Notes: generated by a model not told the origin, from the sequence alone. A stretch of DNA of 64,000 nucleotides from an uncultured Bacteriovorax sp. (GCA_964583925.1 CAZOXW010000003.1:3297-67296), one strand, 5' to 3'; numbered from the stretch's first letter, positions 1-64,000 are shown. Translations and numbers: made by a program.

Positions 1-1369
1 ACTTATTATGAAGTTCACCATAAAGTGACGATTTATAGAGTGGAACTGACTGCGAAAGTAGACGTTGATAAGTATTTTTCTCATCAATAATTTTACTATT
101 AAAAATACCTTCAACATGCACTTTTAATATTTCTCCTCCAGCACTACCTTTTGGATAGATATATTTAAACGTTCCTTTTAGTTCAGACTTTGGCGTTAAA
201 TAATTAGTTGGAGTTGCATAGCTATTTTTAATTTCATCGACAATCGAAGAAAGTTCACTACTATTTGTAATTGCTTTTTTATTTTCACTGTTCCCATTGT
301 ATACAAATTCAGGGCCTCCGCCATCCCCAGGATGAGGCAACATTAAGATGGAGAAAAGATTGTATTTAGATGTTGTCGTTTTTGATTTATTAATCAAGCT
401 TGAAATAAGCATTTGATCGGCTATCGCAAAAGAAGAAAAAAGTATTTCTTTTTTTGCATTATAAACTTCCTCAATAATTCGACTTAAACTTTTTACTTTC
501 GGACTTAATATAAACTCAAATTGAGTCGATCCGATCATTACTTTTGGATAAGATATTTTAACTTTATTCTTTAGAAGTTCTTTTATTTCGACTTCAGATA
601 ATGCCTCAATTTTGGCATTCTCATCTCTTTTAACTTCAAAAACACCTTTCTTATTAACTTTAAAAACTCCAGACATCTGTTGATCGAAATCAAGTTTTAA
701 AATGTCTGCTAATTTTTTATTATTGGCAAGAATTGAAAGTTCAACATTCTCTTGTGCTCCATGGTTAGTTGGATTAAACGAGCCAAACCATGCTTTGACT
801 AATTTTTCATCCTCATAATCTACAATCATGTATTTATTATGATTAAACATTGTCTCACAGCTTGGAGTTTTGTCATCAACGACCTGTACCGCTCCATTTT
901 GGCCAAGAGTATTTAATCTCGATCTCAATTCATCAAAATATTCTTTGTAGCCAGCTTTCCCGCTATAGCATAAATCTGTTGCGATATAAATTTTAACTTT
1001 GCGCTCGGCAGCTCTTATGAGAGCACTGAAAACATCTTTATGATTAAATTGAAAAACACTCATTCGAATAGAATGTTTAGCATTGTCAATGGTCTGTAAC
1101 ATCAACGGCAAAATTCCAACATTACCCGGATTGGTATATGGAGGTAAATTAAAAACAACTTTCGCATTACTTCCTAACTCGAATGTATTTTTAGAACTCA
1201 AATCTGTATAAAATAAACCTTCCTTTAATTCTCGAGGATAGGCTCTATCTTCGGCAACATAACGAGATACTTTGTCTGCTTTTTTAGTTTGATTAAAAGT
1301 ACACGAAAATAAAAAAAAGATCATCCCTCCAATGAGGAATGATCTTTTAAAGGCCATATTTTTTTTCAT
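1..1369 (-). CDS. Phospholipase D superfamily (Nuc-like, two HKD) lipoprotein, 3' end truncated by window edge
   Basis: Not in the ORF track; translated by hand from ATG at 1369: MKKNMAFKRSFLIGGMIFFLFSC (lipobox). First motif HNKYMIVD...GSFN...EN; second motif starts GELHNK at bases 19-2. Starts 1 nt after the stop of the upstream PLD. Confidence 0.85.
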   Translation of the reverse strand, partial: MKKNMAFKRSFLIGGMIFFLFSCTFNQTKKADKVSRYVAEDRAYPRELKEGLFYTDLSSKNTFELGSNAKVVFNLPPYTNPGNVGILPLMLQTIDNAKHSIRMSVFQFNHKDVFSALIRAAERKVKIYIATDLCYSGKAGYKEYFDELRSRLNTLGQNGAVQVVDDKTPSCETMFNHNKYMIVDYEDEKLVKAWFGSFNPTNHGAQENVELSILANNKKLADILKLDFDQQMSGVFKVNKKGVFEVKRDENAKIEALSEVEIKELLKNKVKISYPKVMIGSTQFEFILSPKVKSLSRIIEEVYNAKKEILFSSFAIADQMLISSLINKSKTTTSKYNLFSILMLPHPGDGGGPEFVYNGNSENKKAITNSSELSSIVDEIKNSYATPTNYLTPKSELKGTFKYIYPKGSAGGEILKVHVEGIFNSKIIDEKNTYQRLLSQSVPLYKSSLYGELHNK

Positions 1370-1370
1370 T

Positions 1371-2867
1371 TTAATTTCCGTTTGGGCATGCCCAGTAAGC
1401 TTTTTTAGTTGGGTCATAGTACATACAATCCCGGTTTTTAGTTAAGCCTGAAAAAATTCCAGGTGCTTTTTTATTAACATCTGCTCGCAACTTCATAACC
1501 TCAGGCCATGTTAGCGAAACGGCCGCATTAACATGTACAGGGTATGAATTATTTTTTGTTTCAAAAAATAATGCGAGGACATCTTCTTTTGGAAGATCAT
1601 CACTCGTTCTATTCCAAGACCATTGATTTAAAAATTCTTTATAAAAACTTTTAAATAGTTCATTATACTTTGCGCCTCTATAGACAACTAAATTATCAAA
1701 TTGATTTTGTTCTGCAGTTCTAGAAAGATTATATGAGCCAGATAATAAGACTGCATCATTAGCTAATTCATAATCAACTAAAACAAATTTGTGGTGATTT
1801 AAAAGCCAATAACGTGGACTTGGTTCATGTGAATAATACTTTACCCTTACCGGAGGAAGGGTTTTTCCTTTTAGTTTTGCCCAGTCTTCTACAAACTGTG
1901 GGCTCATTTCAAGGTCATTCGTGCGAGATTTATACTCTTGATTGTCAACTGCAAGTCGTACATCGACTCCCCTTTTAACTGCTTCTATCAGTGCATCTGA
2001 AACAACTCTGATGTTGAAATGATTTAATGACAAATAAATACTTTTCTTTGCATTTTTTATAGCATCCAATAAAACATCTCTTACAATCCAAGTTTGCTCT
2101 GCTGAACCTGAGTAAGTCTTTTTAACAAGACTAATATATTTTCCCGTTTTATATGCTTGAGAAGTTGATGTGTTTTCTTTTGTCGTCCAGTTCATTGAAC
2201 TAGAGTAAAGAGAAATATTGGACTTTGATGGAATATTTTCTTTTTTTGTTAAATCACTTAGTCTTGGGGCCATTGCTTCATTTTTAGTAAAAATATCTTT
2301 TGATCCATTCCATAAAATTGTAAATTCATTTTTAAAATCACTAATCAGCGATTTTATTTCTGATGAATTATCTTTCGATAATTCATGAAATACCATGTTC
2401 TCACTATACTTTGTTTTTGCTCCTCCTGAAAAATTGGCAGAGGTATTTACCACAACTTCATCGTCAACGACTGTAAATTTTTCATGCATATTCATTGGTG
2501 CAAATTTAAATTCGGCCCCCATTGCTTCAAGTTTTGGAACAACTCCGTTAACTTTTGGAGTGTCTTTTAAATCAGGATGGAGTACCACTCTGACTTTTGC
2601 TCCTCTTGATAGTGCTTTCTCAATTGCCTTATCTAATCCCCCATCACTCCAACTATAAGCTGTAATATGAGCATAAGATTTTGCATTAGATATTATTTCA
2701 TAGAGACGATTAAATGCTTCCTCTCCTTCACTAGGACACATCAATGCATCTGGTGAAGCTAAAACTGCATTAGGTACTCGCTCTATTGATGTTGAAACCG
2801 GCCCAGTCGCGCAAGCTTCTAAAAGTGTTAAAGCTAAAACTAGTTGAGTTACATTTTTAATTCTCAT
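1371..2867 (-). CDS. Phospholipase D superfamily (Nuc-like, two HKD) lipoprotein
   Basis: HEKFTVVD...SANFS and HHKFVLVD...SGSYNLS motifs; LLEAC lipobox; AGGAG RBS upstream. Confidence 0.88.
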   Translation of the reverse strand: MRIKNVTQLVLALTLLEACATGPVSTSIERVPNAVLASPDALMCPSEGEEAFNRLYEIISNAKSYAHITAYSWSDGGLDKAIEKALSRGAKVRVVLHPDLKDTPKVNGVVPKLEAMGAEFKFAPMNMHEKFTVVDDEVVVNTSANFSGGAKTKYSENMVFHELSKDNSSEIKSLISDFKNEFTILWNGSKDIFTKNEAMAPRLSDLTKKENIPSKSNISLYSSSMNWTTKENTSTSQAYKTGKYISLVKKTYSGSAEQTWIVRDVLLDAIKNAKKSIYLSLNHFNIRVVSDALIEAVKRGVDVRLAVDNQEYKSRTNDLEMSPQFVEDWAKLKGKTLPPVRVKYYSHEPSPRYWLLNHHKFVLVDYELANDAVLLSGSYNLSRTAEQNQFDNLVVYRGAKYNELFKSFYKEFLNQWSWNRTSDDLPKEDVLALFFETKNNSYPVHVNAAVSLTWPEVMKLRADVNKKAPGIFSGLTKNRDCMYYDPTKKAYWACPNGN

Positions 2868-2959
2868 AATACTCCTTATAAAAAGAATGCTATAAGTATT
2901 AAAACATACTAATTAAATAATTTTTAGACCTGAATAAATTTCCAGAGCAAGATAGTCAG

Positions 2960-4078
2960 TTAAAGTTTTGATTCAATCATAAACGAAAGTAACTTTGTTA
3001 ACCTCTCTAAATTCTCATAACTTATATTGTGAAAAAGTGAGATTCTAAATTGATTGCGCCCAAGCTTTCGATAGCCGTCAATCCCATATACCATCTTCTT
3101 TTTCTCAAGAAACTTTATAATTTCATCTGCATTTACTCTTTCATCAAGATCAATAGTCGCAACAGCAATTGATCTGAATTCCTCTTCTTTTATATAGCAT
3201 GATAGGTAGCTTGATTTTTCTGCCCACGTATAAAGTAAATTGGCCTTTCTCTTAGCCTCTTTTGTGACCTCACTATAACCTAAACTATTCATGTACTTCA
3301 CTTGTTCATTTAACATGAAAAGTGTTGCAAGTGCAGGCGTATTGTAGGTTTGATTTTGTTCAGAATTTGTTATGGCATGGGCCCAACTCATTATATCTGG
3401 AATATAGCGACTTTTATCTTCAGCAATTTTTAGTGCGCGATCGCGCGCTTTTTTTGACATAATCGCAATCCACAATCCACCATCGCTTGAAAAAACTTTT
3501 TGAGGAGAAAAAAAGTAAATATCAGTCTTAGAAACATCACATGGACACTGCCCTCCACCAGAGGTAGCATCGACTGCCAGAATTGTATTTTGGTCTACCA
3601 CCGGAAGCTTAGATAATTGAACCCCTGTTGAGGTTTCATTTAAAGTGACTGCAATTAAATCACTATCAGCTCTCGATTCACCATTAATTCCGTTCCCAAA
3701 AGGAACTGCTACATTTTCTGCTTTAATCCAAGGAATATTTTTAGAGCACTTAAACCACTTCTCAGAAAACTCTCCACAAGTAAAATGCGTCGCTTTTTTT
3801 TCAACAATACCAAGGCCAATCATATCAAATAATAAAGTAGCTCCACCATTTCCTAGCACAACAAGGTAATCGCTTGGCAAATTAAAATACTTTGTAAGTC
3901 CATCTTGAATTTCTTTAACAACATTTTTAACAGCACTCTTTCGATGTGACGTACCTAAATAATGAGGCCCTGCTTCTACCATTTTTTGAATATAATTCAT
4001 AGGTATTAACGAAGGCCCAGAACCAAAGCGTGGATCTGTTGGTATTAACTCTTTTGGGATTTCTAGATTTGAAAACAT
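2960..4078 (-). CDS. serC: Phosphoserine aminotransferase (actinobacterial-type)
   Basis: DPRFGSGPS, NETSTG, VDATSGGG, FSPQK (PLP lysine), QTYNTPA, YRKLGRNQFR; start moved to ATG 4078 behind a GGAG RBS. Confidence 0.88.
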   Translation of the reverse strand: MFSNLEIPKELIPTDPRFGSGPSLIPMNYIQKMVEAGPHYLGTSHRKSAVKNVVKEIQDGLTKYFNLPSDYLVVLGNGGATLLFDMIGLGIVEKKATHFTCGEFSEKWFKCSKNIPWIKAENVAVPFGNGINGESRADSDLIAVTLNETSTGVQLSKLPVVDQNTILAVDATSGGGQCPCDVSKTDIYFFSPQKVFSSDGGLWIAIMSKKARDRALKIAEDKSRYIPDIMSWAHAITNSEQNQTYNTPALATLFMLNEQVKYMNSLGYSEVTKEAKRKANLLYTWAEKSSYLSCYIKEEEFRSIAVATIDLDERVNADEIIKFLEKKKMVYGIDGYRKLGRNQFRISLFHNISYENLERLTKLLSFMIESKL

Positions 4079-4143
4079 ATATTTCTCCAATTGTTTTTAA
4101 GATTTATTTTGCCATTCTATCAAAATAAATTAATTATTACTAA

Positions 4144-4749
4144 ATGAATGTTAAATCATTTCTTATTATTCCGATTTTTATTGTCGGGTATTTTTTTACT
4201 TCACTCCCACTATGGGCGACAGAAAGCACCATTTCAATCGGTAACTTAAATGAATATATTAGAAAAATACAAACAAATGAAAATGGAGATTTGAATACCA
4301 TCAGTTTCAATCCCTACTTAGACTACAAACTAAATTTATCTTTTGAAGAATACCTAAAAAATACATTGTTTAACTTGGAATTTGGGGCAACTCTACCAAG
4401 ATCTGACAAAGATGCAAACACAAGCAGAATGAAATTTTTTTCACTCATTAATTTCTTATATCGCCCCAATTCCCATTTTGTAGGACTTGGCACTGGACTT
4501 TTTTTCACTAGAATATCGGGTAATGGTGGTGAGGAAACTCTCAATAACGGCAGTGGCACTAGCTCCTTTCCTCTTCCTGATAAAACTGTTATTTCGCGCA
4601 ATATGATTGTCAATTTTTTCTACGGATATCAATTTATTTCAAATTTTAACTTAGAGCTGCAAGTTTTAGGCTTTAATATTACCAATAAGGAAGATCGGGC
4701 CTTTAGTGTGGGGACAAGTATTGCCTATCGCCTAGGAGAATTATTTTGA
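4144..4749 (+). CDS. Exported protein, probable outer-membrane beta-barrel
   Basis: Signal peptide; alternating hydrophobic strands; aromatic C-terminal strand (VGTSIAYRLGELF); overlaps the next gene's start. Confidence 0.55.
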   Translation: MNVKSFLIIPIFIVGYFFTSLPLWATESTISIGNLNEYIRKIQTNENGDLNTISFNPYLDYKLNLSFEEYLKNTLFNLEFGATLPRSDKDANTSRMKFFSLINFLYRPNSHFVGLGTGLFFTRISGNGGEETLNNGSGTSSFPLPDKTVISRNMIVNFFYGYQFISNFNLELQVLGFNITNKEDRAFSVGTSIAYRLGELF

Positions 4750-5531
4750 TTTTAATAAATATTATTCTTTTGGCCATAACCACCAACTTAAGTGCTTTCA
4801 CACTTAACAACAACGCAAATTTGGCATTTAGTGAAAACCCAATTTATGTAAATGTCGCCGACGGCCTTTGCACAAATATTGGCCGAGATGAATTTGAGTT
4901 ACTTAGCATTGCTGAAGACGCTGTAAACCAATATTGGAATAAGGCAGTGACGGCGCGACTTAAAATTAGAAGAGGAAGCTTGAAATCTGTTGCATCAGAT
5001 TTTTATACCGATCTTATTTGCCAACCATCAACAAGTTGCGATCCTAATCCTACCCTTTCAGTCTCAAGTGATATTTTAATTAGCTGTAACAACAATACAA
5101 CCAATTTTACTTCTTCATCAATTTTGGCAATAACTGTACCAAACAATATATCTGGAACAAAAATCAAAGGTTCACTTATCATCTTAAATGATACGGCCTC
5201 AACAGTTATCGATCAAAAATCTAGAGATGAGTTAGTTGCGATTATTGCCCACGAAATTGGCCATGCTATAGGTCTTGGCCACTCGCCTGTTATTGATTCT
5301 CTAATGTATTTTAGTGTCGTCCCCAAACGCAGAAGTTTGGGTGTTGATGATATTGATGGTATTACTTATCTCTATCCAAAAGAGCAGCCAATCACCTGTG
5401 GACAAATTTCAGATTCAAAAAATAAATTAAAGGGACTCTTAATTCCAATGTTACTAGGACTAGTTATTACCTCAATTTTTTATTTAGCGTATTTAAAACT
5501 GCGGCCACGCTTCTCACATTCACTTTCATAA
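4746..5531 (+). CDS. Matrixin-family (M10) zinc metalloprotease with C-terminal membrane anchor
   Basis: HEIGHAIGLGH zinc motif, SLM Met-turn, signal peptide, C-terminal TM helix. Confidence 0.88.
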   Translation: MILINIILLAITTNLSAFTLNNNANLAFSENPIYVNVADGLCTNIGRDEFELLSIAEDAVNQYWNKAVTARLKIRRGSLKSVASDFYTDLICQPSTSCDPNPTLSVSSDILISCNNNTTNFTSSSILAITVPNNISGTKIKGSLIILNDTASTVIDQKSRDELVAIIAHEIGHAIGLGHSPVIDSLMYFSVVPKRRSLGVDDIDGITYLYPKEQPITCGQISDSKNKLKGLLIPMLLGLVITSIFYLAYLKLRPRFSHSLS

Positions 5532-7243
5532 TTTGAAAGCCACACTAATTCATCTTTTGAAAGAAGCTCAAGATTGATTAAATCATGATCAAATCCAACC
5601 CATACAAGATTTTCAAAACAAAGCATTCCAATAAATTGAGGGTGAGCTTTAACAAGCACAATATTCTCAAGTCGAACTCCACCAAAGCCAGGAAGATAGA
5701 TTCCTGGCTCTATTGAACCTATCGTATTTTCTTTCAGAGGAAGTGTTGATGCAGGTGAAATTCTAAATCCACCTTCATGCACATTTATGCCTACTCCGTG
5801 TCCCGTTCCATGATTATAATTATATCCAAATTGGTGCATCGGCTGTCTGGTTATTCCATCGATAAAAGCACCAATGGTACCAACTGGAAAGACGGCATTA
5901 AGGGCATTGAGAAAACCTTTTAAAACCAAAGTATAAATTTCTTTTTGCTTATCGCTTGCATTTTTTCCCAATAAAAATGTTCGAGTTGTATCTGTTGCAT
6001 AGCCTGATTTAAAATAACCTCCGGAATCTAAAAGTGCTAAATCATTTTCCTTTGCCATCGTCTTATCAGAAGGAGAGCCAAAGTGAATGATTGAAGAATT
6101 TGCACCAAAAGCAGAAATGGTTTTAAAACTCTGATCAATTGCTCCCTCATTTTTATAATATTCATTGCACATGTTATAAAAATCTAATTCTGAAATAGCT
6201 TTTTTTTCATGAACTTCTTTCTTTGCCCAATTTATTGTATTAAAGATCGCTTGATCAGCGCGATCAAAGCTAGATTTTATAGCAGAAATTTCAGCACTGT
6301 TTTTTACAGAATGGAAAGGAACTAAACCTTGCGCTCTTTTTTCTAATTTAGTTTCTCCAAATTTTGTTAAAAGTACTTGATAATCACTGGCCGTTAGTGC
6401 TGCTTCATCAAAAAATATTTTTCGAGGATCGAATTTTGCCCCAATTGTCTTATGATAAACATAAAAAAGGTCATCAAAAAAATCGTTAAGTTTTGAAAAA
6501 TTGCCAGGATAAACTGAAATATGTTGATCAGTTATTTCTCCATCATAGTCTTCCATCAAAAGATAAACATGATCATTTGTTAAAAAGGCCTTCGCACTGA
6601 AGGTACTTTGATTAGGAAAATCAAAACGCCGATAATTTGTCAGCCATGCGATTGAATCTAATGACGATATAAACATCGCTTCATTTGGGCCTAAAATTCT
6701 TTTTAACTTTTCTAAAGTTGTTTCCCCCGTTAAACTTTCATCAACTTTAAAAAGTTTTTTTGATACAGGTACTTTTTCTGTTTTAAAAAATGAATTAAAA
6801 AATAAATCCGAAAATAAGCAGACCTCAGAATTTTCTTTTAAAGATGTATAAAACGATAATTCAAGCCGATCACCATTCGCCGCAATCTTTTTCTGCTTAC
6901 GCTGCTTAATCTCAGCAAGCATTGCTTTTTTTATTCCTACACTCATTTCAACTTTATTAACTTGTACCAAATCTAAATCTACTTCAAGATCTGCTTGTTC
7001 AAAATATCTTCCATCCACATACAATTGAACTTTGCCATTGGAGGGAATAAAGACTTCTGCAGTTGACCCCGTAAACCCTGTAAAGTAATAACGTTGGCAG
7101 TCTATTAAAGGCACATATTCATTCAAAAAAATGTCACTAGAACTAACATAGACACCATCAAATTTTTCTTTGATAAGCCAGGCCTTAATTGCCAATATGT
7201 TTGATTTTATTTGATCATGACTGAGAAAGTGTGCTTTTTTCAT
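5480..7243 (-). CDS. Aminopeptidase P family (M24) Xaa-Pro peptidase
   Basis: FTGSTA, VDGRY, DSGGYF..GYATDTTRT, HGTGHGVG..VHE, SIEPGIY..GGVRLEN. Confidence 0.93.
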   Translation of the reverse strand: MKKAHFLSHDQIKSNILAIKAWLIKEKFDGVYVSSSDIFLNEYVPLIDCQRYYFTGFTGSTAEVFIPSNGKVQLYVDGRYFEQADLEVDLDLVQVNKVEMSVGIKKAMLAEIKQRKQKKIAANGDRLELSFYTSLKENSEVCLFSDLFFNSFFKTEKVPVSKKLFKVDESLTGETTLEKLKRILGPNEAMFISSLDSIAWLTNYRRFDFPNQSTFSAKAFLTNDHVYLLMEDYDGEITDQHISVYPGNFSKLNDFFDDLFYVYHKTIGAKFDPRKIFFDEAALTASDYQVLLTKFGETKLEKRAQGLVPFHSVKNSAEISAIKSSFDRADQAIFNTINWAKKEVHEKKAISELDFYNMCNEYYKNEGAIDQSFKTISAFGANSSIIHFGSPSDKTMAKENDLALLDSGGYFKSGYATDTTRTFLLGKNASDKQKEIYTLVLKGFLNALNAVFPVGTIGAFIDGITRQPMHQFGYNYNHGTGHGVGINVHEGGFRISPASTLPLKENTIGSIEPGIYLPGFGGVRLENIVLVKAHPQFIGMLCFENLVWVGFDHDLINLELLSKDELVWLSNYESECEKRGRSFKYAK

Positions 7244-7323
7244 AATTACCCAACTTTTTAGCTAAAGTATTTTTGCTTAAATTCCGATGAAGGCCATAGG
7301 ATTATAACTAGAGGGTGTATGAG

Positions 7324-7461
7324 ATGTCATTAAAACACAATATTGTTTTTATTATTTTAGGCCTATTTTTGTTTAAAATAGTGATCTTTGATAATGCTAG
7401 AAGCATAAATCTTAACAAAGGCAGAAAAGTCGCCCAAGAAAACTTCAAAACTTACCGCTAA
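7324..7461 (+). CDS. Small single-pass membrane or secreted protein (45 aa), not in ORF track
   Basis: Hand translation MSLKHNIVFIILGLFLFKIVIFDNARSINLNKGRKVAQENFKTYR; GAGGG RBS 8 nt upstream; fills the gap and overlaps the murD stop by 4 nt. Confidence 0.55.
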   Translation: MSLKHNIVFIILGLFLFKIVIFDNARSINLNKGRKVAQENFKTYR

Positions 7462-8792
7462 GAGAGCAGTTCTATAAAATGTTCGCCTCGTTTGGCATAA
7501 TTGGCATATTGATCAAAAGACGGAAAAGCTGGAGAAAAAAGAAGCACCCCTTTAAACCCCTCATTTTTTACATCTTCAACAACGTTTAAAAGATTATCGA
7601 AATTTTTATATTCAATCAGGCCTTTAATTTCTGATTCAATAATTGGGGCCATTTCTCCAATAAGATAGATCCGCTTCACACCTAATTTAATTTTATCTAA
7701 ATAAGGCATAATTGAATCGCCATGTCCTCGCTTTTTGCCACCAATGATTAAATATATTTCTCGCTTTAAATCCGCCATAGACAAAATAGCAGTAAGTGTC
7801 GCATCCCAATTTGTACTTTTAGCATCGTTATAGGCCAAAAAGCTTTGCTTGCAATCAACATATTCTATTCGGTGATGAACTCCACCAAAACTGTTCACAC
7901 TACTCTGTAATTTTACTGGGTCAAGTCCCAAATTATGTGTAGCAAGCAAAATAAAATTAAGATTTACTTGATTATGTTTACCTGGCAATTTGAACTGACT
8001 TAAATCCAAATCAATTTTAAAGTCCCGAGTGTCAAATGAGCTCTTTTTTACGTTCGTAATTGTCTGTGCCCAATCGGCAATTATTTTAAAGTCATGGGGA
8101 TATACAAGCAGTCCATCACTATTCATTTCCTTTATAATATTAAACTTTGCTTTGGCATATAGATTAATATCTGCATAGCGCTCACCATGATTTTGAAAAA
8201 TATTCAAAATAATTGCAATGTCTGGTTTAAATTTAAATGTGCTTTCTAATTGGAAACTAGATAATTCTAAAACAATATAATCACACTTTTTGTTTTCAGT
8301 TAATGCCATAAAAGCTAAATCACAAAATGGAATTCCGATATTTCCACCTGTAAAAACACTTTTTCCTTGATCCTCTAAAATTTTAGATAAAAAAGTTGTG
8401 GTCGTCGTTTTTCCATTAGTTCCAGTTATAGCAATTATAGGAGATAGCAAATTAAGTTCTGATAAAATATAATAGGCAAGCTCTATTTCCCCCCAAATCG
8501 GAATATTTAGCTTATTGGCCGTAGTTAAAACTGCGTGATCGCGAGGAATTCCTGGCGATAAAATAATTAAATCAAATGACGAAATAAATTGATCGGCGTA
8601 AGGATTTGAATCTGAATAGCATTGGTCGACAGTTAAAAAATTTGCCAAATGTTGTGAAGCATACCAATCCTTAGGATCACCAGAGTTAACGACTCCTAAT
8701 TTTAAATTGAGTTTCTTTAGTACCCTGATTGCGCTAATTCCAGATACCCCAAGGCCAAAAACTAATACTTTTTTATCTTTTAATTCTTTCAT
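7458..8792 (-). CDS. murD: UDP-N-acetylmuramoyl-L-alanine--D-glutamate ligase
   Basis: GLGVSG, SPGIP, ITGTNGKTTTT, GGNIG, ELSSFQLE, NDAKSTN, SPAFPSFDQY. Confidence 0.96.
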   Translation of the reverse strand: MKELKDKKVLVFGLGVSGISAIRVLKKLNLKLGVVNSGDPKDWYASQHLANFLTVDQCYSDSNPYADQFISSFDLIILSPGIPRDHAVLTTANKLNIPIWGEIELAYYILSELNLLSPIIAITGTNGKTTTTTFLSKILEDQGKSVFTGGNIGIPFCDLAFMALTENKKCDYIVLELSSFQLESTFKFKPDIAIILNIFQNHGERYADINLYAKAKFNIIKEMNSDGLLVYPHDFKIIADWAQTITNVKKSSFDTRDFKIDLDLSQFKLPGKHNQVNLNFILLATHNLGLDPVKLQSSVNSFGGVHHRIEYVDCKQSFLAYNDAKSTNWDATLTAILSMADLKREIYLIIGGKKRGHGDSIMPYLDKIKLGVKRIYLIGEMAPIIESEIKGLIEYKNFDNLLNVVEDVKNEGFKGVLLFSPAFPSFDQYANYAKRGEHFIELLS

Positions 8793-8810
8793 GATACTAA
8801 ACTATATACG

Positions 8811-10055
8811 ATGGATTTTAAAAGTCAGGCCCTAGAAATTAGTAGTTTTTTAAAAATATACCAATCAATCTTTGAAATTGAGGTTATGGATCATTATCCA
8901 ATTTCATTAGAAAATTATAATCAAGAATGGGTAAATGATCTTAAAAAGCTTACAGACCTAGAACTATTTGATTTCTTACTCGATACCTATTCAAATAAGA
9001 TAACTTCTCCATCATTTTTGAACTTCTTAGAAGAGACTAAAAAATTAAAGGCCATTCTTGCATATTGCCCTACTCCTAAAAAACTTGAAGACTGGGCCTA
9101 TACTGATATGAAATATAAAAAACGTCATGAAATAGACATCATTGCACCTGAAATAAAAAAAATATTTCTTGAAAACCAAATTGATCGCGCTATTGACATC
9201 GGCGGAGGAGTTGGGCACCTCGCAAGAATCTTGGCACACTACTATCAGATTCCTGTTACAAGTATTGATTTAAATTCTGAGTTTCAAAAAAATGGCAGTT
9301 TGCGTCTGAAGAAGCATCGTCACCCCGAAGGAGCAAAAGATGTTCAATTTTTGAACCTAAAAATTGATAATGAAAGTTTAAAATCTTTAAATAAAAATCT
9401 TGAAAGAAGAATTATTTTAGGACTCCACTCCTGCGGCAGTCTATCGAGTGACATCATCCTTGGTGCTACTTACTCTAAAGATACTGCTATTTTTAATTTC
9501 GGTTGCTGTTACCACAAAATCAGCACTCCAAACTATGCTTTTATCTCTAACTTTTTTAACACCCAAATTAAGCTTAATTTAACTCGCCACGCTCTCACTC
9601 TTGCAAGCCGGGCCCATCGTTCAAACGAATTTTCTGAGTTTCAAAAACTAAAACATGTTAAAAGATTTCGACAATCTTTGCACCTTTTTCTCTTTCACAA
9701 ATTGCTAATAAAAGACTTGCTCGATATTGGCGAAATGCCGATCAAAAACTATTACCAAGAGTTTAGTTCCTATGTCATTTCTAAACTAAATGAACACCAT
9801 ATTCATGGAGAATTTAAAAGAAATGAAATCGATGATTTTTTTATAAGTGATGACGTGTGCAACTTAAATCAAGAAATGTTTCTAAGAAGTCTCATCAGAT
9901 TTAAACTTGGCCCATTACTTGAAAAGATAATCGTTTTAGATCGAGCAATTTTTTTACAGGAAAATAATTATACCGTAAATATCCACAAATATTTCGATGA
10001 ACATTTATCACCACGAAATATTGGCATTCGTGCCATCTTAAACAAGTCGAGGTAA
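8811..10055 (+). CDS. SAM-dependent methyltransferase, METTL25/RRNAD1-like (Methyltransf_32)
   Basis: DIGGGVGHL motif I, KKRHEI, GLHSCGSLS, GCCYHK, C-terminal LSPRN. Confidence 0.78.
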   Translation: MDFKSQALEISSFLKIYQSIFEIEVMDHYPISLENYNQEWVNDLKKLTDLELFDFLLDTYSNKITSPSFLNFLEETKKLKAILAYCPTPKKLEDWAYTDMKYKKRHEIDIIAPEIKKIFLENQIDRAIDIGGGVGHLARILAHYYQIPVTSIDLNSEFQKNGSLRLKKHRHPEGAKDVQFLNLKIDNESLKSLNKNLERRIILGLHSCGSLSSDIILGATYSKDTAIFNFGCCYHKISTPNYAFISNFFNTQIKLNLTRHALTLASRAHRSNEFSEFQKLKHVKRFRQSLHLFLFHKLLIKDLLDIGEMPIKNYYQEFSSYVISKLNEHHIHGEFKRNEIDDFFISDDVCNLNQEMFLRSLIRFKLGPLLEKIIVLDRAIFLQENNYTVNIHKYFDEHLSPRNIGIRAILNKSR

Positions 10056-11840
10056 ATAAATTTTAAAGCTAGTTCCCACTCCAATCGCGGAATCCAAGAC
10101 AATATCGCCATTATACTCTTTTACAAAACTAAAAACCATACTTAGTCCAAGACCAGTTCCACGATCTTTCTCTTTGGTGGTGAAAAATGGCTCAAATATT
10201 TTTTCTTTTATATGATCTGGAATTCCTTCTCCATTATCTGAAACCTCCAACATAATCATATCGCATTTTTTATGTACGATATTTCTAGTTCTAATCGTGA
10301 CCGTCGGATCAGGCGATTTTGAAATAGCATCGCGAGCGTTTACACATAAATTTATTAAAACATTTTCAAGCATACTTATGTCTACTTTAGTTTGCCATAA
10401 ATTAGGATCATAATCTTTAATAAGCTTAGTCGACGCTGTCAAAGCAACCGATAAGATTTCCATAATTGATTCAATACTATCATTGATAATAATTTCTTTT
10501 TCTTCAGATGTTTGCCGTCGTGAAAATGATAATAATCTTTTAGAGAGCTTAATTCCTTTTTCTGATGCATTTTGAGCTTTAGACAAATATTTTTTAAAAT
10601 TTTCGTTTTCGATCTCTAGTCTCGTTATATTTTTTAATGATGCAGTAATTACTGAAAGAACATTGTTAAAATCATGAGCAATTCCAGCGGTCAGCTCACC
10701 AATAGCATCAACTTTTTGCATTTGCTTGATATGTTCTCTCTGCTCTTCTACTTTTTGCTCATATTCTTTACCTGTAGTAACGTTTACAAAAACCCCACGA
10801 TATCCTACAAAAGCACTGGTATCATTTTCAAAAAATGGTCGTATTGAAAGAGAAATAAATTGTTTTTTACTTTTACTTTCAAATTCTATTATAAGTGATT
10901 TCACTTCTTGCTTTTTTAAGAGTTTATTTTTTTCATTATTCAGCTTTGCTAAATCATCTTTTTCCATATCTAGATAAAATAAATTTGCCCCTATCGCAAT
11001 TTGATCATAGAACTCAAGTTCTAAATTTTCTTTTTTCTCTACATAGGTGAAAAAAAACTTTTCATCTAATTCAAAAATTAAATCTGATGTAAAACGTGTT
11101 ATATCCTTTAATCTCGCTTCATTTTTTCTAAGCGAATCAAATGAATAAGAAAAATTTAATTGCATTTGAGTTATGGCATTAGTTACTTCCTCTAATTCAT
11201 TGCCATGAAAGCTTAATGCCTGGCTTTTTAATTTGATCTCTTCTATTTCTTCTGGACTTAAAAGCAGAAGCTGATCCTCGCTAATCTGTTTCGCTCCTGC
11301 TGCGATTTTTTCAAGAGGCTCAGAAACCAGTCGGTAAAAAATTACAAAAATGAAATAAGAAACTAGAAACGTCTTGATTGCATTACTTAAAAGAACAATA
11401 ATAAATTTTCTTTGAAGTTTACTATAGACTTTATCTAAACTTAAATAAATATGAAGATACCCCAGCTTTCTCTCGACCCCCTCATGGGTATATTTTAATA
11501 GAAAACTTGTTACAGGCCCATTGGCCTTATATTCTTCTCTTTTTAAACTTCTAATGCTGTTATTTATTTCGAGTTTTAATTCTGCAACATCTGCAGTTTT
11601 TAATATACCTTCGAGATGATTTCTCACTTGTTTTTCATCAAAAAACCAAACGGCAGATGAAAGGCCATTTACAAAACCGTTTTGAATGAGAATAAATTGT
11701 GCATTGGTTTCTTTTAATTCAGTTTTATAGTCTGCAAAAAGTTGCACGGAAGTTAATATGAGCGTTAGAAAAGAACTAAACAATAAAATGTAAAGTATAA
11801 GTTTCGTTGCAAGAGTATTTTTCCTAAAAAACAATTTCAA
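10038..11840 (-). CDS. Membrane sensor histidine kinase (periplasmic sensor, HAMP, PAS-like, HisKA, HATPase)
   Basis: H-box GIAHDFNN, N-box NLCVNARDA, DNGEGI, FFTTK, GTGLGLS; two TM helices. Confidence 0.92.
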   Translation of the reverse strand: MKLFFRKNTLATKLILYILLFSSFLTLILTSVQLFADYKTELKETNAQFILIQNGFVNGLSSAVWFFDEKQVRNHLEGILKTADVAELKLEINNSIRSLKREEYKANGPVTSFLLKYTHEGVERKLGYLHIYLSLDKVYSKLQRKFIIVLLSNAIKTFLVSYFIFVIFYRLVSEPLEKIAAGAKQISEDQLLLLSPEEIEEIKLKSQALSFHGNELEEVTNAITQMQLNFSYSFDSLRKNEARLKDITRFTSDLIFELDEKFFFTYVEKKENLELEFYDQIAIGANLFYLDMEKDDLAKLNNEKNKLLKKQEVKSLIIEFESKSKKQFISLSIRPFFENDTSAFVGYRGVFVNVTTGKEYEQKVEEQREHIKQMQKVDAIGELTAGIAHDFNNVLSVITASLKNITRLEIENENFKKYLSKAQNASEKGIKLSKRLLSFSRRQTSEEKEIIINDSIESIMEILSVALTASTKLIKDYDPNLWQTKVDISMLENVLINLCVNARDAISKSPDPTVTIRTRNIVHKKCDMIMLEVSDNGEGIPDHIKEKIFEPFFTTKEKDRGTGLGLSMVFSFVKEYNGDIVLDSAIGVGTSFKIYLPRLV

Positions 11841-11885
11841 ATCCTATGTCGTTATTTTTTATCTATTTTAGAAGAATTTTTGAGA

Positions 11886-11922
11886 TAAAAATAGAGAGGG
11901 TGAAATTGTCCACCCTCTCTAT
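11886..11922 (-). terminator. Rho-independent terminator of glnA
   Basis: Perfect 12-bp stem ATAGAGAGGGTG (11891-11902) / CACCCTCTCTAT (11911-11922), 8-nt loop, T-run on the minus strand, 15 nt after the glnA stop. Confidence 0.85.
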
Positions 11923-11936
11923 CTAGAACATTAAGG

Positions 11937-14129
11937 CTATCTTAAAAATAACATATCGTAGTACTTCGGTAATCTGTAGAAGTGGTTTGGAATAAGTTCT
12001 TCTAAGTCATTACATATTTGCGCCAAGCTCACAGATAAAGGCATCAATTCTTGAGCAATCTTATTTGCAAAAACTTGGTGATCACTATGCTCATCGTGCA
12101 GGGTTTTATGCAATTGGGTTGATTTTTCATGAATCTCATCTATTTTTTGTGAAACTTTTTTATAAGCATCAACTTCAAATTGTGATCCTATTCCAATTTC
12201 CTTTTGATTTTTAATTAGCTTTCCTAATAATTTTTTATATTCAAGCGCCGAAGGTATAACAAACTGATGAATCATATCATTTAAAGTTTCAAACTCTATT
12301 GATCGAATTTTTATATAGCGTTCTAGTAGAACGTTATAGCGTGTTTCAACTTCTTCTTTACCAAAAATATTTAAACGAACTAAAAAATCAGTGTTTGCTT
12401 TTTCAGTAAGAGTTAGTAATGCTTCCGGTGTTGTTTTTAAATTTGGAAGTCCACGTCTCTTCGCTTCATTTACCCATTCTTCAGAATAGCCATCGCCATT
12501 GAAAACAGCTTTATAGCTATTGTTCATCCATTTCTTTATTAATGTCAAAAGAGCAGAATCAAGGTCCATTCCATTTTTTAAATTTTCTTCTAAAATTGCA
12601 TTTGATTCCATAAATACTTCTGCGACCGCAGTATTTAAAATTGTCATCGGAAAACCAATCGCATGACTTGCACCAACGGCGCGGAATTCAAATTTATTTC
12701 CAGTAAAAGCAAAAGGAGATGTTCTGTTTCTATCAGTATTATCTTTTAAAAGGTGGGCGAGCTTTGATGTTCCCAAGTTAATAACCTGATTTGAAGTTGG
12801 TGTAAAAGATTTATCTTCTAAAATTGCTTTGAATATTTTATCGAGTGTATCGCCAAGGTAAGCAGATATGATTGACGGTGGGGCCTCATTCGCACCTAAG
12901 CGATGGTCGTTTCCTGCACCTGAAATGGACATTCTAAGCATTTTTGCATGACGATTTACTGCCTCAACAATAATTGCCACCGTAGAAAGAAAACGAATAT
13001 TAGAATGTGGTTCAGATCCTGGCTCTAAAAGATTTAGGCCAGTATTATCACTCATAGACCAATTGACATGTTTTCCAGAACCATTGATTCCTGCAAATGG
13101 TTTTTCATGCAATAACACCATCATATCATGGCGTTCAGCAACTCGCTTTAACGTTGTCATTACAATTTGGTTATTATCAGCAGCAACATTCGCTTCTGAA
13201 AAAATTGGGGCCAATTCAAACTGCGCTGGGGCAACTTCATTGTGTCTAGTTTTTGCAGGAATACCGAGACGATGTAATTCAAAGTCAACTTCTTGCATGA
13301 AGGCCAATATTCGGTCAGGAATTAGGCCAAAGTAATGATCTTCTAATTGCTGATTTCTAGTTGTAAGCGCACCAAATAAAGTCCTTCCAGTCATCACGAG
13401 GTCAGGACGTGCAAAGAAAAATGTTTTATCAACTAAAAAGTATTCTTGTTCTGCCCCACAAGTAACGTGAACTTCAGTTGTCTCTTTATGGCCTAAAAGA
13501 TTTAAAAATCGAGTCGCCTCTTTACCTAGTATATGAATTGATTTTAAAAGAGGAGTCTTAATATCTAGCGCGTCTCCCTTGTAAGAGACAAATGCAGTTG
13601 GGATACAAAGCGTCCTTCCATTTTGTCCCTCCATTAAAAACATCGGACTTGTTAAATCCCAAGTTGTATAACCTCGGGCCTCAAAAGTAGATCTAGAGCC
13701 GCCGTTTGGAAAACTAGAAGCATCAGGTTCACCTTGCATTAACTGAGAAGCAGATAAGCGCTCAATTGGTTTTCCGTCTTTAAAACTTAAAAACGCATCA
13801 TGCTTTTCAGCAGTTCCTCCAGTTAATGGTTGAAACCAATGACAAAAATGAGTGGCCCCGTTTGTAATTGCCCAAGAGGTCACTGCTTTCGCAACAACTT
13901 CAGCATGCTCTTTATTAATTGTTCGACCTTCATCTACAGCCTTTAAAATTTCCTTCTTTATTGTTTCAGAAATTTCTGTCGACGTTTTGAAATCAAAAAT
14001 TAATTCACCAAAATATTCAGAAACTTTTTTAATCGTTCCTCTGGAATCTTTGGGAATGTTAAATGTACGAGTTTTTCTGGTTGTTGCAAAAGTGCGGAAA
14101 GTTGAAACAAGATCGCTAGATTCTGTCAT
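11937..14129 (-). CDS. glnA: Glutamine synthetase type III
   Basis: HWFQPLTG.TAEKHD, GEPDASSFP.GG.RSTFEARGYT, GAEQEYFL, HNEVAPAQFE, LHEKPF.GINGSGKH, NRTSPFAFTGNKFEFRA; start moved to ATG 14129 behind GGAGG. Confidence 0.96.
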   Translation of the reverse strand: MTESSDLVSTFRTFATTRKTRTFNIPKDSRGTIKKVSEYFGELIFDFKTSTEISETIKKEILKAVDEGRTINKEHAEVVAKAVTSWAITNGATHFCHWFQPLTGGTAEKHDAFLSFKDGKPIERLSASQLMQGEPDASSFPNGGSRSTFEARGYTTWDLTSPMFLMEGQNGRTLCIPTAFVSYKGDALDIKTPLLKSIHILGKEATRFLNLLGHKETTEVHVTCGAEQEYFLVDKTFFFARPDLVMTGRTLFGALTTRNQQLEDHYFGLIPDRILAFMQEVDFELHRLGIPAKTRHNEVAPAQFELAPIFSEANVAADNNQIVMTTLKRVAERHDMMVLLHEKPFAGINGSGKHVNWSMSDNTGLNLLEPGSEPHSNIRFLSTVAIIVEAVNRHAKMLRMSISGAGNDHRLGANEAPPSIISAYLGDTLDKIFKAILEDKSFTPTSNQVINLGTSKLAHLLKDNTDRNRTSPFAFTGNKFEFRAVGASHAIGFPMTILNTAVAEVFMESNAILEENLKNGMDLDSALLTLIKKWMNNSYKAVFNGDGYSEEWVNEAKRRGLPNLKTTPEALLTLTEKANTDFLVRLNIFGKEEVETRYNVLLERYIKIRSIEFETLNDMIHQFVIPSALEYKKLLGKLIKNQKEIGIGSQFEVDAYKKVSQKIDEIHEKSTQLHKTLHDEHSDHQVFANKIAQELMPLSVSLAQICNDLEELIPNHFYRLPKYYDMLFLR

Positions 14130-14367
14130 GGGTCCCTCCAATGTTTTTATCAAACTAATTCTAGTAAAGATAAATTGGAGTTAAAAGACTAAATTATAAT
14201 TTTACAATTATATTATACTGCCTTAATGCACATTAAAGTAATCATAAAGAAAAAAAGGAGTATAGTACCGATTGTTGCCTGCATTTCTTCTGGCATCATA
14301 AATATTTCCTCAAAAAATTTATTCTACTATGGCAAACCAAAGCCCAAATGACAACCTATTTACTCTC

Positions 14368-16089
14368 CTATTTAAAAATCTTAGAAGCAACTCCAACATC
14401 CTTAACAGCGAGCGTCGTAATCTTTCTAGGTGCAAGCTCTAAGACAACTGGGACTTCTATGAGCTGACCTAGTCTCGTGAGAGTTAATTTATATTCCACA
14501 TTTGGCCTTAAAAATTTCAGCGCGTCTGCATAGCGATCTTTTAATATTCTCATTCCATTTATGGCCAAAAGCTCATCGCCTGCGTTTACGCCATACTTAT
14601 ATAATGGCCCATCAAGTGTAATCGACTTAAAAATAACACGATCACTTGCATACTCAACTTCAGCACCAAAATATGTTGATTCAGATTTTTCCCAATTAAC
14701 AGAAATTCCAACTGCGTTCAAATATGTTTCAAAATCAATTTCATTTGTAGTCTTAATCATCTGCTCTAGTTTCTCTCTCAATTCATAACCATAAATTTCT
14801 TCGACAAAACTATAAAATTGTTCCTCCGTTATACCATTGTTAGGATTTTTCAAATACTCATTCCAAAGTTTTAAAACGAGCTGATCAATTGATAGAGATT
14901 TTTGTGAGGCCATCAAATGAAATGTCCAAAAAACAATTCCACCTTTTAAATAATACGAAATTGATGAGTTATTGCTATTCTCATCTGGTCGATAAAGTTT
15001 TATCCATGCATTAAATGAAGAGTCATCTAAGGAGTGAAACTTTTTTCCAGGAACAGAAAGATAGCGATTTAAATTATCTTTTTGAAGATCAAGATACTCC
15101 TCTAAGTTTATCAATCCAGACCGAAGAACAAATAGTTCATCCATTAAACTTGTAAGCCCTTCAGCAAGCCATAGCATTTTAGTCATTGCTTCTTTTAGAT
15201 AATCAAATGGGCCAAGTTCTATCGGCCGAATTCTCTTTACATTCCACAAATGAAAATACTCATGCGATACAAGGCAAAGAAAATTAATATAATTTTTCCT
15301 CTGGTTTAATCCTGTTGGACAAAAGTGAAGAGCTGTTGAATTTAAGTGCTCAAGTCCCCCATAAATACCAGGAACAAAATGAGTTATAAAACTATATCTT
15401 TCGTATGGGACGCCTCCAAAAAAATTTCCAATTGTATTTACAATGGTCTTCATATCCTCTTTTAAATTGCAATTATGTACAAGTTGATTTCCATAGAAAG
15501 CTAATTCATGATCAACTCCAAACAAATTAAATCCATCTGTTTCATGACATCCAATTTCAATAGGAGAATCGATCAGCTCATCATAGTTTTTTGAAATATA
15601 ATGAAATGTATTGCGATCTTTAGAAATATCTTTTAATCCCGTTGATACTTTTGACCATGTTGAAGGAAATTTCAGTGTTAATTCAGGCGCCAACATTTCT
15701 TCCCCCAAAACTCCCATTAAGAGGCATGGCAGATGTAAAAAGGCATGTGAGTGATCAACATGTGAAGTTCGAACCGTTAATTCATGACAATAAACTTCAT
15801 AACTTATTTCGAATTTTTTTGAGGCCGATTGAAAAGTTGGATGCAAAAAATCAAGCTCAAATGTAGAGATATCAACTTGTGAAAAGTAAAGCACTTCCCC
15901 TTTTTCTCCAACCGCTTTTAACTTCGAAAGATGTCGCGAATATTCTCTGATCAGGTAGGAGCCTGGACTCCATCTTGGCAAGAAAAAACTTATTTTTTTT
16001 TGGTTTTCTAATCTTTCACCTATTATTACAACTTTCACCTGATGCGTTGAAGGGTTTTCAATATTAATTATATAACTTAATTTCATCAT
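14368..16089 (-). CDS. M61 glycyl aminopeptidase with C-terminal PDZ domain
   Basis: PRWSPGSYLIREY, GGLEH, SHEYFHLWNVKRIRP, LWLAEG.TS, SYYLKG, PDZ-like GVNAGDELLAING. Confidence 0.92.
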   Translation of the reverse strand: MMKLSYIINIENPSTHQVKVVIIGERLENQKKISFFLPRWSPGSYLIREYSRHLSKLKAVGEKGEVLYFSQVDISTFELDFLHPTFQSASKKFEISYEVYCHELTVRTSHVDHSHAFLHLPCLLMGVLGEEMLAPELTLKFPSTWSKVSTGLKDISKDRNTFHYISKNYDELIDSPIEIGCHETDGFNLFGVDHELAFYGNQLVHNCNLKEDMKTIVNTIGNFFGGVPYERYSFITHFVPGIYGGLEHLNSTALHFCPTGLNQRKNYINFLCLVSHEYFHLWNVKRIRPIELGPFDYLKEAMTKMLWLAEGLTSLMDELFVLRSGLINLEEYLDLQKDNLNRYLSVPGKKFHSLDDSSFNAWIKLYRPDENSNNSSISYYLKGGIVFWTFHLMASQKSLSIDQLVLKLWNEYLKNPNNGITEEQFYSFVEEIYGYELREKLEQMIKTTNEIDFETYLNAVGISVNWEKSESTYFGAEVEYASDRVIFKSITLDGPLYKYGVNAGDELLAINGMRILKDRYADALKFLRPNVEYKLTLTRLGQLIEVPVVLELAPRKITTLAVKDVGVASKIFK

Positions 16090-16170
16090 TTTCCTCTTTT
16101 CGGGCTTTATATTTTTAAATTGGTTTGATAAACAACAACTAAAACAAATTGTACAACAACTGAAAACGAT

Positions 16171-16587
16171 ATGACAAAACTAGATGGCCCAAAAATCAAT
16201 AAATCAAAAATCCAAAGTCCTACGATTATATTCACAGAGAAGGCCGCAACTGAATTAGTACTAATTCTTGAAAATGATTTCACTCTTCAGGGAAAATACT
16301 TTCGACTGCTCATTTCTGGTAAAGGTTGCGATGGTTTTACCTACTCATGTGGCTTTACTGATTTACATGAGGATGATTTTTTAATAAAAATCGGAGCGCC
16401 CGACAATTACGACCTACACGTCTTAATTGATCCATTTGCGGCATTCTATATGCAAAATATTTCGGTTGATTTTGTACTCGATCCTTACTTAAACGAAGAA
16501 GGCTTTGTTATCACCAACCTTGATCAAAAAAACTTTCAGGGTAAGTTCTTCAACAAGGATGGAGCAAGTCTCCCACCTATGGAGTGA
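16171..16587 (+). CDS. HesB/IscA-like Fe-S assembly accessory protein, atypical
   Basis: FTEKAA..L, RLLISGKGCDGFTY, .IDP, .DF..GF core; C-terminal CGCG motif absent. Confidence 0.7.
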   Translation: MTKLDGPKINKSKIQSPTIIFTEKAATELVLILENDFTLQGKYFRLLISGKGCDGFTYSCGFTDLHEDDFLIKIGAPDNYDLHVLIDPFAAFYMQNISVDFVLDPYLNEEGFVITNLDQKNFQGKFFNKDGASLPPME

Positions 16588-17399
16588 TGAACGTGCTCGA
16601 TTATAGATATTTAAAAGCTTTTATTCTTACAGCAAAGTATGCCAGTTTTTCCAAGGCCGCAATAGAACTAAATATTGCTCAATCTGCAGTAAGCAGACAG
16701 ATAAAATTACTTGAAGATACTCTAGGTGAAGAACTCATTATTAGATCTAGTAAAAAAGTCATGCTATCTGAAAAAGGAGCTGAGCTTTTACAAACCTTGA
16801 TTAATTTTGAAAAAGCCACACTTTCAATTTTTGAAACAGAAGACAAAAAAGGAATTAGCGTCGGAATTCTTGAAGGCCTTTTACATACATGGTTTACCCC
16901 TATTTTGGCCCAATATTTGTCCACAGAAGAAAGAAAAGTTTCCGTCACGACGGCCGATATTCCAGAACTTAGATCGGGAGTAGAAAATGGGAAGTTTGAT
17001 ATTATTTTTAGTACAGAAAATATTCAATCAGAACTTGTAAGTTCTCTGAAACTCTTTGAAGAAAAACTTGTACTTATTTGTAAAAAAGAAATTAATCGAA
17101 AAAAACTTCAAGATTATCGCTGGATTGTTTTTTCTGAGAATGATTATCTTTATAAAATTTCAAAAATAAGAAGCGAGCAGATTGTCACTATAGACTCCTT
17201 TGAATCAATTATTGAACTCGTCAAAAAAGATATTGGAATTGCAATCGTTCCCGACCATCTTGTTAAAGTAACTGATAATTTAACAACTCACGAAATACCA
17301 TCACTCCCCTCATCGCAAATCTATATGGGAACGCTAAATTTTAAAAAAATGCCTGAACGAATAAAAAAGATGGCAACTTTGGTTACAAAGAAAAATTAA
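16584..17399 (+). CDS. LysR-family transcriptional regulator
   Basis: LKAF...SFSKAA.ELNIAQSAVSRQIKLLEDTLGEEL..RS HTH plus substrate-binding domain. Confidence 0.92.
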   Translation: MMNVLDYRYLKAFILTAKYASFSKAAIELNIAQSAVSRQIKLLEDTLGEELIIRSSKKVMLSEKGAELLQTLINFEKATLSIFETEDKKGISVGILEGLLHTWFTPILAQYLSTEERKVSVTTADIPELRSGVENGKFDIIFSTENIQSELVSSLKLFEEKLVLICKKEINRKKLQDYRWIVFSENDYLYKISKIRSEQIVTIDSFESIIELVKKDIGIAIVPDHLVKVTDNLTTHEIPSLPSSQIYMGTLNFKKMPERIKKMATLVTKKN

Positions 17400-17740
17400 T
17401 ACTGATCTGTTTTTAACATTACAAGTGTACATCCATGCACCACTTCAATCTTTTTTTCAAGACAGATTTTTTCTAATTCAGGATTTTCACTCCCGGGATT
17501 AAAAATTATTCTGTTAAATTTTTTTGATAAAATTTGATCTTTAAATTTAGAAGAAATCTCACTTGATACATACATTGTCAGAGTATTAAAAGAATCAGGT
17601 ATTTTAGAAAAATCATCTGCTCTAGGAGAAAATGATAGTGCCTTAAATCCAAATTCTTTTAATAAATGATAGGCCTTAAAAGAATATTTAAGTTCATTGT
17701 CAGAATAACCAAATACAACTGTTACGTCATCTGCACGCAT
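17396..17740 (-). CDS. CoA-binding protein (YccU-like Rossmann domain)
   Basis: VVFGYS.N..KYS.KA, TLTMYV, IFNPGSEN, GCTLVML. Confidence 0.8.
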   Translation of the reverse strand: MRADDVTVVFGYSDNELKYSFKAYHLLKEFGFKALSFSPRADDFSKIPDSFNTLTMYVSSEISSKFKDQILSKKFNRIIFNPGSENPELEKICLEKKIEVVHGCTLVMLKTDQY

Positions 17741-17742
17741 TT

Positions 17743-17934
17743 TTACTTTTTTGTCGGAAGAATAAGATGAAGGCCGATTTCTTTATCGAGCTCAGCACCT
17801 GTTAATTCTTTTAATTTCTTAAAGTGAATTTTTTCTTCTTCAGTCTTTGCAAATTGTATAAGTTCAGGCAAAGCTCTTAACATCTCTTCTCTCGTCATCC
17901 TTTTTTTATGGTATTCGATGCAAACAATACACAT
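17743..17934 (-). CDS. Small hypothetical protein with N-terminal MCxxC (63 aa)
   Basis: GAGGGAG RBS before ATG 17934; MCIVCIEY...; 2 nt upstream of the CoA-binding gene. Confidence 0.65.
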   Translation of the reverse strand: MCIVCIEYHKKRMTREEMLRALPELIQFAKTEEEKIHFKKLKELTGAELDKEIGLHLILPTKK

Positions 17935-18142
17935 TAAAGACTCCCTCACTGCCTACAAGTATTGGCAGTTTTTATGATTTTTAATAAGCATCAAAATTTT
18001 AGACAAACTTTAAGTTTTATCTATTTTAAGCATTGAATATTCTAGAGTTTCTTATCGGCAAAAGAAAAAAATACTTTAGCAAAGCTTTCAACTATTTTTT
18101 AAGTATCTATAATCAATCGAAAGATAACAATTGATTTTGTGT

Positions 18143-18170
18143 TGTACGTTTGTCACCGCTGTACGTTTGT
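18143..18170 (+). repeat. Perfect 11-bp direct repeat TGTACGTTTGT, 17-bp period, upstream of the vWA/gliding operon
   Basis: Copies at 18143-18153 and 18160-18170. Confidence 0.8.
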
Positions 18171-18222
18171 TCCCACCCAAAATCAAAATTCGGACAATAC
18201 TTCCGTTTAATGGGGACGGCCA

Positions 18223-19347
18223 ATGAGTAAATTTAATGGAAAAAGAAGTGGTGCTCTAGGTGCAACTTCTTTAATTTTCTCTCTAATGTTTTTTGGTGCT
18301 TGTAAACAAAATGATTTCTATGCAAAAGAAGGGCTATCTGAAATTGCAGAAGACTATGGAATTCCGACTACAGATGATCAAGGCCCTGGGACTGGTGATG
18401 GTTCTGGTTCAGGTTCAGGTTCAGGTTCTGGTTCAGGTTCTGGTTCAGGTTCTGGTTCAGGTTCAGGTTCTGGTTCAGGTTCTGGAACAGGAACAGTTGA
18501 ATTAATTTCAAAAGAAGAAGTTTTTAAACAAAACTCCCTCAAAGATGGCGACGTAGATATCTTGTGGGTCATTGATGATTCTGGATCGATGTCAGATAAC
18601 CAAACAGCTCTCGCAAATAATTTTGAACAATTTATTAATCATTTTTTAAGTAAAGATGTAGATTTTAAAATGGCCATTACAACAACCGATGGGACAAGCT
18701 CTAAGAATGGAAAAATGGTTGGGAACTCAGATAAATTGACTTACGAATTGGCCAGAAAAGACCGACCTACTTTTTTAAACAACTTTAGAACTTGGGCAAA
18801 AGTTGGAGTTCAAGGTTCTGGAATGGAGCAAGGATTAAAAACTGCAAAGAGTTTTTTTGATCGCTATGGCTCAAGCTTTTTAAGAGAAGATGCCTTCCTC
18901 GCAATTGTTTTTGTTTCAGATGAAGAAGATCAATCTGAAAAAACTGTTCAAGAATATCTTAGCGCTTATCAATCACTAAAAGCTCATAGTGGTATGGTAA
19001 AGGGCTATAGCATCGTCACTCAAAAAATTGATCCAAATCGCAGATGGGAATCAATTGGTAAACGCTATAACTTTATCGCAGAAAACACTAAAGGTACAAA
19101 AGGCGATATCGATAATAGCTTCTCAAATATTTTAGATAACATCGGACAAACAATTTCAAATCTTGTTGATAGTTTTGCAATTACGAAATCACCTTATCAA
19201 GGGAAAGTTAAAGTATTTGTAAATGGAAATGAAGTTAAATCAGGTTGGAGTTTTGATATAGCCTCTAACACGGTTAAATTTGATAGCATATCGCTACCAA
19301 CTCATGGATCTGAAATTAGAATTGTTTATCAAGTTATAAAGAACTAG
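18223..19347 (+). CDS. vWA (MIDAS) domain lipoprotein with Gly-Ser linker
   Basis: FFGAC lipobox; [13 protein letters not shown] (DxSxS), TTTD, FVSDEED; C-terminal beta-rich domain. Confidence 0.85.
18400..18483 (+). repeat. In-frame hexamer tandem repeat (GGTTCW)x14 encoding (Gly-Ser)14
   Basis: Counted directly: 14 units of GGTTCT or GGTTCA. Confidence 0.97.
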
Positions 19348-19367
19348 TAATTTCTTAGGAGTTCGAC

Positions 19368-20078
19368 ATGCAAAAGTTAACTGTATTCACAATATTCATA
19401 ATCATGGCCTTAAGTTTTAACAAACTTAAGGCCACTGAAAAAGATCTATATGATTTTATGTGGCTTGATCCAGATAAAAAAGTCTATGTTCTTCAAAATA
19501 AAGTTCACAAAAAAGAAAGAACTATTTATCTAAATTTAGGACTTGGAAATGGTGGAGCTGGTGCATTTATTGACACAAGCCTCCTGCATACAAATATGGG
19601 ATATTATCTAAATGAAGAGTGGGCGATTGAAATTCTATATACCAAATATAAAAATAAAGAGAATGATTCTTTTACAAACATCCAAAGAGTTAATGGAGTT
19701 GTACCATTCATTAGAAAGCCAATCTCAAGCACTGGCGCACTTGTAAAGTGGTCGCCATTTTACGGTAAAATAAATACCTTTAATCAAATCTTCTATTTTG
19801 ATTGGGGATTTGGACTTGGCCTTGGTAAGTACAATACAGAATCAAATAAAAACACCGTTAGCAATGCGGCCACGGCCAATACATATTCAAAAGAAAGCTA
19901 CAATAACATAATTGGAAAAACTGAGTTAAGTTTTCACGTCAATAAAAATATTCATCTTGGTTTAGCGTTACAGGTTAATAACTATAAAGCACCAGGACCT
20001 ACCATCTCCAACGTGCCAGGTTCAAACAAAATGCGACAAGATGTCGACACAATTTTTAGCTTAGGCTTTTCATTTTAA
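19368..20078 (+). CDS. Outer-membrane beta-barrel protein, GltA/GltB-like
   Basis: Signal peptide; VYVLQNK, WSPFYGKIN.FN.IFYFDW typical of myxobacterial/Bdellovibrio OM barrels; ends in GFSF. Confidence 0.72.
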   Translation: MQKLTVFTIFIIMALSFNKLKATEKDLYDFMWLDPDKKVYVLQNKVHKKERTIYLNLGLGNGGAGAFIDTSLLHTNMGYYLNEEWAIEILYTKYKNKENDSFTNIQRVNGVVPFIRKPISSTGALVKWSPFYGKINTFNQIFYFDWGFGLGLGKYNTESNKNTVSNAATANTYSKESYNNIIGKTELSFHVNKNIHLGLALQVNNYKAPGPTISNVPGSNKMRQDVDTIFSLGFSF

Positions 20079-20091
20079 TAAGAGAGTTTAT

Positions 20092-21522
20092 ATGATTAAA
20101 AATATCATCGCTATTCTAGTTACTATTTTTTTTACTGAAAACGTCAATGCGACAGTAAAGCAAGCTTATGAGATTTACACAAAAGACCTTTCAAAATTCA
20201 AGTATAAGAGAATCGCTCACGAATTAATTGATGGACAGTTTTATTTTAGTTCAATCCCATACATCAATAGATACTTAGATGAAACCAGCGAAATTGATCC
20301 AGTCGTAGAAAAAGACCTTGAAATACTTGTCATGAACACAGGTACGATGGCGGTTTTAAACTTAGAAGAATCAAAACTACAAAAATTTAATATTCCATCA
20401 GTCTTTTTAATTTTGGGAACACGCCTTTTTAATAAAGAAAAATATGAAGAATCATATACTGTACTCTCAAAAATTCCCGACTTACATCCCTTCAGTTTGG
20501 AGGCTTCATTTATAAAAGGGACAATCAAAAACTTAGAAAGAAAAAACGTAGAAGCTCTTTACCATTACAACACATGTATCGAAAAGGCGAAAGCAAAAGA
20601 AGAGGAATCAAAAACAGATAAACTAAAAAGATATTATACATTTTTAAAAGAATCATGTCTTATTCGCACCGCCCGCCTAAAAATTGAAACCAAAGAATAC
20701 GAACAAGCACTAAATATTTATAATACGATTGATAAACGTTCGTATCGTTTCCCATATGCTTTGATGGATATGGCTTGGGCGAATTACTACTTAAACGACT
20801 ATAATCGCACGCTAGGATTAACAGTAACATTTAAATCTCCTCTACTCGACTCTTACTTCTTTCCAGAAGGGGAAGTCTTAACGGCATTGGCCTACTATAA
20901 TTTGTGTCAATTTGATGATGCATTGAATGTAGTCGATAATTTTTATGAAGTATACAAACCAAAGGCCGAAGCACTAAAGGAAATACTTGGAAAAAATAAA
21001 CTTTCTGAGACCTATTTTTTAAACCTATACTATGCAGACACAGAAAAAAGAGAAGCACTAAATCCCTTCATAAGAAATCTAATCACTCAAACAAGAAAAC
21101 AAGTTCGATTTAATTTAGACTTAAATAGTTTGAAATCTGCCAAAGAAGAGCTCTCACTGATGAAAAAGCTAAAAAGTAAAAATGCACTTACTGATGAAAT
21201 GGAAGTAAACCTTGAAAACACCATCGACTTTATAAGTTTAAAGATTAATAGCTATATAAAAAGAGAAATCTTTACCTTTATTAATGAAATTCACAAACAC
21301 TCTTACTCGATGTTCAATTTGCAGCTAGAACTTCTCGCTAAAAAAAGAGATGAAATTTATCAGGGTGGAAATAAATTAAGTGATCGTAGTCGAGGTTCTG
21401 ATAAAAATATCAAAAGAAAAATTGACCAATACTACTTTGATTTCAATGGTTCATTTTGGGCCGATGAACTCGGAGACTATTCATTTGGATTAGACAACAA
21501 ATGCGTGACTAAAAAGGAATAA
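20092..21522 (+). CDS. TPR protein, GltC-like gliding component
   Basis: TPR helices; ARL...A...Y..I...S..FP.ALMD.AWA.Y, F.SP.L..YFFPE.EVL.AL.Y..LCQ, F.G.FWADELG.Y. Confidence 0.72.
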   Translation: MIKNIIAILVTIFFTENVNATVKQAYEIYTKDLSKFKYKRIAHELIDGQFYFSSIPYINRYLDETSEIDPVVEKDLEILVMNTGTMAVLNLEESKLQKFNIPSVFLILGTRLFNKEKYEESYTVLSKIPDLHPFSLEASFIKGTIKNLERKNVEALYHYNTCIEKAKAKEEESKTDKLKRYYTFLKESCLIRTARLKIETKEYEQALNIYNTIDKRSYRFPYALMDMAWANYYLNDYNRTLGLTVTFKSPLLDSYFFPEGEVLTALAYYNLCQFDDALNVVDNFYEVYKPKAEALKEILGKNKLSETYFLNLYYADTEKREALNPFIRNLITQTRKQVRFNLDLNSLKSAKEELSLMKKLKSKNALTDEMEVNLENTIDFISLKINSYIKREIFTFINEIHKHSYSMFNLQLELLAKKRDEIYQGGNKLSDRSRGSDKNIKRKIDQYYFDFNGSFWADELGDYSFGLDNKCVTKKE

Positions 21523-21523
21523 T

Positions 21524-21772
21524 ATGAAAACAGCAATATTTTTTATACTAATTATTTTTAATCTAAGCGCACAAGAAACTAAAAAAAATGTCATCTATAA
21601 ATATAAGGATTATGAATCAATAGACCTCGGAAGTCTTGAGATTAAAGGTAGAATCATAGCCCCGGGTGATTTAACTGTTAGTGAAAGGGATAGAAAGGCC
21701 TTTGAAAGGCAATTACTTGAAAAAACTAATTTTGATCAAGAAAACAAACGAGAAATATACAATTTAAGGTAA
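21524..21772 (+). CDS. Small exported protein, GltF-like
   Basis: Signal peptide; IDLGSLEIKGRIIAPG...R..F..L..NF pattern; position in the operon. Confidence 0.6.
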   Translation: MKTAIFFILIIFNLSAQETKKNVIYKYKDYESIDLGSLEIKGRIIAPGDLTVSERDRKAFERQLLEKTNFDQENKREIYNLR

Positions 21773-21775
21773 TTA

Positions 21776-24697
21776 ATGATGAAAAAAATTCAAATTTCAC
21801 TTCTGACATTTTTAGTATTTTTTTCAAGCAATATACTTTGTGGTGAACTTGAAAGCAATCCAACGTTAGCGAGAATAGATCAACTGCTAAAGTTAACTGA
21901 TCGTGAAATAAAAACAATTAATTTTAATAACTACCGAAGCGTTGAGCTCACTCACCGACTGTTTGAACTTTACACCGAGAAGATAAGACTTTTTAGAGAA
22001 AGAGAAAATGAGATCATGCTTAAAACTGACTCAGAAATAGTGCTAAAAAAAGGTAAGGCAAGTTTTTATACACAATCAAACGATCAATTTATATTCACAA
22101 CCAACTTTGGAAACAAATTAATTAAAGATAATCCAAAATATGAAAGACTTGCAGAGGTATACTATACTCAGGCAATGAATTCACGCGATTATGGTACCAA
22201 TAAAGATACCGAATCACTGTTGAAATTGGCAATCTCAAAAAGTAAATCTGGATCAAAAACTGAATATAATTCAAAGGTCTCATTAGCTGAATATTATTAT
22301 AATGAAAAAAAATATCACGATGCTGTGATTAACTATAACGATGTATTAGAAAATAAAGAAAGCGAATGGTACACCAAACATCTGTATAATGCGGCCTGGT
22401 GCCTTTTAAAAGAAAGACAATTTGAGCGTGCTTTGCAACTCATGAAAGAATCCTTCTCTCGTGGTGAACACAAAAAATATATTTCGATGAAAGAGCAAAT
22501 ATTATCTGCGATTGGAATATTTTTTGTTCAGGCAGACCGAACAAGAGATGCGATTTTCTTTTTTGAGCGCAATACTTCTCCATCATTTAATCACCTCTTA
22601 AATCTTGCTCAATCATCCATGAGCAAAAATCAATTCTCTGAAACTGATGAAGTTTTAAGAGCGGCCCTAAAAGATACACAAAATAGAAAAGATATAGTTA
22701 GCGAAATGAAAGTTAGGCTAGCACAACTAGACATTTATAGAGAGTCAAAAAAAGACGACCACTTCTACACCACTTCAAATAGTATTGTAGAGCTATATAA
22801 ATCTGATAAAAAACATAAGAAGATCCCTTCTACCGACATTCTTCAGTCAATTAATAAAATAAAAGATATCGCAGGTTTTCTACAAATTAATTTAGCAAAA
22901 AACAAAAATAAAAATGAAGTGATGTACGAAAAAACTGATTATAAAAGAGTTATAAAGTATTTTGATATGCTCTCTGTTTTGGATTCTAGCAATAAACATC
23001 AATATAGATACTACCAAGGAGAGACTTCGATCTCTGTGAAAAACTTAAATCAAGCGATTAAGTACTATGTTATGACAATAATGAGTTATAAAAAAAGTAA
23101 GTCAAAAGATGAATTTGCCAACAAGTCTATCGACGCTATCCTAACAATCATTGACGACACCGAGCTTACGCAAAAAAGCAGAGATAACTATCTAATTTAT
23201 ACTTATAAAAACTATCTCATCTTAAACCCAAAGGCCGACAAGTCACAAGCTATCTATCAAAAACTTTTTTCAAAATACTTTGAACTAAAAAAAATTAAAA
23301 AGGCAACAAACCTATTGCTCGTCTACAAAGAAAACTACCCAAACGATGAAAAAATACATCGAGAAATGCTCACTCAAATTTTAGAGAACTATATCAAGCG
23401 TAAACAGACTGGTCCCTTGGCACAATGGGTAACTGCAATCGAAAAAGGTTATTTAAATTTTAAAAATGAATACATCGAAAATTCAATAATGATCTTAGGA
23501 AATTTACTTTTTGAAAGATATCAGCAACTCGAAAAAAATGGAAAAACAAAAGAAGCAATTATAGGTTATGAAGAGATATTTGAATCTAAAAAATACCCGA
23601 AAAAAATTAAAGCACAAGCAAGCTATGCCCTATCAACCGTTCTACTTGATTTAAATGATGCTAAAAAATCTAAGGAATGGCTTTTGACATCAATTGCTCT
23701 TTTTGAAACTAAGGACTTAAAAGAAATTACAAATTCTTTGTTTGTAATGGCAAAAAACTATCGCTTACTTCAAGAATTTGAAATGACTATTCAGGTGTCA
23801 AAACTTGTTCTAGAAAGATTTTGCAAAGAAAAAATTGAAAATAAAAATAGCTTTTTCACCTTACTTTTTGAAACCAATACCCTAATTGATCTAAACTCAT
23901 CAAGTCTATCTAAAATAACAGAAGAAAATATCAAGTGCGATATTTCTGAAAAAACGATTGCTGAAAATCATACTTTTGCCATTCATAAAATGATTTTAAC
24001 CGACGATTTAAATAATTTGAAGTCATTTGTAAATTCAGCTCATCTGACTTCAGACAGTAAGAAAATGATATCAGACTATGTTCGCTTTAAATTCTATCAG
24101 TCACCAAAGCTATTTTTAAATGATCTTCTCGCCTTCGACTCTAAACTTCCAGAGCTTGATCTCTCAAAGTCAGTGACAAATTATAATAAGGCCGAATATT
24201 TTATTGAAAAAATCAATTCAATTAAAATAGAATTTTCAGCGCTTGAAAAATTTGATGCAAAAATATACAACCAAGAACTAGAGCAATATCTTTCAATTAT
24301 CAATGAAATTACAAATGAGGCCAGTCGACTTTCAAAAGAGCTTGGGGCCGAAGATACTATTTATATATATCAAAGTGTAAATCGCCCTTACGAAGAACTT
24401 AATAAAGCTATTTTAAGCTATATTCCAAAGGGAGTAGATTCTAAATACTTACAGGGTTTCAATGCGGGAATGCGACAAATTTCTGAGTCACTAAAGTCTA
24501 AGTCGTTACAAATTGATAGAGAAAAAACCCTATTTTTAGAGAAAAATAATTATTTTTTTGAAATTCAAAAACATGCTACATTCGTAAAAAAAGAAGTAGA
24601 GAAAAATAACAATCTACTCTTAAATCATCAAGCTGTTTTTTTTGTTAACACTATTGATCGCGCAAAAAACAGTAAGAGTTTGGCCCAAGGAAATTAG
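21776..24697 (+). CDS. Large TPR protein, GltD/AgmU-like
   Basis: Signal peptide; multiple TPRs (LAEYYYNEKKYHDA...Y, LYNAAWC); operon context. Confidence 0.68.
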   Translation: MMKKIQISLLTFLVFFSSNILCGELESNPTLARIDQLLKLTDREIKTINFNNYRSVELTHRLFELYTEKIRLFRERENEIMLKTDSEIVLKKGKASFYTQSNDQFIFTTNFGNKLIKDNPKYERLAEVYYTQAMNSRDYGTNKDTESLLKLAISKSKSGSKTEYNSKVSLAEYYYNEKKYHDAVINYNDVLENKESEWYTKHLYNAAWCLLKERQFERALQLMKESFSRGEHKKYISMKEQILSAIGIFFVQADRTRDAIFFFERNTSPSFNHLLNLAQSSMSKNQFSETDEVLRAALKDTQNRKDIVSEMKVRLAQLDIYRESKKDDHFYTTSNSIVELYKSDKKHKKIPSTDILQSINKIKDIAGFLQINLAKNKNKNEVMYEKTDYKRVIKYFDMLSVLDSSNKHQYRYYQGETSISVKNLNQAIKYYVMTIMSYKKSKSKDEFANKSIDAILTIIDDTELTQKSRDNYLIYTYKNYLILNPKADKSQAIYQKLFSKYFELKKIKKATNLLLVYKENYPNDEKIHREMLTQILENYIKRKQTGPLAQWVTAIEKGYLNFKNEYIENSIMILGNLLFERYQQLEKNGKTKEAIIGYEEIFESKKYPKKIKAQASYALSTVLLDLNDAKKSKEWLLTSIALFETKDLKEITNSLFVMAKNYRLLQEFEMTIQVSKLVLERFCKEKIENKNSFFTLLFETNTLIDLNSSSLSKITEENIKCDISEKTIAENHTFAIHKMILTDDLNNLKSFVNSAHLTSDSKKMISDYVRFKFYQSPKLFLNDLLAFDSKLPELDLSKSVTNYNKAEYFIEKINSIKIEFSALEKFDAKIYNQELEQYLSIINEITNEASRLSKELGAEDTIYIYQSVNRPYEELNKAILSYIPKGVDSKYLQGFNAGMRQISESLKSKSLQIDREKTLFLEKNNYFFEIQKHATFVKKEVEKNNNLLLNHQAVFFVNTIDRAKNSKSLAQGN

Positions 24698-24699
24698 TT

Positions 24700-25572
24700 A
24701 TGAAAATGATTAATCCTACAATTATTTCGGCAATACTTTTACTGACTGCTTGCACTTCAAATAAATTTAAAAGCACGATTGATCAAGATTCACTGGACTA
24801 CTTAAAAGAAGAAAGCTTTTCACGATTTTCTGGAAAACGAATTGAATCCGTTGAAAAAAATGGTTTGGATAAAATTAATATTGCGACTAGTAGCTGTCAT
24901 GCCAATAAATACTTTAAAGGCAAGCAACTCTTTGAAGAAAACATGCAGCAAGAAAAGTCAAATCCATTTTACTGGAATGGTCTTGGAACTTGCTACTATC
25001 TTGAAGGTGACATGAAAAAGGCAGAGTTTTTTTATGACTTGGGGCTTGAAGCATTAAAGGCCGACAAGTCAAAAAATAATATCATTGCAGAGGCCAGTAT
25101 TGAAAATAATTTAGGTCTTATTCATTTAAATTTTAGAAGATACAATGATGCCTATGATTCTTTTACGAAATCAAATAAACTAGTCCCACATTTTATCACG
25201 CCCAAACTAAACATTGTCCATCTTCTAATTGAATTTAATCAAAATGAGCGAGCTTTAAAGTTACTTAAAGAGATAGAAGATTCAGCACGTTTTGATGTTG
25301 ATGTTCTTTATGCCTTCGCACTCGTACACTACCGCATGAAAGACTTTGATAAGTCTTTTAATTATGTCAGTCAAATTGATAAAAACTTTTTGAATCGAGC
25401 AGACATCGTCGGAATTTATGCACTTGCACTGGCCAAAAAAGGTCGCCTGGCCGAAGCAAAAGAAATATTAGAGAAACGCATGATCAATAATGAATTTGAA
25501 GCAAGAAATAAAGAAATTCTAGAAATAATTCAAGTGCAAATAAAATCAGAAAAAAGCTCGCAGAAAGGTTAA
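24700..25572 (+). CDS. TPR lipoprotein, GltE/AglT-like
   Basis: LLTAC lipobox; NGLGTCYY, NNLGLIH TPRs. Confidence 0.7.
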   Translation: MKMINPTIISAILLLTACTSNKFKSTIDQDSLDYLKEESFSRFSGKRIESVEKNGLDKINIATSSCHANKYFKGKQLFEENMQQEKSNPFYWNGLGTCYYLEGDMKKAEFFYDLGLEALKADKSKNNIIAEASIENNLGLIHLNFRRYNDAYDSFTKSNKLVPHFITPKLNIVHLLIEFNQNERALKLLKEIEDSARFDVDVLYAFALVHYRMKDFDKSFNYVSQIDKNFLNRADIVGIYALALAKKGRLAEAKEILEKRMINNEFEARNKEILEIIQVQIKSEKSSQKG

Positions 25573-25631
25573 GTATTAAGAAAAAACTTTGAAGGTATGT
25601 GATATGCCTTCTACATTTGACAGGAGTTCAT

Positions 25632-26243
25632 ATGGAGTTTATCGAAATTTTCAAGCAAGGTGGTTTTATTATGTGGCCTCTACTCGCATTTTCAGTTGCA
25701 GTATGGGTTGTTACAATTCACAAAGTTTTGTATCTAATTAAATTCAAGAAAGATTCAAAACATTATCTTGATGAAGCATCAAAAATTATAATCAATAAAG
25801 AATTACATAAAATGGAATGGCTATATAAAAACTGTCCTGACGTCATTGCAAAAGCACATTATGCTGTTTTTGAAGATGCGATTTCTAAAGATGATTATGA
25901 AGCACGTCTTCAACGTCGACTTTCTGAAACGAATCATGATCTAAAAAAGAATTTATGGATCTTAGGTACAATTGGATCAAGTGCTCCGTTCGTAGGGCTT
26001 TTTGGCACAGTTTGGGGGATCATGGGTTCATTTAAAGCAATCGGCTCGGCCGGTAAAGCTGGCTTTACTGTCGTTGCCGGAACAATTTCAGAAGCACTAA
26101 TTGCCACAGCGGCAGGAATTATTGTCGCGGTCTTTGCGGTTATATTCTACAACTATCTCCAAATTAAAATTTCAGAAGCAGCTTCTGAATTTAGAAATGG
26201 CCTAGGTGACATGGCCGACCAATTTCAAACATTAAAACGATAA
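25632..26243 (+). CDS. MotA/TolQ/ExbB proton channel (AglR-like)
   Basis: GGFIMWPL, LGTIGSSAPFVGLFGTVWGIM.SF, ISEALIATAAG; start moved to ATG 25632 behind AGGAG. Confidence 0.93.
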   Translation: MEFIEIFKQGGFIMWPLLAFSVAVWVVTIHKVLYLIKFKKDSKHYLDEASKIIINKELHKMEWLYKNCPDVIAKAHYAVFEDAISKDDYEARLQRRLSETNHDLKKNLWILGTIGSSAPFVGLFGTVWGIMGSFKAIGSAGKAGFTVVAGTISEALIATAAGIIVAVFAVIFYNYLQIKISEAASEFRNGLGDMADQFQTLKR

Positions 26244-26261
26244 TTAATAGGGGATATTTTT

Positions 26262-26696
26262 ATGAGTATGAACATAAAAAACTCAGATGATGAAGATAGT
26301 ATTGTTGCAGAAATAAATATGACACCAATGATTGATATCATGCTTGTTCTATTGATTATTTTTATGGTTAGTTCTACCGCAGCTCTGGAATCAGGGATGG
26401 ACATTGAGCTTCCAAAAACAAGTCAAACTGCAGATAAAAAAGAGGCCGAGATATTAGTTATCAGCCTTTCTAAAGATGGGAAAGTTGCAGTTCATGGAAA
26501 ACAAGTTAATGAGCAAGAACTTTCGCGAAAAATTGCATCGAGCTTAAAAGAATTAAACACAGAGTCCGTTATTTTAGAAGGTGATACAGCAGCTAATCTC
26601 GGTCGAGCGGTTGAACTAATGGATCTTGCAAAAAATGCTGGTGCAAAAAATTTCTCGATTGCGGCCGATGAATCTAAAACAACTATTAAGAATTAG
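26262..26696 (+). CDS. ExbD/TolR family protein (AglQ/AglS-like)
   Basis: EINMTPMIDIMLVLLIIFMV with the conserved TM Asp. Confidence 0.93.
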   Translation: MSMNIKNSDDEDSIVAEINMTPMIDIMLVLLIIFMVSSTAALESGMDIELPKTSQTADKKEAEILVISLSKDGKVAVHGKQVNEQELSRKIASSLKELNTESVILEGDTAANLGRAVELMDLAKNAGAKNFSIAADESKTTIKN

Positions 26697-26710
26697 TATT
26701 TGAGGAAAAT

Positions 26711-27721
26711 ATGGATACGAGTTTACACATTTGCCTTCCAAAACGCAGCTTAGAAAAAGACGACTCGAACTCCCGTTTTTTTAGAAATGCGGTTATTGGA
26801 AGTATACTCCTCCACCTCGCTTTAATTTTGTTTAAATTGCCTACTACTCATGTATCAGCACCTCCTAAGCTTGCAGCGATAAAAATGCAATTTATTACTC
26901 CTCCAGCTTCTTTTAGGGCGAAACAGAAATTGTGGGAGAAATTGCCAAATGCAGGGGTAAAGACTGTCACAACGACAACATCGGGACCGACTGGCAGTAT
27001 AACAGGTGACTCAGATACAACGATGAAATCAAAAAGTGGATCAGAAAAAAAAGGTCCTAAATCAAATCCACAGATTGCAGGTAATGGCAATGGAACAGGT
27101 GAAGGCGGCGGTGGAGGTTATTCATTTTCAGGATCTGGACTTAAAACTTTAATGGGAAATAGCTCAACCATGACTGCCTCAAGTGGAAACGGGACTGGAG
27201 GCCGTGGAGTAGCTTCTGGAACAGGCAAAGGAAATAAAGGTGATAACTTAAATGGGGAATATCGCGCCCCTACTGGTACAGGAGATGGATCGGGCCATAT
27301 TCTAGGAAAAGATGCCTATGGAAATTATGATCGATCATCAACAGCTAAAGGCCTTGCAAACAAAAAAGGCTTTGAAACAGCATTCGTCTCTTCAGATACA
27401 GTCGTCCTTGGTTCTATTGAACCTGAGGTACTTAGAAGGATCTTGCAAGAATATTTGCCACAATTTAAGTTTTGCTATCAGCAAGAGCTGCAAGAAACCT
27501 CAGAAAAGATTAAAGGAATTGTAGACTTAAACTTTCGTATAGAAGGCGACGGTAAGGTATCGATAGTTAATATAAAGGCCCAAAATGCTAAATTCTCAGA
27601 TAAAGGCATAAAATGTATGGGGAACATTCTCCATATGATTGATTTTCCTAAGCCTAAGGGCGGAGGGTTGGTAGATGTTAGACAGCCCTTAAACTTTCAA
27701 TCAGAAAGCTCTAAAATATAA
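26711..27721 (+). CDS. TonB-like energy transducer with AgmX/PglI C-terminal domain (GltG-like)
   Basis: TM helix with SxxxH (SILLH); Gly-rich linker; V.RR......QFKFCYQ.EL...C....L..I.FPKP.GGG.V.V..PL.F. Confidence 0.82.
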   Translation: MDTSLHICLPKRSLEKDDSNSRFFRNAVIGSILLHLALILFKLPTTHVSAPPKLAAIKMQFITPPASFRAKQKLWEKLPNAGVKTVTTTTSGPTGSITGDSDTTMKSKSGSEKKGPKSNPQIAGNGNGTGEGGGGGYSFSGSGLKTLMGNSSTMTASSGNGTGGRGVASGTGKGNKGDNLNGEYRAPTGTGDGSGHILGKDAYGNYDRSSTAKGLANKKGFETAFVSSDTVVLGSIEPEVLRRILQEYLPQFKFCYQQELQETSEKIKGIVDLNFRIEGDGKVSIVNIKAQNAKFSDKGIKCMGNILHMIDFPKPKGGGLVDVRQPLNFQSESSKI

Positions 27722-27728
27722 ATAAATT

Positions 27729-27760
27729 CCCCTTGTTTTTACAAGGGGTTATTTTTTTTT
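27729..27760 (+). terminator. Rho-independent terminator of the gliding-like operon
   Basis: Stem CCCCTTGT (27729-27736), loop TTTT, ACAAGGGG (27741-27748), then TTATTTTTTTTT. Confidence 0.88.
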
Positions 27761-27793
27761 TAAGAAACTCTCAAATTCAGTTAAAATAATCCC

Positions 27794-29155
27794 ATGGTTT
27801 TTTCAAACAGAATCATTTTAATCGAGCCAGATTTAGAGCGCTGTATGTTCCTTAAGAGGAATATATCTCGACATTTAAAGGCCGAGGTCGTTGAATTAAA
27901 AAATGTCCAAGATGTAATAAAATTTTTAATCAGCGATTCTAAAATTGATCTCATCTATGCACAAAATAAATTTTCTGGAGTCAATCATCTTGGTGTTCTT
28001 GCAAGCTTTCTTAAAAAAAGTAAATTAGAGATTCCCCTTCTCTACCAAGGCGAACCAATTTTACTTTATGATAACGAATGTGAGCTAGACTCTGATTTAA
28101 GTTTAAAAAAAATAATTAGAAATATTTCTACGACTTTAAACATAATTCTAGATGAAGAAAGTGAATTATCTCTTACGGACTTCAAAAGTATACCGATAGA
28201 ATTTTTTTTCCAAGTAGACCAAACTTTTAGGGGATGTGCACTTTATCGAGGTAATAATAATACCTCACCTGATTTAGATTATGAGATACTCTATGAGTCT
28301 CAGGAAAAAATAAGTCGAGATGAAATCATCCCTTTTTATGAACTCGGTATTAAAGAACTATTTGTGCTTGAAGAATTTGAATTTGATGTCTATTTTTATT
28401 CTACTGAAAAATTAATAAAAAAATTAAATGATCTAAAATTTCAAGGTAGATGCCTTGAATTAGAACTACTAAACGATGCATATCTTGTCTCTCGCAAAAT
28501 GATTGAAAAAGGAAAACTAGACACTGAATTAAAACTAATTCTCCAATCTATAGCGCTTAAACTAAGTGAACTATCAAATCAAAATATTAAGGTATTAATT
28601 GCCAATCTAAATAATGCACGTCTTGATTATTCATTTAAAAGATTATTTCTTATCCATGTTCTCGGCGAAAAAGTTCTTGAGATGATGAGTTTGAAATCAG
28701 AGTCATCACTTTTAAAATATATTCACATTAATCTCTTTCACGATATTACTATTTTTTCAGAAATTCTTTTATTAATTCATTCAGAATCTGAATTAGAAAC
28801 TTCAAACCTAACAAAAAATGAAATCACTCAAGTAAATGAACATGCACAAAAGGCAGCTGAACTTGTCAATACACTCTCTATATCTCCGCAAGGCACTGCA
28901 GAAATGTTGATCGAACATCATGGTTCAAAATCAGGATTAGGCCTTAAAAACAAATTGAGCATCAATCTTTCACCAATGATGATGATTTTTATTGTCGTTG
29001 AAGAGTTTTCAATCGAACTACTAAAAAATGAAGGCGAAATAAAATTTGAATATATGGCACAGACTTGTAACAAACTAGGGAGTATCTATAATAAAATAAC
29101 TTTCAAGGCCGCACTAAATTCACTTATTGAGATAACTCAAAATTATGAAAAATAA
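27794..29155 (+). CDS. Pseudo-receiver plus degenerate HD(-GYP)-like domain protein
   Basis: N-terminal REC-like fold (IILIEPD); LFHDI, H...AA.L, EHHG but no GYP motif. Confidence 0.6.
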   Translation: MVFSNRIILIEPDLERCMFLKRNISRHLKAEVVELKNVQDVIKFLISDSKIDLIYAQNKFSGVNHLGVLASFLKKSKLEIPLLYQGEPILLYDNECELDSDLSLKKIIRNISTTLNIILDEESELSLTDFKSIPIEFFFQVDQTFRGCALYRGNNNTSPDLDYEILYESQEKISRDEIIPFYELGIKELFVLEEFEFDVYFYSTEKLIKKLNDLKFQGRCLELELLNDAYLVSRKMIEKGKLDTELKLILQSIALKLSELSNQNIKVLIANLNNARLDYSFKRLFLIHVLGEKVLEMMSLKSESSLLKYIHINLFHDITIFSEILLLIHSESELETSNLTKNEITQVNEHAQKAAELVNTLSISPQGTAEMLIEHHGSKSGLGLKNKLSINLSPMMMIFIVVEEFSIELLKNEGEIKFEYMAQTCNKLGSIYNKITFKAALNSLIEITQNYEK

Positions 29156-29822
29156 AAAATCTATTGAACTAATTTTGCTATTTATTTCTGCCATTGTAGT
29201 CCTCTATCTCGCAGGTGGAAAACTAAATTATGCCTACATTAAATCAAATTTAAACTATTTAATAGATCTCAACAATAAGCACCCATTTTACTTTATTACA
29301 ATTTTTATTTCCTTTTCTGCTATCTTAACCGGACTAGCACTTCCCTTTTCTACCATATTAACAATCGCAGGCGGTGCAATCTTTGGCACAAAAGGAACTA
29401 TTATATCACTAATCTCTTACAGTATTGGCACTGCAATTTCTATTTTTATAGCTCGATATTTTTTAAGAGATTTTCTCTTAAAAAAATACCTGCATAAAAT
29501 TAATCAACTAAATATAATCGCTCAAAAAAATCCAAGGCTCCTCGTTTTTAGCATTAGATTAACTCCACTTATACCATTTTTTATTGCTAATTTTTTACTC
29601 GGCCTCTTAAACCTGCCATTGAAAATTATTCTTGTCTTTGGTTTTTTAGGAAAAATTCCTTTAACTTATTTTTTTAACTATCTTGGAAGCTTGCTTAAAA
29701 ATGTAGACAATCCTGAAGCTTTATTTAATTTCTACCCTCTCATATTTTTAACTTGCATCGCATTTTTCCCATGGATAATTAAAGAAAAAATTAAATCGCT
29801 AAGTGGTTTAAAAAACATATAG
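29145..29822 (+). CDS. TVP38/TMEM64 (VTT, DedA-like) membrane protein
   Basis: LALPFSTILTIAGGAIFG, F.IARYFLRD, RLTPLIPFF..NF.LG. Confidence 0.88.
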   Translation: MKNKKSIELILLFISAIVVLYLAGGKLNYAYIKSNLNYLIDLNNKHPFYFITIFISFSAILTGLALPFSTILTIAGGAIFGTKGTIISLISYSIGTAISIFIARYFLRDFLLKKYLHKINQLNIIAQKNPRLLVFSIRLTPLIPFFIANFLLGLLNLPLKIILVFGFLGKIPLTYFFNYLGSLLKNVDNPEALFNFYPLIFLTCIAFFPWIIKEKIKSLSGLKNI

Positions 29823-29865
29823 CAGAATATTTTATCTTGGACTAACATAGAAATAAGAGGAAAAA

Positions 29866-30624
29866 ATGAAAAATGTACTAATTGCTCTCATCTGTGTCAC
29901 TTCACTAAACCTATATTCAAAATGCCCTGTAAGACTTTCTGTTGGCTGGGAAACAGCAAAGCCATTCCAATTTATCGAAAATAATAAACTCACTGGTCTA
30001 GATATTGAAATACTGGAAAATGTTCTTTTGGAATTAGGTTGCAAAGCCGACTTTAAAGAAATTCCATGGGAGAGACATCTTCACTATGTAGAAGAAGGAA
30101 CAGTAGACATTGCTCTTGGTGCAAATGAAACGCCAGAAAGAAAAAAATATGCAAATTTCTCAATTCCATACATTACAGAATACATTTATTTTTATACTTT
30201 AAAATCTGAAATCAGCAAGTATCAATTTAAAAATGAAAAAGAGCTTGGCGATCTAAATTTAAGTTTGGGAGTTATCTCTGGAGCATTTCTTGGCGACGAA
30301 TTTCAAAAACTAATCGATAATAAAATTCTTGTAAAGAATAAAAATTTGTTTGAAGTTAATTCAGAGAAACAACTTGTTGAAATGCTTTTGAGTCATAAAA
30401 TTAAAGGCTTTATCCTTGGCGAATATGCTCCTCACCTCCATCAAGATATCCTCCCTCACAAACAAAAGATGTTTGAACATTCAACACATATAATGCTAAG
30501 TAAAAAATCAATTCCTGGGCCATTTATTACTGAAATCAATAAGGCAATAAAAAAACTGAAATCTAAAAAAATAATTCAAGGATTACAAAATAAATATTAC
30601 GAAAAGAAAGATATTAAGTACTAA
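29866..30624 (+). CDS. Periplasmic substrate-binding protein (family 3)
   Basis: Signal peptide; PFQF.E...LTGLDIEI, PWER....V..G.VD, R...A.FS.PY. Confidence 0.88.
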   Translation: MKNVLIALICVTSLNLYSKCPVRLSVGWETAKPFQFIENNKLTGLDIEILENVLLELGCKADFKEIPWERHLHYVEEGTVDIALGANETPERKKYANFSIPYITEYIYFYTLKSEISKYQFKNEKELGDLNLSLGVISGAFLGDEFQKLIDNKILVKNKNLFEVNSEKQLVEMLLSHKIKGFILGEYAPHLHQDILPHKQKMFEHSTHIMLSKKSIPGPFITEINKAIKKLKSKKIIQGLQNKYYEKKDIKY

Positions 30625-30630
30625 GGAAAA

Positions 30631-32028
30631 ATGAAAAATTCTGTCGCGAATACATTAGTCTTAAAAACTGTCTTTTTCAGTTTACTCATTACACTCCCAT
30701 TTATTTGGGGGCATATGTACTATGAGTATCGCCAAGAATTAAAAAACATAGATAAGGCCTTTCTTCAAATTGAAATTTCAAAAATAAAATCTTTAACTAC
30801 GGCCGTTTGGTTTGTCGATCGAAATCAAGTTGAATCTCAACTCGAAGGTATTTTAAAAACTTCACCATTTGCAAAAGTTACTTTAGATGCAAAAGTAATT
30901 GGAAAAGTTGAACATAACTCTAGCCTATCCTCAAATGGTAAAATAAAAAAATATGATTTAATCAACAATGATGATCAACTTGGAACTCTCACCATTCAGG
31001 CCTCAAATGAGCCAATGTATAATTCACTACTCAAACGTTTTTTTATTATCTTTATTTCTGTCATCTTAAACACTTTTTTTGTAGCAAGCTTTGCTCTCTA
31101 TCAGTTTTCTAAATATGTCACAAGGCCACTTGAAGGCCTTTCAAAAATTGTCAGACAGGCCAGTATTGATCAGTCGCACTTATTAAGTCGCCCGGCACAC
31201 AATGATAGTAACCTTAATGAACTTGAGGAAATTGATTTTGCCATTGCAGAGATGAGAAGTAATTTTCAAAATTCACATAATGAACTTATGAAAACTCAAG
31301 AACAAATTGAGAATATGAAAAAGATAAGCACGATCGGTGAATTAACAGCAAGTGTTTCACATGATTTTAAAAACTTTCTCTCTATCATGATTCATACGCT
31401 AGAAATTTTAAAAAGAAACGGAGAAAATCCAAGTTTTAACATCAACGATGAAAAAAATCAAAAGCATATTACAAATGCGTTTGAAGCAGCAGAAAAGGCC
31501 AATAACTTAATCACCACATTATTAGACTACTCATACCACCATAATAAAGAACCTATAAATTTAAATCTATACGATCATCTCCAAGACATGCGAGGCTTGC
31601 TTGAAGTCGCAATCACTAAGCGAATTCAACTCAATATCAACTTAAAAGATCAACAAATTAAAAACTGTAACCTAGATATAAATATTTTAGATAGTGCCCT
31701 TTTAAATCTTTGTGTAAATGCAAAAGATGCAATTAAAAATAACGGGGAAATTCAAATTGAATTATCTAATGTAACTTTATCAAATAGAACTCCAGCACAA
31801 AATGGCGATTACGTACTATTAAAATTTAGCGATAATGGACATGGAATGACCCCTGAAGTTCAAAAGAAAGTATTCGAACCTTTTTATACCACCAAACCAC
31901 CTGGCAAAGGTACAGGACTAGGTCTTAGCATGGTTTCTAATTTTGTAAAAAATGCTGGCGGTTTTGTTGAAGTACAAAGTATAGAGGGAGTCGGAACCAG
32001 CTTTTTTCTTTATTTCAGAGCAGTCTAA
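30631..32028 (+). CDS. Membrane sensor histidine kinase (HAMP, HisKA, HATPase)
   Basis: SVSHDFKN H-box, NLCVNAKDA, DNGHGM, FEPFYTTK, GTGLGLS. Confidence 0.92.
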   Translation: MKNSVANTLVLKTVFFSLLITLPFIWGHMYYEYRQELKNIDKAFLQIEISKIKSLTTAVWFVDRNQVESQLEGILKTSPFAKVTLDAKVIGKVEHNSSLSSNGKIKKYDLINNDDQLGTLTIQASNEPMYNSLLKRFFIIFISVILNTFFVASFALYQFSKYVTRPLEGLSKIVRQASIDQSHLLSRPAHNDSNLNELEEIDFAIAEMRSNFQNSHNELMKTQEQIENMKKISTIGELTASVSHDFKNFLSIMIHTLEILKRNGENPSFNINDEKNQKHITNAFEAAEKANNLITTLLDYSYHHNKEPINLNLYDHLQDMRGLLEVAITKRIQLNINLKDQQIKNCNLDINILDSALLNLCVNAKDAIKNNGEIQIELSNVTLSNRTPAQNGDYVLLKFSDNGHGMTPEVQKKVFEPFYTTKPPGKGTGLGLSMVSNFVKNAGGFVEVQSIEGVGTSFFLYFRAV

Positions 32029-32183
32029 TGCGACTTTTCACTTCTTAATATTTCGTAAATATATTTTTTATCTTTGTATTTTAGTCCATATTTTACTTTT
32101 TCAGCTTCATCTTTCTTTAAAAATTTTCGCTTTTGATTTTCTTTTTTTAATTCAATTTTTCTTAATTCAAATGCTTGATTCAT
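32025..32183 (-). CDS. Small basic protein (52 aa), not in ORF track
   Basis: Hand translation MNQAFELRKIELKKENQKRKFLKKDEAEKVKYGLKYKDKKYIYEILRSEKSH; AAGGAG RBS inside the MATE 3' end; fills the whole gap between MATE and the kinase. Confidence 0.65.
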   Translation of the reverse strand: MNQAFELRKIELKKENQKRKFLKKDEAEKVKYGLKYKDKKYIYEILRSEKSH

Positions 32184-33531
32184 AATTTCTTATCTCCTTT
32201 AAAAGTTTTAAAACTAAAATGACTGATGCAACAAAAAGTGCTAAGTTAATAGAGCCCCAGAACGCAGTAACTCCACTTAACCAAGCTATATTAAATTTAA
32301 ATGCTAAAATATATCCAAATCCGATCCCAATGCCCCAGTAGCTACACGTTTGAACAATTGATGCAAAATCAGATTTTCGAAAGGCCCTTAAAGCACAGGC
32401 AGACAAAACTTGAGTCATATCAAAAATTTGATACATTGCCCCCCAAAAGAAAATTTCAGATGCTAAATTTAAGACCTCAACTTCTTTTGTATAAATTTTT
32501 AGAATACTCGTTTTAAAAATCAAGGTTCCCAAAAGTATGAAGAAGGCATAAATATATCCGACAGAAAATGCAATTTTTAAGGCCAACTTAAAGTCGTTTT
32601 TATTTTTTCTGCCAATCGCATTTCCAATTTTAGATACCGCTAATGACCCAAGACTACTCGGCACAATGTAGACGATGCCAAAATAACTTAGCGCCACTTG
32701 ATTAGATGCAATTGCAACAGCGCCAAGCTTGGCAACAAAAAATGTAATGCAAGAAAATAAGCTTATCTCTGCAAAAAATGCGACAGCAATAGGAGCACCT
32801 TCTTTAAAAAGTTCTCTTTGGGCCTTTAATTCAAAAAAGCTGGCCCATAAGTTATACATCTTTGAAAAAGAAAATATATTTTTAACAGGGGCGGTTTTTA
32901 TTAAATAGATGACTCCAATCCAAAGAGATATAGAGGTTGCAAGTCCTGTCCCCGCCCCTCCAAGCCCCATGTATCCATATATACCTTGAGTTAGTAAGTA
33001 GCATAGAGGAATATTGACTAAAAAACCCACGATCCCACTTTTTAATAAAGTTTTTGTCTTATTAATTGAAGTTAGAAGTGAGTAGTACGAACGATAAATC
33101 ATTATAGCTGGAAATGAAAAAGAAACATATTTTAAATAACGTTCTGACGAATTAATTAAATCTGTTTCTGTTTTTAATATTTTTAAAAACGAGTGGGCAC
33201 CAAAGTAGACGAGAAAAAAACAAAATATTCCGACAAATATCGCTAAAATTAAAGTATTTATAAAATATTTGCGGAGTGATGATTCATTCGAAGCACCAAA
33301 ATCTCTCGATAAAAATGGAGAGGAGCCCATTACGAGCCCCATCATTGTAACTTGTATTATTAAAAATAAGTTAGCGCCAATTGATACACCCGCAAGATCT
33401 GACAATCCTACTTTTCCTGCAAAAATAACATCCACAGTCCCCAAAATAATTTGTAATGCCTGTGCGAGGACTAGTGGAATTAATAATTTTAAATAGCTCT
33501 TTAATTCATTATAATAATGCGAGGAAATCAT
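32167..33531 (-). CDS. MATE family efflux transporter (NorM-like)
   Basis: VD.IFAGKVG..DLAGV.IG, about 12 TM helices, EGAPIA..FFAE, YQIFD..QV....ALR. Confidence 0.92.
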   Translation of the reverse strand: MISSHYYNELKSYLKLLIPLVLAQALQIILGTVDVIFAGKVGLSDLAGVSIGANLFLIIQVTMMGLVMGSSPFLSRDFGASNESSLRKYFINTLILAIFVGIFCFFLVYFGAHSFLKILKTETDLINSSERYLKYVSFSFPAIMIYRSYYSLLTSINKTKTLLKSGIVGFLVNIPLCYLLTQGIYGYMGLGGAGTGLATSISLWIGVIYLIKTAPVKNIFSFSKMYNLWASFFELKAQRELFKEGAPIAVAFFAEISLFSCITFFVAKLGAVAIASNQVALSYFGIVYIVPSSLGSLAVSKIGNAIGRKNKNDFKLALKIAFSVGYIYAFFILLGTLIFKTSILKIYTKEVEVLNLASEIFFWGAMYQIFDMTQVLSACALRAFRKSDFASIVQTCSYWGIGIGFGYILAFKFNIAWLSGVTAFWGSINLALFVASVILVLKLLKEIRNYESSI

Positions 33532-35231
33532 ATATTTAACCTATTATCTAATATATGTCCTAATATTTTTCGCTGTTCCTTTTTTAAATTCAAAGATGGC
33601 AAGTCAAATTCAAAATTATTATTCTGAGTTTTAACAAAAAAGTTAACAAGCTCATTGAATTCTAAGCGCTCATTCTTTTTTGTTTTTTTACTTAGAAGTA
33701 ACTGTATTTTGCGATCACTAGTTCCAGTTGATTTATAAAGGGGGGTATTAATTCTTGCTTCAGCGAGAGACTCTTCAGGATTATATTCTATACTTTTTGT
33801 AATAAACTTAATGTTCTCAAGTATTTTTTTAATATGCTCTAGCGCAAATACATCCTCATCGTATTTATAATCTACAATAACTTTCATCTGATTTAGTAAA
33901 TCATTTGCAGAACTTCCAAGATGAACATTTCTAAAGAAAGGTTCAAAAGAATATAGCGCCTGCCGACTTACACCTTTTAGGCATTCATAATAATTTTCTT
34001 CAATTTCAAAATCTCGAACAAAGATAAATGATTTTACAATCTCTTCTACTTCTTTTGAGAAAAGATCAAGAATGAGCGGCAGGTTAGTCTTTTTAAACCC
34101 AAGCTTTGACAATAAACAAGCACTTCTTTCGCGCTCAAAATTTTTTACAAATAATTTATAGTAGATTTCTTTGTCGATATTCAATTCAAAACAAGTATCA
34201 ATTATATCTAGCAATTGCTTATAGGTTTTGAAACAATTTTCAAACTGCTCACTAAGTCCTGTTGACCATCTAACAATATCATCAATCCTGTAACTCTTAT
34301 AGAATGCCCCCATTCTCATTGTAGTAGAAAGGTCTAGCATTCCACCAGAAATTAGAATATTGTCACCATCCCAATCAAACCAAACAAACATATTATTCAT
34401 TTCATATAAGGCAAGATTGCGACTTAGCTCCTTAGTCCAAGACAATATCCAATCAAGATATTTGTCAGACTTGATCTCAAACTTTCCGTGCTCAAATTCA
34501 CGATTAATATAATGTTCAAAAATTTCTTTTGAAGTAGAAATATTTTTTTGAAAATATGGGGCCAGAATATGTGCTGGGCGGATCATATTTTGATGAGCTT
34601 TGACAATGATGCTTTGACCTTTAGGAAATTTAATCATGGCCAAAGTTCGTTCAGTATCAAATCCCAATTGGTGCAAAACTTCACTCGAAAAAACAGTATG
34701 AACAGACTCTTTATCAAGTGCAATTCCAGATGCATAATATGAATTTCCATCACCTGTTCGAACTGCTTTTTTATGCAGATTATATCCAACACTAAGCTTT
34801 GTACCTCCAGTTCCCCTTCCTACAATATCCCAATGAGCGCCATTTTTTGACTTAAACTCACCGTACCAAATTGAACGCCCGTCTCCCGATGTTTTGCCTG
34901 TTTCATCTTCGTGTTGCATTTGCAAATATCTAGTGGCCATGTATTCACCACTTTTAATGGTCTCTTTCTTAAATTTTCGATTGTTTTCAATGTCATATTC
35001 ATTAATGATTACAATCCCTAGATCTTGAACAACTTCGCATTCAAAATCTTCTGTTATCAACTCTGGTAAATTTTCCTCAATTAACCCTATTTCTTTTGCC
35101 AGCTTAAAATTAAAATATTGCAAATGTCCATTGGGCCGAACTCTTGCTTTATAAAGAACACAAAAATTTTCAACTTCTTTTAATTTATGACTACCATCTA
35201 AACGATGTAATTGTGTTAGTCCTCTATCCAT
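33528..35231 (-). CDS. Divergent SelO/YdiU-family (pseudokinase-fold) nucleotidyltransferase
   Basis: FN..LA.EIG, GDGR, RGTGGT, TER.LA, IRPAH, DGDN...G..LD; AGGAGG RBS. Confidence 0.72.
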   Translation of the reverse strand: MDRGLTQLHRLDGSHKLKEVENFCVLYKARVRPNGHLQYFNFKLAKEIGLIEENLPELITEDFECEVVQDLGIVIINEYDIENNRKFKKETIKSGEYMATRYLQMQHEDETGKTSGDGRSIWYGEFKSKNGAHWDIVGRGTGGTKLSVGYNLHKKAVRTGDGNSYYASGIALDKESVHTVFSSEVLHQLGFDTERTLAMIKFPKGQSIIVKAHQNMIRPAHILAPYFQKNISTSKEIFEHYINREFEHGKFEIKSDKYLDWILSWTKELSRNLALYEMNNMFVWFDWDGDNILISGGMLDLSTTMRMGAFYKSYRIDDIVRWSTGLSEQFENCFKTYKQLLDIIDTCFELNIDKEIYYKLFVKNFERERSACLLSKLGFKKTNLPLILDLFSKEVEEIVKSFIFVRDFEIEENYYECLKGVSRQALYSFEPFFRNVHLGSSANDLLNQMKVIVDYKYDEDVFALEHIKKILENIKFITKSIEYNPEESLAEARINTPLYKSTGTSDRKIQLLLSKKTKKNERLEFNELVNFFVKTQNNNFEFDLPSLNLKKEQRKILGHILDNRLNI

Positions 35232-35259
35232 GACGACTCCTCCTAAAATTTATCTTTTA

Positions 35260-36546
35260 TTATGTTAAACTTATTTCATTTTCATCTAATTGATTGATCA
35301 ATATTCCAAGCTCTTCAAACAAAAGCAGCTGATGGTAATCTTTCATGAGGTCTGCATAATCTTTATTCACTAATAAAATGTAAGCGACAGTGTCTAAAAG
35401 CGACTTTGGTGGATATATTTCTTGCCCTTTTTCCTTTAAAAATGCATGGTCTCGATAAGATTTTAAATTGACGAGAAGGTCTGTATTAAAAGTTTCAATT
35501 GTTGTCTTTTTCCAATTTTGCAAACAAAACAATAATCCAAAGTGATCATCATTAGCTTTATTATAATCTATCCCACCATCTAGTAGTGCAATGTATTCTT
35601 TTACTTGATTTGTTCCACTCGTTTCAAATGCTAATTTGTTTATAAAGCCTGCTGTTCCAGAAATTCTTGGATTTAGTTCAATTAAATAAGGCCCATCTTT
35701 TGTCAAAAATACTTCAGTATGGGCAAATCCATTTTTAAACTTAGCGAGATCTAATACTTTCAAGGCAAAATCAGAAACTAAAATTCCATCAGTCGAATCA
35801 ATGTTTACTTTTTCAATATGTCTATAAATAGGATTTCCGTTGTATATAATTTTTTTATAACGATTTACAGCAACGATCCGATGCTTACCTTCAACGCTGG
35901 CGGTATCTACAAAATATTCTTCACCAGTAATTTTTTCTTGAATTAAAAAATCATTAAAAAGGCAATTGGGGCCAAGTGAACGATTCGCATCACTCTGTAT
36001 AAACTCTAAAATTCCTTCTGTTGAATCAAATTCTTTTGCAGACAAAGAACCACTCCCATTTACCGGCTTTACAAAAAAAGTTGAATTCCAATCTTTTAAC
36101 TCATTTAATTTTTTTTCACATAAATTGCGATTACTAATACGTATTTCTTTAATAGATGGAAAAAAATTGTTCTTTAATTCAAGATTTAAAATATGCTTAT
36201 CGTTTCTAAGGGCAGAATGGACAAAATCGCAATTATCTTTAAATAAGTACTTCTTAATGTTGTCGGCCAATTCAACTGCATACTCTGTTCCGTATAAAAC
36301 ACTAATTACTTCTAATTTTTTAAGTTTTTCTGCGATCTTTTTATACCCATTTTCATCTAAACTCGTCATAAGTTCTATGGAGCTAAAAAGATTTTTTTCT
36401 AAAGAATTATTTTTTGAAAGACGTAATCTATCTTCTGAACTTAGAATGCAAATAAGCTCTATTTCCTCTTTTTTAAACTCATTTGCTAAGTAAGTTGAAG
36501 AGATAATTGGATCTACAATTGCTATAACTTTTTTATTCATAATCAT
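35260..36546 (-). CDS. ATP-grasp ligase (L-amino-acid ligase / NikS-like clade)
   Basis: AIVDP.SS..LA, G.EYAVELAD, DK, VKPVNGSGS, QEKITGEEYFVD, GFAHTEV, IELNPRISG; true start may be ATG 36540. Confidence 0.85.
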   Translation of the reverse strand: MIMNKKVIAIVDPIISSTYLANEFKKEEIELICILSSEDRLRLSKNNSLEKNLFSSIELMTSLDENGYKKIAEKLKKLEVISVLYGTEYAVELADNIKKYLFKDNCDFVHSALRNDKHILNLELKNNFFPSIKEIRISNRNLCEKKLNELKDWNSTFFVKPVNGSGSLSAKEFDSTEGILEFIQSDANRSLGPNCLFNDFLIQEKITGEEYFVDTASVEGKHRIVAVNRYKKIIYNGNPIYRHIEKVNIDSTDGILVSDFALKVLDLAKFKNGFAHTEVFLTKDGPYLIELNPRISGTAGFINKLAFETSGTNQVKEYIALLDGGIDYNKANDDHFGLLFCLQNWKKTTIETFNTDLLVNLKSYRDHAFLKEKGQEIYPPKSLLDTVAYILLVNKDYADLMKDYHQLLLFEELGILINQLDENEISLT

Positions 36547-36738
36547 CCTTGATTAAATTTAAAAAATCTATTTTGATGAATTTTAATTTTAAAAAAACGG
36601 GGATGTCACTTGAAAATAAACATTTTATGTCGATATCAGATTCAACTGGTCTGACAATCTATCGTCAAACTAAAGCCACTCTAAAATCAACCATGGTATT
36701 TTGGTCGGGAACTCGTTTTTTACTACAATTTATCGGTG

Positions 36739-37245
36739 TTATTTTATATGATACTCGGTTAGCCCAATTGCAACAGCTCCCAAGAGGGCATCTTTAGCAG
36801 AACAATGTTCATTATAGCTAAAATATGATTCATTTTTTGTATAGAATAAAATATTCGTGTCTAGCTTTTGTTTAATTAGCAACCCATTTTTATCAATTTC
36901 ATAATTCTGAAATTTCTTATAAGTTGCTGGCAGTTCTTCGTCTGAATTATAAAATACGTCATCTGCAACTCTTCCAATTTTAAAACTAGACAATGAACTT
37001 TCGTCTTTCTCCACTTCTACATCTAAAAATAAATTATCTCCACGATATAAAAGAAGCATATTTTTGCAGTTAGGTGTACTTTTGCAAATCTCTGTTAGTT
37101 GATACTCTTTAGAGTTTATGGTTACAATTGTTTTTCCTAAAACTAATGCTGATTTTGATACGATACATTTATTTGTACTTTTCACAACGGAGCAAGAACT
37201 AAGAAAAAAAATGAGGCCAAAAATTACGACTAATAATCTATTCAT
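36739..37245 (-). CDS. Hypothetical lipoprotein (168 aa)
   Basis: Start moved to ATG 37245: MNRLLVVIFGLIFFLSSC lipobox. Confidence 0.65.
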   Translation of the reverse strand: MNRLLVVIFGLIFFLSSCSVVKSTNKCIVSKSALVLGKTIVTINSKEYQLTEICKSTPNCKNMLLLYRGDNLFLDVEVEKDESSLSSFKIGRVADDVFYNSDEELPATYKKFQNYEIDKNGLLIKQKLDTNILFYTKNESYFSYNEHCSAKDALLGAVAIGLTEYHIK

Positions 37246-37354
37246 TACTAATAGTTTACACGAAATAGGTCTTTTGCAATATGGCCAAATCCTAAATTTA
37301 AAGGATAATTTATATAGCTTATGTGGGCCAAAGAAATTTTTTAGGTAGAACAAG

Positions 37355-38518
37355 ATGAAACAATTAAAAATTGCCATCATAGGCAGTGGACCAGCTGGAA
37401 GTTTTTGTGCATATCTGTTGCAAAGCTTGGGGCATGAAATTTATTTATACGACAAAAAAACTTTAGTAAAGCGCAAGCTATGTGGAGAATATTTAACTCC
37501 CTTGGGAATAAAACTTTTAGATCAATATCATCTACTAGCACCGTTATCCAAACTATTTTCCAAACTTGATGGAATGGTTTTAGTCGATGCAAAAAACAAT
37601 CGAACTATTCCGTGTCTATTCCCAGTGGTTGATAATTATTCCTATGGCCTTTCAGTTAATCGGCAAATATTTGACCAATACTTGATCGATTTAGCAATAA
37701 ATTCTGGAGTGCATTTGAAATTTGGCCATTTATTAAAAGAAATTCTTCCTACAAATAATGGCCATGAATTAATTTTTAATGAAGGTGAAAAGCGAACTTT
37801 TGATTTGGTTGTTGCTGCTGATGGAATTAATTCATCTATTGCACATCAACTGAAGCATATTGGCCCATATACCAATAAAAGGATTGCATTACATGCCTAT
37901 CTTCTTAAAAATAAAGAAAAAGATTTAAGAATGGGAGAAATGCATATCTTTTGCGATGGAAGTTATTGCGGTTTAAACCCAATCACAGATAAAGAAGTCA
38001 ACTTCTCTATTGTTATCGATTCAGATGAAATTAAAAATGGCAGCAAAAATCTACACGATCATATTAATAAACGTATCAATTCATCGCAAAGACTTAGAGA
38101 ACTTTTTTCTCCAATTAGTGAAGACGTAGAGATCAAAACGTCTATGCCTCTATCAAATAATAATCATTATATTGCTGGAAAAAATCTGGCCTATATTGGC
38201 GATGCTTCAGGTTTTATAGACCCTTTGACGGGCGAAGGTCTAACTAATGCACTCCTGTCGGCAGAACTGCTCTATAAATCACTACAGGCTTCAGACTCGA
38301 TAGACGAAGCTCTAATTAAATATAAAAAAGTAAAAAACTCGACTATGAAATCTAAAAAATTTCTCAACAATATATTTCAGCTAGTAATTAGAAATCCATT
38401 TTTAGTTACTTTCATAGGAATAGTTTTATATAATAACGAGAAACGATCTCGTGCCTTTATTGGAATTATAGGCAATGTCTATTCACCGCTTAAGGGTTTT
38501 ATTAAATTTTTATTTTAA
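37355..38518 (+). CDS. FAD-dependent oxidoreductase/hydroxylase (geranylgeranyl-reductase-like; SrsC-like by context)
   Basis: GSGPAG, KLCGEYL, VAADG..S, IGDASGFIDPLTGEG. Confidence 0.88.
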   Translation: MKQLKIAIIGSGPAGSFCAYLLQSLGHEIYLYDKKTLVKRKLCGEYLTPLGIKLLDQYHLLAPLSKLFSKLDGMVLVDAKNNRTIPCLFPVVDNYSYGLSVNRQIFDQYLIDLAINSGVHLKFGHLLKEILPTNNGHELIFNEGEKRTFDLVVAADGINSSIAHQLKHIGPYTNKRIALHAYLLKNKEKDLRMGEMHIFCDGSYCGLNPITDKEVNFSIVIDSDEIKNGSKNLHDHINKRINSSQRLRELFSPISEDVEIKTSMPLSNNNHYIAGKNLAYIGDASGFIDPLTGEGLTNALLSAELLYKSLQASDSIDEALIKYKKVKNSTMKSKKFLNNIFQLVIRNPFLVTFIGIVLYNNEKRSRAFIGIIGNVYSPLKGFIKFLF

Positions 38519-38527
38519 AGGAACTAT

Positions 38528-39583
38528 ATGGGTTACATCATCGATGTTAAGACAAGTCATCCAAAAAATTATACCTCGCAAGAAGATATTAGAGTATTAC
38601 TAAATGAAGTGTGGCCGAAATATTCAAAATATATCGATCAATTTTCTAAAAGCTCCAGTGTTGTCGGCCGCCATCTGTCGCTTCCCTTAATTGAATATAA
38701 AAACCTAGGAAATTTTGGCGAACGAAATAACCATTGGCTAAATACTGCCCTCTCGCTTCAAAAAGAAAATATGAAAAAAATTTTTGAGCAAAACAATGTT
38801 TTACCAAATGACGTCGGGGCCATTTTTTCAACTAGCGTGACAGGCCTTGCGATACCAACTCTTGAATCACGATTGATGAACGAGTTTAAAATAAATCCAA
38901 GAGCAAAAAGAATCCCAATTTTTGGTCTCGGATGCCTTGGCGGTGTCGCACTAATAAATCGTGCTACTGACTATTTGAAATCGTTTCCTGATGAAGTTGT
39001 CATTTTAATGGCGACTGAATTATGTAGCTTGACTTTTCAATTTGAAGATCAAAGCATTGCTAATTTTGTAGGTACATCACTTTTTGCTGATGGAGCTGCA
39101 ATGGTTTTAATGGCCGGAAAAAACCATCCTCTCCACTGTAAAGCAAAGTTAGAGGTATTAAATACTGCTTCATTTTTCTATCCAGACTCTGAAAGGATTA
39201 TGGGGTGGGAAATTGTTGCTAATGGTTTTCAAATTGTCCTAAGTGGAGACGTACCCTTAATTGTAAAAAATAATTTGTCTAAAAATTTGTCCGAATTTTT
39301 AGAGGAGAATAAATTAAATATAAATGACACAAAATTCTATATTTCGCATCCAGGTGGCCCAAAAGTTTTAGATGCCTTGTCTGAAATTGTAACCAACCTA
39401 AAATCTCCATTTGAACTGAGTTATCAAAGCTTAAAAGAACTCGGCAATATGTCATCGGTTTCTGTTCTTGATGTCATGAGAAGAAACTTCGAGGCCAATC
39501 GACTAAAATCAGCAGAGATTGGAATGATGCTTGCAATGGGACCTGCCTTTGCATCTGAAATAAATTTAATCAAGGTGCTCTAG
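38528..39583 (+). CDS. Type III polyketide synthase (chalcone synthase-like, SrsA/BpsA-type)
   Basis: Catalytic Cys in GLGCLGG, His in SHPGGPK, Asn in GNMSS; SLFADGAA, AMGPAF..E. Confidence 0.94.
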   Translation: MGYIIDVKTSHPKNYTSQEDIRVLLNEVWPKYSKYIDQFSKSSSVVGRHLSLPLIEYKNLGNFGERNNHWLNTALSLQKENMKKIFEQNNVLPNDVGAIFSTSVTGLAIPTLESRLMNEFKINPRAKRIPIFGLGCLGGVALINRATDYLKSFPDEVVILMATELCSLTFQFEDQSIANFVGTSLFADGAAMVLMAGKNHPLHCKAKLEVLNTASFFYPDSERIMGWEIVANGFQIVLSGDVPLIVKNNLSKNLSEFLEENKLNINDTKFYISHPGGPKVLDALSEIVTNLKSPFELSYQSLKELGNMSSVSVLDVMRRNFEANRLKSAEIGMMLAMGPAFASEINLIKVL

Positions 39584-39584
39584 A

Positions 39585-40154
39585 TTGCTTACTTATAAAT
39601 TTAATCTCATCATTTTAATTTTTTACCTTGTTCAACGAGTTTCAGAATTATACATTTCAAAAAAAAATGAGTTGGCCTTAGCGAAAAAACAAAGTTTCGT
39701 TGAAAAATATAAAGCTAATTCATTAGTGATGAAATTATTTCATCTTTCATGGTTTTTGGTACTTTTTACTTCAGTTTTAAAATCTAATAAGATGGAACTT
39801 AATCACCCTTTTATCTATATTCCCCTACTCTTTTTCCTGCAGATCATACGTTTTATTTCCATCACTAACATAAAAGAGAATTGGGTGCTAAAAGTTTTGA
39901 GGCTTGAAGATTTCACCCCTCACACAAAAGGAATATATCGACACATTCGCCATCCGAACTACCTCGTTGTTATATTTGAAATAATTATTGTTCCAGTACT
40001 ACTAAATCTTGCCACGATTGGAGTAATTTTTTTCGGATTGAATTTAATCCTCTTGTTATTTAGAATTCACTATGAAGAACTTGAGCTAGAAAAGTTTGAA
40101 GAGTATGCTCAATATAAAAAGAATACTTACCGCTTAATTCCCTTTATTTATTAG
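39585..40154 (+). CDS. Isoprenylcysteine carboxyl methyltransferase family (SrsB/BpsB-like)
   Basis: QRVSEL.ISKKNE, G.YR.IRHPNY..V..E, RI..EE..L. Confidence 0.88.
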   Translation: MLTYKFNLIILIFYLVQRVSELYISKKNELALAKKQSFVEKYKANSLVMKLFHLSWFLVLFTSVLKSNKMELNHPFIYIPLLFFLQIIRFISITNIKENWVLKVLRLEDFTPHTKGIYRHIRHPNYLVVIFEIIIVPVLLNLATIGVIFFGLNLILLLFRIHYEELELEKFEEYAQYKKNTYRLIPFIY

Positions 40155-40164
40155 GAGTAAATAT

Positions 40165-40740
40165 ATGAAATTTTTTGTCGCACTAACTCTATTTTTTTCA
40201 CTCCGTCTTTTAGCTACTGAACTTAAAATAAATTATTCTTCTTTTGAAGAAGCAAACAAAAGCTCTCAATATTTAAAATTTAAGGGTAAATCTACCAAGC
40301 TTGGCCTAATAACTACAGAATTTATAGGACTTTCTAAATCTTACCTGCTCAAGTATGACATCAAGGATAACAAACTCAGCACACTAGAAATTATTATTGA
40401 TAAAAAAATGCTTGATACTGATAATAAAATGCGTGATGAAAAAATGCACAACCAATCTCTACTATCAGAAAAAAACAATGAAATTAAAGTGCGACTTTTA
40501 AGTTCTGTAGAATTAAAAGAAGAAAGTTCTGCAGTGGTAAATGCCAGTATTAAAATTATAGAAAAAGAGCTTACACTCCCTCTGACCTATCAAACTAAAG
40601 AGGATGGCAATCAATACATAATAAGCTTTACTACAAAATTTTCATTTGTTGAAGCAGGAATACCTGACCCAAGTATCATGGTTGCAAAAGTGGATGAACA
40701 TTTTTCTATAGAAGGTAAAATAATCTTACCTAAGAATTAA
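40165..40740 (+). CDS. YceI-like lipid/polyisoprenoid-binding protein
   Basis: Signal peptide; LDTDNKMRDEKM pattern; beta-barrel strands; AGGAG RBS. Confidence 0.72.
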   Translation: MKFFVALTLFFSLRLLATELKINYSSFEEANKSSQYLKFKGKSTKLGLITTEFIGLSKSYLLKYDIKDNKLSTLEIIIDKKMLDTDNKMRDEKMHNQSLLSEKNNEIKVRLLSSVELKEESSAVVNASIKIIEKELTLPLTYQTKEDGNQYIISFTTKFSFVEAGIPDPSIMVAKVDEHFSIEGKIILPKN

Positions 40741-40746
40741 CTTAAT

Positions 40747-42819
40747 TTATTTTTGTACTAGCTTATTGTATTCATCTTTATGATTAATGGAAGAATACAA
40801 TAATCTAGGCAATACATAGATATCTAAGATAGTCCCTGTGAATATAATGTACGCCAAGACCCCGCCAAATTGCCGAATGGGAAGAAAACTATTTATTGTA
40901 AACATTCCAAAACAAACAAAAAGCAAAAGTCCTGAAATTATCACAGGCACAAGCACCGCACTTGAATATTCTTCAAAGTTTTTAAAAGGATGATGAACTC
41001 TAGCATGAATTATATGAAACGAACTATCACCAATCAGGCCCAAGGCAATTGAAAACGTCATTACCGTAGCAATATTTATAGAAAAATTAAAAAGATACAT
41101 AAACAAAAATGAAGATAAAACAGGTACTAAACTAACTATACAAAACGCTATAAATATTTTTAGCTTTCTAAAGTAGAAAAAGGCACAGGCAAATACCACA
41201 AGAGCAGAGGACAAAAAACTCTTATAGAGCACATTTATCATGGTCTCTTGTGAGAGCATTAATGTGTAATTTAGCCCCCCAAGTGTATATTTATAATTTG
41301 TCTCTCTTAAGACCTGCTCAATAAGTTCTAAATCTTTTTTATAATCTAAAACATCACTTGGCCCGCCTAAGATCGTCATGCGATAAACTCTATCAACCGG
41401 GTATGACTCTTGAAGTGAGAGTGGAAGTTGTCCTCTTAATGTGAAATAAGAAATCATACTTTCAGGCAAAACGTCTTTGCCTGCGTATTTTGAATTAATA
41501 TTTCGAATAAAGCTATTGTTGGATAAAACTTTTATGTCCTTGCGTCCAAGCTTTAACGATATTTTTTCCTCTATGCTTTCAAGCAATCGAATATTTGTTT
41601 GATCTAGCTCATTTGGTAAATCAACAATAATTTCCAATACAGGAAGACCTGCAACTGTTTTTGATACATCTAAAATATTTTCTCGGAATCCTGATTGAGC
41701 TGGAAAATATTTAGTTGCATCAGTTAGAACATCTAGACGCTTTGGAATAAAAATCGAAGCAAAAAGAGATATTAAAATAATTAAATAAACTAATGCCAGA
41801 CGAGATGACTTCTTACTCAAACGATCTAACTTTAGACTAAACTTTGTGACATCATCTTTTTTTATCTTGGAGTCTAATATACTATACCACAAATAAACGA
41901 GACCTGTCCCAATGAGAACAAGCTGAGCAGACAAATTTCCAAATACAACAATAACACTTACATCGGATGTTATTAAACTTAAGAAACCAATATATGTAGT
42001 AAACATCATTAAAAATACAGGCTTCCATTTGTTTTTTAAAAATTGCTTTAATGAACCAAATTCTTTTATCGAAAAGAAGCTATGAAAACTAAGTGATAAT
42101 GTTACTGTAAAAATAACCAAAGGTATGATCGAAGTAACCATATTCATATCATTTTCTAAAATTCTTAAAGTGGATAGGCTAATCCCGGCCATAAAAAGAC
42201 AAGGAAGATAAAGAATTAATGATTCAAGTATATTTCTAACAAAGAAAAAAGTGATAAAAAAACCTAGAACAAACATCGCAGGAAACAATGTCTCCTGGAT
42301 AGATAAAGAATAATGATCTAGTAGAAAGTTTGTAAAAGGTATTCCGGCCCAATTATTTAATTTTCGATCTTTAAAATACATATTATTATTTGCATGCTGT
42401 AAAATATCTTTTAATCGAACATCGCTATTGTCAACAAACAATGCGGCAAGATAGTTAGTTCCTTTCAGCTTTATTAAATCATTACTTTCAACTTCTGGGA
42501 CTGATCGAATCGATTTATTTAGACTCTGATCTGTTATGATTTCACATTCATCAAAGCAAATTGATTTTAATCTATCAATCTCTTTATAAAATTTTTCAAC
42601 TTCACTTGGATCATTTACATTTTTGATGGTTCTTTTGAATACTAAGTGCTGCTTTTCAGCTACTTTTGAAGTAAAGCTTGTATACAAAGAGAGTGCATCT
42701 TTGCCTAAAAAAATGGATTCAGGATTTCTTTGCTTAATTTTACTCCCATAAATCAATGACAAAGTACCTATGGCCAAGATAAAAACAAGAAGGACTTTAT
42801 CTCTATTTTTTATTCCCAC
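40747..42819 (-). CDS. MMPL/RND-family transporter
   Basis: Two TM bundles separated by extracytoplasmic domains; SIALGLIGDSSFH, F.PIRQFG. Confidence 0.78.
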   Translation of the reverse strand: MGIKNRDKVLLVFILAIGTLSLIYGSKIKQRNPESIFLGKDALSLYTSFTSKVAEKQHLVFKRTIKNVNDPSEVEKFYKEIDRLKSICFDECEIITDQSLNKSIRSVPEVESNDLIKLKGTNYLAALFVDNSDVRLKDILQHANNNMYFKDRKLNNWAGIPFTNFLLDHYSLSIQETLFPAMFVLGFFITFFFVRNILESLILYLPCLFMAGISLSTLRILENDMNMVTSIIPLVIFTVTLSLSFHSFFSIKEFGSLKQFLKNKWKPVFLMMFTTYIGFLSLITSDVSVIVVFGNLSAQLVLIGTGLVYLWYSILDSKIKKDDVTKFSLKLDRLSKKSSRLALVYLIILISLFASIFIPKRLDVLTDATKYFPAQSGFRENILDVSKTVAGLPVLEIIVDLPNELDQTNIRLLESIEEKISLKLGRKDIKVLSNNSFIRNINSKYAGKDVLPESMISYFTLRGQLPLSLQESYPVDRVYRMTILGGPSDVLDYKKDLELIEQVLRETNYKYTLGGLNYTLMLSQETMINVLYKSFLSSALVVFACAFFYFRKLKIFIAFCIVSLVPVLSSFLFMYLFNFSINIATVMTFSIALGLIGDSSFHIIHARVHHPFKNFEEYSSAVLVPVIISGLLLFVCFGMFTINSFLPIRQFGGVLAYIIFTGTILDIYVLPRLLYSSINHKDEYNKLVQK

Positions 42820-44369
42820 TCAATTGTCCCTGGTGGCTTAGAAGTAATATCATAAACGACGCGTGTAATTCCTTTTACTTCATTTGTAATTCGTCGGGAG
42901 ACTTTTTCTAAAAATTCATAAGGCATATGAGTCCAATTTGCGGTCATTCCATCACTAGAGTTTACCATTCTCAAACAGATCACGTTTTCATACGCACGCC
43001 CATCGCCTTTTACTCCGACTGTTTTCACAGGAAGAAAGACAGTAAAGGCCTGCCATGTTGCTTGATATAATTTGGCATCTACTAATTCTTCAAACAATAT
43101 TTGGTCTGATTCCTGAACTGCTCGTATGCTTTCACTATTAATTGTTCCTAGAATACGAACCCCAAGACCTGGGCCAGGAAAAGGATGACGAAAAACCCAA
43201 CTTCGATTCAGGCCTAGTGCTAGGCCTAATTCTCGCACTTCATCTTTAAAAAGATATCTTAATGGCTCTAAGAGCTTCAAATGCATGCGTTCAGGAAGTC
43301 CACCAACATTGTGATGAGATTTAATCGTTACACTTTTACCATCTTTTTTATGTGGTGAAATTGATTCTATAACATCTGGGTATAAAGTGCCTTGTAAAAG
43401 ATATTCAAACTTTATCTGAAAATTATTTTCATACTCATGAACTTTTTTTTCAAAAACTTCAATAAATGTTTTACCTATAATTTTTCGTTTTTTTTCTGGA
43501 TCTTCAATGTCTTTTAGTGCCTGCAAAAATACTTCTTTTGCGTCGATAATTTCAATATTTAAACTTGTTTCCTTTTTTAAAATTTTAATATGTTCATAGT
43601 CTTGAATTCTTAAAAGCCCATTGTCGACAAAAAAACAATAGAGATCCTTTTTGAGTACTTTTGCGGCCATGGTTGCAGCGACAAGTGAATCCACGCCTCC
43701 GGAAAACGCACATAGCACTTTATGATTTTTTACTTCTTCAACAATTTTTAAAGATTCATCCAGCATTTCATGAGTACTCCATTTTCTTTCAAGCTTTGCT
43801 AATTCTTTAAAAAAATAATCTAAAATTAATTTACCATGCTTTGAATGCTCTACCTCTGGGTGAAATTGTAATCCTAATATTGGAAGACTCTTGTGTTTTA
43901 TGCCTGCGACCAGACCATTGCTACTTTTCATAACCACTTCAAATTTTTCAGGAACAATCGTTACATGATCAGAATGACTCATCCAAACGCTTATTTTTGA
44001 TGGAACATGATCAATACTAAAATTTGATTCAAAATTAATTTCAGCATGGCCATATTCACCAATCACACCTTTTTCAACCGTGCCACCAAAATATTTCCCA
44101 AGGAGTTGCATTCCATAACAAATACCTAGAACAGGAATTTGTTGTTCTTTAAAGATAAAACTATAATCGTAATCATCTTGAAAAACACTTTGAGGCCCTC
44201 CAGACAAAACCAAACAACTTGGATATTCATTTTTTTGATAGCGGTCATGACATTCTTCAAGTGTTATTATTTCACTATAAAATGATAATTCACGACATTT
44301 TCTTGTAATTAACTGTGTGTACTGTGAACCAAAATCCACTACCCAAATTTGACTTTCTTTTTTTTTCAT
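42810..44369 (-). CDS. guaA: GMP synthase (glutamine-hydrolysing)
   Basis: DFGSQYTQLI, GICYGMQ, QFHPEV, SGGVDS, QGTLYPDVIES, IKSHHNVGGLP, SKPPGTIEWE. Confidence 0.98.
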   Translation of the reverse strand: MKKKESQIWVVDFGSQYTQLITRKCRELSFYSEIITLEECHDRYQKNEYPSCLVLSGGPQSVFQDDYDYSFIFKEQQIPVLGICYGMQLLGKYFGGTVEKGVIGEYGHAEINFESNFSIDHVPSKISVWMSHSDHVTIVPEKFEVVMKSSNGLVAGIKHKSLPILGLQFHPEVEHSKHGKLILDYFFKELAKLERKWSTHEMLDESLKIVEEVKNHKVLCAFSGGVDSLVAATMAAKVLKKDLYCFFVDNGLLRIQDYEHIKILKKETSLNIEIIDAKEVFLQALKDIEDPEKKRKIIGKTFIEVFEKKVHEYENNFQIKFEYLLQGTLYPDVIESISPHKKDGKSVTIKSHHNVGGLPERMHLKLLEPLRYLFKDEVRELGLALGLNRSWVFRHPFPGPGLGVRILGTINSESIRAVQESDQILFEELVDAKLYQATWQAFTVFLPVKTVGVKGDGRAYENVICLRMVNSSDGMTANWTHMPYEFLEKVSRRITNEVKGITRVVYDITSKPPGTIEWE

Positions 44370-44379
44370 TACTCTACTC

Positions 44380-45849
44380 TTAGGTCAATCGATAATTAGG
44401 TGCCTCTTTTGTTACAAACACATCATGCGGGTGTGATTCTTTTAAAGAAGCATTTGATATTGTAATAAACTCGGCCTTTAAGACCAGTTCAGCTAAATTT
44501 TTTGCACCGACATAGCCCATTCCCGATCTAAGTCCACCAACTAATTGGAAAATATTACTTGATAATGATCCACGATAAGGAACTTGCCCCTCTATTCCTT
44601 CAGGAACGAGCTTGCTCATATCTTCAACTGAAGATTGTCCATAACGATCTTTAGATCCTAAACTCATTGCCCCCAAAGATCCCATACCTCGATAGATCTT
44701 ATAAGCACGCCCTTGATATAAAACCATTTCACCAGGAGCTTCATCTGTCCCCGCAAATAGTGAACCTATCATTACCGAGCTTGCGCCAACAGCTAACGCT
44801 TTAACCACATCACCGGACAACTTAATGCCTCCATCTGCAATTAAAGGAACTCCTACAGTGTTACAATATTCAGCACATTCCATAACGGCAGAGAATTGAG
44901 GAACCCCAATTCCTGCAACAACTCGAGTTGTACAAATTGAACCGGGCCCAATACCTACTTTTATTCCATCAACCCCTGCAAGTACTAGAGCTTCACATGC
45001 CTTTTTTGTTGCCACATTACCAGCTACAACATCGACATTCGGAAAATCTTTTTTTAAACGCTTCACCATCTCAATAACAGCTTTCGAGTGGCCATGGGCC
45101 GTATCTACCACGATGGCATCTGTCTGTGCCTCTATTAAAATTTTTGCACGCTCATATTCTTTTTCAGAAACTCCAACTGCGGCCGCGACTCGAAGTCGTC
45201 CAAATGAATCTTTATTCGCATTTGGAAATGTAATTGTTTTTAGAATATCTTTAACTGTAATTAATCCCTTTATTTCACCTGTATCAGAAATAAGAGGTAG
45301 TTTTTCAATTCTATTTTTATGTAGAATCTTTTTGGCCTCTTCAATGCATGTATTTGGCGAAGCAGTCACAAGCTTATCTTTTTTAGTCATGACGTCTTTT
45401 ACTTTTTGATCAAAATTTGATTCAAATTGCAAATCTCTATTTGTCAGTATCCCAACAAGCATTTTATTTTTGTCAACGACCAATACACCTGTGATTTTTT
45501 TTTGATTTTTTAAATCCATTACATAACGAAGTGTCATATCTTCATCGACACTCACTGGATTTAAAATCATTCCCGCTTCAAATTTTTTTACCTTTTCTAC
45601 TTCTTCTGCCTGACGATATGGAGTCAAATTTTTATGAATAACTCCAATGCCTCCTTCTTCGGCCAAAACAATTGCTGATGGTGCTTCAGTTACAGTATCC
45701 ATAGCTGCTGATACAATGGGAATTTTTAAATCAATATTTCTAGAAAATTTAGTATGAACGATTGTTTCATTCGGTAGGACTTCAGAAAATCCAGGTTTAA
45801 TAAGAACATCATCATAAGTAAGAGACGGATCGCGAGCAATCTTTGCCAT
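44380..45849 (-). CDS. guaB: IMP dehydrogenase
   Basis: [11 protein letters not shown] pair, [36 protein letters not shown]. Confidence 0.98.
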
Positions 45850-45885
45850 ATGATCTTCCTTAAAGTTTTCCGCTTGAAAAATAGA

Positions 45886-46902
45886 CTATAGATTTTTTAG
45901 TTGATCTATTAGCTTATTTGTTTCAACGCTAGGAATATTTGTATCTTTTTTTGGTACTTCTATTATCTTACTTTCAACACCGACAGGAGTATCAGAAAAT
46001 TCTGGCACAACACTCGATGCAGGTAAACGCTCTACCATTTTTTCTTTTGAACTTTTTTTCTGCCCATATATTTGAACTACAACAGGGCCAGACTCTAGAT
46101 CTACTTTTTTATGAACAACAGGACTATATCCTTTTTTCTTTCTTTTTGGAAGAGGTGACTCTAGTTTTTTTTCTAACATCGAATTTTTATATTCTTCAAT
46201 TATTTTTGATTCGTGTTCGACTACTGGTGTAGAGGCAATCGCACGAATCGGCTCATGAGAAACGACATGATGACTTGTCACAACTTTATGTGCATGAGAG
46301 TTCATTTGAAAAGGTGTAACTCCGATAAATGAAGACATTAATTCTTTCATCGTTTTTTGCCCAACCGGTGTTGGATCTCGAGGTGCACCATTATCATAAT
46401 TATTTTCTATAAAACTATAATTATTCTCTGTAACACTTAAACTTAAATCTCTTGTCTTATTATTCGATAATTTCATCATTCCATTTAACACTAACAGCTG
46501 AGTTCGCGCTTTTGATGTATCATATGTTAAAATGGCCTCTCCCATATCAAGTTCAATATGAGCATTAACAGTTGTAATATTCATTTTTTGGTTTTGGTTT
46601 TTAGACTGTACCCACATATTTCCTGAACGCAATTCATGACCTGATTCAAAAATGGCCAACGAAGCATCGCTATTGAGATAAAATGTGTGATCCAAATTAT
46701 CTGATAAACTTAAACGTCCACCATGCTCTATAAATATCTCCGATTTAGGTTTCAGTATTTCACCTTTTTTTAACTGATGAGTTTTACCTTCATATGAGGC
46801 AAAAGCACTTCCGTAGACATCAACGACACGAACCGACATATCGCTATTTGCAAAACTTTTGAAACTGATAAGAAAAATGATAATAAATATAATCTTATTC
46901 AT
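45886..46902 (-). CDS. Exported FecR-like domain protein with low-complexity C-terminus
   Basis: Signal peptide; beta-rich FecR/LipL45-like N-domain; His/Pro/Lys-rich tail. Confidence 0.55.
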   Translation of the reverse strand: MNKIIFIIIFLISFKSFANSDMSVRVVDVYGSAFASYEGKTHQLKKGEILKPKSEIFIEHGGRLSLSDNLDHTFYLNSDASLAIFESGHELRSGNMWVQSKNQNQKMNITTVNAHIELDMGEAILTYDTSKARTQLLVLNGMMKLSNNKTRDLSLSVTENNYSFIENNYDNGAPRDPTPVGQKTMKELMSSFIGVTPFQMNSHAHKVVTSHHVVSHEPIRAIASTPVVEHESKIIEEYKNSMLEKKLESPLPKRKKKGYSPVVHKKVDLESGPVVVQIYGQKKSSKEKMVERLPASSVVPEFSDTPVGVESKIIEVPKKDTNIPSVETNKLIDQLKNL

Positions 46903-47650
46903 TTGTTTTCTCTTCTATTTTTTCATAGTATGAACTTAAAATTTTCCATTCACTTGTATTTCGGTATTTCTTTCTAAACTCTTCTACTGTCTCAAAAAAT
47001 TTCTTCTTCTCACCTTGTTTTAGATGTGTTAAGGCCACCCAAAGTTTGGCCGAACGGTAATACTTTGAAGTTGGATAATCCTTCATCAACACTGAAAAAT
47101 GTTTCAATGTCCATTCATGGTGTGAACCACTTTCGTATGCACTTATCCCCGCCTTAAAATAAAATTCGTCATCGATTTTATTATAGTGTGGATAATTCTC
47201 TACAATTGAATAGTAAAACTGAGATGCCTTCTCAAAATTTTTAGATTTAAATTCTTTATCTGCAATACTATGCATATCCTCTGCATGCCATTTATAAGTT
47301 TTAAATTGCACAAAATCTGTTTTCAAATTTGACTCTAACATTGGAGTTACGCTAGCGATTTCTCTTTTTTGATGGCCATCACTATGACCATTATGCTCGC
47401 TATGGGTAGAATGCTCTGGAGCATGGTGTGCAACAGTGCTTGGTCCACCATTTTTTACCTTCTCTATCTCAAACTCTAGTCGTTTAATTTCAGCTTTAAG
47501 CTCTCTATTTTCTTTTGCAAGCTTTAGTGACACTGCCTCATAGTGATTAAATTTTTGGGCCTTTTTCTCAATGGCCGCGTAATCGACATTGCAAGCATGC
47601 AATAGCGGGAGCACTAGAATAATTGGCACAAATTTATTTTTTATCTTCAT
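46895..47650 (-). CDS. Lipoprotein with coiled coil, His-rich linker and TPR (CpoB/YbgF-like)
   Basis: LLHAC lipobox after ATG 47650; F..A...Y..IV.NYP, YP.S.Y..SAKLW TPR pattern. Confidence 0.65.
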   Translation of the reverse strand: MKIKNKFVPIILVLPLLHACNVDYAAIEKKAQKFNHYEAVSLKLAKENRELKAEIKRLEFEIEKVKNGGPSTVAHHAPEHSTHSEHNGHSDGHQKREIASVTPMLESNLKTDFVQFKTYKWHAEDMHSIADKEFKSKNFEKASQFYYSIVENYPHYNKIDDEFYFKAGISAYESGSHHEWTLKHFSVLMKDYPTSKYYRSAKLWVALTHLKQGEKKKFFETVEEFRKKYRNTSEWKILSSYYEKIEEKTNE

Positions 47651-47833
47651 TTTAAAACCCTCGATCAAAAAATTCAGAAAAGATGATCAGTCATCTATTT
47701 TTCGGAGTTTCTTAAAATTAATTAAATAAAATATTACCCGACTTTTTTACACAAGCTCCCTATCCTTTCTTTCCATGTTGATTTAATTTGGTTAAAATAA
47801 GTCATAATAGTTCCAAAACCCGGGTCGACGCAT

Positions 47834-50041
47834 ATGTATTTATCTTTTATCGCCAAGTCTTTTAGTCAAGCTATCCTTTTATTCCTATTTTCTTTCCGCA
47901 TTTTAGCAAACGAAGAAATACCAAAAGACTTACTCAAGCTAAACCTTGAAAAAATTAGTATAAAAAACAAAGACTACCTGAGTATTAATTTTTTAAATCA
48001 CCCCAATTGGCATACCTATTGGCTTAATCCTGGAGATGCGGGACTACCCATTGAAATTAAATTTTTTGATAAAAATAAAGAATTAAAAATTAAAGAAGAA
48101 GAAAGACCAACTCCTAGAAAATTTATCGAACCTGGAGATCTTTGGGCCTTTGGATACTCCGACCAGTACAGCTTTTTTTATGAACTTCCAACTTCTTTTA
48201 TAAAAAAATACAAAAATAAAGAACTAAAAATGAGTGCTAAATGGCTTATTTGTAAACACATCTGTATTCCTGGAAATATTGATTTAAATTTTAAAATCAC
48301 TGATGCAAAAATAGATATTTCAAGCATGAGCGAACTCCTTTTATCACCAATCGATCTTAAAACTATTGAAGAGCGATTTTTAAAACTGCCAAAACTCGAA
48401 TCGCCCCCTGACTATGTTGAATTGAACCTCTATAAGGGGAAAGAGGAAAAAACATTAGTTCTAGAGTATGTTGTCAAAAACACGACTGATCTTTCTTTTA
48501 TATCTAAAAACAACCTGATCTTTTTTTATCCAGCAACTCCTTTTGATTTTAAACATGAACAAATTAGAGTGGAAAATAACAGCATAATTGGAACAGTTCT
48601 TGTTTCGTGGGATGGGGAGTATCAAGATCCCCCAGAGCCATTAGCAGCTGATGGGAAATTTAAAAGGCCCTATAAACTCAAATTTATTTTCAATGATCCA
48701 ATCAAAAGAGAAACATATATTCTTGATAAGACTTTTAAGTCTTTTAATTTGAATCAGAAAGTAGTTTCAACAGATGTAAAAACCATATCAAACGATGATG
48801 TAAAAAAAAAAGCAACTGAGCTTGCGTCAGTAAGTGCAGAGGGATCACTTCTCTATTACCTTTTTATGGCCTTCATAGGTGGATTAATTTTAAACCTAAT
48901 GCCATGTGTACTCCCAATTATTTCCTTAAAATTATTTTCACTAATAAAATATCGCGAAGGTGGCCCTAAAAAAGTATTTAAACACAACGTCTCTTACTCA
49001 ATTGGAATTCTTTTTACATTTTTAACGTTGGCATTAACGATAATTTTATTAAAGCAATTTGGAACAGTTGTTGGTTGGGGATTTCAACTTCAATCTCCAA
49101 ACTTTATTGCAATTATGATTATTATCCTATTTATATTTTCATTAAACCTCTTTGGCCTCTTTGAATTCAGGACTCCTTTTGGCTCAAAAATAGGAAATTT
49201 AAATTTTAAAGATGGATTTATAAATGACTTTTCAGGGGGAATTATTGCAACAATTCTTTCAACCCCTTGTTCTGCTCCATTTTTAGGAACGGCATTAACT
49301 TTCGCATTTACTTCAAAAAATAGCACAATTATTCTTGTCTTTTTATTTATCGGCCTCGGTCTTGCTTTCCCATTCATTTTAACAGCACTCTTTCCTAAAA
49401 TGATTAACTTTTTACCCAAACCAGGTAAATGGATGAATACTTTAAAAAAGTTAATGGGGATTTCTCTTCTTTTGACAATTATCTGGTTGCTTGATGTCTA
49501 TAACACCTTAGTTGAAGGACAAAATCACTTAATTAAATTACTGACAATTCTAATTATTATATTTGGTGGTTTTTTGCTAAGAAAAAAAGACAAATGGCTT
49601 CCCTATATCGCGGCACTTTTTTCACTCATTATTTTTGTCAATCTCATTAATACTGAAATAATTGAAACTGAAACTGAATCTGCATTAATAAAAGATAAAC
49701 TGCATACGGGGCTAAATTATGAAAAATGGTCGTATGAAAAAATGGACGAATACAAAAGGAATAAAGATCTTGTCTTTATTGATTTTACGGCAAAGTGGTG
49801 TTTCACCTGCAAAGTAAATGAAAAGCTAGTCTTAGAAACAGATGGGTTTAAAAAACTTGTTATAAAACACAATATGAAACTGCTTATCGCTGATTGGACA
49901 AAACGAGATGAAGTGATTACAAGGTTTTTACGAGAAAACAATCTCGCAGGTGTCCCTGCTTATTTTATAATTCGCAGGGATGGTAAATTAATTTTTCTTG
50001 GCGAAACAATTACACTTAATACGATAGAACGCAATCTTTAA
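47834..50041 (+). CDS. dsbD: Thiol:disulfide interchange protein DsbD-like
   Basis: WHTYWLNPGDAG, CKHICIPG, LNLMPCVLP, ILSTPCSAPF, DFTAKWCFTC thioredoxin domain. Confidence 0.88.
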   Translation: MYLSFIAKSFSQAILLFLFSFRILANEEIPKDLLKLNLEKISIKNKDYLSINFLNHPNWHTYWLNPGDAGLPIEIKFFDKNKELKIKEEERPTPRKFIEPGDLWAFGYSDQYSFFYELPTSFIKKYKNKELKMSAKWLICKHICIPGNIDLNFKITDAKIDISSMSELLLSPIDLKTIEERFLKLPKLESPPDYVELNLYKGKEEKTLVLEYVVKNTTDLSFISKNNLIFFYPATPFDFKHEQIRVENNSIIGTVLVSWDGEYQDPPEPLAADGKFKRPYKLKFIFNDPIKRETYILDKTFKSFNLNQKVVSTDVKTISNDDVKKKATELASVSAEGSLLYYLFMAFIGGLILNLMPCVLPIISLKLFSLIKYREGGPKKVFKHNVSYSIGILFTFLTLALTIILLKQFGTVVGWGFQLQSPNFIAIMIIILFIFSLNLFGLFEFRTPFGSKIGNLNFKDGFINDFSGGIIATILSTPCSAPFLGTALTFAFTSKNSTIILVFLFIGLGLAFPFILTALFPKMINFLPKPGKWMNTLKKLMGISLLLTIIWLLDVYNTLVEGQNHLIKLLTILIIIFGGFLLRKKDKWLPYIAALFSLIIFVNLINTEIIETETESALIKDKLHTGLNYEKWSYEKMDEYKRNKDLVFIDFTAKWCFTCKVNEKLVLETDGFKKLVIKHNMKLLIADWTKRDEVITRFLRENNLAGVPAYFIIRRDGKLIFLGETITLNTIERNL

Positions 50042-50906
50042 TTTTATAACTATGCCCTAAAACTAGCGGTCGATTAATTTCACCATGGCCAAACTCATTA
50101 GTTTTAAAAATAGGGATTTTTTTATCCATTGAAAATCGATAAAGAGCAAATTCCTCGTAGGACTCAGTTTTAGGGTCTGTATTTTTTCCAAAATCTCCAA
50201 AAATAATTGCCTCTACCCCCTTAAAAGTCCCTGCACTTTCCAAGTGAAATAACATTCTATCGATCTTATAGGCCGGCTCATTCACATCCTCTAATAATAA
50301 AATTTTACCATTAAAATTTGGCGAACACTTTGTACCAATTAATGATTCAATAATTGCAAGATTTCCACCGGCGATAGGTGCGACCAGTTTCTTTTTTAAA
50401 TTTATTGCCGCATCGTTAATCGGTTCAAGTGAAAAATTTTGCTTAAACTTGCTATCCATAAGCAAATTTTTAATTTCTTTTAAATTTTCTTTTTTTAAAT
50501 TTTTCACTGAAAAACTTGAAATCGTTGGCCCATGAATCGACTTCATTTTCCATTTTTGACTAAAGAAAATATGCAATGAAGTAATATCACTGTAGCCAAT
50601 TAATAATTTTTCCATTTTAGGTTTTTGCATTTTAAGCAAGGCAGGCAAGAGTCGTGCAGAACCATACCCTCCACGCAAACACCATATCGCTTTAGAATCT
50701 GAATTCGTCAATGCAAACTTCAAATCATTAAATCGAATATCATCTTCGTCTGAATGGTAAGGATGAAAGGCCGAAAAATCGATAAAGGTGCGCGCTCTTA
50801 GACCCCACTTTTCAATCTCACTAACCGCTTTTAAAAGCACTGTTGCATCACTAAATCCTGCCGGAGCAACAATATCTACGAGGTCACCTTTTTTAAGTTT
50901 AATCAT
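50016..50906 (-). CDS. ldcA: LD-carboxypeptidase (peptidase S66)
   Basis: RGGYG, GYSDIT, HGP, GGNL, LLEDVNE, FGHG. Confidence 0.9.
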   Translation of the reverse strand: MIKLKKGDLVDIVAPAGFSDATVLLKAVSEIEKWGLRARTFIDFSAFHPYHSDEDDIRFNDLKFALTNSDSKAIWCLRGGYGSARLLPALLKMQKPKMEKLLIGYSDITSLHIFFSQKWKMKSIHGPTISSFSVKNLKKENLKEIKNLLMDSKFKQNFSLEPINDAAINLKKKLVAPIAGGNLAIIESLIGTKCSPNFNGKILLLEDVNEPAYKIDRMLFHLESAGTFKGVEAIIFGDFGKNTDPKTESYEEFALYRFSMDKKIPIFKTNEFGHGEINRPLVLGHSYKIKDCVLSY

Positions 50907-51805
50907 TTAATAATCTCCCAAAAATGTTCATATCTTTTTTCTAAATTTTTACTATTATATAAATCATGCAAAAGATTTTCAGGAATACCACCAATCCCAT
51001 AGTACGCTCCTGCCATCTGGCCATAGACCGCTGCGACTGTATCCGTATCATCGCCTAAATTAATTAAAAACTTAAGTCCATCAATATAAGTTTCATATTT
51101 TAAAAATGCATATAGTGCCGAAATTAAAGTTTCATAGGCCATTCCCAATGCACTTAAATGCTCATACTGATTCTCTATAAAATTAGAATTTAAAATGTTG
51201 TTAAATCTCGTCTGGAGTTTTCTCTCTAAATGATGAAAGCGAAAAATTTCTTTTTTGTTTTTTCCCGCTAAAATCATATAGAGTACATAACTCAAAACAA
51301 TACATGCTTCAACACATTCAGGATTTCCATGAGTAAGTTTACTCTCTAAAATTGAAGCTTCAATCGCACAATTTAAATTGTCGTGATGAAATAAAATTAT
51401 AGGGGCCATACGCATGATGGCACCATTAGTTGCAGAATCTGTTTCCTCGCCTGCAAAAACAACTTTATTCTTACAAAAACGCTCTAATGATTTTTTAGTC
51501 GTGTTTCCTATATCAAAACAAGTTCCAGTAGAAGAATTCAATCCATCTTTCCACCACTTTAAATATAAATTCATGTGATTTTTATAATCAATCTTTTTTT
51601 TATCTAGAATACTATCAACGATGCATAATGCGAGTGAAGAATCATCAGTCCAATAGCCTCTTGGCAAATTAAATTCTCCTCCAGAGGAATACTCTCCTAA
51701 GAATTCAAAACTTCCCCGCTTTTTAAATTCAAAGGGGGCACCTAAAGCATCTCCTACATTTAGCCCCAAAAGAGATCCAAGGATCTTTTCCTTTAATGGA
51801 ATCAT
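50903..51805 (-). CDS. ADP-ribosylglycohydrolase (DraG/ARH family)
   Basis: VGDALG.P.EF, WTDDS, NGAIMR..P, S.LTH, GDDTDT..A..G..AGA.YG. Confidence 0.93.
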   Translation of the reverse strand: MIPLKEKILGSLLGLNVGDALGAPFEFKKRGSFEFLGEYSSGGEFNLPRGYWTDDSSLALCIVDSILDKKKIDYKNHMNLYLKWWKDGLNSSTGTCFDIGNTTKKSLERFCKNKVVFAGEETDSATNGAIMRMAPIILFHHDNLNCAIEASILESKLTHGNPECVEACIVLSYVLYMILAGKNKKEIFRFHHLERKLQTRFNNILNSNFIENQYEHLSALGMAYETLISALYAFLKYETYIDGLKFLINLGDDTDTVAAVYGQMAGAYYGIGGIPENLLHDLYNSKNLEKRYEHFWEIIK

Positions 51806-52836
51806 TAATCAATCTCAAACTTAGAAGGACTGCGCATGATTTTTCCAATCACTTCCGATGGGTTATTTTCCAAAAATAACACATCATAAACTCCATTAAA
51901 AATTTGTGCCCGAATGTCATATTTTTCACTGATAAAATGAGCCGCTTTTGTGGTCTTGTATCCCTCAACCACTGAACGTTGAGATCGTATTATTTCTTCA
52001 GGCTTGCGACCTTTTGCAATCTCTAATCCGAAACTTTTATTACGAGAAAGATCACCAGTTGTTGTTAAAATAAGGTCTCCCATTCCTGAAAGCCCATAAA
52101 ACGTTTCAGGCCTAGCATTATAGACGCGACCGAATCGCAACATTTCAGCAATTCCTCTTGTTATCATTGCGGCCCTTGTGTTGTGATTATAACCAAGTCC
52201 TTCAATAATTCCCCCCGCAATTGCTAAAATATTTTTAAGCGCCCCCCCTAGTAACACTCCTTTCACATCGTAGCTAGCGAGTACTTTAAAAAAATCTGTA
52301 TTCATCATCGGAATTACAAGTTCTAAGACTTTCTTAGAGCGTCCGGCAAGAGTAACTAAAGTGATATGATTTTGCATAATCTCATGGGCAAAAGATGGCC
52401 CTGATAAAAAACAAAAATATTCTTTAAAATGCGGATAAGTATCAAAAAATAAATCATCTGATAATTCTAAGCTAACTGGGTCAATCCCTTTTGAAAGTGA
52501 AACAATCGGAATTTTTTGAATAAGATAACCTAAAAAACGGTCATAATTATCTTTAAAGTATTCAGCTATTCCCGAAGTTGGCAATGCGGATACAATCAAG
52601 TCAATTTGATTTACTTCATAGCGATCAACTTCATCCCAAGTTAAGGCCGCATCTATATTGCCTGCAATTTTTAACCCAGGAAGATAAACTTTGTTTTCTC
52701 CATTTTTTATTTCATTATAAATATCAGTAGAGCGAACCTTTAAAATAACTTTATCAAAATTATTTGATAAGACTTGGGCCATCGCAGTTCCAAATGCTCC
52801 TGCACCGATAACAAGTGCAATTTTGTATTTTTTCAT
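51805..52836 (-). CDS. gpsA: NAD(P)H-dependent glycerol-3-phosphate dehydrogenase
   Basis: GAGAFGTA, SKG, LSGPSFA, GALKN..AIA.G, GLSGMGDL..T, SRN, EG. Confidence 0.95.
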   Translation of the reverse strand: MKKYKIALVIGAGAFGTAMAQVLSNNFDKVILKVRSTDIYNEIKNGENKVYLPGLKIAGNIDAALTWDEVDRYEVNQIDLIVSALPTSGIAEYFKDNYDRFLGYLIQKIPIVSLSKGIDPVSLELSDDLFFDTYPHFKEYFCFLSGPSFAHEIMQNHITLVTLAGRSKKVLELVIPMMNTDFFKVLASYDVKGVLLGGALKNILAIAGGIIEGLGYNHNTRAAMITRGIAEMLRFGRVYNARPETFYGLSGMGDLILTTTGDLSRNKSFGLEIAKGRKPEEIIRSQRSVVEGYKTTKAAHFISEKYDIRAQIFNGVYDVLFLENNPSEVIGKIMRSPSKFEID

Positions 52837-53108
52837 AGTGCAATTAATCCTTTAATTGTTCCAACTTTTTTATATACATTTATTATTTCATCACTTGAAA
52901 TAAATGTTTTTTTAGCATTAACACTAATATAATTTCCATTCGCAGAGGGGCGCTGTTCAATTTCAAATTCATTTAAATGAATCAGTACTGCATGAATTTC
53001 CGAAACTGGAATAATAAATTTAAATAAATATTCGGTTGGAAACTCAACCGTTTCATCAAGCACTAATTTTAATTTCCATAAACGCTCTGGCATTTTGTTT
53101 TCAGACAT
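52833..53108 (-). CDS. DUF493/YbeD-like protein
   Basis: FP.EY.FKFI, S.NGNY.SV, VY.K....G.IAL; start moved to ATG 53108 behind GGAG. Confidence 0.75.
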   Translation of the reverse strand: MSENKMPERLWKLKLVLDETVEFPTEYLFKFIIPVSEIHAVLIHLNEFEIEQRPSANGNYISVNAKKTFISSDEIINVYKKVGTIKGLIAL

Positions 53109-53109
53109 C

Positions 53110-53670
53110 TCAAAACTCCAAAACATCAACTGCCAAGTTTTGAGCAACTCTAACCATATCCATCACCTCACGAGCAGCACCATGGCCTCCTTCATGAAAA
53201 CTTATATAATCAGCAACTTCTTGAACTTCAAAACTTGAATTTGGAACAGTGGCGCTAAAGCCAACTCGTTTCATTATAGGTAAATCTATAAACTCATCTC
53301 CCATAAATAAAATTTCTTCGTCCTTGTAATGATCGGCCAACACTTTTTTATATGCCTCTCGCTTATCCTCATTTCCTAAAAATACATAATCCAACTTTAA
53401 TGTTTCTTTAAAACGTTTTATTAAATTTGGGCCAGTTGCTCCTGAAATAACTCCGACTTTAAGTCCTTTTCTCTGCAGAAATTTCATTGCCCAGCCATCT
53501 TTAATATTAGTTACTCGAGTGTAACCAATATCGTCACCGGCCCAAAAGATACTTCCGTCTGTTAGTACTCCATCGATATCAAATAATACGACTTTTATTT
53601 TTTTCAATTTGTCTTTGAACTTAACTGCTGATGCTAAAATTTCTTTATTATAGTCTAGTGGTATTGCCAT
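53110..53670 (-). CDS. kdsC: KDO 8-phosphate phosphatase
   Basis: FDIDGVLTDG, KDG, MGDEFID, GG.GAARE..D. Confidence 0.92.
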   Translation of the reverse strand: MAIPLDYNKEILASAVKFKDKLKKIKVVLFDIDGVLTDGSIFWAGDDIGYTRVTNIKDGWAMKFLQRKGLKVGVISGATGPNLIKRFKETLKLDYVFLGNEDKREAYKKVLADHYKDEEILFMGDEFIDLPIMKRVGFSATVPNSSFEVQEVADYISFHEGGHGAAREVMDMVRVAQNLAVDVLEF

Positions 53671-54470
53671 TAAACCACCTCATATATTTTTAAAAGATCA
53701 CTCACAACTTTTTTGATTTCTACTAAAGGCAACGAAGTCGAAGCATCAGACTTTGCCAGCTTTGGATCGGGATGAGTTTCCATAAATATTCCATCAGCGC
53801 CTGCAGCAATTGCTGCTTTTGCTAAAACTAAAATTTGCTCTCGCTTGCCACCAGTAGCATTGCCAAGCCCTCCAGGTCTTTGCACACAATGAGTAGCATC
53901 GTGAACCGTTTTTACTCCAAAACTTTTCATGATCTGAAATGATGCCATATCTACGATTAAATTATTATACCCAAAACTTGATCCACGCTCAGTTAGCAAA
54001 ATTTGCTCAAGTGGCAAAATACTATGGGCCTTATCGACAATATTTTTTGTCTCTTCTGGAGATAAAAATTGTCCTTTTTTCACTTTTAAAATTTTATTAT
54101 ATTTTTTACAGGCATTCGCTCCACTTGCAATCATGTCTGTTTGCCTACACAAAAAAGCAGGAACTTGTAGAATATCAATTACAGGAGCTAAGGTCATTGC
54201 TTGTTCTGGCACATGAAAATCAGTTAGAGTTTTTAAAGAAAACTCTTTTTTTACTTTCTCCATAATTCTTAGGCCTTCATCAATGCCTGGTCCTCGATAG
54301 CTTTCAATAGATGTACGATTTGCTTTATCAAAACTTCCTTTAAAACTTAAAGTAATTTTAGACTCAAATTCCCTTAATTCACGAACGAGATGATCGGCAA
54401 TTTTAAGGGCCAATTCTTCACTTTCTAAAACGCAAGGACCAATATAGAAATTCAATTTTTCTTTTTTCAT
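53670..54470 (-). CDS. kdsA: KDO 8-phosphate synthase
   Basis: GPCVLES, KGSFDKANRTS, QVPAFLCRQTD, KKGQFL, ERG.SFGY, DATHCVQ.PG, ETHP.P. Confidence 0.97.
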   Translation of the reverse strand: MKKEKLNFYIGPCVLESEELALKIADHLVRELREFESKITLSFKGSFDKANRTSIESYRGPGIDEGLRIMEKVKKEFSLKTLTDFHVPEQAMTLAPVIDILQVPAFLCRQTDMIASGANACKKYNKILKVKKGQFLSPEETKNIVDKAHSILPLEQILLTERGSSFGYNNLIVDMASFQIMKSFGVKTVHDATHCVQRPGGLGNATGGKREQILVLAKAAIAAGADGIFMETHPDPKLAKSDASTSLPLVEIKKVVSDLLKIYEVV

Positions 54471-54494
54471 CTTTATACCTATTACTAACCTTCT

Positions 54495-56105
54495 TTAATG
54501 TTGTTTATTTGCTGCCGAAATAAATCCTTTAAATAGTGGATGTGGAGAAAATGCTCTCGATTTAAATTCCGGATGATATTGGCAAGCAATAAAAAATGGG
54601 TGATCTTTTAATTCGATAATTTCAACTAAGTTCAACTCTTTGTTAAAGCCAGATACGACTAGGCCATTTTCAACCAGTTTGTTTAAATAGAGGTTGTTCA
54701 CCTCTAGTCGATGACGATGGCGTTCTTTAATTATGTCTTTTTTATAGATATCCTCTGCCAGTGTGCCTTTTTCGATATGGCAGTCATAACTACCAAGTCG
54801 CATATTTCCACCTTTAGGTCCGGCCTTTGTTTGGCCATCCATATAATGAATCAGATGCTCCCCTCCTGACTCAAACTCTTCACTCGTCGCGTGTTCAATG
54901 TGACAAATATTTCGAGCAAATTCAATAACCGATAATTGGAGTCCTAAGCATATTCCAAACATTGGAATTTTTTTTGTTCTGGCATAAGTAATGGCCTTAA
55001 TCTTCCCTTCTGTTCCTCTAGCGCCAAATCCGCCTGGAATCAAAATTCCATCGACATCTTTAAAGACAGTGCTTAAATCTTTATTTTTTTCAAGTTCTTC
55101 AGAATCAATATAAATTGGTTGAAATTTTAATTGAAGCGAGTTTGCCGCGTGATTTAAGGCCTCATCAAGCGATTTGTATGACTCCACGAGATCGGTGTAT
55201 TTTCCAACAATTCCGATTCTAACTGTTTTGAGTGGATTTTCGAAATTATACACTACCGTTTTTAGATCATCTATCTTAGGTTCTGGCGCCCAAATGCCTA
55301 AAAGATCTGCTACGCGCTGATCAAGCCCTTGATCACAAAAAGCGAGTGGAACTTTGTAAATAGAGTCTAAATCAATTGATTGAAAAACATTCTTTCGACT
55401 GACATTACAAAAACGCGAAATCTTATCAAGTGTATCTTCATCGACCTCTCGATCAGAACGACAAATAATCATTTGTGGACTCAATCCCTGACTCATTAAT
55501 TCTTTTACCGAATGTTGAGCAGGTTTTGATTTTAACTCTCCTGCGGCCTTGATGTACGGCAAGAGAACTAAGTGAATAAATAATACGTTTTCTTGTCCTT
55601 CATCAAGAGCAAGTTGTCTTATCGATTCAATAAATGGCAGAGACTCAATATCACCAACAGTCCCCCCAATTTCTCCGATAAGTAAATCAGCTCCCTCTGC
55701 TGCTTTATGAATTCTTCTTTTAATTTCATTAGTAATATGTGGCACGACTTGAACAGTCTTTCCAAGGTATTTACCTTCTCTCTCATTTTCAATAACCTGA
55801 AGATATACCTGCCCAGTAGTAAAATTACTTTCACGACTTAAAGTTAGCGATGTAAATCGCTCATAGTGTCCAAGATCCAAATCAGTTTCAGCGCCATCAT
55901 CAGTAACAAACACTTCACCATGTTGAGTCGGACTCATCGTCCCTGGATCAACGTTTATATACGGATCCATTTTAAGCATCGAAATTTTTATTCCTCGTCT
56001 CTCGAGAAGACCTGCAAGACTTGCAGCGGCCAAACCTTTCCCCAGTGAACTAGCAACCCCACCAGTAATAAAAATAAATTTTTTATGCTTTCGTATTTCG
56101 GCCAT
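54495..56105 (-). CDS. pyrG: CTP synthase
   Basis: GGV.SSLGKG, KMDPYINVDPGTMSP.QHGEV, GICLG.Q, ERHRHR.E, QYHPEF. Confidence 0.98.
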   Translation of the reverse strand: MAEIRKHKKFIFITGGVASSLGKGLAAASLAGLLERRGIKISMLKMDPYINVDPGTMSPTQHGEVFVTDDGAETDLDLGHYERFTSLTLSRESNFTTGQVYLQVIENEREGKYLGKTVQVVPHITNEIKRRIHKAAEGADLLIGEIGGTVGDIESLPFIESIRQLALDEGQENVLFIHLVLLPYIKAAGELKSKPAQHSVKELMSQGLSPQMIICRSDREVDEDTLDKISRFCNVSRKNVFQSIDLDSIYKVPLAFCDQGLDQRVADLLGIWAPEPKIDDLKTVVYNFENPLKTVRIGIVGKYTDLVESYKSLDEALNHAANSLQLKFQPIYIDSEELEKNKDLSTVFKDVDGILIPGGFGARGTEGKIKAITYARTKKIPMFGICLGLQLSVIEFARNICHIEHATSEEFESGGEHLIHYMDGQTKAGPKGGNMRLGSYDCHIEKGTLAEDIYKKDIIKERHRHRLEVNNLYLNKLVENGLVVSGFNKELNLVEIIELKDHPFFIACQYHPEFKSRAFSPHPLFKGFISAANKQH

Positions 56106-56112
56106 ATTATCC

Positions 56113-56874
56113 TCAATGATTTATTAATGATTCTACTTTTTTTAGGTCAGCTTCTGTGTCGACTCCACATAACTCTAAATCTGTTTTAATTGTTCCAATT
56201 GTCAGCCCTTCTTCTAGGGCCCGCAGTTGCTCTAGTTTTTCTAGAAATTCTAATCGTGATTCAGAAGATTTTGCAAAAAATTGCAAGGCCCTCGGAGTAA
56301 ATGAATATACCCCAATATGCAGGTACCAGTAATCCATATTTGATTCAGACTTATCTCGTTTGTAAGGGATAGGACTTCTAGAAAAATAGAGGGCCACCCC
56401 ATCTTTTTCTCTAATAACTGCTTTAACTTTATTTGAATCAAAAAAATCTGAATCAAATTTATTGATCTTTTTAACAAGGGTTCCAATGTCCACTTTTGAT
56501 TTGAAATGATAGTCGACTAAATTAATAACTTCACTGCCAAGCAAAAGTGGTTCATCACCTTGCACATTCACAATCAGATCGTAATTTAAGTCTTTAAAAA
56601 ATCTTCTGTAGGCCAACTCAATCCGGAGTGTTCCTGAAATCACGTCATCAGAAACCATCACCACATTTCCCCCAAAACTTGCAACATGATCTGAAATGCG
56701 TTGGTCATCAGTCACAACGACGGTATGGAAGTCGTATTTGTCTGAGCTTTGAATGTTGATATTATTATAAACTCGAGCAATCATCGAAATTCCAGAGACA
56801 AGTGCCAGTGGTTTTCCAGGAAAACGTGTAGATTGATAACGAGCAGGAATTAAGAGAAGGACCTTTTTTTTCAT
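56113..56874 (-). CDS. kdsB: CMP-KDO synthetase
   Basis: IPARY.STRFPGKPL, NVQGDEP, YFSRSPIP, HIG.Y, E.LEQLRAL. Confidence 0.96.
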   Translation of the reverse strand: MKKKVLLLIPARYQSTRFPGKPLALVSGISMIARVYNNINIQSSDKYDFHTVVVTDDQRISDHVASFGGNVVMVSDDVISGTLRIELAYRRFFKDLNYDLIVNVQGDEPLLLGSEVINLVDYHFKSKVDIGTLVKKINKFDSDFFDSNKVKAVIREKDGVALYFSRSPIPYKRDKSESNMDYWYLHIGVYSFTPRALQFFAKSSESRLEFLEKLEQLRALEEGLTIGTIKTDLELCGVDTEADLKKVESLINH

Positions 56875-56941
56875 CTCTTTTAAATTTCCAAATTTTTGCT
56901 ACTATTGTAATGACAAACCATTATAGGGGATAAATTTAGAA

Positions 56942-57289
56942 ATGGCACGACTTGTTTTACCATTCCTGATCATTTCAATTGGATATGGCCCACTGGGTCT
57001 TGCTGAAGACTACAAGCGGACGGTCATCAATGACCCCAGCATCAGTCGCAGATGTGAAGTTTTAACAGAGGGACGAAAAGTTAAATTAACTCATAAACAA
57101 AGAATTATGGCGCTGATTGAAAGAAATAAGCATCTTCAAAAAATTACACCAGATAACCGGCAAACACTGAAGCGAAAACTTGAATCAAATCTTGGCCATT
57201 TAGAACATGAATTAAAACTTTCTATAACGCAAATTCAATATCAAGAAGAAAGTATCATTAGAAAAGGCTGCCCCGGCATCAATATCTGA
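56942..57289 (+). CDS. Small secreted hypothetical protein (helical hairpin, two Cys)
   Basis: Signal peptide; RC and GCPG flank a coiled-coil-like segment. Confidence 0.6.
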   Translation: MARLVLPFLIISIGYGPLGLAEDYKRTVINDPSISRRCEVLTEGRKVKLTHKQRIMALIERNKHLQKITPDNRQTLKRKLESNLGHLEHELKLSITQIQYQEESIIRKGCPGINI

Positions 57290-57378
57290 CCTTGATTATT
57301 TAGTTTTTAACCTTTTCAATCAAGAATTCATTTTCTATCATATTTAAAGTTAATAATTTTTATGATGGATTATAAAAA

Positions 57379-59082
57379 ATGAAATATTTTCTAATTAGCT
57401 TTAGTTTATTAATTTTCTTGATTGCATCTAGCATAAATGCAGAACCTACTCCTGACGGAGGCCCTGAGTCAGGAACAGATATCCAAATTCTTGAGCCTTC
57501 TACACCTGAGACAATGACCGAAGCTATCCCTAATAGTGAAGACGAAAGTGAGAAAGAAAAAAATGTCGACAAAACAACAAGTATTATTGATCAGATTGAT
57601 CTTGAAGTACCTCCTCCTGATGTGAAGGATTCTAAAGTTGTAAGTGAAGAAGAATTATTAAAACCGAAATCAAAAAAAACTGATTCAAAAATTAAATCGG
57701 ACAAAATCACAGAAACTGACATCTTCATATCAGAAGCAGACAAATACAAAATTACCAGCGAATATAAAAGTTTAAAATTAAATGATGTAATCGAACAAGG
57801 CCTTCGTAAAAATTATGACCAAGGACTTAGAAATAGAAAAGAAATACTAACCGAATTGGTTTTAGACAGTGAATTTAAAAAATTTTGGTTTCCAGAGGTA
57901 AAGTTAGTTTTAAGCACTGAAAAAACTCTCGTTTCTACTCTGACAAGCTCTAGCAGAATTTCAGGTACAAACCACTCTAAAACGCCAACTGGATCATTCG
58001 GTGTAAGCTTTGGTGATTATACACTTTATAACTGGGGAAAGGATTACGCTCAATACTTAAATACAAAAGCGAGATACACGCGCGAAAAAGAGAGCTACGA
58101 TGAATCAAAAAAAATACTAAAACTAGACTTAATCTATAGTTTTTTTGAGTTGGCCGCTAAGAAGAATATTGAAAAAATTTATCAGGATAAACTTCGTCAA
58201 ACATCATTTGTCTATCGTTTAAACAAAGAACGATTAACGGTAGGTAAAACTTCCCAGCAAGACTACTATCTTTCAAGGTCTGATTATCTTGAATCTCAAT
58301 CAGATTTTCATGAGATGAAAATGAGCACAGAAAGTACTGATGAAAATATGGCATTTCTTATCGCTGATAACGTCGGAACAAGATATATTTTAACCGAACA
58401 ATTAGACTTTAAGCATTTAAAAATTACGCTCACTGAATCGCTAGCGCAGGCCCAAACTTATAATGGAACATTGAAAAATATAAAAACAGAACTCGAAAAT
58501 GCTGAAAGAAGTTACGATATTGCTCAGAAAGAAAATTTACCTTTGCCCAAATTAAGTATGAACCTTGGAGCCTATAAAAAATTTTTTGGTCCCAATACAA
58601 ATCGCACAGTGTATGAAGTTGAGAATGGAAATGGCAAAGTTGAATTAGTTGCAGCAATCAATGCCAGCTGGGATCTTTTTGGCGATGATGGATTTTTAAA
58701 TAAAACCAAATTGAAAAATGCCAGAGTAAATCGCGAAATGGCAAATTACAACCTCGACAAAAATAAGCATTATATTGATTCACAAATTAGAGACTATTAT
58801 AAAAAAGCCATTTCCTATCAAAATCAAATGCTAATTTTAAATGCCAGACTGCCAAGCGTTCAAAAAAGCTACGACATTGTTCTAGACAATTATTTGGCCA
58901 ATAAGTCTAGATACAATGACTATCATCTGGCACTAAATGCCCTAACTGAAACCAAGACGCTCTTAGAAGAGACTAAACTTGGTCATTTAAAGGCTAAACT
59001 TGAGCTGGCAAAATTGATGGGGCTCGACGATTTCCCTGGTGAAAACTTTGAACAACTATCTGTAAAAGTAAAAGGAAAATAA
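57379..59082 (+). CDS. TolC-family outer-membrane channel with long acidic N-terminal extension
   Basis: Signal peptide; two OEP-like repeats (L....V...YF.L; LPKLS....Y; Y..G/KS...D...A). Confidence 0.78.
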   Translation: MKYFLISFSLLIFLIASSINAEPTPDGGPESGTDIQILEPSTPETMTEAIPNSEDESEKEKNVDKTTSIIDQIDLEVPPPDVKDSKVVSEEELLKPKSKKTDSKIKSDKITETDIFISEADKYKITSEYKSLKLNDVIEQGLRKNYDQGLRNRKEILTELVLDSEFKKFWFPEVKLVLSTEKTLVSTLTSSSRISGTNHSKTPTGSFGVSFGDYTLYNWGKDYAQYLNTKARYTREKESYDESKKILKLDLIYSFFELAAKKNIEKIYQDKLRQTSFVYRLNKERLTVGKTSQQDYYLSRSDYLESQSDFHEMKMSTESTDENMAFLIADNVGTRYILTEQLDFKHLKITLTESLAQAQTYNGTLKNIKTELENAERSYDIAQKENLPLPKLSMNLGAYKKFFGPNTNRTVYEVENGNGKVELVAAINASWDLFGDDGFLNKTKLKNARVNREMANYNLDKNKHYIDSQIRDYYKKAISYQNQMLILNARLPSVQKSYDIVLDNYLANKSRYNDYHLALNALTETKTLLEETKLGHLKAKLELAKLMGLDDFPGENFEQLSVKVKGK

Positions 59083-59083
59083 G

Positions 59084-59728
59084 ATGAAATTAATATTTTT
59101 TAGCTTAATCATATTGTCTAAATTAACTTACGGAAGTGAGTTTGATTTTAAATATGAATCTAAATTTGTGCCAGAATTTAAAAATCGTTTTTCCTTTCTT
59201 GTGGGTGGTTACCCAAGTATGACGAAGACTAATCAATTAATGAATTTTCATGGCGCCTATTCATATAATATGGAAAATAATGTTTGGTGGGATTTCAATT
59301 TTACAATGACAAAAGGAAATTTTAATCGATTCACAACAAACAACCAAAGTGCAACGAATGTCACAAGCACAACCTTAGATGAAAATACTCAAAGCTCAAG
59401 TCAAATAGGCTTTGGCGCTGGAATTCTTTATGAAACAAATTATATTCAAAACCTTGTCCCATTTGAAAAGATGTATGAATTAATTAGCGCCAGCTTAACT
59501 TATAATTATTTTAAAGATACTAATGTAAATGAAACATTCACAGGGCCTGGAATAATGGCCAAGCTTTCTATTCTGAAACGTTTTTCTGACTTTGTATCTA
59601 TCGGTGGTAATATGATATACAACTTGGCAGTCGTAAAACGTAGTGCTCTAGATAATGAAACAAGTGGTGAAGCATCACTAACATTGAGCCATTTTACAAT
59701 TGGTCTTGACTTAAGTTTATATTTATAA
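59084..59728 (+). CDS. Exported protein, probable outer-membrane beta-barrel
   Basis: Signal peptide; amphipathic strands; C-terminal IGLDLSLYL. Confidence 0.55.
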   Translation: MKLIFFSLIILSKLTYGSEFDFKYESKFVPEFKNRFSFLVGGYPSMTKTNQLMNFHGAYSYNMENNVWWDFNFTMTKGNFNRFTTNNQSATNVTSTTLDENTQSSSQIGFGAGILYETNYIQNLVPFEKMYELISASLTYNYFKDTNVNETFTGPGIMAKLSILKRFSDFVSIGGNMIYNLAVVKRSALDNETSGEASLTLSHFTIGLDLSLYL

Positions 59729-59748
59729 CATTTACTTGGAGGTAGATT

Positions 59749-61056
59749 GTGATCCCTCGCTATGAACATAAAGAAATTGCCAACGTATGGACAGACGACT
59801 TTAAATTTCAAACTTTTTTAGAGGTCGAGCTTGCTTTACTTGAAGTTCTTGAAAAACAAAATACCATTCCAAAAAATACAGCCTCTAAGATTAGAGAAAT
59901 TGCCAAAATCAATCCAGTGCGAATAACTGAAATTGAGGCCCAAACAAGGCATGATGTAATTGCCTTTTGTACTTCAATCACTGAACAAGTGCCAACTGAA
60001 GTTGGTAAATACTTTCACTACGGAGTCACAAGTTCTGATGTCATCGATACAGGCCTAAATCTTCAAATAAAAAAAAGTTTAGAAATAATATTACCTATCT
60101 ATGAAAAACTTCTTATCACATTAAAAGATTTTTCAATTAAATATAAATCTCTCATGACCTTTGGCCGCAGTCATGGAATTTATGCAGAGCCAATGAGCTT
60201 CGGTCAAAAATTTCTTGGCCATTATTGTGAATTTAAACGTAGATATGATGAACTTGTACATTTTTATAAAAATGATTTAACTCTGCAACTTTCTGGCGCA
60301 GTTGGAAATTACACAATACTATCGCCACAAATAGAAGAAGAAGTTGCAAAAAAACTTAACTTGCTAGTTGAACCTGTATCAACCCAAGTTATTCCAAGGG
60401 ATCGAATTGCAAAACTTATTTCAATCACATCCTTAATTGCAAATTCTATTGAGCGCATCGCGGTTGAAATACGTCACCTTCATCATTCTGACATTGCAGA
60501 GGTATCAGAAGGATTTAAAAAGGGGCAAAAAGGTTCTTCTACGATGCCACATAAAAAAAATCCAATCTCTGGAGAGAACTTAACTGGTCTTTCACGATAT
60601 CTAAGATCCCATCTTACATTAGCATTAGAAAATGCTATTCTTTGGCATGAGCGCGATATCAGTCACTCTTCAGCAGAGCGCCTTTTTCTCCCAGATCATT
60701 TTGGAATTTTAGCCTATGCACTTACGAGACTAGAGGACACCATTTCAAATCTAGAAGTAAACGAATCTTATATTGAAGAAAAAGTAATGAAACATGCTCA
60801 CTACCTATCTTCATATTATCTTCATGAATTAATTTCAAATGTATCAGAACTAAAAAGAGAAGATCTCTATACCATTGTTCAAAAAGTATCTTTCAATGAA
60901 GTGGCAAGAAAAAATCCGGACTCGTTTAGATCTGAAATAGAAAAAGAACTAAAGGCACTCTCTATCTCAATAACTCTTCCTAAAATGGATGAAAATGAAA
61001 TAAGAAGAATATACTTAAAACATGTAGATGCTGTATTTAAAAGGGCCCTAGAGTAA
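59749..61056 (+). CDS. purB: Adenylosuccinate lyase
   Basis: TRHDV.AF, HYG.TSSD, GRSHG..AEP, GAVG.Y, STQV.PRD, GSS.MPHKKNP, LWHERDISHSS.ER; GTG start with GGAGG RBS. Confidence 0.97.
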   Translation: MIPRYEHKEIANVWTDDFKFQTFLEVELALLEVLEKQNTIPKNTASKIREIAKINPVRITEIEAQTRHDVIAFCTSITEQVPTEVGKYFHYGVTSSDVIDTGLNLQIKKSLEIILPIYEKLLITLKDFSIKYKSLMTFGRSHGIYAEPMSFGQKFLGHYCEFKRRYDELVHFYKNDLTLQLSGAVGNYTILSPQIEEEVAKKLNLLVEPVSTQVIPRDRIAKLISITSLIANSIERIAVEIRHLHHSDIAEVSEGFKKGQKGSSTMPHKKNPISGENLTGLSRYLRSHLTLALENAILWHERDISHSSAERLFLPDHFGILAYALTRLEDTISNLEVNESYIEEKVMKHAHYLSSYYLHELISNVSELKREDLYTIVQKVSFNEVARKNPDSFRSEIEKELKALSISITLPKMDENEIRRIYLKHVDAVFKRALE

Positions 61057-62121
61057 ATCTTCTCTACTTCCTTTTAATCTTCCTACGATGTTTTTTATTT
61101 CTTGTGAGCTTGAGACTGGTGCAATTAAAACCACTTTATCATTAACAACGACAATGTGATCTTTTAAATCAATTAGGCTTACAAAGTGCTTCGGAGCATA
61201 GACTATATTCCCATTTGAATTTAAAAATTCATTCCCAGAAGCTTTAACTACAGTATTGCCATTGGTTTCTGGAACGACACTTGAAAGCGCATCCCAAGAT
61301 CCCAAGTCATTCCAATCAAAGTTGGCAGGTATAACACTAATTCTATTTGTTTTTTCTAGAACTGCATAATCAAATGAATCAGATGGAATTTTAGCATAGC
61401 TCAATTTTAGTTTCTCAAAATTTCCAATATCTTTTTGAAGTTCTTTAAAATGCTCAAACATTTTCGGTGCATGCTTTTCAAACTCCTCAAGCAAGACCTT
61501 TATCGGTGATACAAACATCCCGGCATTCCACAAATATTTTCCAGATGAAACATATTCTTTTGCTAACTCAAAGTGAGGCTTTTCTTTAAAGCGCGACACT
61601 TTAAAAGACTCTGCTTTATAAAGTTCTCCTTTTTCAATATAACCAAAACCGGTGTGAGGAAAATTTGGAGTAATCCCAATGGTTACAATCTCATTATTTT
61701 GAGAGGAGATCTGAGCGGCCTTAAAAATAGTATCTCTAAATCCAACCTTATTTAAAATAACATGATCAGATGGAACGATAACAACGACAGAATTCTCATC
61801 TACGCCATCAGATAGAAGTTTTGCGAGAGAAAGCATTATACAAGGCCCTGTATTTCTTCCTTCTGGTTCAAATACAATCGACTTAATTTTATTTTGAGTA
61901 GATTTTATACATAAGGCCTCTTGATCTTTGACTGTTATGACGTAGCGATTTTTTGATTCTATAAGCCCATCAAAACGATCACAGCTTTCTTCTAATAGGG
62001 ATTTTTCACTAAAAATTGATAGATATTGCTTGGGCCTTAAGGCCGTTGACTCTGGCCAAAAACGTGTTCCCTTTCCACCGGCCATAATCAGGCCAATAAT
62101 ATTTTCTTTTTTTACTGTCAT
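61048..62121 (-). CDS. manC: Mannose-1-phosphate guanylyltransferase
   Basis: MAGGKGTRFWP.S...PKQ.L, EPEGRNT.P, PSDH, TG.GYI, F.EKP, WNAGMF, S.DYAVLEK, W.DLGSW; no isomerase domain. Confidence 0.9.
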   Translation of the reverse strand: MTVKKENIIGLIMAGGKGTRFWPESTALRPKQYLSIFSEKSLLEESCDRFDGLIESKNRYVITVKDQEALCIKSTQNKIKSIVFEPEGRNTGPCIMLSLAKLLSDGVDENSVVVIVPSDHVILNKVGFRDTIFKAAQISSQNNEIVTIGITPNFPHTGFGYIEKGELYKAESFKVSRFKEKPHFELAKEYVSSGKYLWNAGMFVSPIKVLLEEFEKHAPKMFEHFKELQKDIGNFEKLKLSYAKIPSDSFDYAVLEKTNRISVIPANFDWNDLGSWDALSSVVPETNGNTVVKASGNEFLNSNGNIVYAPKHFVSLIDLKDHIVVVNDKVVLIAPVSSSQEIKNIVGRLKGSREDLL

Positions 62122-62133
62122 AAAATGAAGTTC

Positions 62134-62769
62134 CTACGGCATTTTAATGATTGTATAATCTTGCCCAATAAAAAGAGATTTTTCCTTAGCAATATATGAT
62201 TTTGCTTCTTCTTGATTAGAAAATGCTCCAAGGCTAACACGAAACCACGTTCCTTTCCCTTTGATTTCAATTTCATTAATGATCGGATCATATCCACGCG
62301 CTTTAAAACCTTCTGCAAAATCCTCTGCTTCTTTTAAGGTTCGGTGACTACCAAGTTGAATTGTAAATTTGCCACTCATTGAATCCATTTTGGAATCCAT
62401 TTTGGCATCGGCTTTGTGGCCAGGCTCAGTTGACATATTTGGAGCATGAGCATCAGTTGCGTGCCCCATCCCTGCCTCTCCACCAAATTCACTATTGATT
62501 TTTTCTTGTAGCTTATTTTCAATATCAGAACTTTCTACTGTATGAGCATCTTTATTTTTTTTAATTTCTGCCAACTCTTCTTCATTTTGAGAAAGAAGCT
62601 CTACAACTTTTTTCTTATCCTCTTCCGTTATTCCAGTAAGATCGTAAGAGTATTTTCTACCTACTTTCACTCCAAAAACAAATGAAGTGACAGCAATCAA
62701 AATCATAAAAATGAAAATTAGAGCAACTTCTTTTCTTGCGAAAACAAATAATTTAGTTTTTGAGTCCAT
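62134..62769 (-). CDS. SPOR-domain cell-division-type membrane protein
   Basis: N-terminal TM; C-terminal FTIQLGS...A......L/F...GY, WFRV.LG.F...EA. Confidence 0.88.
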   Translation of the reverse strand: MDSKTKLFVFARKEVALIFIFMILIAVTSFVFGVKVGRKYSYDLTGITEEDKKKVVELLSQNEEELAEIKKNKDAHTVESSDIENKLQEKINSEFGGEAGMGHATDAHAPNMSTEPGHKADAKMDSKMDSMSGKFTIQLGSHRTLKEAEDFAEGFKARGYDPIINEIEIKGKGTWFRVSLGAFSNQEEAKSYIAKEKSLFIGQDYTIIKMP

Positions 62770-62887
62770 AGTAAAATAATAAACCCGAACATAAGTTCCT
62801 GCAATTTATAATTTTACTAAAGTTTAATATTTAAACCATATCCCGACAAAAAACATCAGAAAATCCGTAGATTAGCCTCCCCACTCA

Positions 62888-62904
62888 TCGGCACCCGAAA
62901 TGCA
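62888..62904 (+). promoter_or_regulatory. Putative sigma-54 (-24/-12) promoter of the flp pilin
   Basis: TCGGCACCCGAAATGCA: GG(62890-91)-N10-GC(62902-03) with GGCAC and TGCA consensus blocks, 24 nt before the ATG. Confidence 0.62.
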
Positions 62905-62927
62905 AATAGGAATAAACGGAGGTACCA

Positions 62928-63101
62928 ATGAAAAAAATAATAAAGAATCAAAAAGGCCAAGGAGTTTTAGAGTACGTGATTATCTCAAGCTTAGTGGGGC
63001 TTGTTTGTATTGGAGCTGTCAAGGGATTTGGAAAAGTCGTAAATGAAAGAATCAATAAAATGAAAGAATCAGTCGTTAAAAACATCGATATCAAAGTCTA
63101 A
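62928..63101 (+). CDS. flp: Flp (type IVb/Tad) pilin, 57 aa, not in ORF track
   Basis: Hand translation MKKIIKNQKG/QGVLEYVIISSLVGLVCIGAVKGFGKVVNERINKMKESVVKNIDIKV; G|xxxxEY Flp motif; GGAGG RBS. Confidence 0.88.
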   Translation: MKKIIKNQKGQGVLEYVIISSLVGLVCIGAVKGFGKVVNERINKMKESVVKNIDIKV

Positions 63102-63250
63102 TGCTAGTTCTAAACCAAATTATTAATCTAAGCATTCTTATTACCGTGATTATAAAACTAGTCACGGTAACCTCATTTCACATCAAAAAAATGAATGACC
63201 TGAATCAAATTTCAATACACCAAACAAGAGAACTCCAAAATGTTAAATAA
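63101..63250 (+). CDS. Small hydrophobic protein (49 aa) coupled to flp
   Basis: TAATG overlap with the flp stop; MLVLNQIINLSILITVIIKLVTVTSFHIKK...; overlaps the next gene's start. Confidence 0.45.
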   Translation: MLVLNQIINLSILITVIIKLVTVTSFHIKKMNDLNQISIHQTRELQNVK

Positions 63251-63821
63251 CAAAGGAACATTCAGCTTAGTTGGAATTCTCTTCCTACTATTAATTTCTA
63301 GCATATTTTATCTGGCCCTATTGATTTCAAAAATAAATTTTTTTGAAGTCAAAAATCGAAATGAAACCTATCAATGCTTCATAGACTATACAGAGGCAAG
63401 TGTGCATTTTACAAAAAAAATAGAATCGCTGAATAAGGCCATTATTAGTTTGAAAATTGCAAGTCTCATTCCTGGAGCTCAGGGCACCACAAAGACGACA
63501 ATTGAAATATTAAAAAACTCACAAAATATTCTCCTTACTTTATATATGAAAAAAGTCAGTGCATTTAAGACTTGTGATTTGAAAATCAAAATAAAACTAA
63601 TTAAAAACATCCCCTATCTTCATACTGCTGTAATTCTTCAGAGGGGCCCTGATGAATTAACAATAAAAAAGGAAAAATTATGGACAATAAATTTCGATTT
63701 AAATTCTCCACATATCAGAAAGAATGCCAAATTCAAAATTGTCGCGGATTATTTCTTCACAGAAAAAAGCGTATTAAAAACAAAATTCATCGAACAAAAG
63801 AAGCTGGCCTTTCAACTTTAG
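63240..63821 (+). CDS. Tad/pseudopilin-like protein
   Basis: MLNNKG followed by a hydrophobic helix (class III signal-like); located downstream of flp. Confidence 0.55.
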   Translation: MLNNKGTFSLVGILFLLLISSIFYLALLISKINFFEVKNRNETYQCFIDYTEASVHFTKKIESLNKAIISLKIASLIPGAQGTTKTTIEILKNSQNILLTLYMKKVSAFKTCDLKIKIKLIKNIPYLHTAVILQRGPDELTIKKEKLWTINFDLNSPHIRKNAKFKIVADYFFTEKSVLKTKFIEQKKLAFQL

Positions 63822-63961
63822 AACTTCTGATTTGGATAAGTCTTATCTTAGTTTTGGCCCAGGCCTTTGTTGATTCTGCAATACACTATCAAAAAAAAAC
63901 CTATCAACTTTATAAGGAAATAGAAGATGCAAGCAAAAGATATCAAAGAATTTGGACTTAA
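63680..63961 (+). CDS. Pilin/pseudopilin-like protein, start uncertain
   Basis: KEAG|LSTLELLIWISLILVL prepilin motif with Glu at +5. Confidence 0.5.
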   Translation: MDNKFRFKFSTYQKECQIQNCRGLFLHRKKRIKNKIHRTKEAGLSTLELLIWISLILVLAQAFVDSAIHYQKKTYQLYKEIEDASKRYQRIWT

Positions 63962-64000
63962 AGAAAAAATAGAACAAGAAAATAACTTGATAAAAGGCCT
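63927..64000 (+). CDS. Possible ORF start running off the right edge
   Basis: ATG 63927 after AAGGA; open frame MQAKDIKEFGLKEKIEQENNLIKG. Confidence 0.3.
   Translation, partial: MQAKDIKEFGLKEKIEQENNLIKG

Follow-up and report, generated by a model that had tools for sequence, protein, structure and literature searches.

A candidate lineage-specific operon of an ATP-grasp ligase, a SelO-like protein and a MATE transporter in an uncultured bacterium

Introduction

Gene clusters for small peptides assembled by L-amino-acid ligases, such as those for bacilysin and dapdiamide, often include exporters. The locus described here encodes a protein that resembles BacD/YwfE, RizA, TabS, DdaF and BL00235 (PDB 3VOT), in its ATP-grasp domain, its length of about 420 aa and its catalytic signature, and a full-length MATE transporter with the architecture of the NorM-type multidrug efflux pumps. 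Between both genes lies a third, whose product shares the SelO/YdiU fold and the GDGR motif with SelO proteins of known structure (6EAC, 6K20 and 6LNA; TM 0.70-0.72). AMPylation, UMPylation and NAD+ hydrolysis have been reported for the SelO family (PMC8097203, bioRxiv 10.1101/692707, PMC13391479), and in P. syringae SelO the residues for the flipped nucleotide and the metal are K113, E136, R176, R183, N253 and D262 (PMC8097203).

The window, a stretch of 64 kb that was analysed as a whole, comes from an uncultured bacterium of low GC (33%) that occurs in wastewater, groundwater and freshwater. Its proteins share 28-53% identity with their counterparts at Bacteriovoracia loci, a range that takes in the SelO-like protein (38%), and the host is probably a deep-branching relative of Bacteriovoracia.

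Results

Organisation of the locus

An earlier note, made from the sequence alone, had described four closely spaced minus-strand ORFs as an undescribed four-gene system. Our reading of the sequence recovered the same four ORFs at the same positions, together with these flanking features:

36580-36609, minus strand: candidate operon promoter, sigma-70-like (GTGACA-18-TAAAAT, 10/12 consensus match)
35260-36546, minus strand: ATP-grasp ligase, 428 aa, L-amino-acid-ligase type, PRK07206-like
35232-35259, minus strand: intergenic spacer of 28 nt carrying AGGAGG, from sequence reading
33528-35231, minus strand: SelO-like (SelO/YdiU-fold) protein, 567 aa, predicted nucleotidyl (AMP/UMP) transferase, from Pfam SelO and AF2/Foldseek
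32167-33531, minus strand: MATE-family efflux transporter, 454 aa, from Pfam MatE and TIGR00797
32025-32183, minus strand: putative Lys/Glu-rich ORF of 52 aa, with AAGGAG 10 nt upstream
30631-32028: histidine-kinase gene, convergent with the 52-aa ORF

The junctions were likewise as described before. The ligase stop codon (TAA, 35262-35260) is followed by the 28-nt gap, in which AGGAGG (35244-35239) stands 7 nt ahead of the SelO-like ATG at 35231; an ATGA (33531-33528) serves as both SelO-like stop and MATE start, a 4-nt overlap; and the 52-aa ORF starts with an ATG at 32183, 17 nt within the MATE gene (stop TGA, 32169-32167), with AAGGAG (32199-32194) 10 nt 5' of it. The four ORFs and the enzyme domains are thus real, and their close packing is not distinctive: 28 of the 38 same-strand neighbour pairs in the window overlap or lie at most 30 nt apart, the gaps have a median of 11 nt, and coding sequence fills 93% of the window. 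Since close packing is the norm in this genome, tight spacing says little about function.

A gap of 192 nt upstream of the ligase gene holds the best minus-strand promoter match, and one promoter there would probably drive the ligase, SelO-like and MATE genes. This candidate is weak evidence, because it is a consensus match only and the leader region holds fewer promoter-like sites (21) than its shuffled versions (28.5). Neither an Rfam element or riboswitch nor notable repeats were found in the ligase leader, and searches for terminator-like sites between the operon genes found none. Two short metatranscriptome contigs matched the locus, both within the SelO-like ORF, and neither crosses a junction. 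None of the five proteins tested matched the PADLOC models of anti-phage defence.

The ligase and the transporters near its relatives

The assignment of the first gene to ATP-grasp enzymes of the L-amino-acid-ligase type, already made in the earlier note, holds. Its product scored above the Pfam cut-offs for ATP-grasp_3 (40 bits) and ATP-grasp_4 (36 bits), matched L-amino acid ligases in the PDB (E 4e-10 for 30vh and 2.5e-5 for 3vot), and retains the ATP- and Mg-binding residues of the ATP-grasp domain. The catalytic residues K160, E210/Y211, H276-T277-E278, E290 and R294 are intact and invariant in the alignment with its relatives. Its identity to any characterised L-amino-acid ligase is low, however, and it misses all equivalog cut-offs (NCBIfam PRK07206, 194 bits against 302; DdaF, 68 bits against 840), so that by sequence its likeness to characterised ligases is at family level only. 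The subfamily is rare, since of 1.84 billion cluster representatives 76 match at E<=1e-30 (best identity 38%), and it is patchily distributed among hosts with 35-62% GC; one relative adjoins a Tn3 transposase and another lies near an integrase.

Relatives of the ligase (25-41% identity) have a transporter as immediate neighbour in six of 11 independent contexts, against about 19% expected, and within three genes in nine of the 11, against about 47% expected. The background, about 8-10% per gene, was taken from 123 control genes of the same loci, and binomial estimates gave p ~0.01 for adjacent genes and ~0.02 for the three-gene distance. The enrichment is modest and the families vary by context (MFS, EamA, Vut_1 and MATE). 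Four of the ligase relatives are flanked by EamA proteins that are homologues of one another (E 1e-8 to 1e-31). Two of the closest relatives, P0153 and P0154, lie at contig ends, with their downstream genes outside the sequence.

The third gene of the window encodes a MATE protein, as previously proposed, with 168 bits for Pfam MatE over two repeats and 236 bits for TIGR00797 (cut-off 147). It differs from NorM in not reaching the equivalog cut-off (204 against 950 bits). Beside the ligase relatives the transporters tend to be of the MFS or EamA families. The window differs from small-peptide ligase pathways in that its transporter is a MATE protein that does not adjoin the ligase, being parted from it by the SelO-like gene, and in that genes for warhead biosynthesis are absent nearby.

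The SelO-like protein retains the SelO fold and a predicted active site

The product of the second gene, previously called SelO-like, reached 30.0 bits with Pfam SelO (PF02696; cut-off 22.8), covering positions 38-271 of the 466 in the model, that is, its N-terminal half only. With NCBIfam it gave 40 bits for the YdiU subfamily (cut-off 431) and 22 bits for the SelO equivalogs (cut-offs 850 and 900). Structure prediction with AF2 (pLDDT 79.7, pTM 0.83) supported the call, because the nine top Foldseek matches were all SelO/YdiU proteins (E 9e-14 to 5e-12, target-normalised TM 0.66-0.72, 13-15% identity) and the only significant ones, the next match having an E of 0.1. In the model, the equivalents of the SelO residues are R139 (K113), E184 (E136), K211 (R176), R218 (R183), D290/N291 (D252/N253) and D300 (D262), indicating that the predicted active site is intact with two conservative swaps, K113 to R139 and R176 to K211. 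The columns of R218, D290, N291 and D300 are invariant in all 64 sequences of the SelO-like family. In contrast to SelO, it has some 90 additional residues and a C-terminal region of another kind, and there is no Cys among its last 40 residues (NELVNFFVKTQ...ILDNRLNI), so the redox Cys/Sec at the C-terminus of SelO is absent.

A SelO-fold family coupled to an S51 peptidase

At least 592 species genomes encode relatives of the SelO-like protein; those listed all belong to Bacteriovoracia or other Bdellovibrionota. We found no description of this family in the literature searched. A gene for a PepE-like S51 peptidase lies directly downstream of the SelO-like gene in 72 of 84 loci, overlapping it by 4 nt in 63 of these 72, and is present in 77 of the 84; where it is absent, the contexts of the family vary. 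The window protein is homologous to this family over its full length (E 1e-82 to 1e-95, 32-39% identity) and shares with it the invariant motifs TSGDGR, GTG-T-LS, RPxH and DWDGDN...D.

Within this family, the window protein and a single other one (P0003) form a separate long branch, a two-member clade among 5.8 billion proteins searched. Both are shorter (567 and 554 aa, against about 610 aa), show DLS instead of the family DYG, and carry an Arg where 62 of 64 family sequences have a Cys in place of the gamma-phosphate Lys of SelO. Unlike most of the family, neither has the S51 partner: no homologue was found across the whole 64-kb window (tblastn, E<=1e-2), and in the window it is the MATE gene that stands where the peptidase gene sits in related loci. 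A second, S51-linked SelO-like copy may lie in the genome beyond the 64-kb window, so the gene described here may be either a relocated gene or a paralogue.

The combination is limited to one organism

The proposal of a four-gene system did not survive comparison with other genomes. No ATP-grasp or MATE gene was found within 10 kb at any of the 84 loci of SelO-like relatives, nor a SelO-like or MATE gene at any of the 81 loci of ligase relatives, and a Pfam census of 91 neighbours of ligase relatives contained no SelO and no MatE. The only other MatE protein seen near a ligase relative, at a locus added later (L169), is encoded 4 kb away and is 23% identical to that of the window. The combination was repeated only in three contigs of the same organism (L001-L003; 99.5-100% identity), and the gene of the sole clade-mate, P0003, follows an EamA gene, with both ligase and MATE missing. 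At the loci compared, homologues of the three genes are thus never neighbours outside this uncultured bacterium, and orthologues of the SelO-like gene stand in varied surroundings, with the S51 peptidase as their usual partner; both outcomes speak against the system that the earlier note had put forward. Because the combination is limited to one uncultured bacterium, the locus is better described as a one-off operon than as a new conserved system.

The 52-aa ORF

The earlier note had offered the 52-aa peptide as an alternative substrate, which would make the locus a RiPP or graspetide-like system with the peptide cross-linked by the ATP-grasp enzyme, or nucleotidylated by the SelO-like protein, and exported by the MATE transporter. 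The ORF has a plausible ribosome-binding site, spans the whole 138-nt gap between the MATE and the convergent kinase genes, its stop overlapping the final 4 nt of the latter, and was called by gene callers in L001 and L002, both contigs of the same organism. It encodes 14 K, 7 E and 4 Y, possible sites for ligation or AMPylation, and none of the 63 spurious ORFs of this size in the window reaches its K+E fraction (0.40). However, a Lys-rich frame is the expected product of A-rich DNA with 21% GC (0.34/0.15/0.15 by codon position), and 63 of the 73 window ORFs of 50-99 aa, this one included in the total, are necessarily spurious. The peptide matched nothing in Pfam, NCBIfam or PADLOC, was found only in L001 and L002, and was unrelated to the 61-aa ORF that follows P0003; no RNA structure was found over the ORF (z -0.65). 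The loci of ligase relatives held no related small ORF, with only an unrelated 85-aa ORF at four of them (L088-91), and the ligase itself matches L-amino-acid ligases, with no peptide-maturase model among its NCBIfam matches at E<=0.1. The 52-aa ORF has neither a homologue nor a ligase-substrate feature. It is probably outside the chemistry of the operon, and we consider a ribosomally made precursor here extremely improbable.

Discussion

Since ligase relatives are moderately enriched for adjoining transporters, a small unit of ligase and exporter is reasonable, and we lean slightly towards a lineage-specific operon in which these two form a plausible functional pair, leaving the role of the SelO-like protein aside. 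The ligase would join two small substrates, a carboxylate and an amine, by an amide bond via an acyl-phosphate intermediate, and the third gene product, predicted to be a MATE cation antiporter, would export the small amide-linked product or else transport its precursor, a pairing with some comparative support. The SelO-like gene would be the copy that this lineage holds of the Bacteriovoracia family, having lost its S51 partner and come to lie between ligase and MATE genes. Judging from residues and model, its product is predicted to bind the nucleotide in the flipped orientation and to transfer NMP, with the ligase, the ligase product or unrelated proteins as possible targets.

A closer integration would make use of all three genes: the ligase would make a small peptide, the SelO-like enzyme would either nucleotidylate this peptide or act by AMPylation on the ligase or on a target for self-protection, and a metabolite of the peptidyl-nucleotide type would leave through the MATE protein. 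The operon-like layout, with its translationally coupled SelO-like/MATE junction, the active site that sequence and model predict to be intact, and the versatile chemistry of the SelO family are consistent with this pathway, as is the fact that the SelO-like gene has neighbours that handle small peptides in both settings, since 72 of 84 loci pair it with a PepE-like dipeptidase and the window with a ligase of the dipeptide type. Yet little can be read from tight junctions in so closely packed a genome, the 84 SelO-like and 81 ligase loci provide no second occurrence, P0003 lacks both partners, and the SelO enzymes characterised so far act on proteins or hydrolyse NAD+, not on small peptides; we therefore hold the three-enzyme pathway to be doubtful. 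Its boldest form, in which the Bacteriovoracia SelO-fold family acts on small peptides and here adds a nucleotide to what the ligase makes, so that a peptidyl-nucleotide like a microcin-C 'Trojan horse', but with no ribosomal precursor, is exported, appears very unlikely. At the other extreme, three functionally unrelated genes could have come together by chance, encoding a protein AMPylase of the stress response, a MATE pump for general detoxification and a horizontally acquired accessory ligase. Such a juxtaposition would be easily accommodated in so compact a window, and agrees with a rare, patchy ligase subfamily, with a MATE protein that is a generic family member and with the varied contexts of SelO-like genes that lack S51; however, the transporters adjoining ligase relatives argue against it, as does the GC of the three genes (0.30, 0.32 and 0.34), which matches that of the window (0.33) and so gives no sign of recent acquisition. 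On balance, a purely incidental arrangement seems unlikely.

The cluster has thus lost most of its weight as a candidate for a new biosynthetic system, and it has no priority as a conserved pathway, because it is a single occurrence without comparative support. The rare L-amino-acid-ligase-like subfamily, which tends to be found beside exporters, may make exported small amide metabolites. Of more general interest is the large SelO-fold family of the predatory Bacteriovoracia, translationally coupled to a PepE-like peptidase, which, as Bacteriovorax strains can be grown in culture, would offer a tractable way into new chemistry of the SelO fold.

Gene arrangement and transcription

The four minus-strand open reading frames (ORFs) claimed in the earlier note, and the junctions between them, were all confirmed by reading the sequence.

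35260-36546, minus strand, ATP-grasp ligase (428 aa)
33528-35231, minus strand, SelO-like protein (567 aa)
32167-33531, minus strand, MATE (454 aa)
32025-32183, minus strand, small ORF (52 aa)

The ligase and SelO-like genes are separated by a 28-nt spacer, with an AGGAGG at 35244-35239, 7 nt 5' of the SelO-like ATG; the SelO-like stop overlaps the MATE start in an ATGA, and the 52-aa ORF starts 17 nt within the MATE gene, preceded by an AAGGAG 10 nt upstream. It converges with a CHASE5 histidine-kinase gene (30631-32028), whose final 4 nt its stop overlaps. This tight packing is not distinctive within the window, where 28 of the 38 same-strand neighbour pairs overlap or lie no more than 30 nt apart, gaps have a median of 11 nt and coding sequence makes up 93% of the total.

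The best promoter match on the minus strand lies at 36609-36580, inside the 192-nt gap 5' of the ligase gene, and no terminator-like site was found between the genes. Neither the leader nor the window gave an Rfam match at the gathering score for a riboswitch or other RNA element, and candidate operator-like repeats 5' of the ligase were discarded as just weak, AT-rich inverted repeats. Two public metatranscriptomes yielded one 168-nt and one 174-nt contig, both within the SelO-like ORF, the other matches being 18-26-nt fragments of unrelated contigs. DNA contigs from related strains (at least 95% identity) span the ligase/SelO-like and SelO-like/MATE junctions, indicating that the gene arrangement is stable within the species. 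A defence-system reading was rejected, since PADLOC gave no match.

Identity of the encoded proteins

Pfam and NCBIfam matches, PDB matches of the ligase and a SelO-fold model agree with the ATP-grasp, SelO and MATE assignments made previously. The ligase passes Pfam ATP-grasp_3 and ATP-grasp_4 and scores 194 bits against PRK07206 and 68 bits against dapdiamide synthase DdaF in NCBIfam, both under the cut-offs. Two L-amino acid ligases of known structure match it (E 4e-10 and 2.5e-5). An ATP-grasp signature (K160, GEEYFVDT, HTE, ELNPR) is invariant in its alignment with relatives. The MATE is a full-length family member (TIGR00797, 236 bits against a cut-off of 147) that does not reach NorM equivalog status in NCBIfam.

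By sequence alone the SelO-like protein is weakly SelO-like, with 30 bits across the N-terminal half of the Pfam SelO model and a best PDB sequence match at E 0.098. Structure makes a far stronger case: an AlphaFold model derived from 64 homologues (pLDDT 79.7, pTM 0.83) matches SelO/YdiU structures only (E about 1e-13, TM 0.70-0.72, 13-15% identity), and the first match outside this group has E 0.1. Profile and pairwise alignments were used to map the active site onto positions of P. syringae SelO, whose residue roles have been described (PMC8097203).

Active-site positions of P. syringae SelO and their equivalents in the window SelO-like protein
K113: R139
E136: E184
R176: K211
R183: R218
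D252/N253: D290/N291
D262: D300

R218, D290, N291 and D300 are invariant in all 64 family sequences. Because the active-site equivalents are present, four of them invariant, the enzyme looks catalytically competent. Besides AMPylation, the chemistry of the SelO family includes UMPylation (bioRxiv 10.1101/692707) and NAD+ hydrolysis (PMC13391479).

At the position of the gamma-phosphate Lys113 (column of window residue 139 in alignment A2), 62 of 64 family members carry Cys, a hint that the main SelO-like family differs in how it handles nucleotides or in redox control. In the window protein and P0003, its only clade-mate, the residue is Arg, and reciprocally Lys replaces the Arg of SelO R176.

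The four-gene combination is confined to one organism

The earlier note had proposed a new four-gene system and would have abandoned it if homologues of its genes were never neighbours elsewhere; we therefore ran this co-occurrence check from both sides. The window ligase, MATE and small ORF were searched against 84 SelO-like loci of other organisms, including flanks of at most 10 kb, and none of these loci matched at E≤1e-3. Likewise, among 81 loci with ligase relatives, drawn in part from a metagenome scan, none contained a match to the SelO-like family HMM or a MATE related to that of the window. A Pfam census around 27 distinct ligase relatives, covering the 91 genes no more than two positions away, contained neither SelO nor MatE. 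The arrangement recurs only in three contigs of the same organism (L001-L003, 99.5-100% identity). Because the components are not neighbours outside this organism, with the combination in 0/84 and 0/81 loci, the four-gene system is not supported and is refuted as a conserved entity.

One MatE gene does occur on L169, the contig of the closest ligase relative, but we rejected it as a conserved pairing: it is 23% identical and 4 kb away, with five unrelated genes between, including an integrase.

A SelO-like family paired with an S51 peptidase

Over 1000 proteins of about 610 aa, 32-39% identical, are related to the SelO-like protein, and at least 592 genomes encoded a relative when one genome per GTDB species was scanned; among the 80 matches listed, all genomes were Bacteriovoracia or other Bdellovibrionota MAGs. 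When the flanking genes of this family (L007-L087, e.g. L007 8001-10492) were clustered, a Peptidase_S51 gene (Pfam, 102 bits) emerged as its conserved partner. This gene is present in 77 of the 84 loci and is the next gene downstream in 72; in 63 of those 72, its start and the SelO-like stop share 4 nt. By NCBIfam this partner is PepE-like (52 bits, under the equivalog cut-off). Genes for a VanX-like M15 dipeptidase, an Exo_endo_phos protein and a PLDc protein also often flank the SelO-like genes (34 loci each). Homologues of these four neighbours are found nowhere in the 64-kb window.

We found no paper describing the pairing of this family with S51, and none in the literature searched combining SelO/YdiU with S51, PepE or cyanophycinase; a published neighbourhood study of canonical SelO does not mention an ATP-grasp or S51 partner. 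This undescribed SelO-like/S51 family is the most interesting by-product of the analysis.

P0003 (554 aa, 38% identity) shares a long branch with the window protein, apart from the rest of the family, and a two-member profile searched against 5.8 billion proteins retrieved no third member (1117 and 1064 bits, then 419). P0003, encoded at locus L006, is preceded by an EamA gene and followed by a 61-aa ORF, with convergent DHFR and ThyA genes downstream; the locus has neither ligase nor MATE. A shared-exporter link was rejected, this EamA being unrelated to those beside ligase relatives, and an origin of P0003 in a contaminated eukaryote assembly was dropped because its sibling accession series lies among metagenome contigs.

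The signal of positional orthology between the window and Bacteriovoracia loci is weak, amounting, besides one unknown protein shared with L006, to scattered single-locus matches. The genes for that protein (window 27794-29155, plus strand, and L006 11403-12797; 453 and 464 aa, 26% identical, the 453-aa protein without Pfam match) lie convergent to and downstream of the SelO-like gene in both loci, a hint, and the only one, of shared synteny between the two clade members.

The window sequence occurs in wastewater, groundwater and freshwater metagenomes, with 85-98% of the sampled words present in the wastewater and groundwater runs. Its proteins are 28-53% identical to genes of Bacteriovoracia loci, a span into which the SelO-like protein also falls; this would fit a deep-branching relative with its own copy of the family rather than a fast-evolving extra paralogue.

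Transporters beside ligase relatives

The ligase subfamily is small: a word-indexed search found five non-self relatives, and an exhaustive search of 1.84 billion cluster representatives returned 76 at E≤1e-30, the best at 38% identity. We counted transporters in 11 independent contexts of relatives at 25-41% identity, the window being among those tabulated.

Transporters near the ligase and its relatives
L170, L096: MFS, immediate neighbour
L092, L098, L093: EamA, immediate neighbour
L097: Vut_1, immediate neighbour
L088: MFS, three genes away
L123: EamA, two genes away
Window: MATE, two genes away

A transporter is thus the immediate neighbour in 6/11 contexts and within three genes in 9/11; the two contexts without one, those of P0153 and P0154, are at contig ends with one flank visible. 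Among 123 control genes at least five positions from the ligase in the same loci, 10 were MFS_1, suggesting that transporters make up roughly 8-10% of genes; a transporter would then be expected next to the ligase in about 19% of contexts and no more than three genes away in about 47%. The resulting enrichment (binomial estimates, p about 0.01 and about 0.02, respectively) is moderate, not strong. Because the EamA proteins beside four different ligase relatives are mutually homologous (E 1e-8 to 1e-31), a ligase-exporter unit is credible for that sub-branch, and we infer by extension that the window's MATE could play the same part.

In the Pfam census, the more distant ligase relatives form part of a conserved cluster of their own, alongside Met_asp_mut_E, aminotransferase/GntR and Pantoate_transf genes. 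At L102, L106, L107, L111, L112, L116, L119 and L132 (ligase relatives of 25-27% identity) it comprises a Met_asp_mut_E-like protein (~498 aa), a ~419-aa protein, the ATP-grasp ligase and a Pantoate_transf-like protein (~270-300 aa), with a convergent GntR/aminotransferase regulator. At L092 (7137-13522), an EamA exporter gene is followed by tandem paralogous ligases, P0124 and P0125, adjoining a 966-aa ankyrin-repeat protein, which suggests a host-associated source bacterium. P0153, the closest relative (38% identity), lies at the contig end of L169 (5850-8737), divergent from VanX-like Peptidase_M15 and Amidase_2 genes, with an integrase-like gene adjoining. At L088 (213-9834), the ligase relative P0122 (41% identity) ends a GC-rich (62%) cluster beside a Tn3 transposase. 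This cluster also encodes two paralogous AMP-binding-like proteins (412 and 459 aa) together with an alpha/beta hydrolase and an MFS transporter, and has the appearance of a mobile small-molecule cluster.

The 52-aa ORF and interpretation of the operon

The 52-aa ORF has no family match in Pfam, NCBIfam or PADLOC and was found only within the same organism; a link to the 61-aa ORF 3' of P0003 was rejected for lack of similarity. It occupies the most AT-rich stretch of the region (21% GC), in which no RNA structure or terminator was detected (fold z-score -0.65). The window has 73 ORFs in this size class (50-99 aa), of which 63 must be spurious. An extreme Lys+Glu fraction (0.40), a plausible RBS and its prediction by gene callers weakly favour a real gene. 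The suggestion that this peptide is the substrate was not borne out, there being no homologue outside the organism and the ligase being of the L-amino-acid-ligase type. A ribosomal-peptide (RiPP) system built on it is accordingly highly improbable: besides the type of the ligase, no peptide-maturase model is among its NCBIfam matches.

On balance, we lean towards a lineage-specific operon in which ligase and exporter are a plausible functional pair and the SelO-like protein is a displaced member of a family normally found with an S51 peptidase. An integrated peptidyl-nucleotide pathway, in which the apparently competent SelO-like enzyme would act with the ligase, is a doubtful possibility given that the two families do not meet at the other loci searched. 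Pure juxtaposition of the genes, with packing that is ordinary for the window on one side and the transporters beside ligase relatives on the other, appears rather improbable.

Neighbouring genes

The longest ORF at 36739-37380 (minus strand, 213 aa) is without Pfam or PADLOC match. Its true start is probably near 37245, since reading from an internal Met gives MNRLLVVIFGLIFFLSSC, a signal of lipoprotein type that includes a lipobox. Divergent from this lipoprotein gene, which precedes the ligase operon, is a packed plus-strand operon (37355-40740; gaps of 9, 1 and 10 nt) encoding an FAD monooxygenase (geranylgeranyl-reductase-like), a type III polyketide synthase (PKS) with Chal_sti_synt N and C domains (DpgA-like, 133 bits), an ICMT-family methyltransferase and a YceI-like protein. 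This gene set presumably resembles phenolic-lipid (Srs/Ars-type) type III PKS clusters. Beside it, a 690-aa minus-strand ORF (40747-42819) has no Pfam match at E≤1e-3 and, by eye, contains hydrophobic stretches in mid-protein and at its C terminus; an uncharacterised transporter is one possibility.
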